Part shown: piece by piece, positions 1 to 64,000 of the stretch
Position numbering within the stretch: the stretch's first letter is position 1
How the letters are laid out: each line of letters opens with the position of its first letter
Origin: Tieghemostelium lacteum
Taxonomy: Eukaryota
NCBI GenBank assembly: GCA_001606155.1
Contig: LODT01000042.1
Location: 207,758-271,757, forward strand
Direction: 5' to 3'
Length of the DNA stretch: 64,000 bases
Notes under the pieces: generated by a model
Databases searched by the model: none
Seen by the model: the letters and a program-made list of their open reading frames with translations, nothing else
Told to the model about the DNA's origin: nothing
Made by a program: the position numbers and the translations under genes

Positions 1-1
1 A

Positions 2-1891
2 CTTGTGCCTATTCTCACTATTGAAGATGCAATTGCTCAGAATAGCTATCTTAACTGTACACATATAATCAATGACGGTGACTATGAAAAAGGGTTCCAA
101 GAGTCTAAACATATCCTGGAAGGTGAGATTTACGTTGGTGGTCAAGAACACTTTTATCTAGAAACACAAGGTACCCTTGCAGTACCAGGTGAAGGCGACG
201 AACTCACCATCTACGCATCCACACAAAACCCAATGAAAACACAGTCTATTGTAAGCTATGCTCTGGGAATCCCTGCTAATCAGGTTGTATGTAAACTTAA
301 GAGAATGGGAGGAGGTTTCGGTGGAAAAGAGACCAGATCCGTTTATGTAAGTTGCCTTGCATCTCTAGCAGCACATAAACTCAAGAAACCGGTTAGAATG
401 ATTCTAGATAGAGACACTGATATGATTACCAGTGGTAGCAGACACCCTTTCCTAGGTCGTTACAAAATAGGTTTCAATGACGAAGGTCGTATTCACAGCG
501 CCCTCATTCAACTCTACGCAGATGCTGGGTATTCGTTTGACTTGAGTATAGGTGTACTAGACAGAGCAATGTTCCACTCTGAAAACGCATACAAAATTCC
601 AAACTTCACAGTTATTGGCAAACTCTGTAAGACTAATTTACCAACCAACACTGCATTCAGAGGTTTTGGAGGTCCACAAGGTATGATCATTTGCGAGAAT
701 TGGGTAGAACGTATTGCACATTTCCTCAAGAAACCATCAAAGGAGATTAGAGAGATCAACTTCTATAAAGAACATGATATAACTCATTACAAACAAGAGA
801 TTACCAATTGTCAATTACAACGTGTTTGGAGTGAAATTCAAATTCAGAGTCAATATCAAGAACGTCTTGCTGGGATTGACCAATTCAACAAAGAAAATCG
901 TTGGAAAAAGAGAGGTATCTCACTGATTCCTACTAAATTTGGTATGTCATTTACAGTAAAGACTCTCAATCAAGCTGGTGCTTTGGTGCATTTGTATACT
1001 GATGGATCAGTTCTGGTGTCTCATGGTGGAACTGAAATGGGTCAAGGTTTGCATACTAAGATTATACAGATTGCCGCTAGAGAAATGGGTGTGCCTGTAG
1101 ATAAGGTGTTCATCAGTGAGACCTCTACAGACAAGGTTGCAAACACTGCACCTACTGCAGCCTCTGTAAGTTCTGATATGAACGGTATGGCAGTTCTCTA
1201 TGCATGCCAACAGATTAATGAACGTCTTAAGCCACTTCGTGAGAAGAATCCAACATTTTCAGTAAAACAAATTGCAAATCTGGCTTATGCTGAGAGAATT
1301 AATCTTTCTGCTAACGGATTCTATGCAACTCCAAATGTGGGATACATATTTAAAGACAGTGGTGTTGGTGAAGGTACACCATTCAACTATTTCAGTTATG
1401 GTGCAGCTTGTTCGGAGGTTGAAGTCGACCTTTTGACTGGTGACCATACCATTCTCAGAACTGATATTGTTATGGACGTCGGTGAGTCTTTGAACCCTGC
1501 TATTGATATCGGTCAAGTTGAGGGTGCATTTGTTCAAGGTGTTGGTTGGTGTACACTTGAAGAGGTTGTAACATTTAAACCATCAGGATACATGTTCACT
1601 AGAGGTCCTTCAACTTATAAGATACCAGGTTTCAATGATGTACCTCTGGTATTCAATGTCTCATTACTCAATAACTCACCAAATCATAAAGCTATCCATT
1701 CATCAAAAGGTGTTGGAGAACCTCCTTTATTCTTGGGTAGCAGTGTATACTTTGCTTTGCGTCATGCCATCACTGAAGCCAGAAAAGAAAGTAAACTAGT
1801 TGATTGGTTTGATTTATCATCTCCACTTACATGTGAACGTATAAGAAATAGTTGTATTGATAAATTTACACTTCAATTCTCAAAGAAATAA
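2..1891 (+). CDS. xdh: Xanthine dehydrogenase/oxidase, C-terminal molybdopterin-binding (aldehyde oxidase/XDH a/b hammerhead + MoCo) part; 5' end lies outside the window
   Basis: Long ORF open to the window edge. It contains hallmark XDH motifs: GGGFGGKETRS, the catalytic-region sequence SETSTDKVANTAPTAASVSSDMNG and the conserved region EGAFVQGVGWCTLEE. Stop TAA at 1889-1891. The assignment is family-level from motif memory. Confidence 0.9.
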   Translation, partial: LVPILTIEDAIAQNSYLNCTHIINDGDYEKGFQESKHILEGEIYVGGQEHFYLETQGTLAVPGEGDELTIYASTQNPMKTQSIVSYALGIPANQVVCKLKRMGGGFGGKETRSVYVSCLASLAAHKLKKPVRMILDRDTDMITSGSRHPFLGRYKIGFNDEGRIHSALIQLYADAGYSFDLSIGVLDRAMFHSENAYKIPNFTVIGKLCKTNLPTNTAFRGFGGPQGMIICENWVERIAHFLKKPSKEIREINFYKEHDITHYKQEITNCQLQRVWSEIQIQSQYQERLAGIDQFNKENRWKKRGISLIPTKFGMSFTVKTLNQAGALVHLYTDGSVLVSHGGTEMGQGLHTKIIQIAAREMGVPVDKVFISETSTDKVANTAPTAASVSSDMNGMAVLYACQQINERLKPLREKNPTFSVKQIANLAYAERINLSANGFYATPNVGYIFKDSGVGEGTPFNYFSYGAACSEVEVDLLTGDHTILRTDIVMDVGESLNPAIDIGQVEGAFVQGVGWCTLEEVVTFKPSGYMFTRGPSTYKIPGFNDVPLVFNVSLLNNSPNHKAIHSSKGVGEPPLFLGSSVYFALRHAITEARKESKLVDWFDLSSPLTCERIRNSCIDKFTLQFSKK

Positions 1892-2159
1892 ACAAATAAA
1901 TAAATAAATTCACACTTCTATATTCCCACACTTTATTCGATTCAAAAAAATATAAAAATAAAAATAGAATTAAACTATATTAAAATTCAACACCACACTC
2001 TATTTTACCACAATGAAAAAATTAACACTACTCCTATAGAGATATTATTAAAAAAGTATTTGAATAATCTCGAGATTAATGTTATCGCGTTAAAATTTTT
2101 AATATCATTTAATTTTATAAGTACTATTCTGCAGAATAGTCTATGTGGACATTATTTAG

Positions 2160-3430
2160 ATGGTAAAATTACATAGTATAGAGATAATAGCATTTCTTGT
2201 GATATTATATATAAGCACAGTACAATGCCAACCGAAGTTTATAAATATATTTGGAGCTTCATGTAAATTAGATTTATGTGAAGTTCAATCCTATAATATA
2301 GAGGTTCATAATCAAAGTAAAATTGAACCATTACATGAATTCTCAGTTGGAAAGGATTACAGTTTATTTGGATATTATACTAAAGATAGAGTAAATTATT
2401 ATAATTAAAATAGATGTTAATTATTTGAATATTGGAAAATTATATTAATATAAATTGATAGATATTATATTTACAGAGATGGTCAGAGGGTCAATATCAA
2501 TATCATTTTGCAGATTTTACAAATGACGATTTTAATGATGGTGGTATATTAAATGGTGACCATAAATTAGCTTATGGGTTAAAAATGGTTAATCCATTTG
2601 CCAAGTTATGGATGGTAAATGAAAAATTTAGATTTGTATTTATGGGGCTGGCAGTTGGTGAGAATAGCCATTTGGTTGTAAAATTATTTGAACATTATTA
2701 TTCACCAATTCTCAATTTTAACACAACAGTACAGGTAAATGAAAAGGAATTGGGAAGTTTTCTTACGAGCTCTGATATGAAATCAAAGATTTACTATGCC
2801 TATTTTAAAGATATAAAAAATCAATATTATGTATCCCTGTTTAACTATACTGAGATTTGTCCTGACGAGAACTGTGGGAATCCAGAACAGGATCCATGTC
2901 ATGACGGAAAATGTGAAAAAGCAAAAACCATACACCCCTTTTCAATGAATCTTACCAATCTTCATATAAACGGTCACAAGAATCTGGTGTATTTCTCTGG
3001 AAATGATCCGGTTACTCAACGTCTGGCAGTGTACAGTTTCAATATGACCAGTAAGAAACTAGAGTTTCTGTTTTCTAAAAACTATAATCTCAGTCACACT
3101 ATAGACCAGTCTTCGAATCACGGTCAGAATGATAGCAGATACTGTCTATTCTATTCCCATGATGCACACTGGGCTACCATTTTTTATTTTGAGAGTGGTA
3201 AATATATAGACTATCAATTGAATATACCCAGTGCCCTACTGAAACCTTATAGTAGTGTCTACTATTTTGTCTCTGATCTCAATGCAGGTGATCAAGTTCC
3301 CCTAACTGTCAAAGATGACGAATTTCAAGAGAATTTAGAACATAATTCAACTGCTGCTGCCATTAACTACTATAATCGATATGTACTGTTGAGCATTGCC
3401 TTATTGGTGCTAGTGTTACCGATAACCTAA
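2160..3430 (+). CDS. Hypothetical secreted or membrane-anchored glycoprotein (signal peptide, many NxS/T sites, C-terminal hydrophobic tail), 2 exons about 2160..2390 and 2477..3430
   Basis: ATG at 2160 followed by a hydrophobic signal-like N-terminus (VKLHSIEIIAFLVILYISTVQC). A GTAAAT...TTTACAG intron of about 86 nt at 2391..2476 joins the ORFs 2160..2408 and 2585..3430 in phase 0. C-terminus is LLSIALLVLVLPIT (TM or GPI signal). No recognisable family. Confidence 0.5.
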
Positions 3431-3605
3431 ACTCTGTTATTATCTTCTTTAACTATAATAATTATATAAAACATAATGTATGATATATATCATATTGACT
3501 TTGTATTTTGTTTTTTTTTTTTATTTTTTATACCTATTTGTATGTATATATATCCACTGTCTTTTTCTTTACATTTGTTTTTGATATTCGTTTGAATTGT
3601 TATTC

Positions 3606-4023
3606 TTAACCTAAGAAGTTGAATACAACAAGATGAAGAATTAAATTACAAAATAGATAATCTGCAAATGATCTTTCAAATGAAATATTTTTAAAATTGT
3701 TTGCTGGGTTTACTTGAATTCTTAAACATACTATAGATAGATAATTATTAGTTTTTCCACAATGAACAAAAGTGTGTGCTGTGATTCTGAATTTTCAATT
3801 AAAACCTACCTGTTAAAACAAAACAACCAACACATGAGATGAAAGCTGCTAAAAATGAATTAAATGGAAAGGTACCAACTGCACAACAATAGGCAAATAC
3901 AAATACACCAGTGAGGAATGTATATATCAAAAATAGATCAATAAACTTTAATTTTTGTGGTGTTTTGGTTTTATAACTGTCATAAAATTGATTAACAATA
4001 GCTCCAAATCCTAAATTTGACAT
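3606..4023 (-). CDS. dad1: DAD1/OST2 oligosaccharyltransferase subunit (defender against cell death 1), 2 exons 3810..4023 and 3606..3730
   Basis: Exon 1 (ORF 3799..4023) reads ...[52 protein letters not shown], near-identical to metazoan DAD1. Donor ACAG|GTAGGT. A 79-nt intron runs to acceptor CTATAG. Exon 2 reads [41 protein letters not shown], matching the DAD1 C-terminus. Total about 112 aa. Confidence 0.9.
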
Positions 4024-4494
4024 TTTCTATATCTGATTGCTGTTATTGATGATCAAATCAAAAATAAAAAAAAAAAAGTCAATTTTGTAAAAAAAAAATG
4101 AAGTTGAACTTGATGATTTCATATTACATGTATTTTAATAAATATATTTTAGATTTGTTATATTCCCGTTACATCTTGAAATGATATTCTGAGAATAGTA
4201 AACTTATTAATGGGACATTTATAAATTCAATTAAAAATGGTCAAGTATATATAAGAATTCTTTATCAGGTAGGTAAGGCACTAGATAAACCAAAAGACAG
4301 TAGAAAATAATTTTTATAGATAAATTCATTATTATAATAATAAAAATTAAAAATGTTTCCTTTTTTTTTTAATTTTGACACTGATTTTTTAATTATTTAT
4401 TGATTACTTTTACAAGAGTGGAAACCATCAGATTAAACAAATCTAAAATAATATATTATTTTTTTTTTAGTTGTAATAAAGAAATCTAAAAACA

Positions 4495-5528
4495 ATGAAC
4501 ATGTTAGAGAAATTTGATTATGAGTTACTGCGATCAGTTGGTAACAATGATGTAAAAAAACTAAGAGAGATGATTGATTGTGGTGCAGATATAAATATGA
4601 AAGAGTATGAAAAAGGTACCACTGCACTGCATATTGCGTCATCTAGAGGTCATAAACAGTGTATAGAGTTGCTGGTATCGAGAGGTGCCGATGTAAATGT
4701 ACAAGACAGCAGAGGAGTCACACCACTACATTCACTCGTAACTAATAGATATGATGTATTGGCTCTGTGGTTGATTAGACAGGGTGCCAGTATGAATATC
4801 AAAGATAAGAATGGTTTCTCTCCTTATGATTTAGCACAAGGTTGGTTCCAGAAAGAAATGGTTCAAGCATCAGAAGGTAAAATCAGTCAGACTGAAGAAT
4901 CCATTCAAGAGATTGAAGAACAACATAAAAAAGAAATGAAAAATATACAAACTCAACAATCTAATTTCAACCCCAAACCTCTAGTTTCACAACCACCTTC
5001 ATCACTATCACCACAAATACAATCCACAACAGCCCCAGTAACCCCACCAATCTCAGGTTTTGATACCTTAAAAGGTGGTTTTGATACTCTAAAAATTAAA
5101 GATTTAAATAGTACCCTTAAAACTGTTAGTATCACTCCCTACTCCCCATCTAAACACCTTCTTCATATACTAACATCCATCTTAAATCAATATACATGCA
5201 TATACAGGAAGTTATCAAAGTATACTTTAGAAATGATTCATATAAGAGTATAAAAATTACATCAGCAGATACAGCAAGAGATTTAACAAAGAAAATGTGT
5301 GAGAAGTTTAATATGCCAACATTTGATAAATGTTTTGATTTGGTGGAGGTTGTAAAAGGTGAAATGAAATTTTTAGCACCTACTGATTATATAATGGCTG
5401 TTAAAACTAAATGGCCTATTATTGTAGGTTCTTCAGGTAATGAAACACATTTACATTGTCATTTCTCTATTGTCATTAGAAAATCTGCTCCATCTGAAGC
5501 TGTAGAATTATTCTCAAAGGTCATTTAA
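4495..5528 (+). CDS. Ankyrin-repeat protein with C-terminal Ras-association/ubiquitin-like (RA) domain; probable exons 4495..5124 and 5208..5528
   Basis: ANK repeat consensus (TALHIASSRGHKQCIELLVSRGADVNVQDSRGVTPLH). ORF 4495..5253 and frame-shifted ORF 5196..5528 can be joined by an 83-nt intron (GTTAGT...TACTAAC...ACAG) in phase 0. The second exon has a ubiquitin-fold RA-like sequence (VIKVYFRNDSYKSIKITSADTARDLTKKMCEKF). Confidence 0.55.
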
Positions 5529-5757
5529 AATGATCAACGTCCACATCTATCATTAAAACAAACTGTTGTATTATAATCCAAAAACAATATTTAATTGTTC
5601 TATTATTTTTTCTTATCATTGGACCTTTCTATCATTTCTAATTTTATTCTTTGTGATGGAAATAAGTTTTTTTTTTTGAATTATATTTGAAAAATTAAAA
5701 ATATTTAAATTAATTGCAAAAACGACCGAGTGGTGAACCAAATTACAAAAGAAAAAA

Positions 5758-6594
5758 ATGAGTGCACCTCTAAATAATAGACAAAAGAAAGAGTTATTTA
5801 AGAAAAGGGGATTAGTTTCCACTAAAAAGAGTGATAATAGTACACTATCTATAGATAGATTTTCAAAAGCCAAAAACACTGTTTATGTAAATAAAGAAAG
5901 TACGTAGTTGAATAGAGTATTAAATATAGATGATTTGGTTGTCTGATATGAAATAATGTAAATTACAGAAATCGAAGCTAAAAAAAAAGAAAACAAGATT
6001 CAATTTCAGTATAAGAAAAATAGAGAAAAGCATGTAAAGACTGAAGATATTTATGAAAAGTTACAGAAAGATGACCCTCTTTCAAGATTTGGGTTAGGTG
6101 AATCATCCACCTATGATCAAACTCTAAAAGAAGAAAATAAGAATAAAAACAATAGAATAAGAGGTGATAAAAAGAGAAAGAAAATGGATGACAATAATAG
6201 CAGCACCAATAATAATATTGATAATGAACAAGAAGATGTAGACGAAGATGAAGTTGATAATAGTTCATCAAAGAAAAAACTAAAATTAGATAGTAATAAT
6301 AAAAAGGATAAAGATGAAGTTGAAAAAGATGTGAATAAAAAAGAAGATACTGAAGAGATAAAGATAAAAGGTGGATCTGCAACAGAGAGATTTAAACAGG
6401 CAAGAGCTGAATATATAAAAATGAAAGCAGAAAAAGAAGCTAGAATAAAGGAAGCTGCTGTAAAGAAAGCTGAATCTGAAGCAAAACAAGCTGCAAAGAA
6501 AAAAGAAAAGAAGTTCTTACAAAAGAGAACCTCTAAAGGTCAACCAATCATGAAAAACCTAATGAATAATCTATTGAAAAAAATTCAAGAATAG
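5758..6594 (+). CDS. Lysine-rich coiled-coil, nucleolar-type protein; possible M-phase phosphoprotein 6 (MPP6, exosome cofactor) family; exons about 5758..5899 and 5969..6594
   Basis: ATG at 5758 (MSAPLNNRQKKELFKKRGLVSTKK...). GTACGT donor after ...VNKE, ACAG acceptor, phase 1. Continues ...LSRFGLGE...FKQARAEYIKMKAEKEARIKE...KKFLQKRTSKGQP. The N-terminal KxLxxxKFMQRGL-like and RFG motifs resemble MPP6 weakly. Confidence 0.4.
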
Positions 6595-6730
6595 AATGAA
6601 ATTCATTGGATTAAACAATTGTAAATATCTCAATAAAACACACTATCATGTTGTGTGTTTTATCAGATAAATTGGATTTTTTTTTTTTTTAACGATATCT
6701 TTTAATTTGAAATGCGTTGTGGTTTGGTCT

Positions 6731-6754
6731 AAACCTAAACCTAAACCTAAACTA
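6731..6754. repeat. (CCTAAA)4 microsatellite in the promoter region of the MUS81-like gene
   Basis: Direct reading: cctaaacctaaacctaaacctaaa, followed by ctagactaaa. Confidence 0.6.
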
Positions 6755-6787
6755 GACTAAATATTGGTTTTGTAGATATTTGGTATA

Positions 6788-9214
6788 ATGTCAACAGATT
6801 CAAAATTTGACCAAGTTATAAACCTAGAGGATGACGATACTGAAGATGAAAAAGATATCAAAGATAATAATAATATACAACCATTAATACAAAATTGTAT
6901 TGAATTAGAGGATGGTGATACTGAAGATGAAAATGAGCTATCAAGTGATCAAAGTAGCTTCAGAGGTATCTCAAATATAACCTTAAATTCTCAAAAGAGT
7001 ATTATCTCTATAACAGATACTGACAGTCCCATAAAACAAAATAATAACAACTGCAATAGCAAGAGACCACATAGTGACATTAGTACTCCATTTAATACAT
7101 TGATATCACAACAACTAGATTGGATTCAAAGTGAAAAAGAAAATTTATTTGATGCAATATCCCAATATCAAAAGAAACATTCCCCGGTTATCCAGCCTCA
7201 AACACAGCAATCACAAAGTTCACTACAAATATCACCCAAACTGCAACCTCAACAATCACAAAATCCACTGCAGATATCACCAAAACTACAATCTCAACAA
7301 ATACAACAATCACAAAGTTCATTACAAATATCACCCAAACTGCAACCTCAACAATCCCAAAGCTCTCTACAAATTTCTCCCAAACAACAATCGCAGAATT
7401 CACAGAATTCACTACAAATATCACCTAAACCACAATCACAACAATCACAGTATTCACAGAATTCACTACAAATATCACCGAAACAACAATCTCAGCAGTA
7501 TAATATTATAAAAGATGAGGTTGAATTACCTAATAAGAAAGTAAAATTAACATCATCTGAACCATCATTACCAACTATAACAGGGAGTGGTTATAAGGTA
7601 ACCAAGTTTATTTCAAAATCAAAATCTGAATCAAATATTGGATATGATGGTGATGATGATTTTAAACCTCTGCTTTTGACTAGAGCTGCTGGAGTTAATC
7701 AACCTCCACCTAAGGATAAGGCAAAGTTAGACTATGTACCTAAATTTAAACAGTTGGTTTATGGTATACTCATACAACTGAGTAAGTTGCATAATGGTCC
7801 TAATGCATCTATTCGTAAATCAAATATAGTTAATGGTGCTCAGAAATACTCTGAAGTTGACCTGAGGGATCCTGATTATAGGGATAGAAGTAATGTAACT
7901 TCTGCGCTAGACCATCAGATGTATACTCAGGGTTTACTCACAGCTGGTAAGGAGTCTGAATCCTATATGCTGACTAATAAAGGTTTGATAATGGCTAGAC
8001 TTACAAGTCAGTATGAAGACATTTATCAACAGTTTATCAAACTGAATGAAATGAACACTGATTTCAAGCAAAATGAAATTGATATTGTTATAGATCAACA
8101 AGAGAAAATGTGTGAATCTATGGTTAGAAACTTTCAAGAGATTGGTGCGAACCCACATGTACATTCGTTACCTTCTGGTGACTTTATTCTAGTTAAAAGA
8201 GACTCGAGTAAACTTAATCCGAGAAATGGAAGAATTGATATAGACCAATGTAATTTCTATCCATTTCTCTTTGAGAGAAAAACTTGGGCTGATTTGGCAA
8301 AAACCCTAAAAGACAAAAGAATTGATACTCAAAAGACAAAAATGAAGGCACATCCTGCTATTCTCATGAGATTCTATATCATTGAAGGAAACATTGATCA
8401 CTTTTTCGAAGATGAGTGCTCTAAAGGTGAACTGAGAAGAGCTGTAGATGAAATCTCACTCGAACACGGCTTTAATATCATCAGATCGACATCTATTTGG
8501 GATACTTGTAAACAGCTATCAATGATTGCAAAGATGTTGAGTATGGACCCTTTGTTAAAGGAACTTTATAAGGTCATACCTTTCCTACCTTTTAAAAAAT
8601 CAGTAAATAGTGTGGCTAGAACAGCATCACAAGAAGTTCCTGTTAAGGTAAATACGCATGGTAGAGTGTTTCTTGAGTGGTCTGTAGACCAATTTCAAGA
8701 GTATGTGCTGAACAATACATATAGACAACATGTATCTACCATTTTGAAATCTGATAAGTCAGATAAGTTTATAAAGTTTCAGCAATATGAATTGTTCCAA
8801 AACAAGATTAGGATGAAACATAATAGACTGTTCAAACAGTACCTTTTACACCATCAAAAGTTTCCAAATGATCCTTATACTGATGGGTATAGGTCAATTA
8901 CCTCTTTAATCTGTCATCACCTTGACTTGGATATTCTAAGTTATAATCTATTACACATTCAATTGTCAACTGGATCCCTATTATACACTTCCCTAACTCA
9001 AGATGAAAAATACAATCTAGAGGCAAACTTTGATAAAGATGAAGAACTTTCATCTAAATTAATCCTATCCAAAGCCTTTAGTAAAAGACTTTTGTTAATG
9101 GCAAAATCAGTTCCGGATCCAAATTCCTATAACAACAACAATAATAACAATAATACTAATAATAACAATAGTAATAATAATAATAGTTCATCAATATTTA
9201 TAGATGAAGATTAA
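6788..9214 (+). CDS. mus81: MUS81-like structure-specific endonuclease (winged-helix + ERCC4 nuclease domain) with a long low-complexity N-terminal extension
   Basis: ERCC4 catalytic block GDFILV...FLFERKTWADL...DKRIDTQKTKMK...FYIIEGN matches the XPF/MUS81 motif GDx...ERKxxxDL...DGR..EQ...Y-vEE-G. An upstream winged-helix-like segment (VYGILIQLSKLHNGPNASIRKS...) fits MUS81 rather than EME1. The N-terminus carries SLQISPKxQ(P/S)QQSQ repeats. Confidence 0.6.
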   Translation: MSTDSKFDQVINLEDDDTEDEKDIKDNNNIQPLIQNCIELEDGDTEDENELSSDQSSFRGISNITLNSQKSIISITDTDSPIKQNNNNCNSKRPHSDISTPFNTLISQQLDWIQSEKENLFDAISQYQKKHSPVIQPQTQQSQSSLQISPKLQPQQSQNPLQISPKLQSQQIQQSQSSLQISPKLQPQQSQSSLQISPKQQSQNSQNSLQISPKPQSQQSQYSQNSLQISPKQQSQQYNIIKDEVELPNKKVKLTSSEPSLPTITGSGYKVTKFISKSKSESNIGYDGDDDFKPLLLTRAAGVNQPPPKDKAKLDYVPKFKQLVYGILIQLSKLHNGPNASIRKSNIVNGAQKYSEVDLRDPDYRDRSNVTSALDHQMYTQGLLTAGKESESYMLTNKGLIMARLTSQYEDIYQQFIKLNEMNTDFKQNEIDIVIDQQEKMCESMVRNFQEIGANPHVHSLPSGDFILVKRDSSKLNPRNGRIDIDQCNFYPFLFERKTWADLAKTLKDKRIDTQKTKMKAHPAILMRFYIIEGNIDHFFEDECSKGELRRAVDEISLEHGFNIIRSTSIWDTCKQLSMIAKMLSMDPLLKELYKVIPFLPFKKSVNSVARTASQEVPVKVNTHGRVFLEWSVDQFQEYVLNNTYRQHVSTILKSDKSDKFIKFQQYELFQNKIRMKHNRLFKQYLLHHQKFPNDPYTDGYRSITSLICHHLDLDILSYNLLHIQLSTGSLLYTSLTQDEKYNLEANFDKDEELSSKLILSKAFSKRLLLMAKSVPDPNSYNNNNNNNNTNNNNSNNNNSSSIFIDED
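7193..7497 (+). repeat. Coding tandem repeat (about 48-51 nt units encoding QSQSSLQISPKLQPQQS) inside the MUS81-like gene
   Basis: About six imperfect direct repeats visible in both the DNA and the translated protein (SLQISPKLQPQQSQN / PLQISPKLQSQQIQQSQS...). Confidence 0.75.
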
Positions 9215-9493
9215 AAAGGGGATTGTGCACCTCATGAGGGTTAAATCTTTTGAATCGAGATTTAGTATAAGTATTACTGCTATGAAAGATAAATTTTAAT
9301 GTTGAATTTTTTATATATAAATATTGATGAAAAGATAATGTAATGTACATAAGTCAAGTAAAAGATTAATTATATTTATAACATTTGAAATAAATGACCC
9401 AAAACACCACATCACTACTAAGTTTTTTTTAAAAAAATTTTTTTTGTATTTCCACTATCAGTGAAGTGACATTTACTGATTTCATATAGCAAA

Positions 9494-11775
9494 ATGAGTC
9501 AGTCAAGGTTATCCAGATATACTAAAAACAGTAGTCAGAGTTTAATATTATTACTATTTGGATCTAAGGGAGTTAGAGCATGGTGTACGATATCATGTTT
9601 CTATTTATTACATAGTATCTCAGTAATTCAAATATCATTTTGGTTAATGTTATTCAGTACAATATATACAGTAATCTATGAACAACCATGGACAATTAAT
9701 TTTAATCAACTAAAATCAAATTTTTGGAAGAAATCAGTTTATCTAGCTATATTTAATGTTTTAACTATATTATCTTGGAATAATGCTGTAAAATATATTG
9801 GTCCTTTAGGGTATGTCTCTTATAGTATTAAATCATCATCATGACATTGACTAATTATATCAATAATATATAGAGCAATATTGTTATCAGATTACACCTA
9901 TATAACCTATCCAATGGTATTAAATACACTTTTTCAAGGTAACTTTTTAACAACTGATAATGTAGGTATAGAAATCACCATTAAGAAAAATCAATGTAAA
10001 TATGTATTAATATATATGTAAATTCAACAATAGTCAAGAGCATCAGTAATGTTAATTGTAGGTTATTTGTTAATTCCATTATTTGGAGGATCAATTAAAT
10101 ACATAATGTTAGACCCAATAGGAGCACCAGGTGCTACTAATACTGCTGCTGATAGAGCATTTACCTATTCACAATTACTATTTTGGGGATTTGTTTGTTT
10201 AATTTTCCATAACCTTTTGTTAATTTTCCAAAAGAATGTGTTAAAGAAATGGACAATGTCAGGTGGAAAGAGTAAATTACAATCATTTGGAATGGCTATT
10301 GCTACTGTCATTTTAATGTTACTATCATTTTTGCAAGAAGATTCACCTGCAGGTACCTATAGCGCATCATCTACAATCGCATTTGGACAAACTATACAAT
10401 TGATGATCATTGCATTCGTAACTATATTTTATAATCAAATTCTAGAGAAACTTTCTGAACAACAATTGGGTTTCCTAGTACTCAGTAAAGCATCTTTAAC
10501 CTCTTCTGTACTGTTCACTATCATTGCTGGTATATTTATTGGATTCCAATTTCATTTCTCTGCAGTTTTAATTCTAAGTTTTATTTTAATTTTAACTGGT
10601 ATGTATATTAATATTACTGAAATGTTTAATACACTATTATATAACATTTACTAATTAGTTTTTTATTTATAGCAATTCATATATTATTTTCAAAAACCAA
10701 TATTGATATGGACCATCCAATTTCATTTGGAACTGAAGTTGGTAATGTAAGTAGCGGAGGTTCAAGTCAAGAGAGCTCACAGGCTATGGTTATTATAAAA
10801 GATGTAATGAAACAGATTATAGAGAAACCAACATCCAGAAGAATATTTATATTTTTAATTGTAAACTTATTATTTATGTTTGTAGAGATGGCTTATGGTA
10901 TATGGACAAACAGTTTAGGTTTGATCACAGATGCATGTCATATGTTATTTGATGCAACTGCACTGTTTATTGCATTAATTGCTGAAGTGATATCTCAATG
11001 GAAACAAAATGACCAGTATTCATACGGGTACGGTAGAGTTCAGATTCTATCTGGTTTCGTGAATGGTATATTCTTGATTTTCATTGCAGTTACCATTCTA
11101 ATGGAATCCATTGAAAGACTCATGGAACCACCTGAAATCAATACTGACAAATTGCTTTTGGTCTCTGTATTGGGGTTCCTAGTGAACATGGTTGGAATAT
11201 TTTCATTCCACGGTGAAGGAGGTCACGGACATTCCCATGGAGGAGGAGGTGGACATTCACACGGTGGAGGTCACTCACACGGTGCTAAACCTGAGAGTAC
11301 TCCAGGTCAAGAACCCAAGAAGAGAAATGTAAACATTGATGGTGTATTTTTACATTTACTTGCAGATACATTGGGAAGTGTTGGTGTAATTATCAGTTCG
11401 TTGATTATTCAATTTTGGGGGTACACAATGGCTGATCCTATATGCTCACTCTGTATTAGTATATTGATTTTCCTCAGTGTCATTCCACTGATTAAAACCA
11501 CTGCAAAAACATTGTTGCAATGTACACCAGAGAAACTTGAAGGATCAGTGAACATGATTCAACAAGAGATCTCTCAGATTCCAGGTGTACTCAATCTGAT
11601 GAACTCTCATTTCTGGCAACACAATGACGATATCAATGTGGGTACTGTCAAGCTACTCATTGACAACTCTGCAGATTCACAACAAATTAAAAAATCTGTA
11701 TCGAAAATATTGAAATCACATGAGATTAGTGAGATTTCTGTAGAGTTAAATTATCAAGATCATCACCACAAATAA
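9494..11775 (+). CDS. Cation diffusion facilitator zinc transporter, ZnT5 (SLC30A5)-like with extended N-terminal TM region; exons about 9494..9824?, 10062?..10598, 10673..11775
   Basis: The last exon contains the full 6-TM CDF core (SRRIFIFLIVNLLFMFVEMAYGIWTNSLGLITDACHMLFDATALFIAL...GVFLHLLADTLGSVGVIISS...ADPICSL) and a His-rich loop (HGEGGHGHSHGGGGGHSHGGGHSHG). A clean phase-1 intron runs 10599..10672 (GTATGT...TTTATAG). The upstream ORFs 9494..9844 and 10049..10654 are multi-TM and align loosely to the ZnT5 N-terminus. The first intron position is uncertain. Confidence 0.75.
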
Positions 11776-11869
11776 ATTATAAATAATAAATAACAACTAC
11801 CTTAAAGACAAAATCCCTACATTACATATTTCCTATACTATATATTCTTAATTGAGATAACTATTTTTA

Positions 11870-12570
11870 TTAGTCATCCAATATAAAACATCTTGAAATG
11901 ATATCATTTACAACCCACTCAATACCTTCTTCTAAACCTTTACCTGTAACAGCACTACAACCTTTAATAGTCCAATGATGCGTACTCAATGATTCCAAAT
12001 CTAAATTCTAGAGATTATATATACAATAACTTTGTTAATTTTCAATAATGCATCTACTTTCATATGAGTTTCTTCTCTTTCCTCTTACCTTTGATATCTC
12101 ATCAGTGGTTAATGAACCATCTAAATCTTGTTTGTTTGCAAATATTAAAAATGAAGCACCAGCTAATTTCTCCTCTTCTAAAAGTTTCTTTAATTCTAAT
12201 TTACAATCTTCTATTCTCCTTATATCTGAACTATCTATAACCCATATTACTGCATCATTCTCTTCATAATAGTTCCTCCAATAGGATCTCAATGCTTTTT
12301 GACCTCCTATATCCCATATATTTAATTTATATCCTGCATATGTTAATGTCTGTATATTAAAACCCAGTGTCGGACTAATGGTAGTTATATCTTCATCATT
12401 AAACTTCTTTAGAATTGTAGTTTTTCCTGCATTATCTAAACCTCTATTAAACATTATTATTAGACCACAATATATAGAATCGTTAATATTCACAAAAAAA
12501 CATACAATATCAGTAATCTAAGTTCCTTTTCTTTTTGTTTTAATTTTTTTAATACAGTTAATAGACCCAT
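11870..12570 (-). CDS. arl2: ADP-ribosylation factor-like GTPase ARL2; 3 exons 12506..12570, 12089..12443, 11870..12007
   Basis: Exon 1 reads [21 protein letters not shown]. It joins via GTATGT...AATAG (phase 2) to [74 protein letters not shown]...[27 protein letters not shown] donor and CTAG acceptor then lead to [45 protein letters not shown]. Near-colinear with human ARL2 (184 aa). Confidence 0.9.
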
Positions 12571-12998
12571 TTCAATAAAAATGAAAATACAAAAATAAAA
12601 TGACAATCATTAACTAAAAAAAGGATGTAGAGGTTTTAATTATTCATTATTTTTTTATTGTCTATACATTATTACTTATTTAAATACCCTTAAAGAGAGA
12701 ATTAAAAATATTTAAGATGTTGAAAAAGAGGATTGTTGTTGGGGTTGAGTTGGTTGATGTAGTTGTGTGACATTTGAAATATGATATATATTGTTGTTTT
12801 GGTGGTTGTTGTTGTTGTTAATAACTTATTGTATATAGGTGGGTAGAAGGTGAGGTATATTACTGGTGAAGTGATGTATTGGTGAGGTGAGCGATTGTTT
12901 GAATAGTTTTAAAATAGATTAATCTAGAATTTAAAATAGTAGTACTTTTTTGAATTGATTGGTTGTTTTTTTCCACAATATTATTATTATAATAGGTA

Positions 12999-14280
12999 TT
13001 ATTTAACAAAAGCTTCAGAAACATCTTTTAATAAAGCGACTCTAGTACGTGATAATTTTACACCCAAGATTGGAGCTGAATAAGAAGCCTTTTCTGCATT
13101 TAGTAGTTTTGCATAAAAGAAATCTTTAAAAGCTTGATTTTTCTTAAAGAGACCATTTTGAGGCATTGGTGGTCCAAATTGAGGTACAGTGTCTTTAGAA
13201 ACGACTGAAAGACGATAGTATCTCTGACCTGGATCAGATTCCAGAGTAGTGGCTTTAACCAATAAGACTACATGAACCTGACGAGAAGATATAGTGGTAG
13301 GTCGATAGATGGTATCACCATCTTGAAAAACTATAACAACAATGTCATTACCAATGTGTCTCTTTCTCTCTAGTTGTTGTTTATCCTTTTCGTTAAAAGG
13401 TAACATACAACTGACATGATACATCACCTCGTTGTTATTCCAACGTTGGTATATAGAATGGCTACCTGTTGTACCTGTTCTCACATCTAAACCTGCTCTG
13501 AATTGTGTCCAACCATTGAGAGGTACTCTCTCTCCAATGAAATCTAGAAATTCTTCAAATTCCGGACTGGTGTGTATATTGGAAAACATCTCATCCTCCT
13601 TGTTTTGTCCCTCCTGTGCATATAAAATTCCAAATTTAAATCCTTTGATTGTTTGCTTTTCCTCTAAATTCAATAGAGCCTGTGGGAGTCTTGGTTCTGT
13701 AACTAGTTTTAATCCACTGTAATTTGGTGCTACAGATTTCAATACATCAAATGGTGATGGTCCTGTTCTAAATAATCTTCTCCACCATGATGCTTTAATA
13801 TTTTCAACTGGTATTTTTATTCTTTGATTACCCTAAAAATATTAAAAAAAAAATAAATATATAAGTACATAGATTTTCTTTGAATAAACTCCCTACCCAT
13901 GTTCTTCCATCCTATTGTGTCACTTCTTATTTGTGTGGGTGTGTTGCTTTTTTGTTGGGAAAAAAAAAAAAAAATAGAGAGAAGATGGATAGGAGGAGTG
14001 TCTATAATGAGAAACCTACTGTTGATGTTCTAATGAGAGCTAAAAAGTTTTTACCACTCTTTTCCTGAACAATACTGATTCCAATTGGACCATTGGGAGC
14101 AGTTGGAATGGATAAAAAATTTAAATGTTCCTGGTTTAAAAAGTTGTCTCTATAGTAGATTGAATCATTATCTGAGAGATCAAATACATCATCCAAGAGA
14201 TTTGGTATATTACAATCGAATAATTGAGGCTGTCCATCCCCTAATCCCTCAATATTGTATCCAACTGCTGGTGCAATCAT
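12999..14280 (-). CDS. Rap GTPase-activating protein (RapGAP domain); exons 14020..14280 and 12999..13832
   Basis: Exon 1 (ORF 14002..14280) reads ...YRDNFLNQEHLNFLSIP...LALIRTST. GTAGGT donor, 187-nt T-rich intron, TTTTAG acceptor. Exon 2 contains the RapGAP core: GFKFGILYAQEGQ..EDEMFSN..SPEFEEFLDFIGERV.L.GW..FRAGLD..GTTG.HSIY..WNNNEVMYHVSCMLPF...QQLERKRHIGNDIVVIVFQDGD (compare Rap1GAP FKFGVIYQKLGQTSEEELF...RKRHIGNDIVAVVFQDE). Confidence 0.85.
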
Positions 14281-15760
14281 ATTCTGCTATACTATTATAT
14301 ATAACCTTGAAAATACAGTGTAAAGCAAAATTTTTAAAAAAATAAAAAAACTTTTTGATGTACTTTTTTTTTTTTTTTTCAAATACTTTGCAGCAATTAT
14401 TTGAATATAACTAAATTTTTTTTTTTTGCTTTGGCTATATCAAGATATATTTGTAATATTACACAACCTGTTTAGTGGATATAAACAAAGTTAATTAATG
14501 ATACTTTCTTGTAATTAATAAAAAAACAAAAGGAAAAAAACATTACAAAATTTTTAATCTATTTTTGAAGATTTTTTTTTTTTTTGTCGTTGTTGTTTGA
14601 AACTTAATCAAATCTAAAAATTTGTTGAAAAGTTGTGATGATGCACGATTATAAATAAACAGAGATAAAATCCTTAAATCTTTGAATCTATAAAACAAAT
14701 GTACAAAGGCTCTCTTTCTATGATATTTAATGAATGTTCAATAAAATTAAAATAGATAGAAATACTTGGTGTGTTTTGTTTTTTTATAAAATTAAATATA
14801 AATAAATTAAACTATTATAATAATTGTGTTTTTACTTTTTGTTGAAATTCTTCTCTTCCTTCACTCTCTTATTAATTTTAGGATTGGAGTTTGCAACTAC
14901 TGCTGTTTTCAATTTAGTAATTATAATAACAATATAAAATTTTGAATCTTTAGCATAAAGTAAAGTAAAGTAAAAAAAATAAAAACTATAACCAAACACA
15001 AAACAACAACAACATAATAATATGTATATATAACAAAAAAAATTAATTCAAAATAAATCAGTAAATAATCATAACAGATACATGTAATTATATGAATAAT
15101 TTTTTTAAAAAAATTTTAAACAATTAAATACCCCACCCACACCTCCAACACACTATTTCCATCACATTATATATTTTTCGATGTGAAAATTTACTGAGTT
15201 TAGATAAACTGTGATAGGGATTGTCCCCTTATTAGATATTAAAAGATTTCAAAATCAAATGAATTTAATTTTTAATTTCGATGCAATTTCAAGATTAGAT
15301 TCAATATTTCAATCTCCACTAGTGTCTCTGTGTGTGAAATATATGAGTATTCTCATTGCTATTATGTAATATCAGATTTTAAATTATATTAAAAATACAC
15401 TATAGAGATACAATCATTAATGATAATCTCCAAACTAATAATCACAAGTGAGACCCATAAATACTATCGAAATCAAAATTAATTTTTCCGAAATTTGAGT
15501 TTACTACATTTTTTTTCTTTAGGTCAATGGAGAATGAAGAGTTGAGATCTCTTTTATTTATTGCACTACAAATTTTGCAATAGATTATAAAGAAAAATGA
15601 CTTTTCTTTGTCATTATAAAAAAATCTGACTCCACCTCACTTTAAAGTGTCAAAGAAAGTCAAAAAGAAAAAAATGGAATTCTATTATTACAAAAAGATA
15701 GGATGATTGTAGGGTGTGGGAGTTTTGGGTTGTTGTGTTTTTTTTTAGTTTAGGAATTCT

Positions 15761-17251
15761 TTAGAATTGAATTTGTGATAATAGTACAACAATTTCATCA
15801 ATAACAGGTATAAGATGACCATCTGTAATCTTTTGTCCATTATTTTGGAGGATTGAAAAGAAGATGATAGGTTGATTGGCTGGTGGATCTTGAAGGTTTT
15901 GTGAAATGAGACCAGAGAGAGAGTTGACACCCATCATCGACCCTGTTTTTGCGTGTACTACACCTTGGGCTGGTGTGCCTATGAATCTGTCGGAGAGGGT
16001 ACCTGAGACACCACCAACAGGTAGATAGGAAAGGTAGTCGTGGTCAGGGTCACCAGCATTAAAGTAAATGGATTCAATAAGTTCAATGAATGCTTGAGGT
16101 GTGAAATAGTTGATTCTACTGAGTCCTGATCCATCAGCTTGATCAAAGTAGTCAGTGTTGATATTGAGAATTTCAACAATCGAATAGAGACCTTTAAGCC
16201 ATGTTTGTGTTCCTTCTGGATAGGAGTTGTAATTGTTGCTTCCGAGAAGTCTGAGGAAGGTTTCAGCATAGAGGTTATCAGAGTTCAATAGAGTGTAGTT
16301 TAACATCTCGGAAAGTGGTGGTGAGATGGTTACGTAAGATCGGTTTTCAGTGGTGTTACACAGACCATAGGCATACTCGTTAACGTATAAACCTTGCTCT
16401 TTCAACATTGCACCAAAAACTGTGAAAAAGTATTGGTCTGGGTCGAGAATGGGTATTTGGAATATATACTCACCGTCAACTCTGTAAGGAAGGTTTCCAT
16501 TAATATACACAACACCACTTGTCATTCTGAAACTCAGAGAAATGGTGTTATTTGAGCTCTCATCTGTTGTGACTGCATTGTTTACGTAGGTTAGATAGGT
16601 CTCTTCACCTGGGTTTTGGAAGCTTACAGTAGGTGCTTGTCCTAGATTTGGAGAAGGTGTCAATATGATATTAATGGTGTTCTCATTGATTATCAATGGG
16701 GTGGGAAGAGCACCGTAGGTTGATGTCAAATCTTCAAACATCCAAGTAGTGGGGATATTAAAGTTGTCATCGACGTAGAATGATGTATCTAAAATCAAAG
16801 ATCCAACTGAAGCTGCTTTTGAGAAAAACTGTGCAGCATTTGCAAGCTGCTGAGTGGTGATGGATGGGTCACCAAGTCCTTTCACACATATGTGATCCAA
16901 TTCAACCCCAGGCACAAATAATTCCTGGGTGTAAAATGGTGTCTCTATTGTATAGTCTTCTCCAAAGGTATAGAATATCGATGAGGTTGTAAATAGTTTA
17001 GTGTTACTAGCAGGTGTAAACATTTGATTTTCATTGAAATTGTATATATTCACAGGACCTCCGTTTCCAGAAGGATTATAGATATCTATAACCAAACCCC
17101 ATTCAACACCATAGCAATCATAGTTTGAACAATTGCTCAATATCCCATTAATAAGTGATGGAATCTCACTTGGTGAATAGGATTCTGATTGAACTAATCC
17201 TACTGCTACTAGTACCAATACTATCACCCAAACTTTAAAAATATTCTTCAT
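15761..17251 (-). CDS. Secreted D-alanyl-D-alanine carboxypeptidase/endopeptidase, peptidase S13 (PBP4/DacB-like), bacterial-type, intronless
   Basis: 496-aa uninterrupted ORF. N-terminal signal peptide MKNIFKVWVIVLVLVAVGLVQS. All three PBP active-site motifs are present in order: SxxK (PASNTKLFTT), SDN (LLNSDNLYAETF), KTG (VHAKTGSMMGVNS). Many NxS/T sequons. Flanked by intron-containing eukaryotic genes. Confidence 0.85.
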   Translation of the reverse strand: MKNIFKVWVIVLVLVAVGLVQSESYSPSEIPSLINGILSNCSNYDCYGVEWGLVIDIYNPSGNGGPVNIYNFNENQMFTPASNTKLFTTSSIFYTFGEDYTIETPFYTQELFVPGVELDHICVKGLGDPSITTQQLANAAQFFSKAASVGSLILDTSFYVDDNFNIPTTWMFEDLTSTYGALPTPLIINENTINIILTPSPNLGQAPTVSFQNPGEETYLTYVNNAVTTDESSNNTISLSFRMTSGVVYINGNLPYRVDGEYIFQIPILDPDQYFFTVFGAMLKEQGLYVNEYAYGLCNTTENRSYVTISPPLSEMLNYTLLNSDNLYAETFLRLLGSNNYNSYPEGTQTWLKGLYSIVEILNINTDYFDQADGSGLSRINYFTPQAFIELIESIYFNAGDPDHDYLSYLPVGGVSGTLSDRFIGTPAQGVVHAKTGSMMGVNSLSGLISQNLQDPPANQPIIFFSILQNNGQKITDGHLIPVIDEIVVLLSQIQF

Positions 17252-17706
17252 TATATAACCTAATTTTTTTTTTTCCTATATTTTCTGTTGATTCGAGTGT
17301 GGGAGTGAGAGAAAGATAAAAACTGAAATCAATTAGTGTTTGAGTTTTTCAGATTGTTTATACAATAAATATAAATAAAAAAAAATTAGATAATTCTTTA
17401 TACTGTAAAATAGGATTTGTAAAAATATCTCAAGTCTTGAAATTTTCTATTCAATTTTCAAAAGATTCTACCCCCATCAAACAGACATTCTATAGACACA
17501 CAAGCGGATTAAAACAACATCTATCAGAGAATCTCATAACTGAATCAGATTAAAATATTCATAATTTTTTTTTTACTTAAAGTAGTAATTAATGTGATTG
17601 GTATTTAAATAAAAAAAACGGAATATATACCTTTTTGATTAGTGGTATATATTTTGATATATAGATCAAACTATGTACAAAAGTGTTTTTATGGTGTCAT
17701 TTGAAA

Positions 17707-19369
17707 TTACATATTCTTTCTCTTTCTGATTATACCTTGTTTGACCAACATTTCATAAGCAATCTTACTCATAACCTCACCATTCTCATCTTCGTATTCT
17801 TCGTCTCTGTCTGATTTAAATGTTTTTTCATTATTTTGCTTTTTGATTTTAGCCCATAGTTCCAGTGCATCTTTGATCTTTGTAATCTCATGGAAGTGTA
17901 TAGTATTAGGTACACCAATACATGACATACCATATGAATGTCTTGATTCCTATAATTTATAAAATTATTAGTAAACTAGTTGATTATTATAATCAAAAAC
18001 CCCACATAAAAACACACATACCTGAAAATGTTTTTCATAAGTTTTTCTACCCCAGTATGATTGGTTACCACAAATCTCACATTTGTACTCCACACCCAAT
18101 TCATTAAGTTTATAGACCCAATAAGGAATGGGCTTACCAGAAAAGTCAACTGGATAGTTGGCAATCTTAAGTTTAGTAGGTTCATCCACAGTATCCATAT
18201 CATCAATATTGATTTCTTCATCTTCAACAGGTTCTTCCTCGACATTAATCTCAGTGGCACTTCTTGACTGTTTACGTAAAACCATTTCTTTAGTTGCATG
18301 TGTTTGATCAGACAACAATTCACCCAACTTTGATATCTTAAATTCCAAAAATGTAGTTGGTTTCCTCTGTTTCAAATTCAGGTAACTATGACTGTCTCTA
18401 TCCGATGTCATTTTAGTTTGGTTGAGTTTATGTTTCTTTCCTCCTAAATGACCTTTAAAAACACTTTCAGAACTAAACATTTTCCTACATGCCTTACAAT
18501 ACAATGGTGAAGATGTATCACCACCATCTTCATCATCATCTTTCCTATCTCCTTCAGCTTCCATTTTAGGATCATATTCATGTTTATCCCATTTCTCGTT
18601 AAATTCTTTTTCATATCTCTCCAAATTTTGATTTAGATCAAAAAGTGGTTGTGTTCGTTCTAGAAATGATATCAAATACTGATACAATTTCTCTAGATAT
18701 TCTCTATAGACTGGATATTTCATTCTCACTATATTTGCATACTGAAACTCATAAAATTTACTAAGGTAACTTGTATAATCTATTCTGTTTTGTAGAAATG
18801 GTAGATTCAAATATACATCATATATTTCATTTAAATCTAAATATTTTCCAAAATGTTCATTACCTAGAAATGGTACTGTAGCTATCATCCAACCAACTTA
18901 TTAATATCTACATCTATATCATTATCAAAAGTTGTTAACCTAATACATACCATTAAAATATAAAGAGCTATTATTTCTTTGATCTTTTAAATCAGGGTAC
19001 TTTCTATGATACTCTTTAATCTCTTTCAGTTTACCATAAAATGATCCAAATATATCTTTACCTGACATTGATTCTAATTCATTTTTTCTTGATCTATTTA
19101 ATATATATTAATAATGTTAGTTTATATTCATTTACAAGGCTATTCAATATTTAAAGTGTAAATACCTACTCATCATCATCATTGTAGATCTTTTGTAACT
19201 CTTTTGCACAATCAATTGAGGATTCTAAATAATGATTAACTCGGTGATTTTGTAAAATTGTTTCTTTGAAATTTGGAGGTGGTATGTTCATTTCATTTTC
19301 AATTAGTAGTTCATATCTTTCAATATTTTCATGAAGATTTCTGGTTCTTTCTAATAATGTAGATGACAT
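17707..19369 (-). CDS. sf3a3: Splicing factor 3a subunit 3 (SF3a60/PRP9); 4 exons about 19170..19369, 18951..19093, 18022..18896, 17707..17949
   Basis: Exon 1 reads MSSTLLERTRNLHENIERYELL... (SF3A3 N-terminus). Exon 2 reads SRKNELESMSGKDIFGSFYGKLKEIKEYHRKYPDL. Exon 3 contains the matrin-type C2H2 finger YCKACRKMFSSESVFKGHLGGKKH and ...KPIPYWVYKLNELGVEYKCEICGNQSYWGRKTYEKHFQ|GTATGT. The last exon reads ESRHSYGMSCIGVPNTIHFHEITKIKDALELWAKIK (human [36 protein letters not shown]). Confidence 0.85.
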
Positions 19370-19558
19370 TCTGGTTTCAGAAAATAAAATTAAAAAAATT
19401 TTTTTATTGTTGATGTTTCACTTTAGACGTTGTGAATTCATTGTCAACTATTATCATAAATCCCAATCTTCCCACAAACTCTAATTTATAATTTAAGAAC
19501 ATTCATGTTAATATTTAATCAAATCTAAAATAATTATAATTTTGAATTTGATTAGAAA

Positions 19559-20056
19559 ATGAATAAGTTATTTTTCACCTATATAGGAGCATCTTTTGCT
19601 AGTTTGTTTTGGGATATTGCTGTTGTAGTGGATGGAGTAATATTGGGATATTATATATATAAACAACCAGATGAAGATCAACAAACTCTAAAATATAGAG
19701 AAAAGAGAAGAATAAATTTTAGAATTGCCTTGGTTGCTTCAAATGCTTTGGCATGGTATTATGCTAAACCTACCTATGATTTATTGTATCCTTTAGGTGG
19801 TATATCAGGTAGTTTAGTTAGAGGTGTGTTTATGTTCTTTTTATTCCCTTGCTTCTTTGGTACTTTTTGTGATTATCGTGATATAATTAGATATTTTACT
19901 AAAGGAAATTCAAGATTCAATTCAGGTATCATAGATGAACTAGTAGAAGGTAGTCATGAAGCAGTATTAGATTACCAAAGACTATTCTTCTCAATATGTG
20001 GTATAGTTGGTACTACTATCTTATACAATGCAAAGAAATACATTTTTGATAAATAA
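19559..20056 (+). CDS. Hypothetical small multi-pass membrane protein (165 aa), single exon
   Basis: ATG in a good context (aaaATGaat). Three or four hydrophobic segments (ASFASLFWDIAVVVDGVILGYYIY; IALVASNALAWYYA; VRGVFMFFLFPCFFGTF). No recognisable family. Confidence 0.45.
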   Translation: MNKLFFTYIGASFASLFWDIAVVVDGVILGYYIYKQPDEDQQTLKYREKRRINFRIALVASNALAWYYAKPTYDLLYPLGGISGSLVRGVFMFFLFPCFFGTFCDYRDIIRYFTKGNSRFNSGIIDELVEGSHEAVLDYQRLFFSICGIVGTTILYNAKKYIFDK

Positions 20057-20110
20057 ATTAACACAATGTACCACTACTAATTTCAAATAATGCCTTTTTA
20101 TTAATTGCTA

Positions 20111-23100
20111 TTATGATTGTTGTTGTTGTGAAGGTTGTTCCTTTTTACCAGACATTTTCCAATAGAATTCAGCAGATTGTGTATTACCCAATTGATGTAA
20201 CATATTACCATACTCTTTAAAAATGATTTGAGTAAGTTGTTGAAATGTAAAGTCACTTGAGGTACCTTGGTTACTCTCATAGCTTGATATTAAATCACTC
20301 TGTTCAAATACATGATCAAAAGTGTCATTGAATACTGAGTTTTCCAAACCTGCCATCAACAATAATGATGCTATATCATACTGTTGATTCTCATATAACA
20401 AATTTACAACATTTCTAAAATCACCTAGACTTAAGAGTAAAGAAATTGCAAATTGGAAGCTCTTAGATGCTACAGTGCTACAAAGATGTTGTGACTGACT
20501 CTGGGTTCCAATAGAGCTCTTGGACTTGTACAAGAGATTAACTACCCATGCTCTATAGACCACAAGCTGCTCTTCTTCAGATAACTTAATTTTTGCTAGT
20601 TTTGAAGCATCATACCATCTATCAGCAGATTGCAAGTATTTACAGGCATCAAATGACTTTCCAATCATACAAAGGAACTGAACACCTTCGTCTACTTTAC
20701 CAACTGCAATTAGATTCTCAGCAATCAATTTTGTAGTGGATTGATAGTAATCCATGGATATACTCGCACTTATAACTGATGCTTTCAAAGCTCTGTTATA
20801 GAAATCAGGGTTATCAGGTGTGGTGTCAAGTAATAGATTAACAGCTCTAGGTGTACGACCTAGCAATATATTACGTTCAATTAACTTTTTAGACAGCTCT
20901 TGATCGGGTTTCTTCTTTTCGTGGTAGTCTGTTTTCTCCAGTTCCTGGTTTCTAAAAACATTGGAATCTAGTAGTATGTCATAGTACCCTGGTAGGAGGG
21001 ATTCATGGGTATTGGTATTTGCAAGTCCTCCACTAGTTCCTCTGAGTATTGTAGAGTCATTTAAAGATGCATATAAAGATGGTGAATTGGATCCAGATGG
21101 ACTATAACCACTTCCAATACCATCAGTACTGGATTCAAGGGACTGTAGTTGCGAGGCTACTGAAGAAAATACTTGTGAGACTGAAAGTGGATTGGTATTC
21201 ATAGTACTACTAGACAAAGATTGGGTACTTGGATTACTCTGTTGCTGAGATGAACTTAGTGATGGGAAAAATGAAATAGAAGATGACAATGTACTTCCTT
21301 GTTGTGGTATATTATTTGTGTTACTATTGTTATTATTATTTGGGTTGTTTTTAACTGGTGTTGTTGGTGGAGATAATTGTGAAGTTGATGTATTTTGTAG
21401 TTGTGATTTTTGTAGACCAAATCCAAATAAAGAGGATAATGGTTTTTTGAGGAGATTAGAAGCGGAGGAAGATGATGTGGTTGTAGCTGTTGGTTGTGGA
21501 GGTGGGTTATTGAGGATTGGTGATGTTAGAATATTACTACTGGAACTATTTACAGGAGGTGAGTTTATAGTTAGTGGATTGAATGAGAAGCCACCTCCTG
21601 TTGATGATGTGTTACCGCTGGTATATGGTGTGTTTTGAGTGCTGGTGTTGGTACTATTATTGCCACTAATGGGGTTGATAACTGGTGTTGGTTGTTGAGA
21701 TGTTGTAGTAGATGTTGTTGGAACTTGTTCATAGTTTCTAATTGGTACTCCAGGTAGGTTATAATAGATGTTAACCAACTCACTGTTATAGAATATCTGG
21801 TCTGATAAGGAATAGTCAAGTTTCTTTTGTTTTTGGTATTTGGAAAGAGAGTTGATGGCAACTCTCCAAAACTCAATTTCTTTCTGGTCACCAAAGAATT
21901 GTGCGACGACTAATGAACTTTCAGCAGTAGGACGCTGTTCAAGGTCATTGAGGATATTCTCATCTATCAGTGCTAGTAATTTGTTATTTTGTTCCTTTAA
22001 TGAGCCTTCTTGAGATTTGTTTAGTTGAGAGGAAGTCAATGAAGAGTTATTAAACAATCTGTAATTGAGTAACAGGTTTTTCAATTGTGTACATTGGTCA
22101 ACTGGCAAAAGAAGTGGGGAATAGAGGTAATTGGTACCGTCTGGTGTCTGAGGGTATGGTTGGAACTGGTATCTACTGTTGGTCACTGATAGTGATTGAT
22201 CTAGAATTCTTATAGATTGGTCATTGGTTACTATGATTGGGTGTTGGTCTTGTGCCCATTCGAGATCCGCAGCTTTGATTTCACGTTCCATTAAATAGGT
22301 GCTTAAAGTGAGACGTTGGTTGAGGTTGAGGTCCCATATTCCAAACTCTCCACTTTGGAACATGACAAGAATCTCTGAACTTGATGCGGAGGGGCTAAAC
22401 CTAATCTTCTTAATAGGACCTCTGTGGGTGGATATAGAATGCAGTTTCTTCTTTACAAGATTCCATGAGTTTATATTACCATTTTGGTCACCAGAGACTA
22501 GAAACTCTCTTTTATAGGCTAAACATATATGTACCTGGTTACCAAGATCTGCATTGACTTCTTGCAAAGTCACCGAATTTGCCTCGATTGTACATTGCTT
22601 GATAGAGCCATCTTGCAGTAAAAATGTAAATTGTTCTTTTTGTTCATATTTTGTGGAATCTGGTGACAGTTCAACTTCAGAGTCTACCAAAGGTGGCAAC
22701 CACTCTAAACCCACTATATGAGTAAATGGTTTAAATGATCTGAGACATGTGAATTTCTTTGTTTCCCATAACTCAAATGGCCTGTCTTTCATCAACAGCA
22801 CCAAGAATCTTCTGGAATACGATAATCTTATACCCCGTATATATGAAGGTTCAGTGCCAGAAACCTTTCTAAACTCTCTTATTCTTCCAGACCTGAAATC
22901 CACCGATGCTATAAAATTGAGAAAACTATTCTTTTCCTGTTCTTCAAAAGAGTGGCATAGTACACGTCCTGGTGACAACCACTTTATCCCTAGTACTGCT
23001 CTGTTCCATACAAATATCTCTTTTTGAACTTTCAAATTGGACATGTTTATAATCTGTATTGTACCATTACTCGTACCTATTGCAACTAAACATACCATAC

Positions 23101-24642
23101 CTTTATTAAAGAATGGATAGACACTCACTGATGTCACTGGTGACGATGCAGTCTCCAATAGTCCTGATGTTGCTAGTTTAATAACACCATTCAATGCAAT
23201 TATAGATGGTTGTGTAAGTCTGGGTGAAAATAAACTACAACTATCACTAGTCAGTTCAGATATAAAATCCCATTTCCATCTATATTAAAGTACATTTTAA
23301 AAGATATTAATACATTGGTTTCTGATGTATAAAAGGGGATACATTACATTATGCCATCAGAGGTTATAGACAGTAGAGTTTGGTCAAAGAATGGATGGTT
23401 TATGATAGAGATGATGGGTTGACCTTTCTTTTTTGATTTCTTTTGGTAGTGTATTAGATCTGAGGAAGATAACTGATCGTAGTTGTGGGTATTGAATGAC
23501 TCTATTTTACGTATCCAAGAGGTTATAGAACTGTCTTCGTGGAGTGAAAACATTAAATTTGGGTTATCTTTACCAATGATAACATGTTGGAATGAAGGTT
23601 TGTTTCTGTCTAATTGAAGTGATCCAAAGAGTTGATTAGTAGTGCTATCAAATACATAGAGGTCTCTTAACATGACTAGGTATATGAGATTTTTGGAATT
23701 TGGTGAGATAATCATTTGAATGAATTCAGAAGAGGTTGATAAAGAGGTGTTTGGTTGTGTACCTTGACCACTTTGTAATTGTATACCTGAACTTTGAGAT
23801 AAACCTCCACCTCCCATTACTGACCCCTGTTGAGACTGTATCTGCTGTTGCAGTGATTGTACCTGCAACCATTGTGCAAGTGTCTGAGAATGGTCAGTGT
23901 TCAGTAGAGTATTCAGATTACCACCTTTACTAGGTAGAACCCTAAACTTGAATTCCAAATGAGGCAATTGTTGTGGTGTTTGTGCTATAGTAGGTATATC
24001 ATCCATCTGATATACACACCCAAACTGAGTGCAAATGTATAACTGGTTTGATTTGAATGGGTCAAATTGAAGTGATTTTGCAGGTGTGAATTCAGGGATA
24101 TCCTTTCTCCACAGTCTGGTGGAATTTGATACATTCAGACACTGAATACTGTTACCATACAAAACCAATAGTAGATTACTATCTTCCGTATGCCAACACA
24201 TATCCATAATCTGCAGATTCTGTTGATTCTGTATATACTGATACTGATCGTTTCTCTTCACACCAGTAGCATTCATATCACTATTGGTGAGATAGTTCAT
24301 TACCTGACCTTCCAAAACATTCCATATCAAAATGATACCATTTATATCTGCACTTGCTAATCTAATTATATTATTAACGCTACCACTACTATTACTATTA
24401 CTATTACTACTATCCAATGTAGATAGTATATTATTTGAAAGTACATCATTTGACCACTTTACAATAGAAACATTATATTTATGTTCACAAAGTGTCTGTA
24501 TTACATTTAAATGATTAGGATCTACAATCACAATATGTGAATTACTACCATAGGCTAATAAATTCTGCCAATGCCAATCAATTGCACTTTTGTTGTCTTT
24601 GGCATTCAATTTACCAGGGAATATTTTTGGTTGTAATTTCAT
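20111..24642 (-). CDS. WD-repeat protein 11 (WDR11/BRWD2)-like, large WD40 protein with Ser/Thr/Asn-rich linker; exons 23348..24642 and 20111..23279
   Basis: The N-terminus MKLQPKIFPGKLNAKDNKSAIDWHWQNLLAYGSNSHIVIVDPN matches the WDR11 N-terminus (KAAVDWGWQGLIAYGCHSLVVVID). ORF 23344..24642 joins ORF 20111..23194 through a 68-nt intron (GTAATG...AATATAG, phase 2) with continuous WD40-like sequence. Multiple WD-like blocks. Confidence 0.7.
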
Positions 24643-24733
24643 ATTTGCAGGTAAACATGTATTAAAAAAAAAATTGGATAATTAAAATTTTATTGATTTT
24701 CAACATTTTGATTAATTATTTTTTATCACATCA

Positions 24734-24830
24734 AAGTCAGTTCACATTGTGATGTAGAGCTCCTTTGGAGATTTGAGTTCTAATTTTGTCTCTACAGGTC
24801 AATTCCATTTTCTACTAAGGTACTGACTTG
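24734..24830 (+). ncRNA. Copy A of a conserved ~100-nt element; candidate box C/D snoRNA-like small RNA or short repeat
   Basis: About 90% identical to 29244..29347 over two blocks: cagttcaNattgtgatgtNgagctcctttggagNtttgagttct and caattccattttctactaaggtNctgact. The flanks are unrelated. It contains GUGAUGU (C-box-like) near the 5' end and CUGA (D box) at the 3' end. Termini are complementary (aagtcag / ctgactt). Confidence 0.35.
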
Positions 24831-25014
24831 TTTAGTGGTTAATCAGAAAAATTTCCATCTAATATCATTATAAGAAAGTGTCCCAAGCGATGCCAAAGAA
24901 ATCGGATGAAGAGAAGCAGTTAGAGATCATGTTGAGTTCACTTAAAGATTAAGTTCAACAACTTCAACAACAAATGGAGACTAAAGAAATAAAGAGTTTA
25001 TTGGTCAAATTCAA

Positions 25015-26049
25015 TTAGTAATAGCTACTTTTGTTTTGCAGGAGTTTTTCCTCGAGTTTTGGGTGGAGGACAAATAATAGTAGTAGTGGTGGTAAGAGAC
25101 CTAGTATTCCTTTTTTTTTTGGTCTTTCTTCTTCTTCTTCTTCATCTTGCTGCTCATCATCTTCTACTTCTTCATCACCTTCTTCATTAAGAACAGATTG
25201 AGATCTTTTTCTAGTTGGTTTTTCTGCCCTTCTGCCACTTGAATACCATTGGAATAAATATCGAAATAGGTGACTGGATCGGCAAAAAAATTTAAACTTA
25301 TCTTTATTTTCTGCAATCCAAATTCCTTCTTTGAAATTTGTAATTTGATCTGAACATCCAGGTGGTTCTACACCTAATAGATTCAAATACCCATCACACA
25401 CTCTCTCCCCCACTGATGTATCGTCCACTATATCTTCATTAACATACCCATTCATCATTCTATCTTTAAAACTATAATTATCAAATGTTTTTTTTAAACA
25501 TAAGTCTATATAATTAATTAACTGATTTGATTTTGTAGAGGTGAGATCAGCTTTTTTACATATCAACAGTTTATGGTGAGAACCAACATGCACCATCGGA
25601 ATTCTACTAGTTCCAGTCTTTTTGGTGCCACAAATCACGCACATTTTACCAGCTAGTTTATTAGTTATAGTAACAAGGTCATCTCGAAATGAACTCCTTA
25701 ATTCATCTATATTTGTATTACTAAAATGTAACTGACTGTTAATATTGTTAATACCATTACTACCTAGAGTGGATGGGTTAGTATGGGCACGAGTAATATT
25801 ATTTTGATTAAAAATATTAATGTTGCTAAATGTTTGGCTATATGAAGGGTTTGAGGGTTGTGGTATCTTTTTGAACTCTTTAGTTGAATTATTTGGGTGG
25901 TAGGTTCTACCATTACATTCTATGCATGTACAGAGCCTTGGAACTCTATGTTTATCGCTAAAATCGCAAACACAACTAAAAACATGGTATAAAAAAAGTA
26001 TACTTTCTATAGATTTATTACAAAGATTACATGTTATTGTTGAGTCCAT
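25015..26049 (-). CDS. Hypothetical Cys-rich (zinc-finger-like) protein with acidic C-terminal tract, single exon
   Basis: ATG at 26049. N-terminal CNLCN...H..C.C...C.C.ECNG plus a second C..C pair (MCVICGTKK...HVGSHH). Poly-Glu/Asp tract. Atypical codons (cga, ccg, ggc) and an A11 run inside the CDS make the 3' end uncertain. Confidence 0.45.
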   Translation of the reverse strand: MDSTITCNLCNKSIESILFLYHVFSCVCDFSDKHRVPRLCTCIECNGRTYHPNNSTKEFKKIPQPSNPSYSQTFSNINIFNQNNITRAHTNPSTLGSNGINNINSQLHFSNTNIDELRSSFRDDLVTITNKLAGKMCVICGTKKTGTSRIPMVHVGSHHKLLICKKADLTSTKSNQLINYIDLCLKKTFDNYSFKDRMMNGYVNEDIVDDTSVGERVCDGYLNLLGVEPPGCSDQITNFKEGIWIAENKDKFKFFCRSSHLFRYLFQWYSSGRRAEKPTRKRSQSVLNEEGDEEVEDDEQQDEEEEEERPKKKGILGLLPPLLLLFVLHPKLEEKLLQNKSSYY

Positions 26050-26188
26050 ATTAATACATTACGAAAGTAATAAATAAAGAATATTCTTTCGTGAAGATAA
26101 ACAACTAACAATGAAAAATAATGTGTAAATTAAATTAATTAAATTTTATAAAAAAAATTTTAAATTTAAAAATTATTTCTTTTCATTG

Positions 26189-29050
26189 ATGGAATTATCA
26201 TTGATTTGTGGATCTTGTGAAAGTGAAGAAGGGATTGAATTGTTTTGTGTTGAATGTCAATGTTATTATTGCATTGAATGTGATGAATACACACATATTG
26301 ATACAACAACCTCACATCCAAATGTAAGATCACATCAAAGACCATCTAAAACAGAATACACAAAAACTTCAAAGTTTCTAGACTTTAATATCACCCAATA
26401 CACTGATGATCAATTGAAAGAATTTGATAAAAGAAATAAACTTATACAGGTTGAAGAACAAATATATAAATACTCTATAGGAACAAAATCTTTTTGTCTT
26501 AAAGAAACAACAGAATATAATATTGTTTGGAAACCTGATAGTAATCAATTTGGGTTTGATGATTCAGAAACATTTATGATGGTTAGTTTTATTGGACCTT
26601 CTGGAAGTGGAAAATCAACTCTAATTGCTCCTTTATGCAACCAAAGAGATGATAATAGTCATTCATTTCCCATTCCAGGAAGCAAATCAAATTCAAACTC
26701 AACATCATCTGATTTGAATTTTTATCATGGTGAATTTAAAACATCAGATTTTAATGAATCATTCATTGATAAACCCAATAAATTCATTATCATTGATAGT
26801 GAAGGAATAGGTGGATCTGTGATTCCAAATCAAAATTATATTCATCAAAATATTACAAATGTATGTACATTTGAAAAACTATAACACTTTATAACAGATT
26901 ACTAATATTTTATTTTATTGATTTCTTAAATCATGATAAAATATAATCCATTGATTATTCATTAATTACTCTTAAAGATGGATAAATACAACCAAAAGAG
27001 AAAAGAAGCAATGATTGTATACCCAAAGTTTTTATATATATTCTCAGATGTATTGATTTTCACATTCAATGGTGAGAAACAAGTAAAAACTGTATTTGAT
27101 GATCTGATTGAATTCAGTAACATCTCATCATCAGTATTGAATCAACCAAAACAACCACATCTTGTGATTGTATTCAACAAATCATCATTGAACAAAGAAT
27201 TTGATGATTTTGAATTCTCAACACAACACTACACTGATAATCAATTGTCACAATTCAACCAATTGAAATCATTCTATCAATCAATAACCATCATTTCTAT
27301 TCCTAATGCGAATGAAGGTGGTAATAATCAATTTCTAAGATTTCAATCACAACAAGAAAAGCTATATCAACTCATCAAGAAAAAGATGATTGAATCACAT
27401 CAATTCATTTCTAGTAAACCAACAACTATCAACACTAAATTAATGAAATTGGTAATTGATGTACTCAATAACCAAGGTAACCCTTTGAATTTAAGTACTC
27501 TTAAAAAAGTCAACATGTTAGAAGAACTAAAACCTTTTGAAGTTTTAATTAATTTTGTATTAATTCAAACAGAGATTCACTGTAATAATGATAAAACATT
27601 ATCGAAATCTAAATCACAAGAAATGGCAATTGAAGATTTGAAAAATCGATTGTATGATATTTATCTCAACATATCAGAATTTGATATTGAAAAAGCATTT
27701 TCATTTAAAATGTTCACTAAACAACGATTGGTACAATTAATTAAAGATGAATTACCATGTAATGCAAATTATCCAAATCATCCTGATATCACATGTGATT
27801 TAAATTTCCCAAGCCATTATAATCACCAATCATTAAGATCTCATAAAGTATCTCTTAGATCAAATGGGTTATTTAATTATATATATACAAATTCATTCAT
27901 GAGAGATTTAAACACAAACTACAAATGGATTGGTAAATATAGAAATGGAATTGAATTACCAGACTTCTATCAACATCTTGAACAACAAATTCAAGATAAA
28001 TCACCAAAACCAATGATGAACCAAATCAATTATATTGAAATTGAACCATTTTCACTCATGATTTGTCTTGGATGTTTAATTGAAAAACCAATTCAACGAA
28101 ATTATCCATGCAATCATTTAGTTTGTCAAAATTGTAGAGATGAAACATCAGATCCCAATTACCAAGGAAAATGTAAAATTTGTCAACAACCCACCACAAT
28201 ATCTCCTGATCGTTTGGTTGATTTTCATCCACATATTGGTTACAGAGTTTTTTCACTGAATTCTTATTTACAATGGCATTACAAAATCAGTGATCAGGTT
28301 TACGATATTCCATTTATGTATCTGTTTGATATTATCGCAATAGAGGACGGTTTTTATCGTTATGCTTTCGACTTCATTACTGGTCAATTACGTAAAAACA
28401 ATGAATTATATAACCAAGTGTTAAATGTAAAGATACTAAATTTACAAGCAAAAAAATATCCCAACCATGCAAACAAGGAATGGGTACTAAACAAACCTTT
28501 CACACCCATTCCTAATGACCGATTTTTTTATCAACAAGCTATAAAACAATTATGGCCAAAGAAGGAATCTGATATTGTTGTAGATTGTGGTTTATTAAGT
28601 GATTCAAATTATAGATTTTATTTTAGCTTTCACCAATATTCAGAGAGTTTGAATATAATCAGTAGTAAATTACTTTCATCGCTATTCTATATGGATAATT
28701 TAACAATATTAAAAAACAACAAAAATGGAATACAATTGAATGGCAGTATTAAACATAGACTTCCACATCAACTACCTGAACAAATATTAAATCAGATTGA
28801 TAATACTTCATTCACTCTCACCAATTCGGATTTGGTGAATTACAATTCACTTAAAATCTCTCCCATGATAAAAGGAAGTAATTCAATTGAAATTCCATTT
28901 ACCATCACCATGCCACCAATTATTGGTACTAAGAATCAATATCCTGTAATTGATATTCTATGTAATATTAAATGTAAACATAACGAAACAAATAACACTT
29001 CAATTTCAGGTTGTCCATTGAATTTTCAATCATTTCTCAATAAACAATAA
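26189..29050 (+). CDS. B-box zinc finger + GBP/atlastin-like P-loop GTPase + C3HC4 RING finger protein (TRIM-like GTPase E3 ligase), copy 1; exons 26189..26860 and 26978..29050
   Basis: B-box: CGSCESEEGIELFCVECQCYYCIECDEYTHID...H. G1: FIGPSGSGKSTLIAPLC. G3: FIIIDSEGIGG, followed by a GBP-like ...EAMIVYPKFLYIFSDVLIFTFNG block. RING: CLGCLIEKPIQRNYPCNHLVCQNCRDE...GKCKICQ. A 117-nt phase-0 intron (GTATGT...CTTAAAG). The real ATG is at 26189; the ORF-track start at 26186 is TTG. Confidence 0.75.
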
Positions 29051-29243
29051 AAATAAATAACAATTCTAGAGATGTAAATTAAAAATTGGTATGTTGAATT
29101 CTAATTTTTTTTTTAAATTGAACATTTTGACTAGTTATGATAGAGATCACATTATAATTTAGTATTATCCTTAATCTGAATAACAATCCTATCCTTGTTA
29201 TCTGGTAATAAAAACCTGTTTCAAAGGCCTGCAACAATGGACT

Positions 29244-29347
29244 GTCCAGTTCAGATTGTGATGTGAGCTCCTTTGGAGTTTTGAGTTCTTTGTCTACATA
29301 ATGAATACTTAATATCCTCAATTCCATTTTCTACTAAGGTTCTGACT
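29244..29347 (+). ncRNA. Copy B of the conserved ~100-nt element (see 24734..24830), located at the junction between the two duplicated genes
   Basis: Same two conserved blocks as copy A, with a 17-nt insertion in the middle. GUGAUGU...CUGA arrangement. Same orientation as copy A. Confidence 0.35.
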
Positions 29348-29541
29348 GAAAATATTCTTCCTGTTACTCCTTCTTTTGAAAGAGTGTGGATGTTGTTTAT
29401 TCCATTGAACCTGACCCCTCAATTATCATCCGTTATTATACAATTCATCTCTGTATTAAGTTATTTTTACATGTTAAGAAAGTAATAAATAAAGAATTAA
29501 AAAAAAATTTTTTATGAATTTCAAATCTGTTCTTTTCATTG

Positions 29542-32383
29542 ATGGAATTATCATTGATTTGTGGATCTTGTGAAAGTGAAGAAGGGATTGAATTGTTTTG
29601 TGTTGAATGTCAATGTTATTATTGCATTGAATGTGATGAATATACACATATTGATATAACAACCTCAAATCCAAATGTAAGATCACATCAAAGACCATCT
29701 AAAACAGGATACACAAACACTTCAAAGTTTCTAGACTTTGATATCACCCAATACACTGATGATCAATTGAAAGAATTTGATAAAAGAAATAAACTTATAC
29801 AGGTTGAAGAACAAATATATAACGACTATTTTGAAGATTCACAAATAGATGCAGAATATAATATTGTTTGGAAACCTGATAAGAATCAATTTGGATTTGA
29901 TGATTCAGAAACATTTATGATGGTTAGTTTTATTGGACCTTCTGGAAGTGGAAAATCAACTCTAATTGCTCCTTTATGCCACCAAAGAAATGATAATAGT
30001 CATTCATTTCCTATTCCAGGAAGCAAATCAAATTCAAACTCAACCTCATCTGATTTGAATTTTTATCATGGTGAATTTAATGAATCAGATTTTAATGAAT
30101 CATTCATTGATAAACCCAATAAATTCATTATCATTGATAGTGAAGGAATAGGTGGATCTGTGATTCCAAATCAAAATTATATTCATCAAAATATTACAAA
30201 TGTATGTACATTTGAAAAACTATAACACTTTATAACAGATTACTAATATTTTATTTTATTGATTTCTTAAATCATGATAAAACAATCCATTGATTATTCA
30301 TTAATTACTCTTAAAGATGGATCAATACAACGAAAAGAGAAAAGAAGCAATGATTGTATACCCAAAGTTTTTATATATATTCTCAGATGTATTGATTTTC
30401 ACATTCAATGGTGAGAAACAAGTAAAAACTGTATTTGATGATCTGATTGAATTCAGTAACATCTCATCATCAGTATTGAATCAACCAAAACAACCACATC
30501 TTGTGATTGTATTCAACAAATCATCATTGAACAAAGAATTTGATGATTTTGAATTCTCAACACAACACTACACTGATAATCAATTATCTCAATTCAACCA
30601 ATTGAAATCATTCTATCAATCAATAACCATCATTTCTATTCCTAATGTGAATGAAAGAGGTAATAATCAATTTTTAAGATTTCAATCACAACAAGAAAAA
30701 CTATATCAACTCATCAAGAAAAAGATGATTGAATCTCACCAATTCATTTCTAGTAAACTAACAATTATCAACACTAAATTAATGAAAATGGTAATTGATG
30801 TACTCAATATCCCAGGAAAACCTTTGAATTTAAGTAATCTTAAAAAAGTCAACATGTTAGAAGAACCAGAACCTTTTGAAGTTTTGGTTAATTTTGTATT
30901 AATTCAAACAGAGATTCACTGTAATAATGATAAAACATTATCGAAATCTAAATCACAAGAAATGGCAATTGAAGATTTGAAAAATCGATTGTATGATATT
31001 TATCTCAACATATCAGAATTTGATATTGAAAAAGCATTTTCATTTAAAATGTTCACTAAACAACGATTGGTACAATTAATTCGAGATTATTTACCATGTA
31101 ATGAAATACATCCAGATCATCCTGATATCACATGTGATTTAATATTAAGCCATTTTATACACCGATCATTAAAATCACATAAAGTATCTCTTAGAGTAAA
31201 TGGATTTAAATATATTTCATTCGTTAGAGATGTAGATACACCCTACATCTGGCCTGGTCAATATAGAAATGGAATTGAATTAAAATTACCAGACTTCTAT
31301 CAACATCTTGAACAACAAATTCAAGATAAATCTCCAAAACCAATGATGAACCAAATCAATTATATTGAAATAGAACCATTTACACTTATGATTTGTCTTG
31401 GATGTTTAATTGAAAAACCAATTCAACGTAATTATCCATGCAATCATTTAGTTTGTCAAAATTGTAGAGATGAAAAAACAGACCTCAATTACCAAGGAAA
31501 ATGTAAAATTTGTCAACAACCCACCACAATATCTCCTGATCGTTTGGTTGATTTTCATCCACATATTGGTTACAGAGTTTTATCACTGTATTATTTAAAT
31601 TATTGGCAATACAAAATCAGTGAGCAGGTTTACGATATTCCACTTATGTATCTGTTTGATATTATCTTATTAAATGACGGTTCTTATTTTTATCCTAATA
31701 AGATCGAGAGAGACATTATTACTGGTGAATTACGTAAATACCATGAATTAAATCACGAAGTGTTAAATGTAAAGATACTAAAAATACAAGCAAACAAGGA
31801 ATGGGTACTAAACAAACCTTGCACACCCATTCCAAATGACATAGCTAAAACTATAAAAAAAATATGGCCAAAGAAGGAATCTGATATTGTTGTAGATTAT
31901 GGTTTAGATAGAGAAAAAAGTTATAGATATTATTGCATTAACAAGGATATTGATCTGAATATAATCAGTAGTAAATTACTTTCATCGCTATTCTATATAG
32001 ATAATTTAACAATATTAAAAAACAATAATGGAATACAATTGAATGGCAATATTAAACATAGACTTCCACATCAACTACCTGAACAAATATTAAATCAGAT
32101 TGATAATACTTCAGCCATTAATAATAAAAAAGAATTAAATAAGATTGGTAATACTTCATTCACTCTCGCCAAATCGGATTCACTTACACTCTCTCCCATG
32201 ATAAAAGGAATTAATTCAATTGAAATTCCATTTACCATCACCATACCACCAATAACTGATAATCAATATCCTGTAATTGATATTCTATGTAATATTAAAT
32301 GTAAACATAACAAAACAAATAACACTTCAATTTCAGGTTGTCCATTGAATTTTCAATCACTTATCAATAATAAAAATGAATAA
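29542..32383 (+). CDS. B-box + GBP-like GTPase + RING finger protein, copy 2 (paralog of 26189..29050); exons 29542..30201 and 30317..32383
   Basis: Same domain order and motif set as copy 1 (GPSGSGKSTLIAPLCHQR, IIIDSEGIGG, CLGCLIEKPIQRNYPCNHLVCQNCRDE). A 115-nt intron at the homologous position. Several indels and substitutions relative to copy 1, especially after the RING. Confidence 0.75.
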
Positions 32384-32935
32384 CAATTCAGAATTGGACT
32401 TTTAGGTTATCTTATTTTTTTTTTTTTTTGCATGAAATGAACAAAAATCATCCTTTGTTCAAAGATAATCTCTATTTTCAGTCTACCATTCAAATAATGC
32501 ATTTTCAATGGGACAATGTGGTTTTATAACTAAAATCTGATACAATTGTACAGATTAATAATTGCTTAAAATTAATATATGCTTTCTGTATCAATCTTAA
32601 ACTCTGCAGGTCACTGTTTTTTCAAACAAACCTACAGACCAGTGATCCGGCATGAAAGTTCCTCTCGTACTAAATCATGCTGCTATTAGGTTAGTCTTAA
32701 TTAGACTCCTATATTTAATTAACATATCTCAATCTGAATTTTTAATGGTTCTAATTTTGAAGTAAATATACCATATATTGTTACAAATAATATATAAAGT
32801 GATGATGTTTGAAGGGAATATCTGCTCAAAACAAAACTATTTTAATTTTATTTTTTGTAAATTTTTATCCTTTTTAGTTTTGATGTTCAAAAAACACAAT
32901 AATTTTATTAATAAATTTAATATAGTCAGTTAACA

Positions 32936-35900
32936 ATGTTTGAAAGATTAGTAGCTGATTTACTCACTAGGTATCTAGGCGAATATATAAAGACACTAAA
33001 TACTGAGAATTTAAAGATTGGTATATGGAGTGGTAGGTAGAATGACATTAGTCTGTATTCTAATTTTTTTATTGGGATTATTAATAAACTTGGTGTTGAA
33101 TAGGAAATGTATCTTTAGAGAACTTAGAATTAAAAAAGAGAGCATTGGAGAAGTTTAATTTACCATTTACTATAAAGGAAGGGTTTCTAGGTAAACTCTC
33201 ACTAAAGATACCATGGAATAATTTAAAGACTGAACCTGTTATAGTCATTGTAGAGAATCTTTATATTGTAGCTTCTCCTAAATCTGAAAATATTGTAAGA
33301 ATCACATTTAGAATACTTGATACTCATGTAGTGGAATTCATTCATATTAATATTAATCATATATTTAGTGGGATGAAGAAGATGAAGAAATACAATATAA
33401 AAAGAAATTAAAGAAATTAAAAGTATACGAGGCAATGAAAGAGGAGAGAAAGAAACAACAGAGAAGCAGCACAGGTAATTTAAAACCAATTTCTACTACA
33501 GGTACACCAAATATTACATCTACACCTGTTAGTCCAACTTCACCACCATTAGACGGTAGTAGTATAGGTCATTCACCACAAAATGAAGAAATTGAACAAG
33601 GTAGTAAGAATAGTGACACTTTATCATCTTCTTCTAAAAGTGGTCAATTAAATACTGAAGATATGCCAGACCTTGAAACTGAAGAAAACTACACAAACCA
33701 AGAGGATCAATCAGATCAAGAAGATGATTATGACGAAGATGAAGATGAAAGTTTAGTTAACAATTCAGGTGATATTAGTAATAACAATAACAATAATAAC
33801 AATAGTAGTAGTAATAATAATAACAGTGGTGAAGATGAACAATTTAAATATGAAAATATGGCATCAACATCATTTACAGACAGTTTGAGAAATAAGATTG
33901 TAGACAATCTACAGATTAAGATTTATAATGTACATATAAGATTTGAAGACAACACAACAATACCAGATAAACCTTTTAGTTTTGGTATGACTTTGGAGAG
34001 TGTATTGGCAGAGTCTACCAATGAACTTTGGGAACCTTCCTATATACATGCCAATCATTTACTAGTACATAAACTAGTAAGACTTCAGAATCTATCAGTG
34101 TATTGGGACACTGCTGAAAGTGACCCTATACTAAAATACAATTCAATCTCTGAATTCAAGTCTAAAATGAGTAATTTGATATACGGGGATTCATCACAAC
34201 ACAGTTATCTACTTCACCCTGTATGCGGATCGTTAAAGTTGCTCATTAACAAGTCGATAGTTCCCAATAAACTGATACCGGCCTACACTTTTAATTTTGA
34301 ATTTCAGGAGATTAATTGGGAGCTCGAGATGAAACAGTATCATGGAATCATTGCATTGGCTGACAGAATATCACTTTTGAAAAAGGGTGAGAGATATAGA
34401 CGGTTGAAACCTAAAGATGGGTTAAAGGATATAAAAGCAAAATGGAGATTTGCAATAGACTGTGTAATATATGATATAAATGAAAAGCGTTCTAAATGGG
34501 TTCCTTCGTATTTCCTCAACAGAAGAAGGGATAGATTGGATTATATACACTTGTACAAGCTCACAAAGAGAAAGAAACCTTTGAATGAGCAACAAAAGAG
34601 CAGATATTCAAATATTGAAAAATCATATAGTTTTGAAGATTTGATATATTTCAGGTCATTGGCAGATGCACAGTTGAAGGGTGAAGATAGGCTGCATATA
34701 ACTCCGAGCGCGTTGTCTCCTAAGAATTCGGGAACCGGTGGTGGCGGATGGTTTAGTTGGCTGAGTTGGGGTGGAGGTGGTCCACAGCACAGCAAGGAAG
34801 ACAAACAGAAAGAGGAACAGGAGCAGCAACAAGACCTTTTAAAGATCTTGGATCTCAGTGACGAACAAACTAGAGAACTTTACAAGACTATTGAATATGA
34901 TGAACATCAAACCACATCGAATATCATCTATCCTAAAGACTATGTAAAGACTAGAATGAACTTTCAGATGCAGAGAGGGTCTGTGTCTTTCCGTCTGAAA
35001 GAGAACAACAAGCAAAATGCAGATTTGGTTATAGAATTGGTTCAAATGTCGATTAAATTGGATAAGTTTATAAAATCAATGTATATACAATCGATTTTGC
35101 AAAGTATATCAGTGAGGGACTATTTCACTGAAGGTACTGTTTATCCATACCTAATGAAACCAGTGGGAGTTGAACAACAACAAGAGGTTGGAGATGATGT
35201 ACAGCCACTCTTTGAAATGATTCTTCAACAGAATCCATTGGATTCCGATGCAAGCTACTCAGTGTTTATTGATGCTTTGCCTCTGGAAATTGTATATAAT
35301 AAAGGTTTGATGGATAGTATGTTACATTTCTTTGGAAATGCACCATCAGATACGCTGAAAGAGATTGAAGAAGCTGCTAGAAACCAAATTAAGATTTTCA
35401 AGGACAAGACAACTCTGAGAATTCAATATGAATTACAGAATCATAAAACTGTAGATTTGGATATAAATATCAAAGCTCCCCAGATTCTGATACCAGAGTC
35501 ATTGTCTAAACCTGCACCTATATTGGTACTAGATTTAGGTTCATTCTCGTTATTGTCAGTGCCAAATGACGAAGATGACGATGATTTGCAGAACCAGGAA
35601 CTTGATCTAAAGTCCAATATATTTTTTAATCAACAACAACAACAAACAAAAGAACAGACACAGCCTTCTAGCCCTTCATTAAGTGGGATCAGAAGTTCAT
35701 CAGGTATCACAGATGGTGATAACAATATGATGGCCAACAAATATTTTTATGATAGTTTTGAACTTCAATTGAAGAATATTCAGTTGTTTATCATTACCAA
35801 TGATAACTCTGATTCTCTACCTCTGATTACCAAGTTTGATATCAATTTCAAAATTTACAAATGTATTATTAAATCACAAACTCTACTGTCAAAGTTAAAG

Positions 35901-38900
35901 TTATTTGGTGACTTACCATCACTAAATATCCTATTGTCACAATCTAGCATTGAAATTCTCATTAGAATTGTAAATACACTCACTGATCATGATCTCCCTG
36001 AATTTCAAATTAAGGACATAACTAATAGAAATAGTAGTAGTATTCCACATATTGCATCACCATCACCACCCCCAGTAAAGAAAGATGAGCAACAATCACC
36101 AATATTGGAAGAAATCTATTCCTATGATTCAATAGATTCATTGGAAATGGATAATAGTAATGATCAACTACCTATATTAATGATATACAATACTATATTG
36201 GAAGTTAATTTCTCAATTCCTTCAGTGTCATTGGTTATAACAGAACGTGATCAACCATTTATTAGATTGTTTATATCGGATATTGGTGCACAATGTTATA
36301 AACGTACATTTGACACTTCAATTAATTTGTCACTAAAGAAACTATTGATTGAAGATCTCTATCAAGATTTTACAGAGGAGTCATTTAGATATCTTGCCAA
36401 TAGTAGAAATAGTAACTCTAGTGTAAATGATAAATCAGGTCTACCTGATGACCTTATTAATGTATCTATATCATCAATCCAAAAGAATTCACCATTGTAT
36501 TCGGGTATATCTCAACAAATTGATATATCATTTAACTCCTTACTTGTAAATATCAACAAAAAGATTATATTAAAATTGATTAAATTAATCAATTCCATTG
36601 AATCAACTATTCTCAGTACCTTAAAATCAAACAACTCCAAATCCACTAATAATAACCATAACAACAACAACAATAACAACAGTAGTAATAGCTCATTTAA
36701 ACCTGGAAGTAATGAAAACTCATCATTTAAAATTGACAAGAATAATCCAAAGATTTTAATGGATATTAAAATGAAATCTTTGGAAATTATTCTAAATGAT
36801 GACAATGAATCCTATTTTGCATTTTCAATTCAGAATCTACAATTGGGTTTAGATTTAGATATGGAATCATCATCTATGAAGGTATGCAACTTGATAACAA
36901 TTATAGTTTTACATGTAAATAATACTAATATGATTTTAAAATAGTTTAAATTAGGTAATCTGTTGATTACTGATATTAGTAAAGAATCTTCAAAGGATTT
37001 AGGACCACTTTTTGGAACTGATGGTGAACATATAGTAGAGATATTCGTTCTTTCTTATAAAGAAGGTCAAAGAGAAAAACATCATTTTGATACAAAAATT
37101 GGTGTCAGAATGAGCTCGGTTAAATTGATTGTCATTAGAAGTCTAATCGACAGACTTACAGATTATTTTGATGATTTTGGTACTAGTACCGGTGTAGATC
37201 AGATTCTGAGTGAAAGTGCTAAAGGTGCTGTTGAGATGATTGGTACTCATCATCAACAGAATCGTGTGATATTTGAGGTAAATGTCATATCACCTCGTAT
37301 CATATTCCCAAAATCACAGATATCCAGTTATGTAATCATTGCGGATTTGGGTCAAATCAGTTGCTTCAATTCACTAAAAACCGATACAGAGGAGATCTAT
37401 ATCTATGCCAGTAGTATTAATTTCCATTCTTGTAAATTCCAGAATGGAAAAATACAAGATGAAACTATTGAACAGTTGTCCAATAAGGTCAATTTATACA
37501 TTAATATAGAAGTTAAACAATCTCCAAAACAAAAAGTAATTGGTGAGATATCGCCCATCCAGATCAAGATAACAGAGCAGCAGTATAGTTTGTTGATATC
37601 TATCATTAAGAATCTAGTGGAACCCAATCTCAAGAAGAAGAAGAGAAAGATTATCAGTTCACAGCGATCGGAGAGACAATCGAAACTCGATCTTTTAAAA
37701 TATGTCCAATTACAAGCTTATCAACAGAGAAAAGAGATATTGGATCAAGTGTCATTTAGAATACCTCATATTACAGTTGAGATTTTCAGAAAGAACAAAG
37801 AGTCTGTTGTGGCATTTGATTTGGATGAATTTGAATTCTCAATAATTGAGTATCTCAATGGTCAGATATTCACCACTATAAATCTAAATAGTTTAGATCT
37901 AACTGATACCAGGGCATCTACGAATAATCAATTCAAGAAATTGATTTACCATCAACAATCCAAAGAAAAGGAGTTGTCTTTGGTCATTTTAGAACAGAGA
38001 AATGGTGATACTGAAATGAAGGTTGTAATAGACAATTTCTGTGGTATTGTAGTTCCTGAATCTCTCGTTGCAATGATTGATTTTATAATGCCTGGTGTCA
38101 AGGCATTATCATCACTCTCGGATGTCTCACCTACAAACTCACCACCAATTCCACCTCATGTACATCACCAAGGTATGCAACCAAATCAACTCTTACAATC
38201 ACCTGTAAAAACCATGCTTCAACAGAGTAGTCAGCAGAAATTAAATTCAAAATCAAAGAAAGCGAATAGTTCACTAACTGTTCATATCGAGACTAAGAAT
38301 ATTCAAATTACCTTTATTGATAATCCCACAAGACTAGATTCCAAAGCATTGGTATTGAAAGGTTGTGCATTGGGTAAAGTAAACATTCAGAATGATACCC
38401 TCATTTACAAGGACTTGAAATTCTCTTTAGAGAACATTGAGGTATTCAAATGTAGAATGGATAAGCGTGATAGTACTGTAGTTTCAATTATCGATCCTTT
38501 ATCATTGACATTGTCAATATACAATGTCGAAGGAAAAGAAGATAACCTACCCATTGATATTATAGTCCCAGTGGAGCCAGTTCATATAACATTCAGTTAC
38601 CAAGATTTTCTATTGTGTAAATCCGTATTTCTCAATATAGAATCACTCAGTAAATCATTAAGTACATTATTCGCAAATGCCAATAAAGCCAATGTCAAAC
38701 CAATGAATGCTGATGACTCTGAATCGGTATCTACACTCAGCTCTATACCAACCATCAACTTCCAGTCGCCATTGATCTCACTGACCATTATCAATGATGA
38801 ACAGAATGGAAAGTATTCTGGTGTTGCACAAATCAAGTTAAGTGACATCTCTATGGAGGTCACTAAAAATCAAATCTTAGTTGGCATGTACATGGTTGCC

Positions 38901-41900
38901 AACTATTTCAATAATTCAAAATCAGTTTGGGAACCAGTTATTGAAAGTTGGGGTTTCAAATTGGGTATAGAAACTAGCAATAGTCATGATGATCATGATT
39001 TCAAAAATATTGTAATTTCAACAAGCGAGAAATTGAAATTAAATATAACAAAATCACTCTTTGACCTGGTTAACCAAACACACCAAACATTACTATCACT
39101 CCAGAAAATTGCTGAAAATCCTATATCTCCAAGAGGTAGTGCTTATAGTAATAATAATAACAATAACAATAATAACAATAATACTGGTGAAGACTATAGA
39201 ACTAGTAACCCAATACAAATTCAGTTGTATAAGACATCCAATTTCCATCCATTCATTTTGAGAAATGAAACTGGAATTGAGTTACAATATCTCATTACTG
39301 AGATTTGTCCACCAGGTGCTAAACCTTTACATCAGGAGAAATTAAAGAATTTTGATAGGGATAAAGACATCTATTTGGATTTCAAGGAGATTACATCAGA
39401 ATTTCACCAAAAGAACAGAGATACAACTTCATTTACAAATTTCCGTATTCACTTTTATTTCACACTCTTTGAAACCATTTACAATTTACCTATTGATAAA
39501 TGTGGAATCTATATATGTACTCTGAAGGTAAAGAAGAATTTCACAGGTTCAGAAGCACAAGACAGAAAGATTCTTTCCAATTTACAGTTGGTATTTGAAA
39601 TTAAAGTTGATGGTTCTAGTAAATTGTTGATACTTAGAAACAATATACTCTTAAAGAATGAAACTGACCATCCTGTTGAATTCATAACTGAAAAGAATGC
39701 AAGGGAAGTCGGTAGTAAAGATCAGTTGCCATCTAATTCTATTTATGTTGTATTACCAGGACAATCTAAACCTTTTCCATTGTTGTTGGAGACATATTCC
39801 ATGTTGAGTTTTAGACCAAAGAACCCTGACGAAGAGTTAAACAAACAACAAAGATGGTCACAACCTATCAGTTGTAAGGATTTCTCAATTCCAAAGTCAC
39901 TGGTGGAGTGTCCTCCTGGTAGATTTTACTCTGTGTATATTGATTCCAATGTCAATGATAATCAACACCAACTCTATTACAACTCACCTGTAAATCCATT
40001 GAATTCTAATATTGATGATACTCTACCTGGAAGTGTAGAAGATGATGACACCTATGAGAGTATCAGTAAGATGAAACCTTCTGATCACATTATCAGAATA
40101 ATGCCTCCATTGGTTATTGAAAATCTATTATCTAGGGATATTAAAATTGAGCTACTGGACCAGGAGCATCATTCTATTATCTTCCAAAAATCAATTTGTC
40201 ATGGAAAGAAACTACAATGCTATACATTGAATATCAGTAGAATTATAATGATGAAACTTAATATATTCAATATGAATGGTACAATGAATAAGAAATACTG
40301 GACTAAACCATTCCAAATCAATAGATCAACTGAGAAGGATATTAATCAGCAGTCTATTACAACAACTCTCATTGACCAATACGATAATCCATTTGAATTC
40401 TATGTGAATATCAATTATTCATATCAAAATGGGTCAATCAAGATTGTAATCTATTCAAGTTATTGGATATTAAATTTCACAGGACTCAATATTAAATATA
40501 AATTGAGTAATAATCCAAATAGTTCATCAGCTAATAACAACAATAATCAATTAGAATCAGATTCACCACTTACTACAACAACCACAACTAGTTCTAATAA
40601 CACTAGTGCCATAATGATTCAGAATAATAAGGATGAGGAAGCTGTTAACTACTATAAAGACCCTAGAAATTGGTATAGTCAGAACTTGAATTTTAATCAC
40701 CAGAATAACCAAAAAATTGAGGTTGAACCAATAATGTTTTCACCTCAACCCTCATTTAAAGATCACAGTCCATATGTAGTCTTTCAAGTGGATAAATCTA
40801 AATGGTCACCTCCAATTCCATTACAAATCAATAAGTTGGAGAATATTAATATTCAAAAACTTGGGTATGGTCAGACATTGTCTCTTCAGTATACACTATC
40901 AACTACACTTTCAAAAGACTATTATAAGACTAAAATGGTTACTATATCTCCAAAGTATATTTTGATTAATAATCTTCCATTCCCAGTATATTATAGTCAA
41001 ACTGGTTCGACATGTTTCAGAGACTATAGTATAAGACCTCAAGAGGCTTTGCCATTCCACTTCCTCGATGACAAATGTCCGTCTCGAATATCACTTCGTT
41101 TGTCACCTACTGATGAGTGGTCTGGTTCATTTGAGATCTCAAAATCCTCTTCATTCCATCTCAAATTGAATAGACTTACAACAGGCAAAAACAATGCCTC
41201 TAAAGACCATCTCTATATCCCACTGGTGCAAATCATATTTGAGAATAACATTAACTATATAGTCATTAATCCAGAGTCTATATACCCACCATATCGTATT
41301 GAAAACTGCACCAACTCAATAATGGAAATCTATCAATTGGATACTGACGAAACTAAAATTCATGTTGAACCCAACGAATCCATTAGATATATATGGAAAG
41401 AACCAATGGGTACAAAGAGACTAGATATCAAACTTCTAGGCACATCTTATAAAAAGAATGCAAGTTTGGATAAAGTACAAGCACATAAACCAGTGAATAT
41501 AAAGTACAAATCCACAGGTAAAGATTCTACAATCAAATTGGAAATTCTAGCTAATGGTCCTACAAATATACTCCGTTTGACAGATAGTAACCAACAGCAT
41601 CTTAAATCCAATCAATCACTTCCTAGATCATTATCCATCAACCAAATTATGACAGGTAACAGATCATCTATAATGATTGATGCCTATCTAGGTGGTATTA
41701 CAATCTCATTAATTGACTCTCAACCAACCGAATTATTGTATATTGGACTTGATGGTATTGAATTCCACTTTAAAGAACAAGCAAATACAATGGAGCAGAC
41801 TATTGATTTTTCAATTCAAAATTTCAAAGTTGACAATCAACTCTATTTCACACCTTATCCAGTCATGATTGTAACTAGTAATGAAACTAAAGATCAACAA

Positions 41901-43472
41901 CAAACTCAAGTCAATAATAATAATGATAATAATGATGTACAACAACAGCAAAAAGAACCAGTTGGATTATTACTCTCATTGACAAGATCAACTAAATACA
42001 AGATTGGTATTAGAGACTATATAAAGGAATTGAAATTTAAAGTTCAACCAGTTCAAGTACAGATTGATGAAACTCTTGTCTATTATCTTTATAAATTTGT
42101 AAATGAAATATCATCAGAACCCAACTCTATTTTCAAGACACTTCTCAATGAACCAAAGATTCTTGGAAATTCAGACTACTATTCCCTACCTTTGAAACCT
42201 GAGAATATGGACTCTAAAAGACTGTATTTCGAACATCTAACTCTACCTATCATTGACATTGTACTCAGTTATCGTACCAGTCACTTTGCCAGTGCTGTCA
42301 TAGGTATGGTTGGCTCAGTGCTTGCAAATATCGACAGAGCACCACTGCATTTAGAATCTTGGAAACTAGATCACCAATTTACAACACCTGATCAATTGAC
42401 AACTTCATTACTCTCTCACTATAAATGGGAGTTCTCAAAGATCCTATTGTACAGTGATATCTTTGGTGCACCTATATCTCTAGCTGAGAATATCACTAAA
42501 GGTATAAATGACTTTATAAGTGAATCTACAAAATCTGGTTTATCAAATCCAGATGATTTCACTAAAGGTGTAGCAAAAGGTGCAAAGTCACTAGTAAAGA
42601 ACTCCATCTATGGTATTTTCAATTCTGCTTCTAAACTCTCAGGTAGTATTGGTAGAGCTGTTGCATTGTTATCCATGGATGAATCCTATCTCCAACAAAG
42701 AGAAGATTTTGCAAGATCACTACCACCAAAGCATATGATTGATGGTGTATCTACTGGACTTCAAGGTATAAACCTCAGCATTGCAACTGCTATAAAAGGA
42801 CTATATAACCAACCAATTCAAGAATACAATAATCAAGGTGTTGCAGGTATTGTAGTGGGTCTGGGAAAAGGACTTATCGACAGTGTTGTAAAACCAGCTG
42901 TAGGTGCTATAGACATGTTCAGTTACACCACACAAGGTATCAAAAACAGCTATTTATCAGACCCTTCTGTAATGCCACAGCAATTCAAAATCTTCAGAAC
43001 TAGACCTCCTAGATACATAGGCTCAGATCACATTATTAAACCATATAGTCTAGAGGATAGCAAATGGCAGGAGATTATCAAAATTATCGGAAACAGATAC
43101 CACCCATATCTCTCAAGTAACGAATTCTATCTCACCAACTTCAGAGTTTACACCAAGAAACAAGAACTCTTTTATATAGTCATCTCCAATAACTTTTTCT
43201 ATGTATTTAATGATCAGTTGAATCAACTGTTCCCTTGTATAAAACTATGGAATATCAGATTGTCAGTAGAATTAACTAACCTTGACAACAATGAAAAAGA
43301 GGATATTCATAGATTGGAAAACGTATTGGCTATTAGAAATATTAAAAACTCTGACTTTATAGAATATATTCAGGTATTTGACCAAAATGCTCAAAATAGA
43401 GCTGAGCAATTATTACAAGTATTATTGGATCTCACGCGAGAAATTGAAATTGAAAATAATTTTAATAAATAA
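32936..43472 (+). CDS. VPS13 family lipid-transfer protein (chorein N-terminal domain ... VPS13 C-terminal/ATG2-C region), about 3400 aa; exons 32936..33032, 33104..33294, 33369..36881, about 36945..43472
   Basis: Exon 1 reads MFERLVADLLTRYLGEYIKTLNTENLKIGIWS, the canonical chorein-N start (MFESLVVDLLNKFLGEYV..L.LW.G). GTAGGT donor. Exon 2 reads GNVSLENLELKKRALEKFNLPFTIKEGFLGKLSLKIPW. A GTAAGA donor leads to the long ORF 33435..36944. A GTATGC...TAG intron then leads to ORF 36963..43472, which ends with the VPS13 C-terminal region (...DHQFTTPDQLTTSLLSHYKWEFSKILLYSDIFGAPISLAENITKG...). All junctions are phase-consistent. Confidence 0.9.
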
Positions 43473-43695
43473 TATTTTTCTTAAATTGTATAATCTTGAA
43501 GATAATTTGTGTATAAGGACATTCCAGGCTTACGACTTTTTAAGTTTTAGAAATTCAAATAATCAATTTTATTCACCCCCTTTTTAGAAAAATGTAGAAA
43601 ATTTTAGAGCTCACACTAAATTAAATTATTATTTTTTTCACACTTGTTATTATTAATATACAACTATGTATTAATATTTAACACCTTCTATTAAA

Positions 43696-46600
43696 ATGGG
43701 AATACAAACAAGTAAATTAAACAAATTGAAAAAAAATTCATTTTCAAATAACCATTCCACAAATGTTAAATATCCTAAAAAAAGTAGTAAAACACCTAAC
43801 AGTAATGTTTCAACTCCAACAATTGTAAAACCATCAGTCACAACTCAAAGAAAGAGCAATACAACCAATAGTGATACTAGTAAAGATGATAACAGTGAAT
43901 ATGATAACTCTACTGGTGATGATGACAATGAAGAAGATATAATTGATGATACATGGGATGATATTGCCTTCCTTCCTACAAAGATATCTGATCAAAATGT
44001 ACCAATAATAGCAGCATCACAATTATTTTATCTTTCAGAACACATTTCAGTTGGTAATAGTCCAATGGAGAGTAATAGTAGTACACCATATCAACAACAG
44101 CAACAACAACAACACCCTACACCTAGATTATTGACAATGTCTAGAGATACTATTCAATCTGTTGGTAATCAAAGTGGAAGTTTCTATCAACAGTATAATA
44201 GTAATAGTCAATTGCTGTTGAATAGTAGCAGTAGTATAAGTAGTAGATCTAAGAGTAACTGGAATTGGTATTCAATGGAGAACTTTAATGAGGGTCTGAT
44301 TGGTACTGAAAATGATAAGAGAGTGTTGATATTGACAGTTGATGATATTATATATGTCGTTGATAACCAAATAAAGAGAGCCTCTGAGATTATTGGATTA
44401 TCAAGTGCACTTACATCTGTATTGTTGTTACAGTATAAATGGAATTATGATTTACTGATACAACAGTTTATAGATAAAGGTGCTGACCATTTGTTCTTAA
44501 CAGCTGGATTACCACCAAATCCTACACCTTTTACAGTAAATGATACTATAATTGAACTATTAAAACCCATTAAAGATCTACAGAAACTCAATACACAAAC
44601 TCTACTAATGAATTCAAAATCAAACTCATTATCACCATCACCATCCACTTTAACTAATATATCATCTAGAAGAGTGAGATGGGAGAACTCTGATACTCAA
44701 TCCCAATTACACACTCAAAATGCTAGATTTAGTTCCAGAAATAATAGGTCATCTAAAAATGGTGCTGGTAGTATTGGAAGTGGATCCAATTCATCATCTA
44801 ATAGATATGCATTATCTTCATTTGGTGATGATTATGATGATAATACCAATGATAATGATGATGAATATCAGCATGATGATAATCTTTCAATTCCTAGTAA
44901 TAATCAGGACATTAGTAACAACAGTAACAACAGTAACACTATTAAACAACAAGAAAGAAATGTATTTATTCAATCTCTAATCACCCTGATACAAGAAGTA
45001 TTCCCCTACTTCAATTCTGAGGATATTGCAGAAATCCTACCAAGATATGATAATAATCACGAAAGAGTTATCAATTCAATTTTAGAAGGTTCACTCATAA
45101 TTCCAATTAGAATTACTAATAGTAATACAAATACCAATAATGATAGAAACCAACTATTTATTAATAATTTATCAAACAATAACAATAACAACTACCAACA
45201 AGATAAAAAATCTAGTACTAATACACGTAAAAATCCAATTCAACATCTAAAATATGATATAGAAAATCCACCTCCATCACCAAAGCCAATAAGAAGAATG
45301 GGTTTCATTTCTCAACTACATCGAGATAGTAGAGATGATCTAATGATATTAGCCAACACCAGGTCAACTTTTTCAAATTTCAGTAATAGTCCTTCTTTAT
45401 TTACTGCTGATAATAATAATAATAATATTAATAATAATAATAATAATAATTATAATAATAATAATAATAGAACTACTACAAATAATAGTAGTTCTGGAAG
45501 TAGTGGTTTAGCAAGCAGTAAATCAACTACTAATTTGATGAAAAACTCAAATAGTATTAACTTTATGATATCTGAAGAAGACAAAAATTTTAATAATCTT
45601 CCACAATCACCATCAACATCAACACATAAACCATTGTCCTATAGCTCTGATTCTTTTCTTTCAAATTTAGAAGATAAATTTACATCGACTTTTTCCAATA
45701 ATGATTTATCAGATACTGACAGTGATAATTATTCTTATAAAAAACCAACCACTACCACCACAACAACTACAACCACAACAAGTAATTTTACCACTTATAA
45801 CAATAATAATAATTATAATAATAACAATAATAACAATAATTATAATAATTTTAATTTTATTATTAGAAATACCAATGTTGGAATTCCATTTAGTCTGACA
45901 AGATCTGCCCTTATTAATACTGATGATATTGAAAATGATGATAACGATGAATCATCGAAAGATGGTGCTGATATTCAGGTATTGGAAGATGGTGCTGGTT
46001 CACAACATGAAGATTTACAAAATGAGAGTAATGATAATTCAGAGACTAATAGTTATACTAATCAAATGCCACCTATGGAAATTGCAATGGATACTGATGA
46101 TCAGCACTCACCACCTAGTTCTTTTCAATTGCCAAAAGCTATAAATAATTTCAACAAACCTAAAGATGGATCAGTAACAGAAGAGATAATAACATGTATG
46201 GTTTGTCTAAGTGAATATGAAAAATCACAAACATTTTCTCTATCTTGCCAACATTACTATTGTTTAGATTGTTGGAGATCCTATATCTACACCAAAATTA
46301 ATGAAGGTAACTCATGTCTATTTACAAAATGTATTAACCCGCAATGCAAGTATGTAACATAGATTTTAAAATCTAATCTATTGGATAATATATTTAATAT
46401 TAATATTAATATCGATCTGAATATGAAGATTTATTTTAGATATTTCAGTATTTAGACATCTATTAGATGAAGGAAAGTATCAAAAGTATATATGGTTATT
46501 TATAAAATCATTTATTGAAAATTGTCCAAAAACTAGTTGGTGCACCAACCCAGAATCATGTGGAATGGTTATTTACTATAATGGTATTGATCTACCTTCC

Positions 46601-47776
46601 AATATGAATATTACATGTACTTGTAAATGGAGATTTTGTTTTCACTGTGGTGATGAATATCATCTACCTAGTAACTGTAAACAGATTTCTGATTGGAAAC
46701 AATTGAAAAACAAAGAGGGTCAAAATGCAATATGGCTAACACAAAACACCAAGAAATGTCCACAATGTAAAATACACATTGAGAAGAATGAAGGATGTAT
46801 GCATATGACATGTAGAAAGAATGCTGGAGGTTGTGGTTTTGAATTTTGTTGGCTTTGTAAAGGACCCTGGTCTGAACATGGTGATAGAACTGGTGGTTTC
46901 TTTTCATGTAATCGTTATGATTCACTTAAACACGATACACCAGATCTCGATAAAACATTTGGAACCTATGTACACCATTTCCAAAGATACAACTACCATC
47001 ACAATGCCAAAAAAGTTGCAAACCAAAAACAATCACAACTTTGCACTATCAGAGATATAATATTACAACTTCAAAAGAATAATGACACATCAAATGGAGA
47101 TCTATCTCCATCTTCTGCATCACTAATCAATGTTATATTATCACCTATTACTAATAGTAGTAATAGTAATTCTAATAATAATAACATATACTCTGGTGGT
47201 TGGAATAAGGAATATCTATTAGACTGTGTAAATTTGATTATTGAATGCCGTCATACATTAAAATATACCTATGTCTATGGATTCTATTTAGCTGATGAAA
47301 AAGAAAGAGAACTTTTTGAATTTCTTCAAGAGGATTTAGAAAAGAGTACAGAACACCTCTGTGAGGTACTTTATAGAGAAATTGATAATCTAGATGCACT
47401 GTTACAGAGCCAAAGTAATCATATGTCTTCACTATCCAGTTCATCATCATTCTCATCTTCATTATCCCTATCCAATTCCACACCAAACTTTGGTAATTTA
47501 CCTACAAACCAAATACAACAAAACAGTAGTACAATTAATGGTGCAATATCTCAAAACACTGAAAACCATATTAAAAACTATCACAAGGTTACAAAAAAGT
47601 TTCTTGAAAACCTTTTATCAGGGTGCCAGAATGGTTTGATATCCAACTATGGTCCACCATCTGACAAGCCTCCTTCACACACCAAAAAACACAGTAAAAA
47701 TTCTCTGCAGCAACTACTAAAGAGAAAGCTAACAAGGAATAGTAATGCAAGTCTAAGTTCTCTTTTAAGTAGATAA
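43696..47776 (+). CDS. Ariadne-type RBR (RING1-IBR-RING2) E3 ubiquitin ligase with long low-complexity N-terminus and CUE-like motif; exons 43696..46349 and 46456..47776
   Basis: RING1: CMVCLSEYEKSQTFSLSCQHYYCLDCWRSYIYTKINEGNSCLFTKCINPQCK. A 106-nt intron (GTATGT...TATTTAG, phase 2). IBR/RING2: CPKTSWCTNPESCGMVIYYNG...CTCKWRFCFHCGDEYHLPSNCKQISDWKQ...CPQCKIHIEKNEGCMHMTCRKNAGGCGFEFCWLCKGPWSEHG, then the Ariadne C-terminal helical region (YVYGFYLADEKERELFEFLQEDLE). CUE-like motif QEVFPYFNSEDIAEILPRYDNNHERVINSILEG. N-terminus MGIQTSK (possible myristoylation). Confidence 0.85.
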
Positions 47777-48000
47777 ATTAACAACAAATAAATACGGGAG
47801 ATATACATTTTTACAAAAATCTTGTATTTTTGACTTTTGGACCGTCAATTTTTTTTTATTGGGAATTTGTTCTGAGTGTAATAGATTATAAAAATATGGG
47901 ATTCATGAATTAAAAGAGTGAGGTTATATATTTAAAATGATTATTGTTGTTGGTTATTGTTGTTGTTGTTATTATATATGGTACACAGGAGTTTAATTAT

Positions 48001-48234
48001 TTAAAAGAAATGACCGTGGTGGTGTCCATGGTGGTGGTGACCAGTTTCATAAACAACAGTGGTAGTTGGGACAACAGTTGGGTAGACCATTGGTTGAACT
48101 GGCATAACTGGTTGGACCATTGGTTGTGGGTAGACCATTGGTTGAACCATTGGTTGTGGGTAGACCATTGGTTGAACCATTGGGGTAGTGTAAACGTTGT
48201 ATCCGTGGTGATGATGATGATGATTTGGAGCCAT
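48001..48234 (-). CDS. Candidate small His/Pro/Val/Met-rich repeat protein (77 aa), possible metal-binding peptide
   Basis: ATG-initiated ORF MAPNHHHHHHGYNVYTTP(MVQPMVYPQ)x3...TGHHHHGHHHGHFF*. Built on roughly 30-nt tandem DNA repeats (ccaatggttcaaccaatggtctacccacaa). The antisense ORF 47944..48264 is the shadow. No homolog recognised. Confidence 0.35.
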   Translation of the reverse strand: MAPNHHHHHHGYNVYTTPMVQPMVYPQPMVQPMVYPQPMVQPVMPVQPMVYPTVVPTTTVVYETGHHHHGHHHGHFF

Positions 48235-49084
48235 TTATATTATGTATATCTATTTAGTTTTTAATAAAAAAAAAAAAGTGTTAAATTTCTATAAGAAATA
48301 TATTTGATTTAATTGTATGATGTAATTTTACTTTAAAATATTGATTTGTGTTTGAAAAGAAAAAAAATTTTTATTTTATTTAAAAAATCCACTGAAAATC
48401 TTTTTTTCGTGAGAATCTTTTTTCACACCCCAGTTTTTTAGGTAGTTTCTGACCCCTCAAAGAAATCAATTTGTTTGTAATGAATCAAGAAATTATTTCC
48501 AACAAAAAAAATTAAATATTTAATTAAGAACAATTCACAACCAACATATATAAAACAAGGTTATTACAAGACCTCCAAATGAAAAATACAAAGACTAGCC
48601 TCTGTTTTTAGAACCAACCAGCAATTTATATTTAATTCTAGAACCAAAAAAGAGGAAAGAATATCTAAAGTGGCACAGGATTAATTTCTTTAGGGTGGGA
48701 CTGCATTTGATATATTCCACAATTTGACTGTTCATGTTGTATGTGAACTCAAAGTATTGAATCTGTATTTCTGAATATTTTACAGTCTCTTGGAAGAATA
48801 TTTTGGGAGGAATGGGTGGATTATATTTTCAATATCCAATAAAAAATTTAGACTTGTGTTTCTCTTTTCTAATGAATTGAACAATAGAATTCTTTGCACT
48901 GTTTGGGAAAACCAAAAGTGTTTTTTTGAATATTTCAGTTTCTAGAAAAATTAGTGTCTTGAACTAGACAGATTTATATATTGGACTATTTACAAAGGGC
49001 AAGTACTCAACAACGTAAGGTTATATTGAAATTGTTTGTGAATCATTATTTTGTTACTTGATTTTAAATCGTAACCCATGTTTT

Positions 49085-50560
49085 TTATTGTAAAACTCTG
49101 AATATAATATTATTAATATTTGTAAATTTATAGGTATCAACAAGTGAGAAGTCTTCTAGTATTGGTATAGTGGGATTTAATTGATTTTCCAAAATAACCT
49201 CTTTAACAGATCGACATGAAGCACAAAAGCTTAACAATTTAGAAACCAATTGTTTAAAGTGCAGTCCACTCAATATATCTTGAATTGGTATTGTAATAGG
49301 TTCCTTGAATACTGAAGTTACTAGAATTATATTCGTTAGTTTAGGTAGTGATTGAATAGATTTACCATAGTTCTCAATAATCTTAAGTAGCTTCAATTTT
49401 GAGAATTTTTAGATTTTTCATGGTGAAGAGTGGTGATAAATCAATGATGGCTTCGGTCATTGGTGTCACCATTACAAATGTTTCAATAGAGGTATTATCT
49501 CTAAAGTATTCAAGTGAGTTATATTTATATGTAATATCAAAGTAGTTACATTGTGGTAACAGTTGAGGTAACATTTCAGCACTATCAAACTCAAAATTAA
49601 AACCCACAAATTTTACTTGAATGTCAACTCAATATTCATCAGTGGATCCTATTCTGAACAGGTTTCTAATCTTACTAATGAATGCTGCGGTATTGTTGTC
49701 TGATAGGTGGATGATAAATGTGATGGATTTTAATTGACATTCATCTCTTTTCATGTAGGAGAAAAAAGAGATAAAGAATTCATATGGTTTATCAATTTTG
49801 GTTTTAAAATCAAACTTGTTTTCATCTGGATTATTTTCTTTAAATGATACACCAACATGTTGGATAGTCTTTGAAATTGGAGGTAAAACTTGAGTATAAA
49901 CTGGAATGAAATTTTGTGATAGAATATCAACATGGGTAAGTGATCTACCAAATTGAATACCATAGGATGCTTTTTGATTAATAATTAGTTTCTGGATATT
50001 AGGTATATGTTCTTTAGAGATCAAAGACAAGTCTGAATAACTGATAGTAGCAATACCATGACAGAGTAGATTGGAGAGTTGATCAGGTTCTTTCATTCTG
50101 AAATCAAATAAAATCTTACCAATGTTAACTTCAGGTCTGGATATACATTTTGAAACTATACTTTTAAACCTTTTAGAGACTAGACCCAAATTGAAGACAT
50201 CATAGATACTATTATTTTCAAGTACATATTCCAGTATACGAATGGTAATGTAATCTTCTGATATTACGTGTCTGGCTGCAAAAAGTACTTCTAATTCCTC
50301 AGGTGTCTCATCCAAGAGTGGGTACAGGGCTTTACATTTAGTAGCTTATTTCCAATTGAATCTCCTTGTCAATGAGTCTACTCTTTTGTAATTTGATAGT
50401 ACTTGTAACCGCCAATTCCGGTAACTTAAACAATAGACTTTTAAAAATGTCTTTTCGTAGATACCCAACAATTCTTTCAATAAAATCCAACATTAATGAA
50501 TCAGAGCTATTAAAGATGACTCATAGACAGCCTTAGTTTCTATCCATTCTGTAAATACAC
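49085..50560 (-). pseudogene. Disrupted gene of unknown family (hypothetical protein), interrupted by an in-frame TGA and at least two frameshifts
   Basis: ORFs 50315..49629, 49607..49383 and 49396..49085 are consecutive on the minus strand. The first is separated from the second by a single in-frame TGA (...STDEY*VDIQVKFVGFNFEF...). The second and third overlap by 14 nt in different frames. Upstream (50345..50560) more coding-like sequence (...FIERIVGYLRKDIFKSLLFKLPELAVTST...) sits in yet another frame with stops. No ATG start. Confidence 0.5.
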
Positions 50561-50805
50561 TTAAATTATTATAGATGTCATCTATTATCAAATAGTCACA
50601 TGCCAACATTCCATAGCCCGATTACAAACCAGTTCTTAACAATACTGGATATTAAATTGATGAACTTGTTAAAAAAAGATAGTCTTTAACATCTCTCAAA
50701 TGTAATTTAAATTCATCAATCTGAGATATCATTTATATTGAGGATTTGTTAAGAGTTATCATTAAACTCTCACCAATAAATTATTTTATTTAATCCTAAG
50801 TTTGT

Positions 50806-51788
50806 TTAAATTAAAACTTTTCGAAGAATTGCAATTACAATGAATACAATAACCATAATTAAGATTATTAATAAAATACATATATTGGAATAACCACTCT
50901 TTTGGGATTTTTTAGCTTCTTTTAAATTAATGGTTGCATCAGAAAAAGACTCCTCGGCTCTACTAAGATTAAATTCAATTTGGTCTAGTAAATCTCCTTG
51001 AGTCTGTACCAATAAACCTACATCCTGAAACATTGATGATAAATCTTTAATTGATTTTACAATTTCCATAATTTCCTTATGTCTCTTATTTGCCATTTGT
51101 TCAATATTCTCTACTAATTGTTTTTGTTCATCTGAAAAATCTAATTCAATTATATTAGAATTGCTGGTAGACGAATTTGAAAAATCTTCATCACCATCCC
51201 ATTCTTTAAAAATATTTGATCTTCTTTGTAGTTGCGTTTTATAACTTCCTTGTTTTTGTCTAAATTGTAATGTAATAGTTTGTAATTGATGTTTTTTGGT
51301 AGTTTGTATATTTTTTTTAATTTTTACTTCTTCTGAGGTCATTGATTTTGCAACACTACCAAAATTGGTAACCAACTCTGTGGTATCTTTTATCAGTCTA
51401 TTTATATCTGTACATATTTGATCATATTTTTTCTCTTGTTCTATTTGAAGGTGTGCATCAAATGTAGGTAAATCTGGTTGAACATTTGATAAACTATCAA
51501 CTAAAGTTTAAAATATAAGAATTTAAATTTTCATTGTAAACTGATATGATATTTTTGCATACCAAGTGATTTAATTGTTACTAAATTGGAATCAATTAAT
51601 GTGATTCCTTGCATCCAAAGTGGAAATACATGTAAAAATGGTAATTGTTCTATACTCTTTATATTACTATTTATTGGATTTAAAGATATATCTTTATCAT
51701 CTGTATAACCAGTATGTAACTTTAATCTTCTATTTTTAAATTCTTCTTTCAAAATATTAAATGCATTAGTTCTATCTCTTGTTGCCAT
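50806..51788 (-). CDS. Syntaxin 5 (Sed5-type Qa-SNARE); exon 1 about 51788..51668(?) and exon 2 51500..50806
   Basis: N-peptide MATRDRTNAF matches the syntaxin-5 SM-binding motif (MSCRDRTQEF). Exon 2 carries the Habc region, the SNARE motif (EIVKSIKDLSSMFQDVGLLVQTQGDLLDQIEFNLSRAEESFSDATINLKEAKK) and a C-terminal TM anchor (ICILLIILIMVIVFIVIAIL). The acceptor TTTAG at 51501/51500 is phase 1. Several phase-1 donors are possible in exon 1, so the exact donor is uncertain. Confidence 0.8.
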
Positions 51789-52156
51789 TAATTGAGTATT
51801 AACAAATATTGTTGTGAACTTTAAATTTATATAACTAATTTAGATTCATTTGTGAATGCCAGCAATGCAATTGATTTCAGTAAAATGAAAAATCAAGTGG
51901 GAGATTTTTTTGAAAATTAATCTTTGAAAATGGCCTTGTAGAAATAATCCAAGTTACATATTTAAATAAATAATATTAATTTAAAAATCATTATAAAATG
52001 TATACATTTAATTAGGGAGTAACTCATAAAGATAGGTTTTCAATTAATTTAAATTTTGATTCCATAATTTTTCTTGTTTTTTTTTTTTGATTTACTAAAA
52101 CTAAAAATATCTCCAATACTTAATTTAATTTAAAAATTTGAAGGAAAGATAAAGAA

Positions 52157-54528
52157 ATGTCAAAGGCAAAGAAAAGTAGTAATTTTTATAACAATAAATT
52201 TTATGATGAATCTATTGAGTTATATTGCAATGATAATCATTGGAATATACCACAGAATATTCAAAATCAACCAGCAAGATCAAAATTACAATCTGAGATA
52301 TTTTCAAGTGAGTATATATATGTTAAGTCATTGTTGATTGTGGAGCATAATGTAATTAACATTTGTAATGCTATATTATTACAGAGGTCGAAACAGAGAA
52401 AAAGAATATAGAGGTAAAAATACCATTAAAGGATTGGATTGCAATGTTAGATGAACAAAACACAAAGAATGCCATTCAATACTCTATTGAGAAGGCAACT
52501 TATAAGGCAGTTGCTGAGTTTTATAATGTGGAGTTTACATGTACTTTTGATATATTGGTATTTGCAAGTAAACAGAGAATACCATTGCTACCAAGTTCGT
52601 TGGCTTTGAAAAACAGTCATTTCAAATACAGTGAGCATCTTCACAGTGAACCTAGACAAGATGATAAAGAATCTTGTGTTGGGTTGCATTTGGATGCACA
52701 TTCTTTCCATCCAGAAAGACCTGGTAGATACATAGTTACACTGGATATTCTCTGTAACTTTTTGACTCCTAAAAAGAATGGTGTTGGTTTATCAATACCA
52801 ATGTCAACAAATAACAGTATTGATATTACTGTATTTAAAAAAGTACAGATTTCTGTAGTAGAACCTGCAATCAGATCAAAACCAGGTGACACTAAACTCT
52901 ATAACCAAGACAACACTGTTATCAGTACTAGACACACTAGTTTCCCACCCTGTTCCTATATCAAAATACAATGGATTGATTTTGATGATGAAGAAGAAGG
53001 GGAGTCTAGTAGTAACTCACCAATCAGTCAGATGATCAACAACAACAATAACAATAGTGCAACAGGATTGACAATAAGCAGAGCTCAACAAGGTGACAAT
53101 GCTGTTGTTGCAACTCCTGAAAAGACTAAAGCAACTGTTCAACAATATACTCTATTGTCAGTTGACGAAGGTGTCATTGTAATTACAAATTCATTTAAAT
53201 ATTCAGTTGTCAGTGGAAGTTTGTCTTCATTGGAAGTTATAGTAGGTTCCAATGTAAAGGTACTCTCTATTGAAGGTCCTAATATAAAGAAATGGGATTG
53301 CAATCCTATATTGCCATTGGTGAATGTCTCTGATAAAGACTCACAATCGTCCAGTCAATTCTCTGAACAACTTATTAAAGTTCAAATGAGCTCTCCTGTG
53401 GAGACTGACTATATACTTCGTATCATTTCAGAGATTGAAATGGAGGGTCCTTCTGGAACAGTTCAATTGACAAGCATCAGAGCTAAAGGTTCTGAAATCA
53501 CCAGAGAAAAAGGTTTCCTAGTTGTAGAATCCATAGCTACAGTGGAAGTCGAACAACTCACAAAAGATGGGTTGACCCTCATTGATAAATCAGAGCTTCC
53601 AGAGACTCTTGTAGATTACTCTGTTGGTCCCTTACTGCTCTCTTATAAATTCCTTGATCCACGTTTCAAATTGGAATTTAAAGTGATTAAGCATCAAGAT
53701 CTCTCTGTATTAGTAGCAATTTGTGATGCAGCTCATTACATGGCAACTCTATCTAACGAAGGTAGTTTATTGTATAAATTAGTATTCCGTATAAAGAATA
53801 CTTCTCAACAGTACATTAGAATTCAGATCCCACATGAATTCAATATCTGGTCGACAATAGTCGATGGATCGGCAGTCAAACCAGGTTTGGAAAACCAAAA
53901 AACTGTAATGATTCCACTCAAGAAATCATCTGGTGCTGAAAAGGGTGTTCAGAAGCCATTCACTGTGGAGATACTCTACAAGCATACCAATGGTTTGGAT
54001 CTTTTAAATCAAGGAAATTTGGATTTACTCTTCCCCGAAATTGATATTCCAATCTCACAATTGTTTGTAAGTCTCTATCTACCAAGTGACTACAAGTATG
54101 GTAAATTCAGTGGAAATGTAAAACAAGTCCAATACTTCTCCAGAACCCCACCAACAGATTCAGAGCCACAGTACCAAGGAGCACTAGTACCTGCAGGTAG
54201 AGGTGGTGGTATCCATAGAGCACCTCAAATGCAAATGCAACAACAAGCCTTTATGTCTAATGCCAATCCTCAATTCAACAATGCACTTAATATTCAAAGT
54301 CAAAGTCAAATGTTGAGAACCAACAGTAATGATGACTTTGATGATGATGATGATGGTATGATTGAGAGAATTCCATCACTTAAAAAGGATGAAGGTACAG
54401 TTGGTTTGAAACCTGTCATGGTAAATCTACCTCTTGTCGGTACCAAAATCATGTTACAACAACTCTTACTCCTTCAAGTACCTATCAGTATTACTACAAA
54501 TTACAAACTAAAGAAATCCTGTTGTTAA
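52157..54528 (+). CDS. Conserved-looking hypothetical protein (about 745 aa, beta-rich, no signal peptide); exons 52157..52307 and 52385..54528
   Basis: ATG at 52157 (MSKAKKSSNFYNNKFYDE...). GTGAGT donor and TTACAG acceptor (77-nt intron, phase 1) join to the long ORF 52444..54528. No family recognised from sequence alone. Confidence 0.55.
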
Positions 54529-54712
54529 AATAATCAATGTTAAATAAACAAAATACACATCGTATAATTCAATCTTTAGTTTTTTTTTTAAAATGATTAA
54601 AATCATTTATATTCAAAACAAATTTTCGTTCGGTTTTAAATTTTTTTGATTTTATTTTTCATTTTCAGAATCTATTTGTTTCATACATTAATCGATTGTC
54701 AATCAACAAGAG

Positions 54713-56529
54713 ATGGACAGTTTTTTTATTAAACCTGGAAGTCATTCAAAGTCAACACAAGAAAATAAACAAATTAATAGAGAAAATAGATCAAGAACCA
54801 ATAATACAGGAGGTAAAAGAACTTTTGGTGGACAAAAACCAAATGGACAAAAACCAAATGGAATAGGAAAACCTAAATATAATAATAAGAATAATAGTAA
54901 TAATAATAGTTATAATAAAAATGGAAATGGAAATGGATATAAAAAATCAAATTTTAAAAGTAATGGTAAAAGGAAATTAGATGAAGTTGATAATGATGAA
55001 GATGACGAGTATTATAAAGATGAGAATTTAGAAAATGGTTATGAAATTTCAGAAGAAAATGTAGTAGGTCAATCATCTGATGAAGAGTCAGGTGAAAATA
55101 GTTATAAAAAATCAAAATATAATTTATCAATTGTCGAGGAGGAAGAGACTGCCGATGAGAAGAAAGTAAGATTAGCTAGAGAATATCTAAAAAAGATTTC
55201 AAGTGCCAGAAAAGATTTGGATGATGATGAGATTACTAGTGTCATTAGAAGCGATTTAGATAAACAACAAGGTAGATTCCAAGTAACTCATAAAGACATC
55301 ATTTCCAATTTGAATTTCACTCAGCATAATCTAACTGTTTTGAAAGGTCACCAATCTCCAATTACCTGTATTGTTTTATCTGATGATGAAAGAATATGTT
55401 ATTCAGCATCAAAAGATTTTATCATTAAATGTAGGTTTTTATATTGGTTCATAAATTAAGATGGATTTGTATTCTAACCAAAAGTCTTTTAACTTTAATT
55501 ATTATAATATTAGGGGATTTAATAAATAAAACAAAATTACATAAGATAAAAGCATTTATACCATCAAAAAAGAATAAGGAAAAACAAGAGACCCTAGATA
55601 AAAAAGAAAAAGAAGATTTTAAAAAGACATCTTATCAAGGATGTATATTGGCAATGGCATTGAGTTTTGATGGAAAGTATTTGGCAACTGGTGGTGACGA
55701 AAAACTATTAAAGATTTGGGATACTGAGACTATGCAAGTGGTAGAGACATTCAAAGGACACAAAGAAGTTATATCAGCATTGACTTTCAGAAAAGGTACT
55801 TATACACTCTACAGTGGAAGTCATGATCGTACTCTAAAGATATGGGATCTCTCTCAAATGGCTTTTGTAGACACACGTTATGGTCACCAAAGTCCCATAA
55901 CATCGATTGACGCTCTATCTAGAGAACGTTGTGTGACAGCTGGTACCGATAAAACTTGTAGAATTTGGAAGATTCCTGAAGAGTCTCAATTGGTTTTCAA
56001 AAGTGGTCATATCGATGCCTCGATCGACTGTGTAAAACTAGTTGGTGAGGATAAGTTTTTGTCAGGTGGTCAAGATGGTTCTGTACTGCTGTGGAACGTA
56101 AACAAAAAGAACCCAGTATCAGTGATTGAAAATGCACATCCAGGATCTGAAATGCCATGGGTTACATCAGTTGCCTCTATTCGTAACAGTGATGTCATTG
56201 CATCGGGATCATGTAATGGTAAAATTCAATTATACGCATTGTTGAATGCTGAAAAGCTAAAAGTAATTAACTCCATTCCTGTGGATGGTTTTGTAAATGA
56301 TATGATATTTTCTCAAACTGGTGATTTCCTATTGGCTGCTGTAGCACCTGAACATAAATTTGGTAGATGGTTAAGATTGAAAAAATCTCTAAATGCATTG
56401 GTTATTATAAATTTAAAAATGGATCAATCTCAACATGTTGATAATACCAATATTGATGATAATGATAATAACGATGACAGTGACAATGATGAAGATGAAG
56501 ATGAAGATGAAGATGAAATTGACATTTAA
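54713..56529 (+). CDS. rrp9: U3 snoRNP protein Rrp9/U3-55K (WD40); exons 54713..~55430 and 55514..56529
   Basis: Basic N-terminus. ...VLKGHQSPITCIVLSDDERICYSASKDFIIK|GTAGGT...TATTAG|W... joins to ...CILAMALSFDGKYLATGGDEKLLKIWDTE...TFKGHKEVISALTFRKGTYTLYSGSHDRTLKIWDL...YGHQSPITSIDALSRERCVTAGTDKTCRIWKIPEESQLVF...GGQDGSVLLWN, colinear with human RRP9 (IIKWSV...CMAISSDGKYLASGDRSKLILIWE...). Acidic C-terminal tail. Confidence 0.85.
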
Positions 56530-56587
56530 ATAATAAAATAAATTTTAATTATTTATTTTATTACCTTACCTATATACATAATAATAT

Positions 56588-57284
56588 TTATATATCTACA
56601 ATTACATATATATTTGTAATATCTTTAGTTTCTTCAATTTTCATACATGAATATGTAATAGCTTTAATTTCAGTACCTGTTGTGTGTTTTGATTTATCCA
56701 ATTCAATACCTTTACTATTTTTGTTTAAATGAAGATATGTTAACATTATTATATGTAACCATAGTTAAAGGTAAAGGTTATTTATGACTTACTATGATGC
56801 TGTAATTGAATGATTTTCTTTATCAAAATTTGTAATTTTAATTTCTTTAAATATTAAAAACTCAGTATTAAATATAAATAGACATTCATCCATAAAACTA
56901 AATAATAGGGAATCTAAATCGTGTCCTGATACAGTTAGTTCTTTACTTTCTACATCATCTGTCAATTCTACAGTATTTAATTCAACCATATAATTCATCA
57001 TTGCTAAAACCTGTTGTTCAAATGCTTCATTGATATTGGTTCCCCATGTATGCTGTTAATTTGGTTTTCTAATTCATTAGTCACCATACCAATCACCTAT
57101 TACCTTAAAACTTTTAAAAACTTACAAACATGATATCAGCAGTATGATCTAAATCTAAAAGTTATCATAAAATATCTTAATATCTACATAATTCCCAAAA
57201 TATCCTATCACTTTTAGTTTATTTACATTCAAATTTGGTTAGTTGCCCCAATCCATATTCTTTAGATTCGGTAATAGTTGTCAT
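56588..57284 (-). CDS. Archease (RtcB tRNA-ligase cofactor); 4 exons 57227..57284, 57126..57154 (29-nt microexon), 56793..57052, 56588..56714
   Basis: Spliced protein [157 protein letters not shown]. It matches human archease: [36 protein letters not shown]...GDDLQSLLFHFLDEWLY...SKHPQGTEVKAITYSAMQV...VFVIIDI. Donors are GTAAAT / GTAAGT / GTAAGT. Confidence 0.85.
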
Positions 57285-57765
57285 TATCGTTATTTATAGA
57301 TGTACAAAAAATGAAAAATAATTTTATTATCTCATAAATTTAATAAAAAATACAAAGAACATGTATCTATGTTAACAATCTATTGTTTGACAAAGATGAA
57401 TTGACATCAAATAAATAGTTTAGACTTATAAAGATTCTTGTTGGTTCAGTGTAAACTTTCAATTTTAACTGTTAATTTTTTGAAATTTTTTTAGAATTTT
57501 TTTTTTTTTTATTTTAATTTTTTCAAAAATATTGATATTGATCAAACAATTCAAGAACAACTTCAAATTTTGAATATTTTCAAATATTTTTTTTTAGATT
57601 AAACTTGTATAAGATTTGGACCAAATTAGATTATATTTTTAGAAGTTCAACAAACAAGTTCTAAAAGTTATTCTCACAGGCAGATAAACAAGTTTAAACC
57701 TTATTTTTTTGTCAGATTCATTTTTTTCAAATTTTTAAATTGGTTCATATGCGAAATAAATATAG

Positions 57766-60700
57766 ATGAATAATAATATGAATAATTATGCTGCTGCTGT
57801 TACTGGCAATGTAAATACCCAATTGACACCACAGCAATTAGGAAATTTAATACAACAACAGCAGCAACAACAACTACAACAAACTCAACAACCATTACCA
57901 GTACAATTTAATCCGCAATTACACAGCTACAATAATATGAATAATAATAATAGTAATAGTAATGGAATTTATAATAATATACCTATCACCAATAGTAATA
58001 TTCCAAATGTATACACACCACAAAATTTAAATTTGAATACACAACCACAGGTTCTTTTAGATAACTTAATACTTAATAATAATAATAATAGTAGCTCATA
58101 TAATAGTTTTAATAATCCACAGTCTGCACAATCAATGTTTTTACCACAGTCATTACCATCTCAACCATTACCAACTTCACAACACATGTTGTATCATAAT
58201 AACAATAATATTAGTAGTGGTATTACAAGTAGTAGTATTAATCATAATATATATTCTACTGTTGCACAACAGTTACCAACAACAGTTACAACACCACAGC
58301 ATTTGTTAAGTCCAAAAACTACATCACCACCAGTGACTTCTTCAACTAACAGTACAACAGCTGTTGTTAGTCCATTGGTAAACAATGATATAGATATGAA
58401 TAATAATAATAATAGTGTGAATAATGGTATTTACAGTGCAGACGAATCTGAGGATAAAAACGAAAATATTACTACAGAGGAACCTTATGAAGAGATGGAA
58501 GAAATTGAGGAAGAAGAATCTGAGGGTAAAGATGAAAGTGATGATGACTATCAATCTGAAGGTTCAGATGAAGATGAAGACAACGACACTTTTATTAAAA
58601 AATCTAGACAATCCGAAAAAGATACTCAATTACAAACTAGAACTACTAGGTCAGGTAGAAGTCAATCAAAAATGATAAAGTTCCTCTCTGATGATGAATC
58701 TGAGGAAGAATCTGAAGAAGAAAGTTCTGATTCTGATTATGAACCAAATAAGAGTAATTATATACCTTGGTATGTGTATATGTTTTTTTACTAATTATTT
58801 ATAACAAAATAGGAAAAGGAAAGAAAAAGTCATTGAAAAAGAAAAAGAAACAACCTGCTAGAAAACAAAGATCTAGTAAATTAGATATGGAGTTAGAGAC
58901 ATTGGCTAGTACAGTTAGACCAACTAGAGAGAGAAGATCAACTGTTAGATTGTATCAAGAGATTGCAGGTGTAAGTGAAGATGATCAAAGTGGTGCTGAT
59001 CAAATAGATAATGATGATGATTATCAAGAAGATGATGAAAACTCTGGTGATGATTATCAATCTGATACTGAGACCCATGACAATGTACATATGAAAAATA
59101 ACGATGATGATTCCGAAGATTATCAAGAAGAAAGTGATGATTCTGCCACTAAAAGAAAGAGAGCAAAGAATAAAAAACAATTTTCTGGTATGTATAATCA
59201 TTTTGGATCTACAGAGATATAGAATATAACTAACTCAATTTAATTTAGAAAATAATACAATCACTCATTTAAATTTGAGAAAAAGAAATGTTGATTTCTC
59301 AGTATTTAATAGTGAAGATGATGAAGAGGGTGAAGGTAACGAAATGAATATTGATGGTGGTGTTAATACAGTTGTACAACAAGCATTGGTAACAGAGGCT
59401 CCACTTGACGAAGACACAATTGAAAAGATTTTAGATCACAGATTAAAGACTACTATAAAGACTGAAGATGATAGCAATGAGAATGGTGAGAAGGTAAAAG
59501 AAGATAATGAAGGTTTCAATGTGGATAATTATGAGTTTTTGGTGAAATGGAAAGGGTGGGCCCACATTCACAATACATGGGATACCTATGAACATTTGGT
59601 TAATTTCAAAGGTAATAAGAAACTGGTTAACTACACTAGAATTGTAATTGAACTATACACTTGGAGACAGAATGCCAGTCGTGAGGATATTGAACAGGCT
59701 GATATACAGAGAGAAATGAATAGACAGGAGTATCAAGAGTATCTCAAGGTGGAGAGAATCATTGCACAACGTGAGGTCGAACCTAGTGCTGACACCAAAT
59801 CACTCACACAGTATCTGGTGAAATGGTGCACTTTGGCATATGCTGATGTGACTTGGGAGTATCCTGAAGAGATCTCTGATAAGTATCAAAATGAGATTGA
59901 TAATTTTCTCATTAGACAACAGACTCAACAGACCTCAAAAGCAAATTCAATATCGGCAAAGAAGCGTGCTGAAATGGGTTTTACAAAACTCGATAAACAA
60001 CCTGACTATCTCAATGCTGGAACACTGAGAGACTATCAATTAGAGGGTTTGAATTGGCTCATTCACTCATGGATCAACAATACCAATGTCATATTAGCTG
60101 ATGAGATGGGTCTTGGTAAGACTATTCAGACCATATCCCTACTCTCTTATTTGAATATTGAACAACAGATGCCTGGACCATTCTTGGTTGTGGTTCCACT
60201 ATCTACCATTGAAAACTGGCAGAGAGAGTTTGCTAAATGGGCACCTCAGCTCAATGTAGTACTCTACACTGGTACCTCTCAAAGTCGTACCATAATCAGA
60301 GAATACGAGTTCTTTTGCTATTCTAAACTTGGAAAGAAGAAAATTAACTTTAATATCCTTTTGACTACCTATGATTTCATTCTGAAAGATCGTCAGCATC
60401 TAGGTGCTCTAAAATGGGATTATCTAGCTGTTGATGAAGCACATCGTTTGAAGAACAATGAATCAGCTCTTCACGAGGTACTCAAACTCTATCACACTGG
60501 AAACCGTCTATTGGTCACTGGTACACCTTTGCAGAATTCTCTAAAGGAGTTGTGGAATCTTTTGAATTTCCTCATGCCTAATAAGTTCCACTCTCTCAAA
60601 GAGTTCCAAGACCAGTACTCTGAACTTAAGGAAAAGGAACAAATTGCAGAGCTTCATCGTGTACTGAAACCACATTTACTCAGAAGAATTAAGAAGGATG

Positions 60701-63354
60701 TTGAGAAATCTCTACCCCCTAAAACTGAGAGAATCCTTCGTGTTGATTTTGCACCATTACAAAAGAAATACTATAAATGGATTCTAGCAAAGAACTTTAA
60801 TGAATTAAACAAGGGTGTCAAAGGTGAAAAGACTACGCTTTTAAATATAGTAACTGAATTGAAGAAGACTTGTAACCATCCATATCTCTTTGAAAGTGCT
60901 GTTCAGGAGAGTAGTGGAGCTCTTGAAGATTTAATCAAGGGTTCTGGTAAACTTATTCTATTGGATAAGTTACTACTCCGTCTCAAGGAGACTGGACATA
61001 GAGTTCTGATATTCAGTCAGATGGTTAGAATGTTGGATATTCTAGCAGAGTATCTGAAAAAGAGATCTTTCCAATTCCAGAGACTAGATGGTTCTATGGG
61101 TAACGATAAAAGAAATCAAGCAATGGATAGATTCAATGCACCAGATTCACCAGATTTTTGTTTTCTTCTATCGACTAGAGCTGGTGGTTTGGGTATTAAT
61201 TTAACCACTGCTGATACTGTAATTATTTTTGATTCGGATTGGAATCCACAAAATGATTTACAAGCTGAAGCTAGAGCACATCGTATAGGTCAGAAGAATC
61301 ATGTTAATATTTATAGATTGGTCACCAAGAACTCTATTGAAGAAGATATTCTAGAGAGAGCCAAACAAAAGATGGTTTTGGATCATTTGGTAATTCAAAC
61401 CATGGAGAAATCTGCTACGGCTTCAAAGAGTTCTTCTAACGTATTCAACAAGGAGGATCTTGAGAAGATTTTGAAATTTGGTGCAGAGGATCTATTCAAA
61501 GAAGCAAATGATGAAACTAACCAAATGCCTGAAATGGATATTGATGAGATTTTATCGAGAGCTGTTGTAACCAATAATGATCAACCAACTGATATGAATG
61601 CAGGTCAGGAGTTACTTAACAGTTTTAGAGTGGCTAATTTCAGTACAAGTACTGGTAAAGAGAAGGAGGATATATCATGGGACAAGATCATTCCTGATAG
61701 TGAAAGACAAGGTCAATCCACAACTGAAGATGATCCAATGATGCTGCTGGGTACCAGAAGATCAAGAACAGAGGCTACACTAGGTAATATGCCTACACTC
61801 TCTTCACATGAACCACTCACCATTACTGTAAAACCTAAAAAAGAAATTACATTCTTTAACAAAAAAGAGATTAAAATACTCATTAGATCACTTAAAAAGT
61901 ATGGTACTCACCAGAGAGCAAAAGAAATATTGGTAGATGCAAATTTCCCAACTAACAAACCAGTAAGAGCAACTGAAGACATTTGTAAAGAGATTATAGA
62001 GTCTTGTAGAAAAGCTGTTCGTGATAACTCTGATAGTTCTGATAAGATTCATATTGTCTACAATGGAACTGATATCAATGCCATTGAAATGATGCAACGT
62101 GTTGAGGATATGGAGGTTCTATGTGACTTGTGTAAACCACATATGGCTGATCATCAACATTTCCGTGTTACTTTCCCAATTCGTCCTGTTAGTTGGCAAG
62201 TTAAATGGGGTCCTAAAGAAGATGCCATGGTGCTGATGGGTTCATATAAACATGGTATGGGTAATTGGGAAGCAATTCAACAAGACACTTCTTTGGGACT
62301 GGATCAGATTATATCTTTGTCTAATGAAGATCAGGATCCTACTCAAAAAGTTAAAGGTCCAACCCTACAAAGACGTGTTGAAGCTCTTGTAAAATCTGCT
62401 AAAGATATCTATAAAACAAAGAAGATTCAGTCTGATCAAGAGGAGGTCAATGTAAAGAAAGAGGGTGATAAATCATCCACAAGACTCAGTCAGAGAAAGA
62501 GGGTACCTAGAACAAGTAATACCACTACCACCACCACAACTACAACTACATCTTCTGGTAGAGCTGTAAAACCTACACCAGAGAAGAGAAAACTATCAAA
62601 ATACTCTGACGATGATGAAGATTATCAAGATGAACCTCATCCAAAGAAGAAATTAAAATCTAGAACAGGATCTTCTAGAAGACAATCAAGCGGTAATAGT
62701 ACCACTAAATCACCATCCAGATCAAGTGGTGTTCCTCCTAAAGTAAAACCTGAAGTACAATCACCAATCAGAACAAGTTCAGGTAGATTATCAATGCCTC
62801 CTCAAAAACTCAATCAAAGTAATAATACTGTTAATAGTCCAAGTAAATTTAAACAAACACCAAATCAAAATAGTAAACATTCATCATTAATGTCTGATGA
62901 GGAAACTAAATCAATTAGTAGTAGTAGAAATACTACAACTCCTGAAAGATCTAGATCATCATCTAGACCAAGTAGATCAACTTCATCCACTTCCACACAT
63001 AGCTTATCTAGTAGCATCAGAAGTAGTAGTGGTAGTGAGTTAGCGAGAAAATGTAAACACCTTTTAAATCCACTTTTACCACTACTAGTCAAGTTTCAAT
63101 CACTCTCAGATGAGACATCTAAAAAAACCAGAGAAGAAAAATTAACAAAAACTAAAAAATATCTAGTCAAGTTGGGCAGCAGCATAGATTCCATTGCTGA
63201 ACAAGAAAAATCGAAAAAGCCACCAGGAAGCAATGAACCTTCCTTATTGCAGGCACTGTGGGAACATGCTTCAAAATATACTGCCTCTGAAGGGAATGAA
63301 CTCAAACAATTGTATGAAAAAATGAGTTCTAAGATAGAAACAAAAAATAAATAA
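57766..63354 (+). CDS. CHD1-type chromodomain-helicase-DNA-binding protein (tandem chromodomains + SNF2 ATPase + CHD1 C-terminal helical domain); exons 57766..58753, 58813..59187, 59249..63354
   Basis: N-terminal poly-N/Q and acidic Ser region ending ...SDSDYEPNK (CHD1: ETESDYEPKNK), then a basic block KGKKKSLKKKKKQPARKQR. Chromodomains: [23 protein letters not shown] and YLVKWCTLAYADVTWEYPEEI. Helicase motifs: [107 protein letters not shown]. The C-terminus ...KCKHLLNPLLPLL...EPSLLQALWEHASKYTASEGNELKQLYEKM fits the CHD1 CHCT domain. Phase-1 introns of 59 and 61 nt. Confidence 0.9.
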
Positions 63355-63480
63355 ACGATTCAACCTAATGTCATCTCTTCAATTTTAAAATAGTACTACT
63401 TATTTAATAAAATGAATTTTTTAAAGAGGATTAAAAAAAAATTAATTAAATATCTTTAATATATATATTCAATGTTTTAT

Positions 63481-64000
63481 TTATTTTTGATTTGTTATTG
63501 ACAATTTTCTAATGGATTGGTATAATTTCACTGCATATTGATTTGAATCTTTAGAATCATCCATTACATTTTTTAGAAGAGATAAATCATCAAAGAATTC
63601 CATAAAGTCTGCAAATTCTTTGAGTTCATCTTGATAGGCTGATAGGATGCCTTTTAGTTCAGTTTGAATCTTGTTAGAGCTATTTGCTAGGTATGATTTA
63701 ATTTCAACAATCCAATTTTGATCATTTAAGTTTAAGGAATCTGGTCTGATGAGTTGATGGAATTTAGCAATGAGTGAGTAGAAGATCAACCATGGTCTGC
63801 AGATGGTAAAGAGGGTGTCTACAGAAGGAGATTCCTCAGTGGAAGATGGTTGTTTGCTGTTTGAGAAGTATTCAGCAAATGCATACAATAGAGTTCTAGT
63901 GAGATAATTAAACTTATTAGTTTCCCATTCTTTTGGCGACAATAGATAGAGTGAAAGAACCAAGAAATATGGAACATTATCTGGAGAGGATGATTGAACC
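63481..64000 (-). CDS. 3'-terminal part of an unidentified gene on the minus strand (start lies beyond the window end)
   Basis: ORF 63481..63963 (160 aa, ...LKGILSAYQDELKEFADFMEFFDDLSLLKNVMDD...) remains open toward the window edge in coding-like sequence. No family recognised. The intron structure is unknown. Confidence 0.35.
   Translation of the reverse strand, partial: VQSSSPDNVPYFLVLSLYLLSPKEWETNKFNYLTRTLLYAFAEYFSNSKQPSSTEESPSVDTLFTICRPWLIFYSLIAKFHQLIRPDSLNLNDQNWIVEIKSYLANSSNKIQTELKGILSAYQDELKEFADFMEFFDDLSLLKNVMDDSKDSNQYAVKLYQSIRKLSITNQK

Follow-up and report, generated by a model that had tools for sequence, protein, structure and literature searches.

A bacterial-type class C1 penicillin-binding protein gene in the dictyostelid Tieghemostelium lacteum

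How does an amoeba that makes no peptidoglycan come to encode a complete penicillin-binding protein (PBP), and what might it do with one? The question is raised by a locus in a 64,000-nucleotide stretch of T. lacteum DNA (contig LODT01000042.1, positions 207,758 to 271,757 of the forward strand), referred to here as the window and numbered from its first letter. On its minus strand, at 15761..17251, the ORF listing contains a complete, intronless CDS for a class C1 PBP of peptidase family S13, with an ATG start, 496 codons specifying 496 amino acids and a TAA stop. The protein is 100% identical to the deposited entry "putative peptidase S13 [Tieghemostelium lacteum]", and alignment and tree placement identify the CDS as orthologous to Dictyostelium discoideum pscA (DDB_G0271902). 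The core of the finding is already known: the pscA case has been in the literature since 2003–2011, and the T. lacteum protein had been annotated before. Added here is the apparent position of the gene within a wider, mainly amoebozoan eukaryotic clade, whose nearest named bacterial relatives are cyanobacterial in the comparisons made.

The best explanation, which we consider somewhat likelier than an even chance, is that the locus is a nuclear, intronless and transcribed pscA orthologue encoding a soluble class C1 PBP of the secretory pathway, that its donor was a bacterium carrying a PBP4 of the cyanobacterial type, and that its product digests prey peptidoglycan. The family, the intact catalytic apparatus, the predicted three-domain fold, genome integration, host codon usage, vertical inheritance and purifying selection are directly supported.

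Family, catalytic motifs and predicted fold

The first-pass annotation had read a 496-residue intronless frame with the motifs S-N-T-K, S-D-N and K-T-G in order, and this reading is borne out on the minus strand, with the motifs at S82, S324 and K435. The SxxK motif (S82-N83-T84-K85; 16997..17008, minus strand), located by reading the sequence and by alignment to PBP4a and E. coli PBP4, occurs only once in the entire protein. S82 is predicted to be the acylated nucleophile and K85 the general base; in the family alignment the serine is present in 175 and the lysine in 177 of 180 sequences. The SxN motif (S324-D325-N326; 16274..16282, minus strand) has its serine in 172/180 and its asparagine in 176/180 of the same sequences. 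The KTG motif (K435-T436-G437; 15941..15949, minus strand), assigned by alignment with its counterparts in PBP4a and E. coli PBP4, belongs to the β3 strand bordering the active site. All three line up with the corresponding catalytic residues of 1w5d and 2ex2 and are kept in at least 95% of the 180 family sequences. In three-domain class C1 enzymes, the penicillin-binding domain is interrupted between SxxK and SxN by domains II and III (PMC4604126). The 242 residues that separate the two motifs here leave room for these defining insertions.

Curated models agree with the bacterial-type PBP4/S13 identity first proposed for the protein. It scores 208.5 bits against PF02113 Peptidase_S13 (cutoff 22.8, E 2e-61, profile positions 31–424 of 444) and 182.2 bits against the NCBIfam PBP4 equivalog TIGR00666 (cutoff 107.8). 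The enterobacterial DacB equivalog (NF008322/PRK11113) gives 140.8 bits, below its cutoff of 527. By these scores the protein is PBP4-type and not a DacB equivalog, and the name DacB applies only loosely. Sequence matches in the PDB are led by PBP4a (4e-29), E. coli PBP4 (1e-24) and R39 (5e-23).

The AlphaFold (AF2) model of the protein has a pLDDT of 91 and a pTM of 0.89. In Foldseek comparisons it superposes on 1w5d and 1w79 over ∼487 columns, with TM scores of 0.79–0.81 normalized by query and 0.86 by target; for E. coli PBP4 the values are 0.69–0.73 and 0.77–0.79. As modeled, the protein thus has the three-domain architecture of class C1. Profile scores, ordered motifs, fold and an export-signal-like N-terminus (by heuristic) with no membrane anchor all place it in this family. 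Two other identities were considered and rejected. An S12 serine β-lactamase-like or LACTB identity does not apply, PF02113 being the sole Pfam match at E ≤ 0.01 and the Dictyostelium LACTB homologues being other proteins. The truncated architecture of the Bdellovibrio enzymes Bd3459 and Bd0816 fits poorly (TM 0.47–0.62, 14%–16% identity, rmsd 8–11 Å), and the housekeeping PBP4s match far better.

A candidate substrate pocket can also be traced. Asp155, Phe160, Arg361 and Gln422 of E. coli PBP4 are residues that we take to form the subsite for the diaminopimelate (DAP) end of the stem peptide; the assignment is said to come from Kishida et al. in 2006. In a HMMER alignment to 2ex2, the equivalent residues span 16115..16732 on the minus strand: D174 for Asp155 (16730–16732), Y179 for Phe160 (16715–16717) and R379 for Arg361 (16115–16117). 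The aspartate is found in 166/180, the tyrosine in 144/180 and the arginine in 162/180 family sequences, and these three of the four putative pocket positions, together with all the catalytic residues, are kept in 11/11 dictyostelids. At the fourth, the Gln422 equivalent, the T. lacteum protein has M440 instead of Gln, Ser or Thr, a substitution that counts against a DAP-selective enzyme.

Descent within and beyond the dictyostelids

Orthologues were found in 11 dictyostelids, at 41%–52% identity to the T. lacteum protein (43%–54% as BLASTP local identity), and none of the species compared has a disrupted reading frame. In neighbor-joining trees on Kimura distances with 200 bootstraps, the dictyostelid sequences form a clade in 200/200 replicates (100%). 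The order of branches is group 2 (Acytostelium, Heterostelium, Synstelium), P0008, T. lacteum, then P. violaceum with group 4. On this evidence the gene tree is congruent with the species tree, and the gene has been inherited vertically through Dictyostelia. Among three group-4 species dN/dS is 0.16–0.24, indicating purifying selection, and in the same three PEPCK is the upstream neighbor. No conserved synteny was seen among T. lacteum (Rap_GAP, SF3a60), D. discoideum (PEPCK) and Heterostelium. Synteny is generally poor between dictyostelid groups, so the lack of a shared neighborhood is no argument against orthology.

D. discoideum belongs to group 4 and T. lacteum to group 3. PscA and the T. 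lacteum protein are 52% identical (54% over the BLASTP local alignment), fall in the same length class and are each encoded by a single exon. They share a signal-peptide-like N-terminus, an NCSxxxC loop, the catalytic motifs, the sequon equivalent to N318 and membership of the 100%-bootstrap clade. PscA differs in having SNN for SDN and threonine for methionine at position 440. The primary paper on pscA, reportedly by Yasukawa in 2003, is said to describe both cloning and enzyme activity. In later literature PscA is cited as an active penicillin-sensitive carboxypeptidase, cloned in 2003, and it is termed "a functional C1-PBP" in an organism that phagocytoses bacteria (PMC4604126). The activity is reported here through secondary citation. 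The first-pass description of the biochemistry as essentially uncharacterised does not hold, given a D. discoideum orthologue reported as an active penicillin-sensitive peptidase. Its statement that Peptidase S13 appears on published dictyostelid HGT lists was correct: pscA ("penicillin-sensitive carboxypeptidase") is listed among the HGT candidates under this Pfam name.

Homologues outside Dictyostelia come from Ceratiomyxa, Nematostelium, Vermamoeba, Flabellula and Pelomyxa. In Pelomyxa the gene is interrupted by 6 GT-AG introns and has eukaryotic neighbors, and 4/4 further cluster members that were checked adjoin eukaryote-specific genes. An MMETSP marine protist and environmental eukaryotes also belong to the cluster. 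Beyond this small, mainly amoebozoan clade the relatives are solely bacterial. In 98% of bootstraps, the named Amoebozoa and the named bacteria fall on opposite sides of a split. Dictyostelid proteins score 100–130 bits more on a profile of the other eukaryotes than on any bacterial profile, and in leave-one-out comparisons the eukaryotic profile is ahead by 60–140 bits. The dictyostelid genes are nested in a eukaryote-only clade with other Amoebozoa, and the transfer is therefore probably older than Dictyostelia. The BLASTP and phylogeny check proposed at the outset thus returned a dictyostelid clade at 100% bootstrap, cyanobacterial relatives among the named bacteria, and a transfer that was probably not specific to dictyostelids.

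All bacterial matches that bear names are cyanobacterial, at 31%–34% identity. In a species-balanced genome scan the best 80/80 loci were cyanobacterial, in a search with one peptide pattern that may favor cyanobacteria. A pair of N- and C-terminal cysteines is common to cyanobacteria and the less derived eukaryotes (Vermamoeba, Pelomyxa, Nematostelium, Ceratiomyxa). For dictyostelid sequences taken alone, the cyanobacterial-type profile does no better than that of another bacterial group (332 versus 357 bits for the T. lacteum protein). The case for a cyanobacterial donor therefore rests largely on the eukaryotic members that have diverged less and on the cysteine pair.

A further character separates the eukaryotic cluster. 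The sequon N318-Y-T320 (16292..16300, minus strand), identified by comparison across the cluster, precedes the serine of SxN by six residues. N318-x-T320 is present in 11/11 dictyostelids and in 22/29 other members of the eukaryotic cluster (33/40 in all), compared with 8/140 bacterial-type sequences, and in these alignments it is a real marker specific to the eukaryotic clade.

We tentatively suggest, at a little under an even chance, that a single, very ancient transfer brought a cyanobacterial-type PBP4 into a phagotroph that was an early amoebozoan or even predated that group. The gene would have been kept for about a billion years in scattered bacterivores (Dictyostelia, Ceratiomyxa, Variosea, Archamoebae, Tubulinea and some protists) and remodeled for the endomembrane system. 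Such remodeling could include the signal peptide, the N-glycan site by the active site, the acidic surface, the Pelomyxa introns and the replacement of a disulfide in dictyostelids. A less probable account, one that still deserves weight, is that similar bacteria donated the gene more than once (to Dictyostelia, Archamoebae, Tubulinea, Variosea and others), or that it spread from one eukaryote to another. The distribution is patchy, with no Acanthamoeba, Entamoeba or Physarum sequence among the best matches. Branching within the eukaryotic cluster departs from the amoebozoan species tree, and its internal nodes are poorly supported (31%, for example, for Ceratiomyxa+P0011+Dictyostelia). The presence of the marine protist and the environmental eukaryotes in the cluster points the same way. 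Against repeated transfer, every cluster member that is named or could be checked is eukaryotic, and none of the identified bacteria falls among them; the 98% bootstrap split, the 60–140-bit advantage of the eukaryotic profile and the 33/40 versus 8/140 distribution of the sequon weigh in the same direction.

Secretory features and a proposed role

The proposal of a signal peptide, also made in the first-pass annotation, is upheld by a heuristic analysis (a Kyte-Doolittle scan with the −3/−1 rule). Residues 1–22 (17186..17251, minus strand) resemble a signal peptide of n/h/c type, consisting of the n-region MKNIFK, a 14-residue hydrophobic h-region VWVIVLVLVAVGLV and a c-region QS followed by ES. 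Cleavage is predicted near S22|E23, with G18|L19 as an alternative. In the AF2 model residues 2–17 form a detached helix of lower confidence, and an equivalent hydrophobic N-terminus is found in all eukaryotic homologues. A hydropathy scan of the protein revealed no second hydrophobic 19-mer, and it has no retention or membrane signal. The N-glycosylation sequons had been called numerous. Five are observed, and shuffling the mature sequence gives an expectation of 6.8 ± 2.3, which invalidates the argument from their number.

The mature T. lacteum protein has a calculated pI of ∼4.05; the dictyostelid proteins range from 4.05 to 4.49, and the cyanobacterial median is 9.1. Alignment also places a Cys41...Cys46 pair in an NCSxxxC(Y/F)G loop (17114..17131, minus strand), which is restricted to Dictyostelia and Ceratiomyxa. 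The terminal cysteine pair of the cyanobacterial type is lost in dictyostelids, and the T. lacteum protein has S26 and F496 at those positions. The Cys41/Cys46 loop coincides with this loss in dictyostelids.

In our interpretation, the enzyme most likely digests prey peptidoglycan of the DAP type within the secretory/lysosomal pathway. The signal peptide would direct the protein into the ER and be cleaved near residue 22, and the protein may be N-glycosylated, the conserved N318 being the best candidate site. The very acidic mature enzyme (pI ∼4.05) would then reach lysosomes or phagosomes, or be secreted. There, the enzyme is expected to work as both a DD-carboxypeptidase and a DD-endopeptidase: Ser82 would attack D-Ala-D-Ala ends and DAP-D-Ala cross-bridges in the peptidoglycan of the prey and form an acyl-enzyme intermediate. 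β-Lactams block this same chemistry. The conserved D174/Y179/R379 pocket may select stem peptides of the DAP type (Gram-negative or Bacillus-type), and the un-crosslinking of the sacculus, alongside lysozymes, would help to kill and digest the bacteria. Bacterial PBP4s usually act at near-neutral or alkaline pH, which counts against activity in an acidic phagolysosome.

The same enzyme may instead be used outside the cell or for sensing, being secreted as a weapon of predation or defense, comparable to the Bdellovibrio PBP4-type endopeptidases, that weakens or lyses bacteria nearby, or trimming muropeptides that serve the amoeba as cues for detecting prey or controlling symbionts. A predicted signal peptide with no retention or membrane signal would suit such a use, as would the structural likeness to Bdellovibrio Bd3459/Bd0816 (TM about 0.5–0.6). 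We regard it as improbable: outside a phagosome, the Gram-negative outer membrane would keep a 50-kDa enzyme off the sacculus, the model has the full three-domain housekeeping form rather than the truncated, open-cleft Bdellovibrio form (14%–16% identity, rmsd 8–11 Å), and a pI of ∼4 suits acidic compartments at least equally well.

Less probable again is neofunctionalization, in which the PBP fold would have been recruited to act on an endogenous substrate other than peptidoglycan, as happened with mitochondrial LACTB in animals. Candidates would be a peptide of the developmental matrix or spore coat, a peptide containing D-amino acids, or β-lactam detoxification. The function of PscA has been called unknown in the literature, and the LACTB family is an earlier eukaryotic co-option of the fold. 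Several traits are also derived relative to the bacterial relatives, namely the lost terminal cysteine pair, the Cys41/Cys46 loop, M440 and the acidic shift. Set against this, the three motifs and the putative D/Y/R pocket are kept throughout the dictyostelids and in almost all copies from other eukaryotes, and the penicillin-sensitive carboxypeptidase activity reported for PscA is the ancestral chemistry. A role specific to development is further disfavored because the gene also persists in phagotrophic amoebae that live singly and do not undergo dictyostelid development. The earlier assertion that eukaryotes have no substrate of their own for such an enzyme was too broad, as glaucophyte plastids make peptidoglycan; for Amoebozoa it is reasonable.

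Genomic setting and comparison with known systems

The locus lies, as first described, between RapGAP and SF3a60 genes. Downstream is an exon of a Rap/ran-GAP gene of eukaryotic signaling (12999..13742, minus strand; PF02145 Rap_GAP, E 3.5e-58), and upstream are the 3′ exons of the spliceosome gene SF3a60/Prp9 (17709..18888, minus strand), recognized by the SF3a60_Prp9_C profile. Positions 1–47 of that profile match in the ORF 17968–18888 and positions 49–120 in the next exon, in another frame. Resumption of the C-terminal domain after a short gap indicates a short intron near 17904–17967, which splits SF3a60. WDR11 and ERCC4 are also neighbors, and the intergenic flanks are AT-rich and of dictyostelid type (GC 0.20–0.29). 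Host-like codon usage, another claim of the first reading, was confirmed: relative synonymous codon usage (RSCU) correlates with that of neighboring host genes at r 0.86, compared with a mean of 0.24 for cyanobacterial homologue genes. GC3 is 0.35 in the gene and 0.23–0.31 in its neighbors.

Three independent Logan assemblies (ERR3252993/4/5; 1580–1645 bp) match the window without gaps at 100% identity, from 15710/15711/15722 to 17290/17354/17355. They are gene-sized contigs with recurring ends and were read as RNA-seq for that reason; being colinear with the genome, they indicate that the gene has no intron. The transcript unit would extend over 15710..17355 (minus strand), with a ∼103-nt 5′UTR, the CDS and a ∼50-nt 3′UTR. 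The gene is a genuine nuclear gene of the host, its transcription being read from these transcript-like assemblies. A prey or symbiont ORF misassembled among amoeba genes might be suspected from an overwhelmingly bacterial family (12,159 matches, mostly prokaryote-type), the missing introns and the slightly higher GC3, but is effectively refuted, its chance being close to nil, by the AT-rich flanks and eukaryotic genes on either side (SF3a60 intron-split), the host-like RSCU, a top bacterial identity of just 31%–34%, orthologues on large contigs in at least nine other dictyostelid genomes with a species-tree-like topology, the dN/dS of 0.16–0.24, and the predicted eukaryote-style signal peptide and clade-specific sequon. 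The claim of an integrated, domesticated HGT gene therefore stands, with eukaryotic neighbors, host codons, transcript-like assemblies, a dictyostelid clade, purifying selection and otherwise bacterial relatives.

The locus provides clean and strong evidence that a bacterivorous eukaryote has domesticated a bacterial cell-wall enzyme; it is no new kind of system. The eukaryote-wide clade, the cyanobacterial-type source, the sequon beside SxN, the shift in pI from ∼9 to ∼4 and the putative DAP pocket provide handles on the role of PscA in vivo. If there was a single ancient transfer, the gene is relevant to the way in which early phagotrophs acquired bacterial enzymes for their lysosomes, and few "prey-digesting" genes of bacterial origin still present in eukaryotes would be older.

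The class C1 PBPs of known structure (PBP4a of B. subtilis, 1w5d; R39 of Actinomadura, 1w79; PBP4/DacB of E. coli, 2ex2; and 3a3d of H. influenzae) have the three-domain fold in common with the T. lacteum protein over its full length. For the E. coli and H. influenzae enzymes the TM scores to the model are 0.69–0.73 by query and 0.75–0.79 by target. Aligned SxxK/SxN/KTG motifs, the putative DAP-subsite residues and an N-terminal export signal are shared as well, at an identity of only 21%–26% in the superpositions. In PBP4a a lysine crown on domain II tethers the enzyme to membranes. The T. lacteum protein is very acidic and contains only 9 Lys and 6 Arg, and thus could not form one. It also differs from the bacterial enzymes in being encoded by a eukaryote that makes no peptidoglycan.

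Among bacteria, the PBP4-type enzymes of cyanobacteria (Nostocales, Oscillatoriales, Coleofasciculales and others) were the nearest named relatives by score in every search. They share a C-terminal helix motif with the T. lacteum protein ("IDEIVVLLAQLQRC" versus "VIDEIVVLLSQIQF") but are mostly basic (median pI 9.1), contain exactly two cysteines and lack the N318 sequon (8/140 among bacterial-type sequences). The closest functional analogy is provided by Bd3459 and Bd0816 of Bdellovibrio bacteriovorus (3v39, 5cer), PBP4-family enzymes that a predator turns against prey peptidoglycan. Their match to the model is significant but weaker (Foldseek E about 1e-14), and they are deployed by a bacterial predator in the prey periplasm, whereas the T. 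lacteum enzyme is proposed to act through the eukaryotic endomembrane system.

The tick Dae2 amidases, bacterial peptidoglycan hydrolases domesticated by a eukaryote, and the LACTB (S12) homologues of Dictyostelium and animals represent the same concept, in which a eukaryote that encounters bacteria retains one of their cell-wall enzymes. Both the amidases and LACTB (S12) belong to families other than S13. LACTB is mitochondrial and alphaproteobacterial ancestry is attributed to it, in contrast to the secretory-pathway, cyanobacterial-type protein described here. In the paper on LACTB, bacterivores such as Dictyostelium were argued to retain PBP-fold enzymes that digest peptidoglycan.

The S13 gene and its genomic setting

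The S13 gene corresponds to an open reading frame of 496 codons, from ATG to TAA, at 15761..17251 on the minus strand. Its product is 100% identical to the NCBI entry "putative peptidase S13 [Tieghemostelium lacteum]", which is recorded on a 541-kb contig. The window is therefore nuclear DNA of this species, formerly named Dictyostelium lacteum. Upon translation, with the codons also inspected by eye, the three motifs that the first-pass annotation had placed in order within this frame were recovered: the only SxxK of the protein (S82-N-T-K85), S-D-N at residues 324-326 and K-T-G at residues 435-437. Almost the entire Pfam profile PF02113 (Peptidase_S13) matches the protein, with an E value of 2e-61. 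With the NCBIfam model TIGR00666 ("PBP4") the protein reaches 182 bits (cutoff, 108), but with the enterobacterial DacB equivalog NF008322 it stays at 141 (cutoff, 527). The earlier label "PBP4 / DacB" is therefore accurate as to PBP4 type but only loosely so as to DacB.

The closest solved structures are Bacillus subtilis PBP4a (E 4e-29), Escherichia coli PBP4 (1e-24) and the Actinomadura R39 DD-peptidase (5e-23), and the three motifs align onto the catalytic motifs of all of them. An AlphaFold2 model calculated from a 42-sequence alignment has a mean pLDDT of 91 and a pTM of 0.89. Its full-length Foldseek matches in the PDB include PBP4a and R39, with TM-scores of 0.79–0.81 by query and 0.86 by target, and the PBP4 of E. 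coli and Haemophilus influenzae, with 0.69–0.73 by query and 0.75–0.79 by target. Class-C1 penicillin-binding proteins (PBPs) are defined by two additional domains that interrupt the penicillin-binding domain between SxxK and SxN (PMC4604126). The Foldseek matches, together with a spacing of 242 residues between these two motifs, place the protein within this structural definition. The S13 gene is under selection and apparently transcribed, and its product is an intact class-C1 PBP with an N-terminus of export type.

The gene was said to lie between RapGAP and SF3a60 genes, and Pfam scans of the window ORFs agree. A Rap_GAP exon is found downstream on the same strand (E 3.5e-58) and a spliceosomal SF3a60/Prp9 gene upstream. 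The C-terminal domain of the latter is split over two reading frames (profile positions 1-47, then 49-120), and the gene therefore contains an intron. In the same scans, an ERCC4-domain nuclease at 6788-9214 (+), a cation-efflux (CDF) transporter at 10708-11775 (+) and a WDR11-like beta-propeller/TPR protein at 20111-23194 (-) are ordinary eukaryotic genes. The GC content of intergenic DNA around the S13 gene falls to 0.20–0.29. Two further ORFs, of 96 aa at 15979-16269 (-) and 115 aa at 17976-18323 (-), overlap the S13 and SF3a60 coding sequences but run in different frames; the mechanical ORF listing accounts for them, and nothing marks them as genes.

The codon usage was confirmed to be host-like: relative synonymous codon usage (RSCU) of the S13 gene correlates with that of its pooled neighbors at r = 0.86, within the range of neighbor against neighbor (0.84–0.93), compared with −0.08 to 0.51 (mean 0.24) against ten cyanobacterial homolog genes. 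This correlation replaced GC content, which is uninformative on contamination because Nostocales genes are likewise AT-rich at third positions (GC3 0.24–0.40). At 0.35, GC3 of the S13 gene is a little higher than in five neighboring ORFs (0.23–0.31). Codons ending in C are favored in highly expressed dictyostelid genes, and the raised value may reflect high expression rather than foreign origin. In three independent Logan assemblies (ERR3252993-5), contigs of 1580–1645 bp with recurring ends are 100% identical to, and gap-free against, window 15710-17355. Such contigs would be expected from an unspliced mRNA with UTRs of ∼100 nt (5′) and ∼50 nt (3′), the libraries being presumed to derive from RNA-seq. 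Bacterial contamination or a chimeric contig is effectively excluded by the eukaryotic neighbors, the host RSCU and these colinear transcript-like assemblies.

Dictyostelid orthologs and the age of the transfer

The D. discoideum ortholog, pscA, appears as "Peptidase S13", DDB_G0271902, "Penicillin-sensitive carboxypeptidase" among 16 candidate bacterial horizontal gene transfers (HGTs) of that species, with an ortholog in D. purpureum (Sucgang et al., 2011, PMC3188802). This bears out the claim of an HGT-derived gene from a family on published dictyostelid lists. A penicillin-sensitive carboxypeptidase activity of the D. discoideum ortholog was reported in 2003, according to a secondary citation; the earlier wording "essentially uncharacterised" therefore suits the biological role but not the activity. 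Earlier publications cover the gene family, its inferred horizontal transfer and its enzymatic activity, and the T. lacteum protein itself already carries an annotation. The first-pass annotation of a real, HGT-derived gene was correct and careful.

Orthologs were found in D. purpureum, P. violaceum, D. discoideum, D. citrinum, D. dimigraforme, Heterostelium album, Acytostelium subglobosum, Synstelium polycarpum and one further EukProt species, with 41%–52% identity to the T. lacteum protein (43%–54% in local BLASTP alignments). In neighbor-joining trees of 180 sequences, the dictyostelid clade is recovered in 200/200 bootstraps, and its inner order is that of the accepted dictyostelid groups. 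A single exon likewise makes up the gene in D. discoideum and in Heterostelium, and dN/dS between three closely related species of group 4 is 0.16–0.24. In D. discoideum, D. citrinum and D. dimigraforme (contigs L004, L089 and L090), all of group 4, PEPCK is the immediate upstream neighbor of pscA, and the downstream neighbor is a large gene on the opposite strand (about 1300–1500 aa, no Pfam domain). Neither the T. lacteum window nor Heterostelium shows this arrangement, and synteny was dropped as evidence that genes of different dictyostelid groups are orthologous.

Two of the dictyostelid gene models are irregular. The S. polycarpum protein (P0121, EukProt) is 1335 aa long, with the S13 domain only at 853-1328. 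The hydrophobic stretch LPVLIIGIIVAALFLV precedes this domain and aligns with the signal peptides of other dictyostelid proteins. The model is probably a predicted fusion of a Cys-rich extracellular protein (1-835) with the pscA ortholog (836-1335) and not a real multidomain protein. In P0008, from another EukProt dictyostelid, the equivalent of query residues 229-263 is missing near 229-230, and the match is therefore split into two segments, likely because an intron was predicted by mistake where the gene has none.

An exhaustive HMMER search returned 12,159 hits. When the top representatives were identified, the nearest relatives outside the dictyostelids proved to be eukaryotic: Ceratiomyxa fruticulosa, Nematostelium gracile, Vermamoeba vermiformis, Flabellula baltica, Pelomyxa schiedti and two EukProt transcriptomes. 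One further relative we take, from its UniProt accession series, to be derived from MMETSP. The Pelomyxa gene (10001-11755 of the contig L006, JAHLWZ010000912.1) lies on a 49.7-kb contig among Sec20, PDEase, DAGAT and eIF2D genes. It carries six very short GT-AG introns (41–102 nt), whereas none is present in the dictyostelid copies examined. For unlabeled members of the cluster, origin was judged by adjoining genes where contigs were available, and 4/4 such members adjoin eukaryote-specific genes (Atg4, Brix and prenylcysteine lyase; PHD fingers; Tdp1; F-box and FYVE). Two of these contigs, L007 (JGI metagenome 3300056625, 73.8 kb) and L008 (Logan SRR27131879, 25 kb), are compact and apparently intron-poor eukaryotic sequences; the S13 gene adjoins Atg4, Brix, OsmC and P450-reductase genes in the former and PHD-finger genes in the latter. 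OsmC is likewise on the dictyostelid HGT candidate list (PMC3188802).

An exact clade of all Amoebozoa has 0% bootstrap support because unnamed sequences interleave, and this measure was replaced by separability from named bacteria and by profile scoring. In 98% of bootstraps, a split sets all named Amoebozoa apart from all named cyanobacteria and from Brevibacillus. Profile scoring, which does not depend on a tree, agrees: for the dictyostelid proteins, a profile made solely from the remaining eukaryotic members beats any bacterial-group profile by 100–130 bits, and leave-one-out scoring of the other eukaryotes favors the eukaryotic profile by 60–140 bits. The eukaryotic nearest relatives, the separability and the profile scores therefore indicate that the transfer is probably older than Dictyostelia, as judged from neighbor-joining trees with weak internal support within the cluster and a patchy distribution among eukaryotes. 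These last two features would also suit multiple transfers or eukaryote-to-eukaryote spread, which are possible because some cluster members are of unclear affiliation. In a limited literature search, no prior report of a pan-amoebozoan PBP4 was found, which does not prove that none exists.

Donor and cysteine pattern

Whether the search started from a dictyostelid protein or from a profile built on the remaining eukaryotic members, all named bacterial matches are cyanobacterial. In a one-genome-per-species prokaryote collection, the best 80 of 590 confirmed loci are all from cyanobacteria, of many orders, in a scan with the single pattern S[ND]NLYAEx[LF]L that may favor this phylum. Cyanobacterial PBP4 proteins contain exactly two cysteines, one near the mature N-terminus ("ICPSQL") and the other at the C-terminus ("LAQLQRC"), presumably forming a disulfide staple shared with the less derived eukaryotic copies. 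Both are kept in Vermamoeba, Pelomyxa, Nematostelium and Ceratiomyxa, and neither is present in Brevibacillus or in a block of 36 unnamed bacterial sequences. This pattern was read in the alignment columns of residues 26 and 496, across the proteins P0015-P0120, P0025, P0131, P0013 and P0124. In dictyostelids both positions are replaced (S26 and F496 in T. lacteum), and an "NCSxxxC" loop (Cys41/Cys46) is found instead. Ceratiomyxa has the loop as well as the terminal pair, plausibly an intermediate state. With dictyostelid sequences alone, a cyanobacterial-type profile performs no better than the unnamed bacterial block, and the case for a cyanobacterial-type donor is therefore moderate, not strong. 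A separate set of bacterial proteins of about 900–970 aa (P0122-P0130, P0136, P0142 and P0146), the named members of which are from Brevibacillus, contains a tandem pair of complete S13/PBP4 modules, and either half aligns with the whole query at E of about 1e-50.

Glycosylation, active-site pocket and proposed role

Beyond the published findings, interest lies in the broader eukaryotic clade, with its cyanobacterial-type signature, and in the function in vivo. The "numerous" N-glycosylation sequons earlier taken as a sign of domestication are not evidence: five N-x-S/T are present, below the 6.8 ± 2.3 expected by shuffling, and positional conservation was used instead. One sequon, N318-x-T320, lies six residues ahead of the SxN serine and occurs in 11/11 dictyostelids and 22/29 other members of the eukaryotic cluster but in only 8/140 bacterial-type sequences. 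Conservation of those at N40 and N299 is confined to dictyostelids, most of which have them.

The residues of the diaminopimelate (DAP)-end subsite of E. coli PBP4 we take to be Asp155, Phe160, Arg361 and Gln422; a literature search for them yielded docking papers only. In an alignment to 2ex2, the equivalents are D174, Y179, R379 and M440, the first three of which are kept in all dictyostelids and most of the 180 family sequences. The mature T. lacteum protein has a pI of 4.05 (dictyostelids, 4.05–4.49), compared with a cyanobacterial median of 9.1. From sequence, this shift and the retained D174/Y179/R379 pocket would fit an enzyme that acts on Gram-negative or Bacillus-type prey inside an acidic compartment of the endomembrane system.

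The protein would be translocated into the ER, cleaved and N-glycosylated, and would then reach lysosomes or phagosomes or be secreted. There it may hydrolyze prey peptidoglycan at D-Ala-D-Ala termini and at DAP-D-Ala cross-links, with an acyl-enzyme formed at Ser82. The earlier statement that eukaryotes have no substrate of their own is fair for Amoebozoa but too sweeping in general, because glaucophyte plastids contain peptidoglycan and dac genes. Rival readings are that the enzyme serves as an extracellular weapon or in sensing, or that it has undergone neofunctionalization. For the proposed hydrolysis of prey peptidoglycan, the PBP4-type endopeptidases of predatory Bdellovibrio are structurally far poorer matches to the S13 protein in Foldseek but provide a useful functional analogy.

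Follow-up and report, generated by a model that had tools for sequence, protein, structure and literature searches.

A tandem pair of predicted pseudo-lipases from a GTPase-RING-patatin family in Tieghemostelium lacteum

Two adjacent genes of Tieghemostelium lacteum, each joining a B-box, a P-loop domain, and a RING in one polypeptide, raise the question of what kind of protein this is and whether it is directed against pathogens, as an initial annotation had suggested. We addressed this question in a window of 64,000 nucleotides (the whole stretch of DNA that was analyzed), in which both genes and all of their features lie on the + strand. Copy A consists of exon 1 (26189..26860; aa 1-224), which encodes the B-box and a hairpin as well as the first half of the G domain, including the P-loop, STSSD, and DSEG, an intron of 117 nt (26861..26977; GT..AG, beginning GTATGT), and exon 2 (26978..29050; aa 225-914 plus the stop). 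Copy B likewise has two exons (29542..30201, aa 1-220; 30317..32383, aa 221-908 plus the stop) around a 115-nt intron (30202..30316) at the same position and in the same phase, and the copies, which are ~91% identical, yield spliced products of 914 and 908 aa. The coordinates, intron sizes, and motifs all agree with the initial annotation, as does its reading of each copy as a single gene: the GenBank T. lacteum protein P0001 is 100% identical to spliced copy A, homologues are uninterrupted across the position of the exon 1/exon 2 junction, and an unspliced exon 1 would meet a stop 8 codons into the intron, cutting the G domain between DxEG and the fourth strand.

The proposed recent tandem duplication was also borne out, as BLASTN aligned 26146-28810 with 29497-32113 at 90.9% identity, and 28845-29070 with 32178-32392. 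The introns differ by one mismatch and a 2-nt indel, and every indel in their coding sequences is a multiple of three. By sequence, then, the duplication is recent and the locus is predicted to hold two expressible genes. The units are separated by a unique spacer (29071..29473) that BLASTN did not align with flanking sequence of copy A or copy B. The unit starts at 26146, equivalent to 29497 in copy B, and thus includes the proximal 5' flank of copy A (26146..26188), while a 24-nt block farther upstream (26059..26082) is 95.8% identical to 29474-29497 of copy B by BLASTN. Because the shared 5' flank amounts to only ~45 nt adjoining the ATG and this one block, the promoter cannot be called conserved as it had been, although the conserved intron position stands. 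Divergence had been placed after the RING; it does mark the C-terminal half, but two additional N-terminal hot spots (26369-26593 and 27719-28012) give it a mosaic pattern. The genes neighboring the pair are the housekeeping genes WDR11, VPS13, and SF3a60.

In both copies the order of domains is a B-box zinc finger, a large P-loop G domain, a helical region, a CCHH knuckle, and a C3HC4 RING. The B-box (copy A, 26207..26335, aa 7-49, by spacing and family profile; copy B, 29560-29688, by spacing) has type 1 spacing, C-x2-C-x9-C-x2-C-x4-C-x2-C-x4-H-x6-H. Pfam zf-B_box scored 16 bits on copy A, under its cutoff of 24.1, and the assignment is upheld by a zinc-finger profile of the family, which matched the B-boxes of CONSTANS, TRIM28, and MID1 (E 1e-8 to 1e-4) as well as that of PML, the plant CONSTANS type being the best match. 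The helical region of copy A (27341..27751; aa 346-482) forms long helices in both AlphaFold models, with lower confidence here, and is followed by a conserved knuckle, P-C-x12-C-x6-H-x2-H (27755..27826; aa 484-507), in which the C, C, H, and H positions vary little or not at all across the family. The RING (copy A, 28064..28183, aa 587-626, by spacing and family profile; copy B, 31394-31513, by spacing) also holds up, with the family profile matching RNF4 (3e-12), TRIM21, and TRAF6, and further TRIM2, TRIM25, and TRIM32. TRIM proteins contain a B-box and a RING, as the window proteins do, and TRIM23 (RING, B-box, coiled coil, ARF GTPase) has a GTPase domain as well. However, the TRIM order is RING, B-box, coiled coil, whereas here the GTPase separates an N-terminal B-box from a RING ~540 residues farther on. 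Because of this difference in domain order, the window proteins are not TRIM proteins, and the TRIM-like architecture first proposed for them does not apply.

The central domain of copy A (26564..27340, with the intron inside; aa 126-345) carries a P-loop (26594-26617; copy B, 29935-29958), STSSD (26699-26713), DSEG (26795-26806), and VFNK (27170-27181), and both copies have GPSGSGKST, STSSD, DSEG, and VFNK. Its description as a GBP/atlastin-like GTPase was supported in part. Two structure-search programs, run on an AlphaFold model of moderate confidence (mean pLDDT 64; input alignment of 16 sequences), ranked GBP, atlastin, Sey1, and RNF112 first, and in the GBP/atlastin clade as in the window proteins a large G domain is followed by helices. 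In GBP1, a hairpin also precedes the P-loop strand, as it does here. On the other side, the window proteins matched neither the Pfam GBP model nor Dynamin_N, their G4 motif is N-K, lacking the guanine-reading aspartate, where GBPs have R-D, and the P-loop, GPSGSGKS, has no arginine, unlike RNF112, ATL1, and GBP1, which use a P-loop arginine as a finger (PMC12012479). The window proteins further depart from the GBP/atlastin clade in carrying zinc fingers and a lipase remnant on the same chain. Profiles searched against the PDB gave only P-loop matches for this domain, and since sequence-only searches mostly hit the P-loops of ABC transporters and AAA families, it might be asked whether it is an unrelated ATPase of ABC, AAA, or STAND type. 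We regard this as highly improbable: those matches span only 15-30 residues around Walker A, whereas the strands of the model are ordered as in TRAFAC GTPases, the switch-I Thr/Ser (STSSD) and DxEG are conserved, an N-K follows strand 5, and MMR_HSR1 was matched end to end (2-113 of 113), with scores over its cutoff for two homologues, P0009 (47.8 bits) and P0039 (36.8 bits). With moderate confidence, therefore, we predict a GBP/atlastin-like large G domain.

The fusion is not confined to T. lacteum: an exhaustive profile search with the N-terminal module recovered 1495, 849, and 260 cluster representatives at E<=1e-3, 1e-10, and 1e-30, respectively, many of them spanning B-box to RING, and the named representatives that we sampled came from Dictyostelia, Ascomycota, and a moss. 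Pfam Patatin was found in 33 of the 42 top representatives. The alignment is colinear throughout, from the catalytic T. lacteum paralog P0004, with its intact patatin domain (Pfam Patatin, 96 bits), to other dictyostelid and fungal members, and the canonical order runs from a B-box through a large G domain and its helical stalk, a CCHH knuckle, and a C3HC4 RING to a patatin phospholipase and a conserved C-terminal domain. The window genes are thus assigned by homology to a large uncharacterized eukaryotic GTPase-RING-phospholipase family. A full-text literature search found no paper on this architecture, and for Dictyostelium defenses it yielded only a review, in which a single DdTRIM and a single DdGBP are listed.

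This comparison also shows that the region after the RING, to which the initial annotation had assigned no domain, holds a degenerate version of the patatin domain, the family's defining fourth domain, and a conserved C-terminal domain. The frame 3' of the RING is free of stops for 274 codons, which has a chance probability of ~2e-10 at 31% GC. The patatin remnant of copy A (28226..28648, aa 641-781; copy B, 31556-31954), recognized by alignment with P0004 and the family, has lost ~150 residues, about half of the domain, and had no lipase match in Pfam, PADLOC, or NCBIfam. Canonical members have DGGGxR, GTSTG, and DG[GA], whereas the oxyanion-hole (GGGxR), nucleophile-serine (GxSxG), and catalytic-aspartate (DG[GA]) motifs are all missing from both window copies and from P0003, a third paralog encoded at another place in the genome. 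In none of these three has a conserved residue of the B-box, G domain, knuckle, or RING been lost. These three proteins are accordingly predicted to be pseudo-lipases, catalytically dead offshoots of the family. Residues 680-755 of the remnant have a pLDDT below 50, and it may be a disordered linker. The C-terminal domain (copy A, 28649..29047, aa 782-914, LLSSLFY ... SISGCP; copy B, 31955-32380), of unknown fold and with no PDB or Pfam match, aligns with that of P0004 (BLASTP E 5e-12) and is conserved in fungi too.

Are these simply decaying duplicates on the way to becoming pseudogenes, with the lost lipase signaling lost function and relaxed constraint accounting for the rapid change after the RING? 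The missing motifs, the ~150-residue deletion, the low confidence of the modeled remnant, and an omega of 1.03 over the whole gene would all fit. However, both frames are intact, with in-frame indels only, and between copies A and B omega is 0.44 in the B-box, 0.41 in the G domain, 0.48 in the helical region, and 0.23 in the RING; the B-box, G domain, and RING (omega 0.2-0.5) are under purifying selection. Three paralogs have the same degenerate state, which has therefore survived at least two duplications, and the C-terminal domain is still recognizable. Moreover, the single-difference codons of the remnant comprise 1 synonymous and 27 nonsynonymous changes, whereas the N-terminal half has 20 and 40 (Fisher p 0.0024), and in this test of two sequences, a pair with a mosaic, gene-conversion-like history, it is evolving unusually fast, above the neutral expectation (binomial p 0.002-0.04 under five mutation spectra). 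We consider decay quite unlikely.

Diversifying change had been predicted for this locus, and the faster-than-neutral evolution 3' of the RING agrees with it. The claim to which it was attached, a TRIM-like, GBP-type, ubiquitin-coupled effector against intracellular bacteria in an array under pathogen-driven diversifying selection, also draws on the supported B-box, G domain, and RING, on the omega above 1 in that region, and on the canonical lipase, whose closest resemblance is to the CBASS immune effectors of bacteria. There are also repeated cases of tandem or lineage-specific copies (ACTFIZ_004361/004362 in D. cf. discoideum; gene17101/17102 in a EukProt species). Yet the domains are not arranged as in a tripartite motif, the literature search found no paper on the architecture, the neighbors are housekeeping genes, and the window copies are without the family's only obvious membrane-attacking activity. 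We find this explanation unlikely, and a role of the window proteins against pathogens is conjecture.

On balance, a duplicated pseudo-lipase pair of the GTPase-RING-patatin family, with a nucleotide-driven ligase mechanism, is somewhat probable. Nucleotide binding would cause the G domains to dimerize or oligomerize, as in GBPs, atlastins, and RNF112, and this would bring the RING domains together and turn on their ubiquitin-ligase activity. Canonical members would also use this step to place their lipase on a target membrane or to activate it there. Having lost the lipid-cleaving output, the window proteins could be ligase-only, or regulatory or adaptor partners of P0004, with the fast-evolving remnant and the C-terminal domain as a possible interaction surface.

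Among known systems, the fungal NLR-like patatin proteins such as Neurospora PLP-1 couple a patatin to a P-loop NTPase switch and are implicated in cell death and allorecognition. They have an N-terminal patatin, an NB-ARC or NACHT STAND ATPase, and repeats, whereas the NTPase of the present family is GBP-like in fold, N-terminal to the lipase, and flanked by a B-box and a RING. The canonical patatin resembles the bacterial CBASS lipase CapV and scores higher on CBASS models (PADLOC 'Effector / Phospholipase', 154.8 bits; NCBIfam CBASS_lipase, 140 bits, under the equivalog cutoff of 200) than on the generic Pfam Patatin, but it is part of a eukaryotic multidomain protein, and the window copies are without the catalytic residues. 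In the vertebrate dynamin-superfamily RING GTPase RNF112 / ZNF179 (neurolastin), the RING precedes the G domain, and a transmembrane helix is predicted, along with an amphipathic helix at the C terminus (PMC12012479). In the window proteins, no hydrophobic segment reached a transmembrane score, the RING comes after the G domain and stalk, and a B-box, a CCHH knuckle, a patatin remnant (in the family, a patatin), and a further C-terminal domain are added.

The tandem two-exon genes of the window, copy A (26189-29050, 914 aa) and copy B (29542-32383, 908 aa), had initially been annotated as immune-type fusions of B-box, GBP-like GTPase and RING finger, an annotation that overlooked the fourth domain of this family, patatin. 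By homology, we identify both copies as predicted pseudo-lipase members of a GBP-like GTPase / RING / patatin family. All homologues carry patatin protein names, and in P0004, a catalytic T. lacteum paralog, the region after the RING (GYRVLSLDGGGIRG ... FDLIVGTSTGG ... YLDGG) forms a complete patatin domain (96 bits in Pfam). The same region of the window copies reads GYRVFSLNSYLQWH ... FDIIAIEDG; the segment with the catalytic aspartate has been deleted from them, and they are ~150 residues shorter than P0004. Pfam Patatin (PF01734) gave no match in copies A and B, and 0/3 of the lipase motifs, namely the oxyanion hole GGGxR/K, the nucleophile GxSxG and the catalytic-Asp DG[GA], are present in A, B and P0003, a third paralog that is degenerate in the same way. 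At the aligned motif positions, these degenerate copies have SLNSYLQWH and IIAIEDG. The full-length match to P0004 (E 3.9e-64) includes surviving colinear blocks, namely the first strand-helix-strand (GYRV.SL ... IP..LFD.I, E 6e-4 against P0004), a W...DIVV.xG strand, and a ~130-aa C-terminal domain with SISGCP at its end (E 5e-12 against P0004). This colinear homology with catalytic relatives indicates that the segment after the RING (the remnant, copy A aa 641-781) descends from a patatin domain. Fungal and amoebal members alike conserve the C-terminal domain, with no relative found in the PDB or Pfam. Nowhere in the proteins did a segment reach the transmembrane hydrophobicity score.

To gauge the breadth of the family, we performed an exhaustive HMM search with a B-box-to-RING profile, counting cluster representatives. 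There were 1495 representatives at E<=1e-3, 849 at <=1e-10 and 260 at <=1e-30, and many of them align across the entire profile. The architecture had been presented as unusual, a view that gives way before the N-terminal module being found in the 849 representatives, the named ones sampled coming from Dictyostelia, Ascomycota and a moss. Invariant residues of this module are GxxGxGKST, T-S-x-D, D-x-E-G, P..LY.FS.V, N...P.L...N and a C..C..H..H knuckle. Against the family profile, copy A reached 726 bits, a partly circular value given that it is one of the 7 profile sequences; independent support comes from its full-length match to P0004, and we assign copy A to the B-box / GBP-like GTPase / RING / patatin family on these sequence grounds. 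Pfam Patatin was found in 33/42 of the best new representatives, and nearly all of these 33 have DGGGxR, GTSTG and DG[GA]. Named members were found in all dictyostelid groups sampled (Cavenderia, Heterostelium, Polysphondylium violaceum, D. purpureum and D. cf. discoideum), in five classes of Ascomycota and in the moss Ceratodon purpureus. The moss protein P0054 (KC19_10G099700, 1196 aa) shares the architecture of P-loop, RING and patatin, by which the family appears to reach beyond Amoebozoa and fungi. Searching for homologues by word index with the N-terminal profile returned nothing new, and the fungal members came only from a fungal-hit query; the breadth of the family was visible solely in the exhaustive profile search. 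Database entries offer names only (‘patatin family’, ‘PNPLA domain-containing’, ‘calcium-independent phospholipase A2’, ‘hypothetical’), and no published description of the B-box/GTPase/RING/patatin architecture was found in the searchable literature; the family is widespread yet undescribed. The lipase of canonical members, those with an intact patatin domain, scored 154.8 bits on the PADLOC model ‘Effector / Phospholipase’ and 140 bits on the NCBIfam model ‘CBASS cGAMP-activated phospholipase’ (equivalog cutoff 200), and these scores on CBASS-type models exceed its generic Patatin score. The G-domain module is also reused in other arrangements: in Cavenderia, P0009 (DFA_11948, 1005 aa) has several repeated modules and a B-box at aa 352-392 with no RING or patatin, and P0039 (DFA_02328, 1750 aa) has two P-loop modules and a RING without lipase motifs.

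Both zinc-binding domains named in the initial annotation are borne out. The B-box at aa 7-49 has the type 1 spacing C-x2-C-x9-C-x2-C-x4-C-x2-C-x4-H-x6-H, and a profile built from 29 family members matched CONSTANS-LIKE 2 (E 9.5e-9), TRIM28 (1.9e-5) and MID1 (1.1e-4), as well as the related ZZ domain of p300/CBP (E 3e-6); as single sequences, the copies reached only 16-17.5 bits on Pfam zf-B_box, where the cutoff is 24.1. The RING at aa 587-626 is a canonical C3HC4 (C-x2-C-x11-C-x-H-x2-C-x2-C-x12-C-x2-C), and its family profile matched RNF4 (3e-12), RING2/BMI1 (1.8e-8), TRIM21 (4.8e-7) and TRAF6 (1e-6). In the family sample, itself chosen by that spacing pattern, 8/8 ligands are invariant. With this cross-brace spacing and profile similarity, the proteins are predicted RING-type E3 ligases. 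A conserved C-x12-C-x6-H-x2-H knuckle separates the helical region from the RING. The TRIM-like label, in contrast, has to be dropped: TRIM proteins have an N-terminal RING followed by one or more B-boxes and a coiled coil, whereas in copies A and B the B-box comes first and the G domain and stalk lie between it and the RING.

The central P-loop domain, which had been described as a GBP-like GTPase, is more difficult to place. Single-sequence searches of Pfam and the PDB gave sub-threshold matches only, and family profiles were needed. Pfam MMR_HSR1 fell just short (21.8 bits, cutoff 21.9), GBP (PF02263) and Dynamin_N (PF00350) had no match to either copy at E<=10, and the sole Dynamin_N match, in P0009, covered the P-loop only and was below threshold (14.2 bits). 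Against the PDB, the G-domain profiles hit ABC ATPases through the Walker A motif only, with septins and Sey1 as weak further matches. We rejected an ABC-ATPase classification, as those matches cover just 15-30 residues around Walker A. Because sequence methods were uninformative, we modelled the domain with AlphaFold (aa 84-486), using 16 aligned homologues from dictyostelids and fungi; the resulting model had a mean pLDDT of 64, a pTM of 0.61 and a core at 70-91, and it alone was used, the full-length model (pLDDT 48.7) being discarded as too poor. Foldseek placed GBP5, atlastin-1, GBP1 and RNF112 at the top ranks (E 5e-7 to 3e-6), which supports a GBP/atlastin-like assignment at the level of the fold, the modelled large G domain being closest to GBP, atlastin or Sey1. 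The GBP/atlastin clade has an R-D G4 and a P-loop arginine, the latter reported as an arginine finger for RNF112, ATL1 and GBP1 (PMC12012479), whereas the G4 position of the window proteins reads hhhhF-N-K, with an invariant Asn, and their P-loop (GPSGSGKS) is without arginine. The GBP-like claim therefore stands for the modelled fold but not for the Pfam domains or the clade's own residues. As the guanine-reading aspartate is not conserved, we only infer GTP specificity. No relatives of the G domain turned up when bacterial and archaeal genomes were scanned.

These assignments depend on correct gene models. Spliced copy A (exons 26189-26860 and 26978-29050; GT..AG intron 26861-26977, 117 nt) matches P0001, a GenBank T. 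lacteum ‘patatin family protein’, at 100% identity across 914 aa, and copy B has exons 29542-30201 and 30317-32383 around a 115-nt intron (30202-30316). Splicing is required because the exon 1 frame would otherwise reach a stop 8 codons into the intron and the aligned homologues are uninterrupted there; an unspliced reading would also break the nucleotide-binding domain between the DxEG motif and the following strand. Each copy is thus one gene, as had been proposed. In GenBank, copy B (P0002, 920 aa) is modelled with the C-terminus ...SISGC-HCFFKQTYRPVIRHESSSRTKSCCY, implying an additional intron at ~32340-32609 and a last exon at ~32610-32689. The unspliced C-terminus, ...SISGCPLNFQSLINNKNE with its stop at 32381-32383, agrees with the one conserved in copy A, P0003 and P0004, which makes a misprediction of the annotated 3' intron probable. 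Tandem duplication is evident from units at 26146-29070 and 29497-32392 that are ~91% identical and lie on either side of a unique spacer of ~400 nt, and the 5' flank common to both is short (~45 nt beside the ATG plus one 24-nt block). Neighbouring genes are ordinary (WDR11, VPS13 and SF3a60), and an Rfam scan of 25000-33500 gave no match.

Divergence between the copies is unevenly distributed. The introns have 1 difference in 115 aligned bases and blocks such as 26744-27268 are nearly identical, while the N-terminal patches 26369-26593 and 27719-28012 diverge at synonymous and nonsynonymous sites alike; in a three-way comparison with P0003, the affinities alternate. Given this mosaic and the alternating affinities, gene conversion among the paralogs is likely. 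Domain-wise Nei-Gojobori estimates from the two sequences gave omega values of 0.44 for the B-box, 0.41 for the G domain, 0.48 for the helical region and 0.23 for the RING, and 2.48 for the patatin remnant (aa 641-780; 64.3 nonsynonymous and 6.7 synonymous differences). With remnant codons closer than 4 positions to a gap set aside, 41.3 nonsynonymous and 0.7 synonymous differences remained. To avoid path and alignment ambiguity, we also counted single-base-difference codons alone, where nonsynonymous:synonymous differences were 27:1 in the remnant and 40:20 in the N-terminal half (Fisher p 0.0024). Five mutation spectra, extreme A<->T bias among them, predict a synonymous fraction of 0.17-0.27 (p 0.002-0.04).

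The codon alignment of the remnant consists of identical-codon runs broken by lone nonsynonymous changes, which is not a misalignment pattern. Relaxed constraint might be expected of a domain that has lost its catalytic motifs, but alone it fails to account for a nonsynonymous excess above neutrality, and a reading of the genes as pseudogenes is opposed by their unbroken frames, by indels that preserve the frame and by constraint on the N-terminal domains. The remnant has undergone accelerated change in excess of neutrality, in a two-sequence comparison whose reach does not extend to lineage or timing. The diversifying selection originally suggested for the pair is thus seen in the remnant, while the B-box, G domain and RING are constrained.

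Adjacent family genes were also observed elsewhere, as P0053 / P0043 in D. cf. discoideum (ACTFIZ_004361 / 004362) and P0005 / P0006 in a EukProt species (gene17101 / gene17102). P0053 retains DGGGTR without GxSxG and DG[GA], and given its adjacency to P0043, tandem pairs with one impaired lipase may recur. Four Cavenderia and Heterostelium proteins (P0007, P0008, P0041 and P0047) have 0/3 lipase motifs, the expected GTSTG reading GIGCG in P0007 and GIGTG in P0008. In a rough neighbour-joining tree (no support values), the window pair groups with the catalytic P0004, P0043 and P0046, and these degenerate proteins fall apart from it; lipase activity may have been lost independently more than once.

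To our knowledge, RING-coupled dynamin-superfamily GTPases are represented essentially by a single vertebrate protein, RNF112. By analogy with GBPs, atlastins and RNF112 (for the last, PMC12012479), nucleotide-dependent dimerisation or oligomerisation of the G domain would draw the RINGs close to each other for E3 activity, and in canonical members it would also position a CapV-like lipase at a membrane. The window proteins, presumably unable to cleave lipid, would most plausibly act as ligases only, or as regulatory or adaptor partners of P0004, with the remnant and C-terminal domain serving as a changing interaction surface. Constrained domains beside a diversifying dead domain form a pattern typical of pseudoenzymes that have taken on a regulatory or recognition role. 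GBPs are viewed as animal immune effectors, and patatin lipases are effectors in bacterial CBASS immunity and in fungal NLR-like proteins. An immune or conflict role would be attractive because of the CBASS-like lipase, the GBP-like G domain, the recurring tandem copies and the positive selection on the remnant. A broader reading, which we regard as unlikely when taken as a whole, is that the family is an ancient eukaryotic module of cell-autonomous defence or cell death, in which oligomers of the GBP-like GTPase would form on a target membrane and link ubiquitination by the RING with a membrane-destroying CapV-like lipase, and in which the window paralogs would be effector-less sensors, decoys or regulators whose ex-lipase surface is engaged in an arms race with pathogens or selfish elements.

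A widespread family that unites GTPase, RING and lipase in one chain bears on the age of such GTPase-ubiquitination-lipolysis couplings, and could show whether nucleotide-driven oligomerisation gates both ubiquitination and membrane lipolysis. The window pair is a natural experiment in this respect, having shed the lipase with the GTPase and RING constrained and the remnant diversifying. Dictyostelids are genetically tractable, and these predictions are therefore directly checkable.

Two further ORFs of the window can be mentioned. Head to head with copy A on the minus strand is an ORF at 25015-26049 (344 aa, Cys-rich, with an acidic tail and no Pfam match), the start codons of the two lying ~140 nt apart. 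A second minus-strand ORF, at 15761-17251, matches Peptidase_S13 (E 2e-61), a bacterial-type D-Ala-D-Ala carboxypeptidase family whose genes are listed as horizontal-transfer candidates in dictyostelids.
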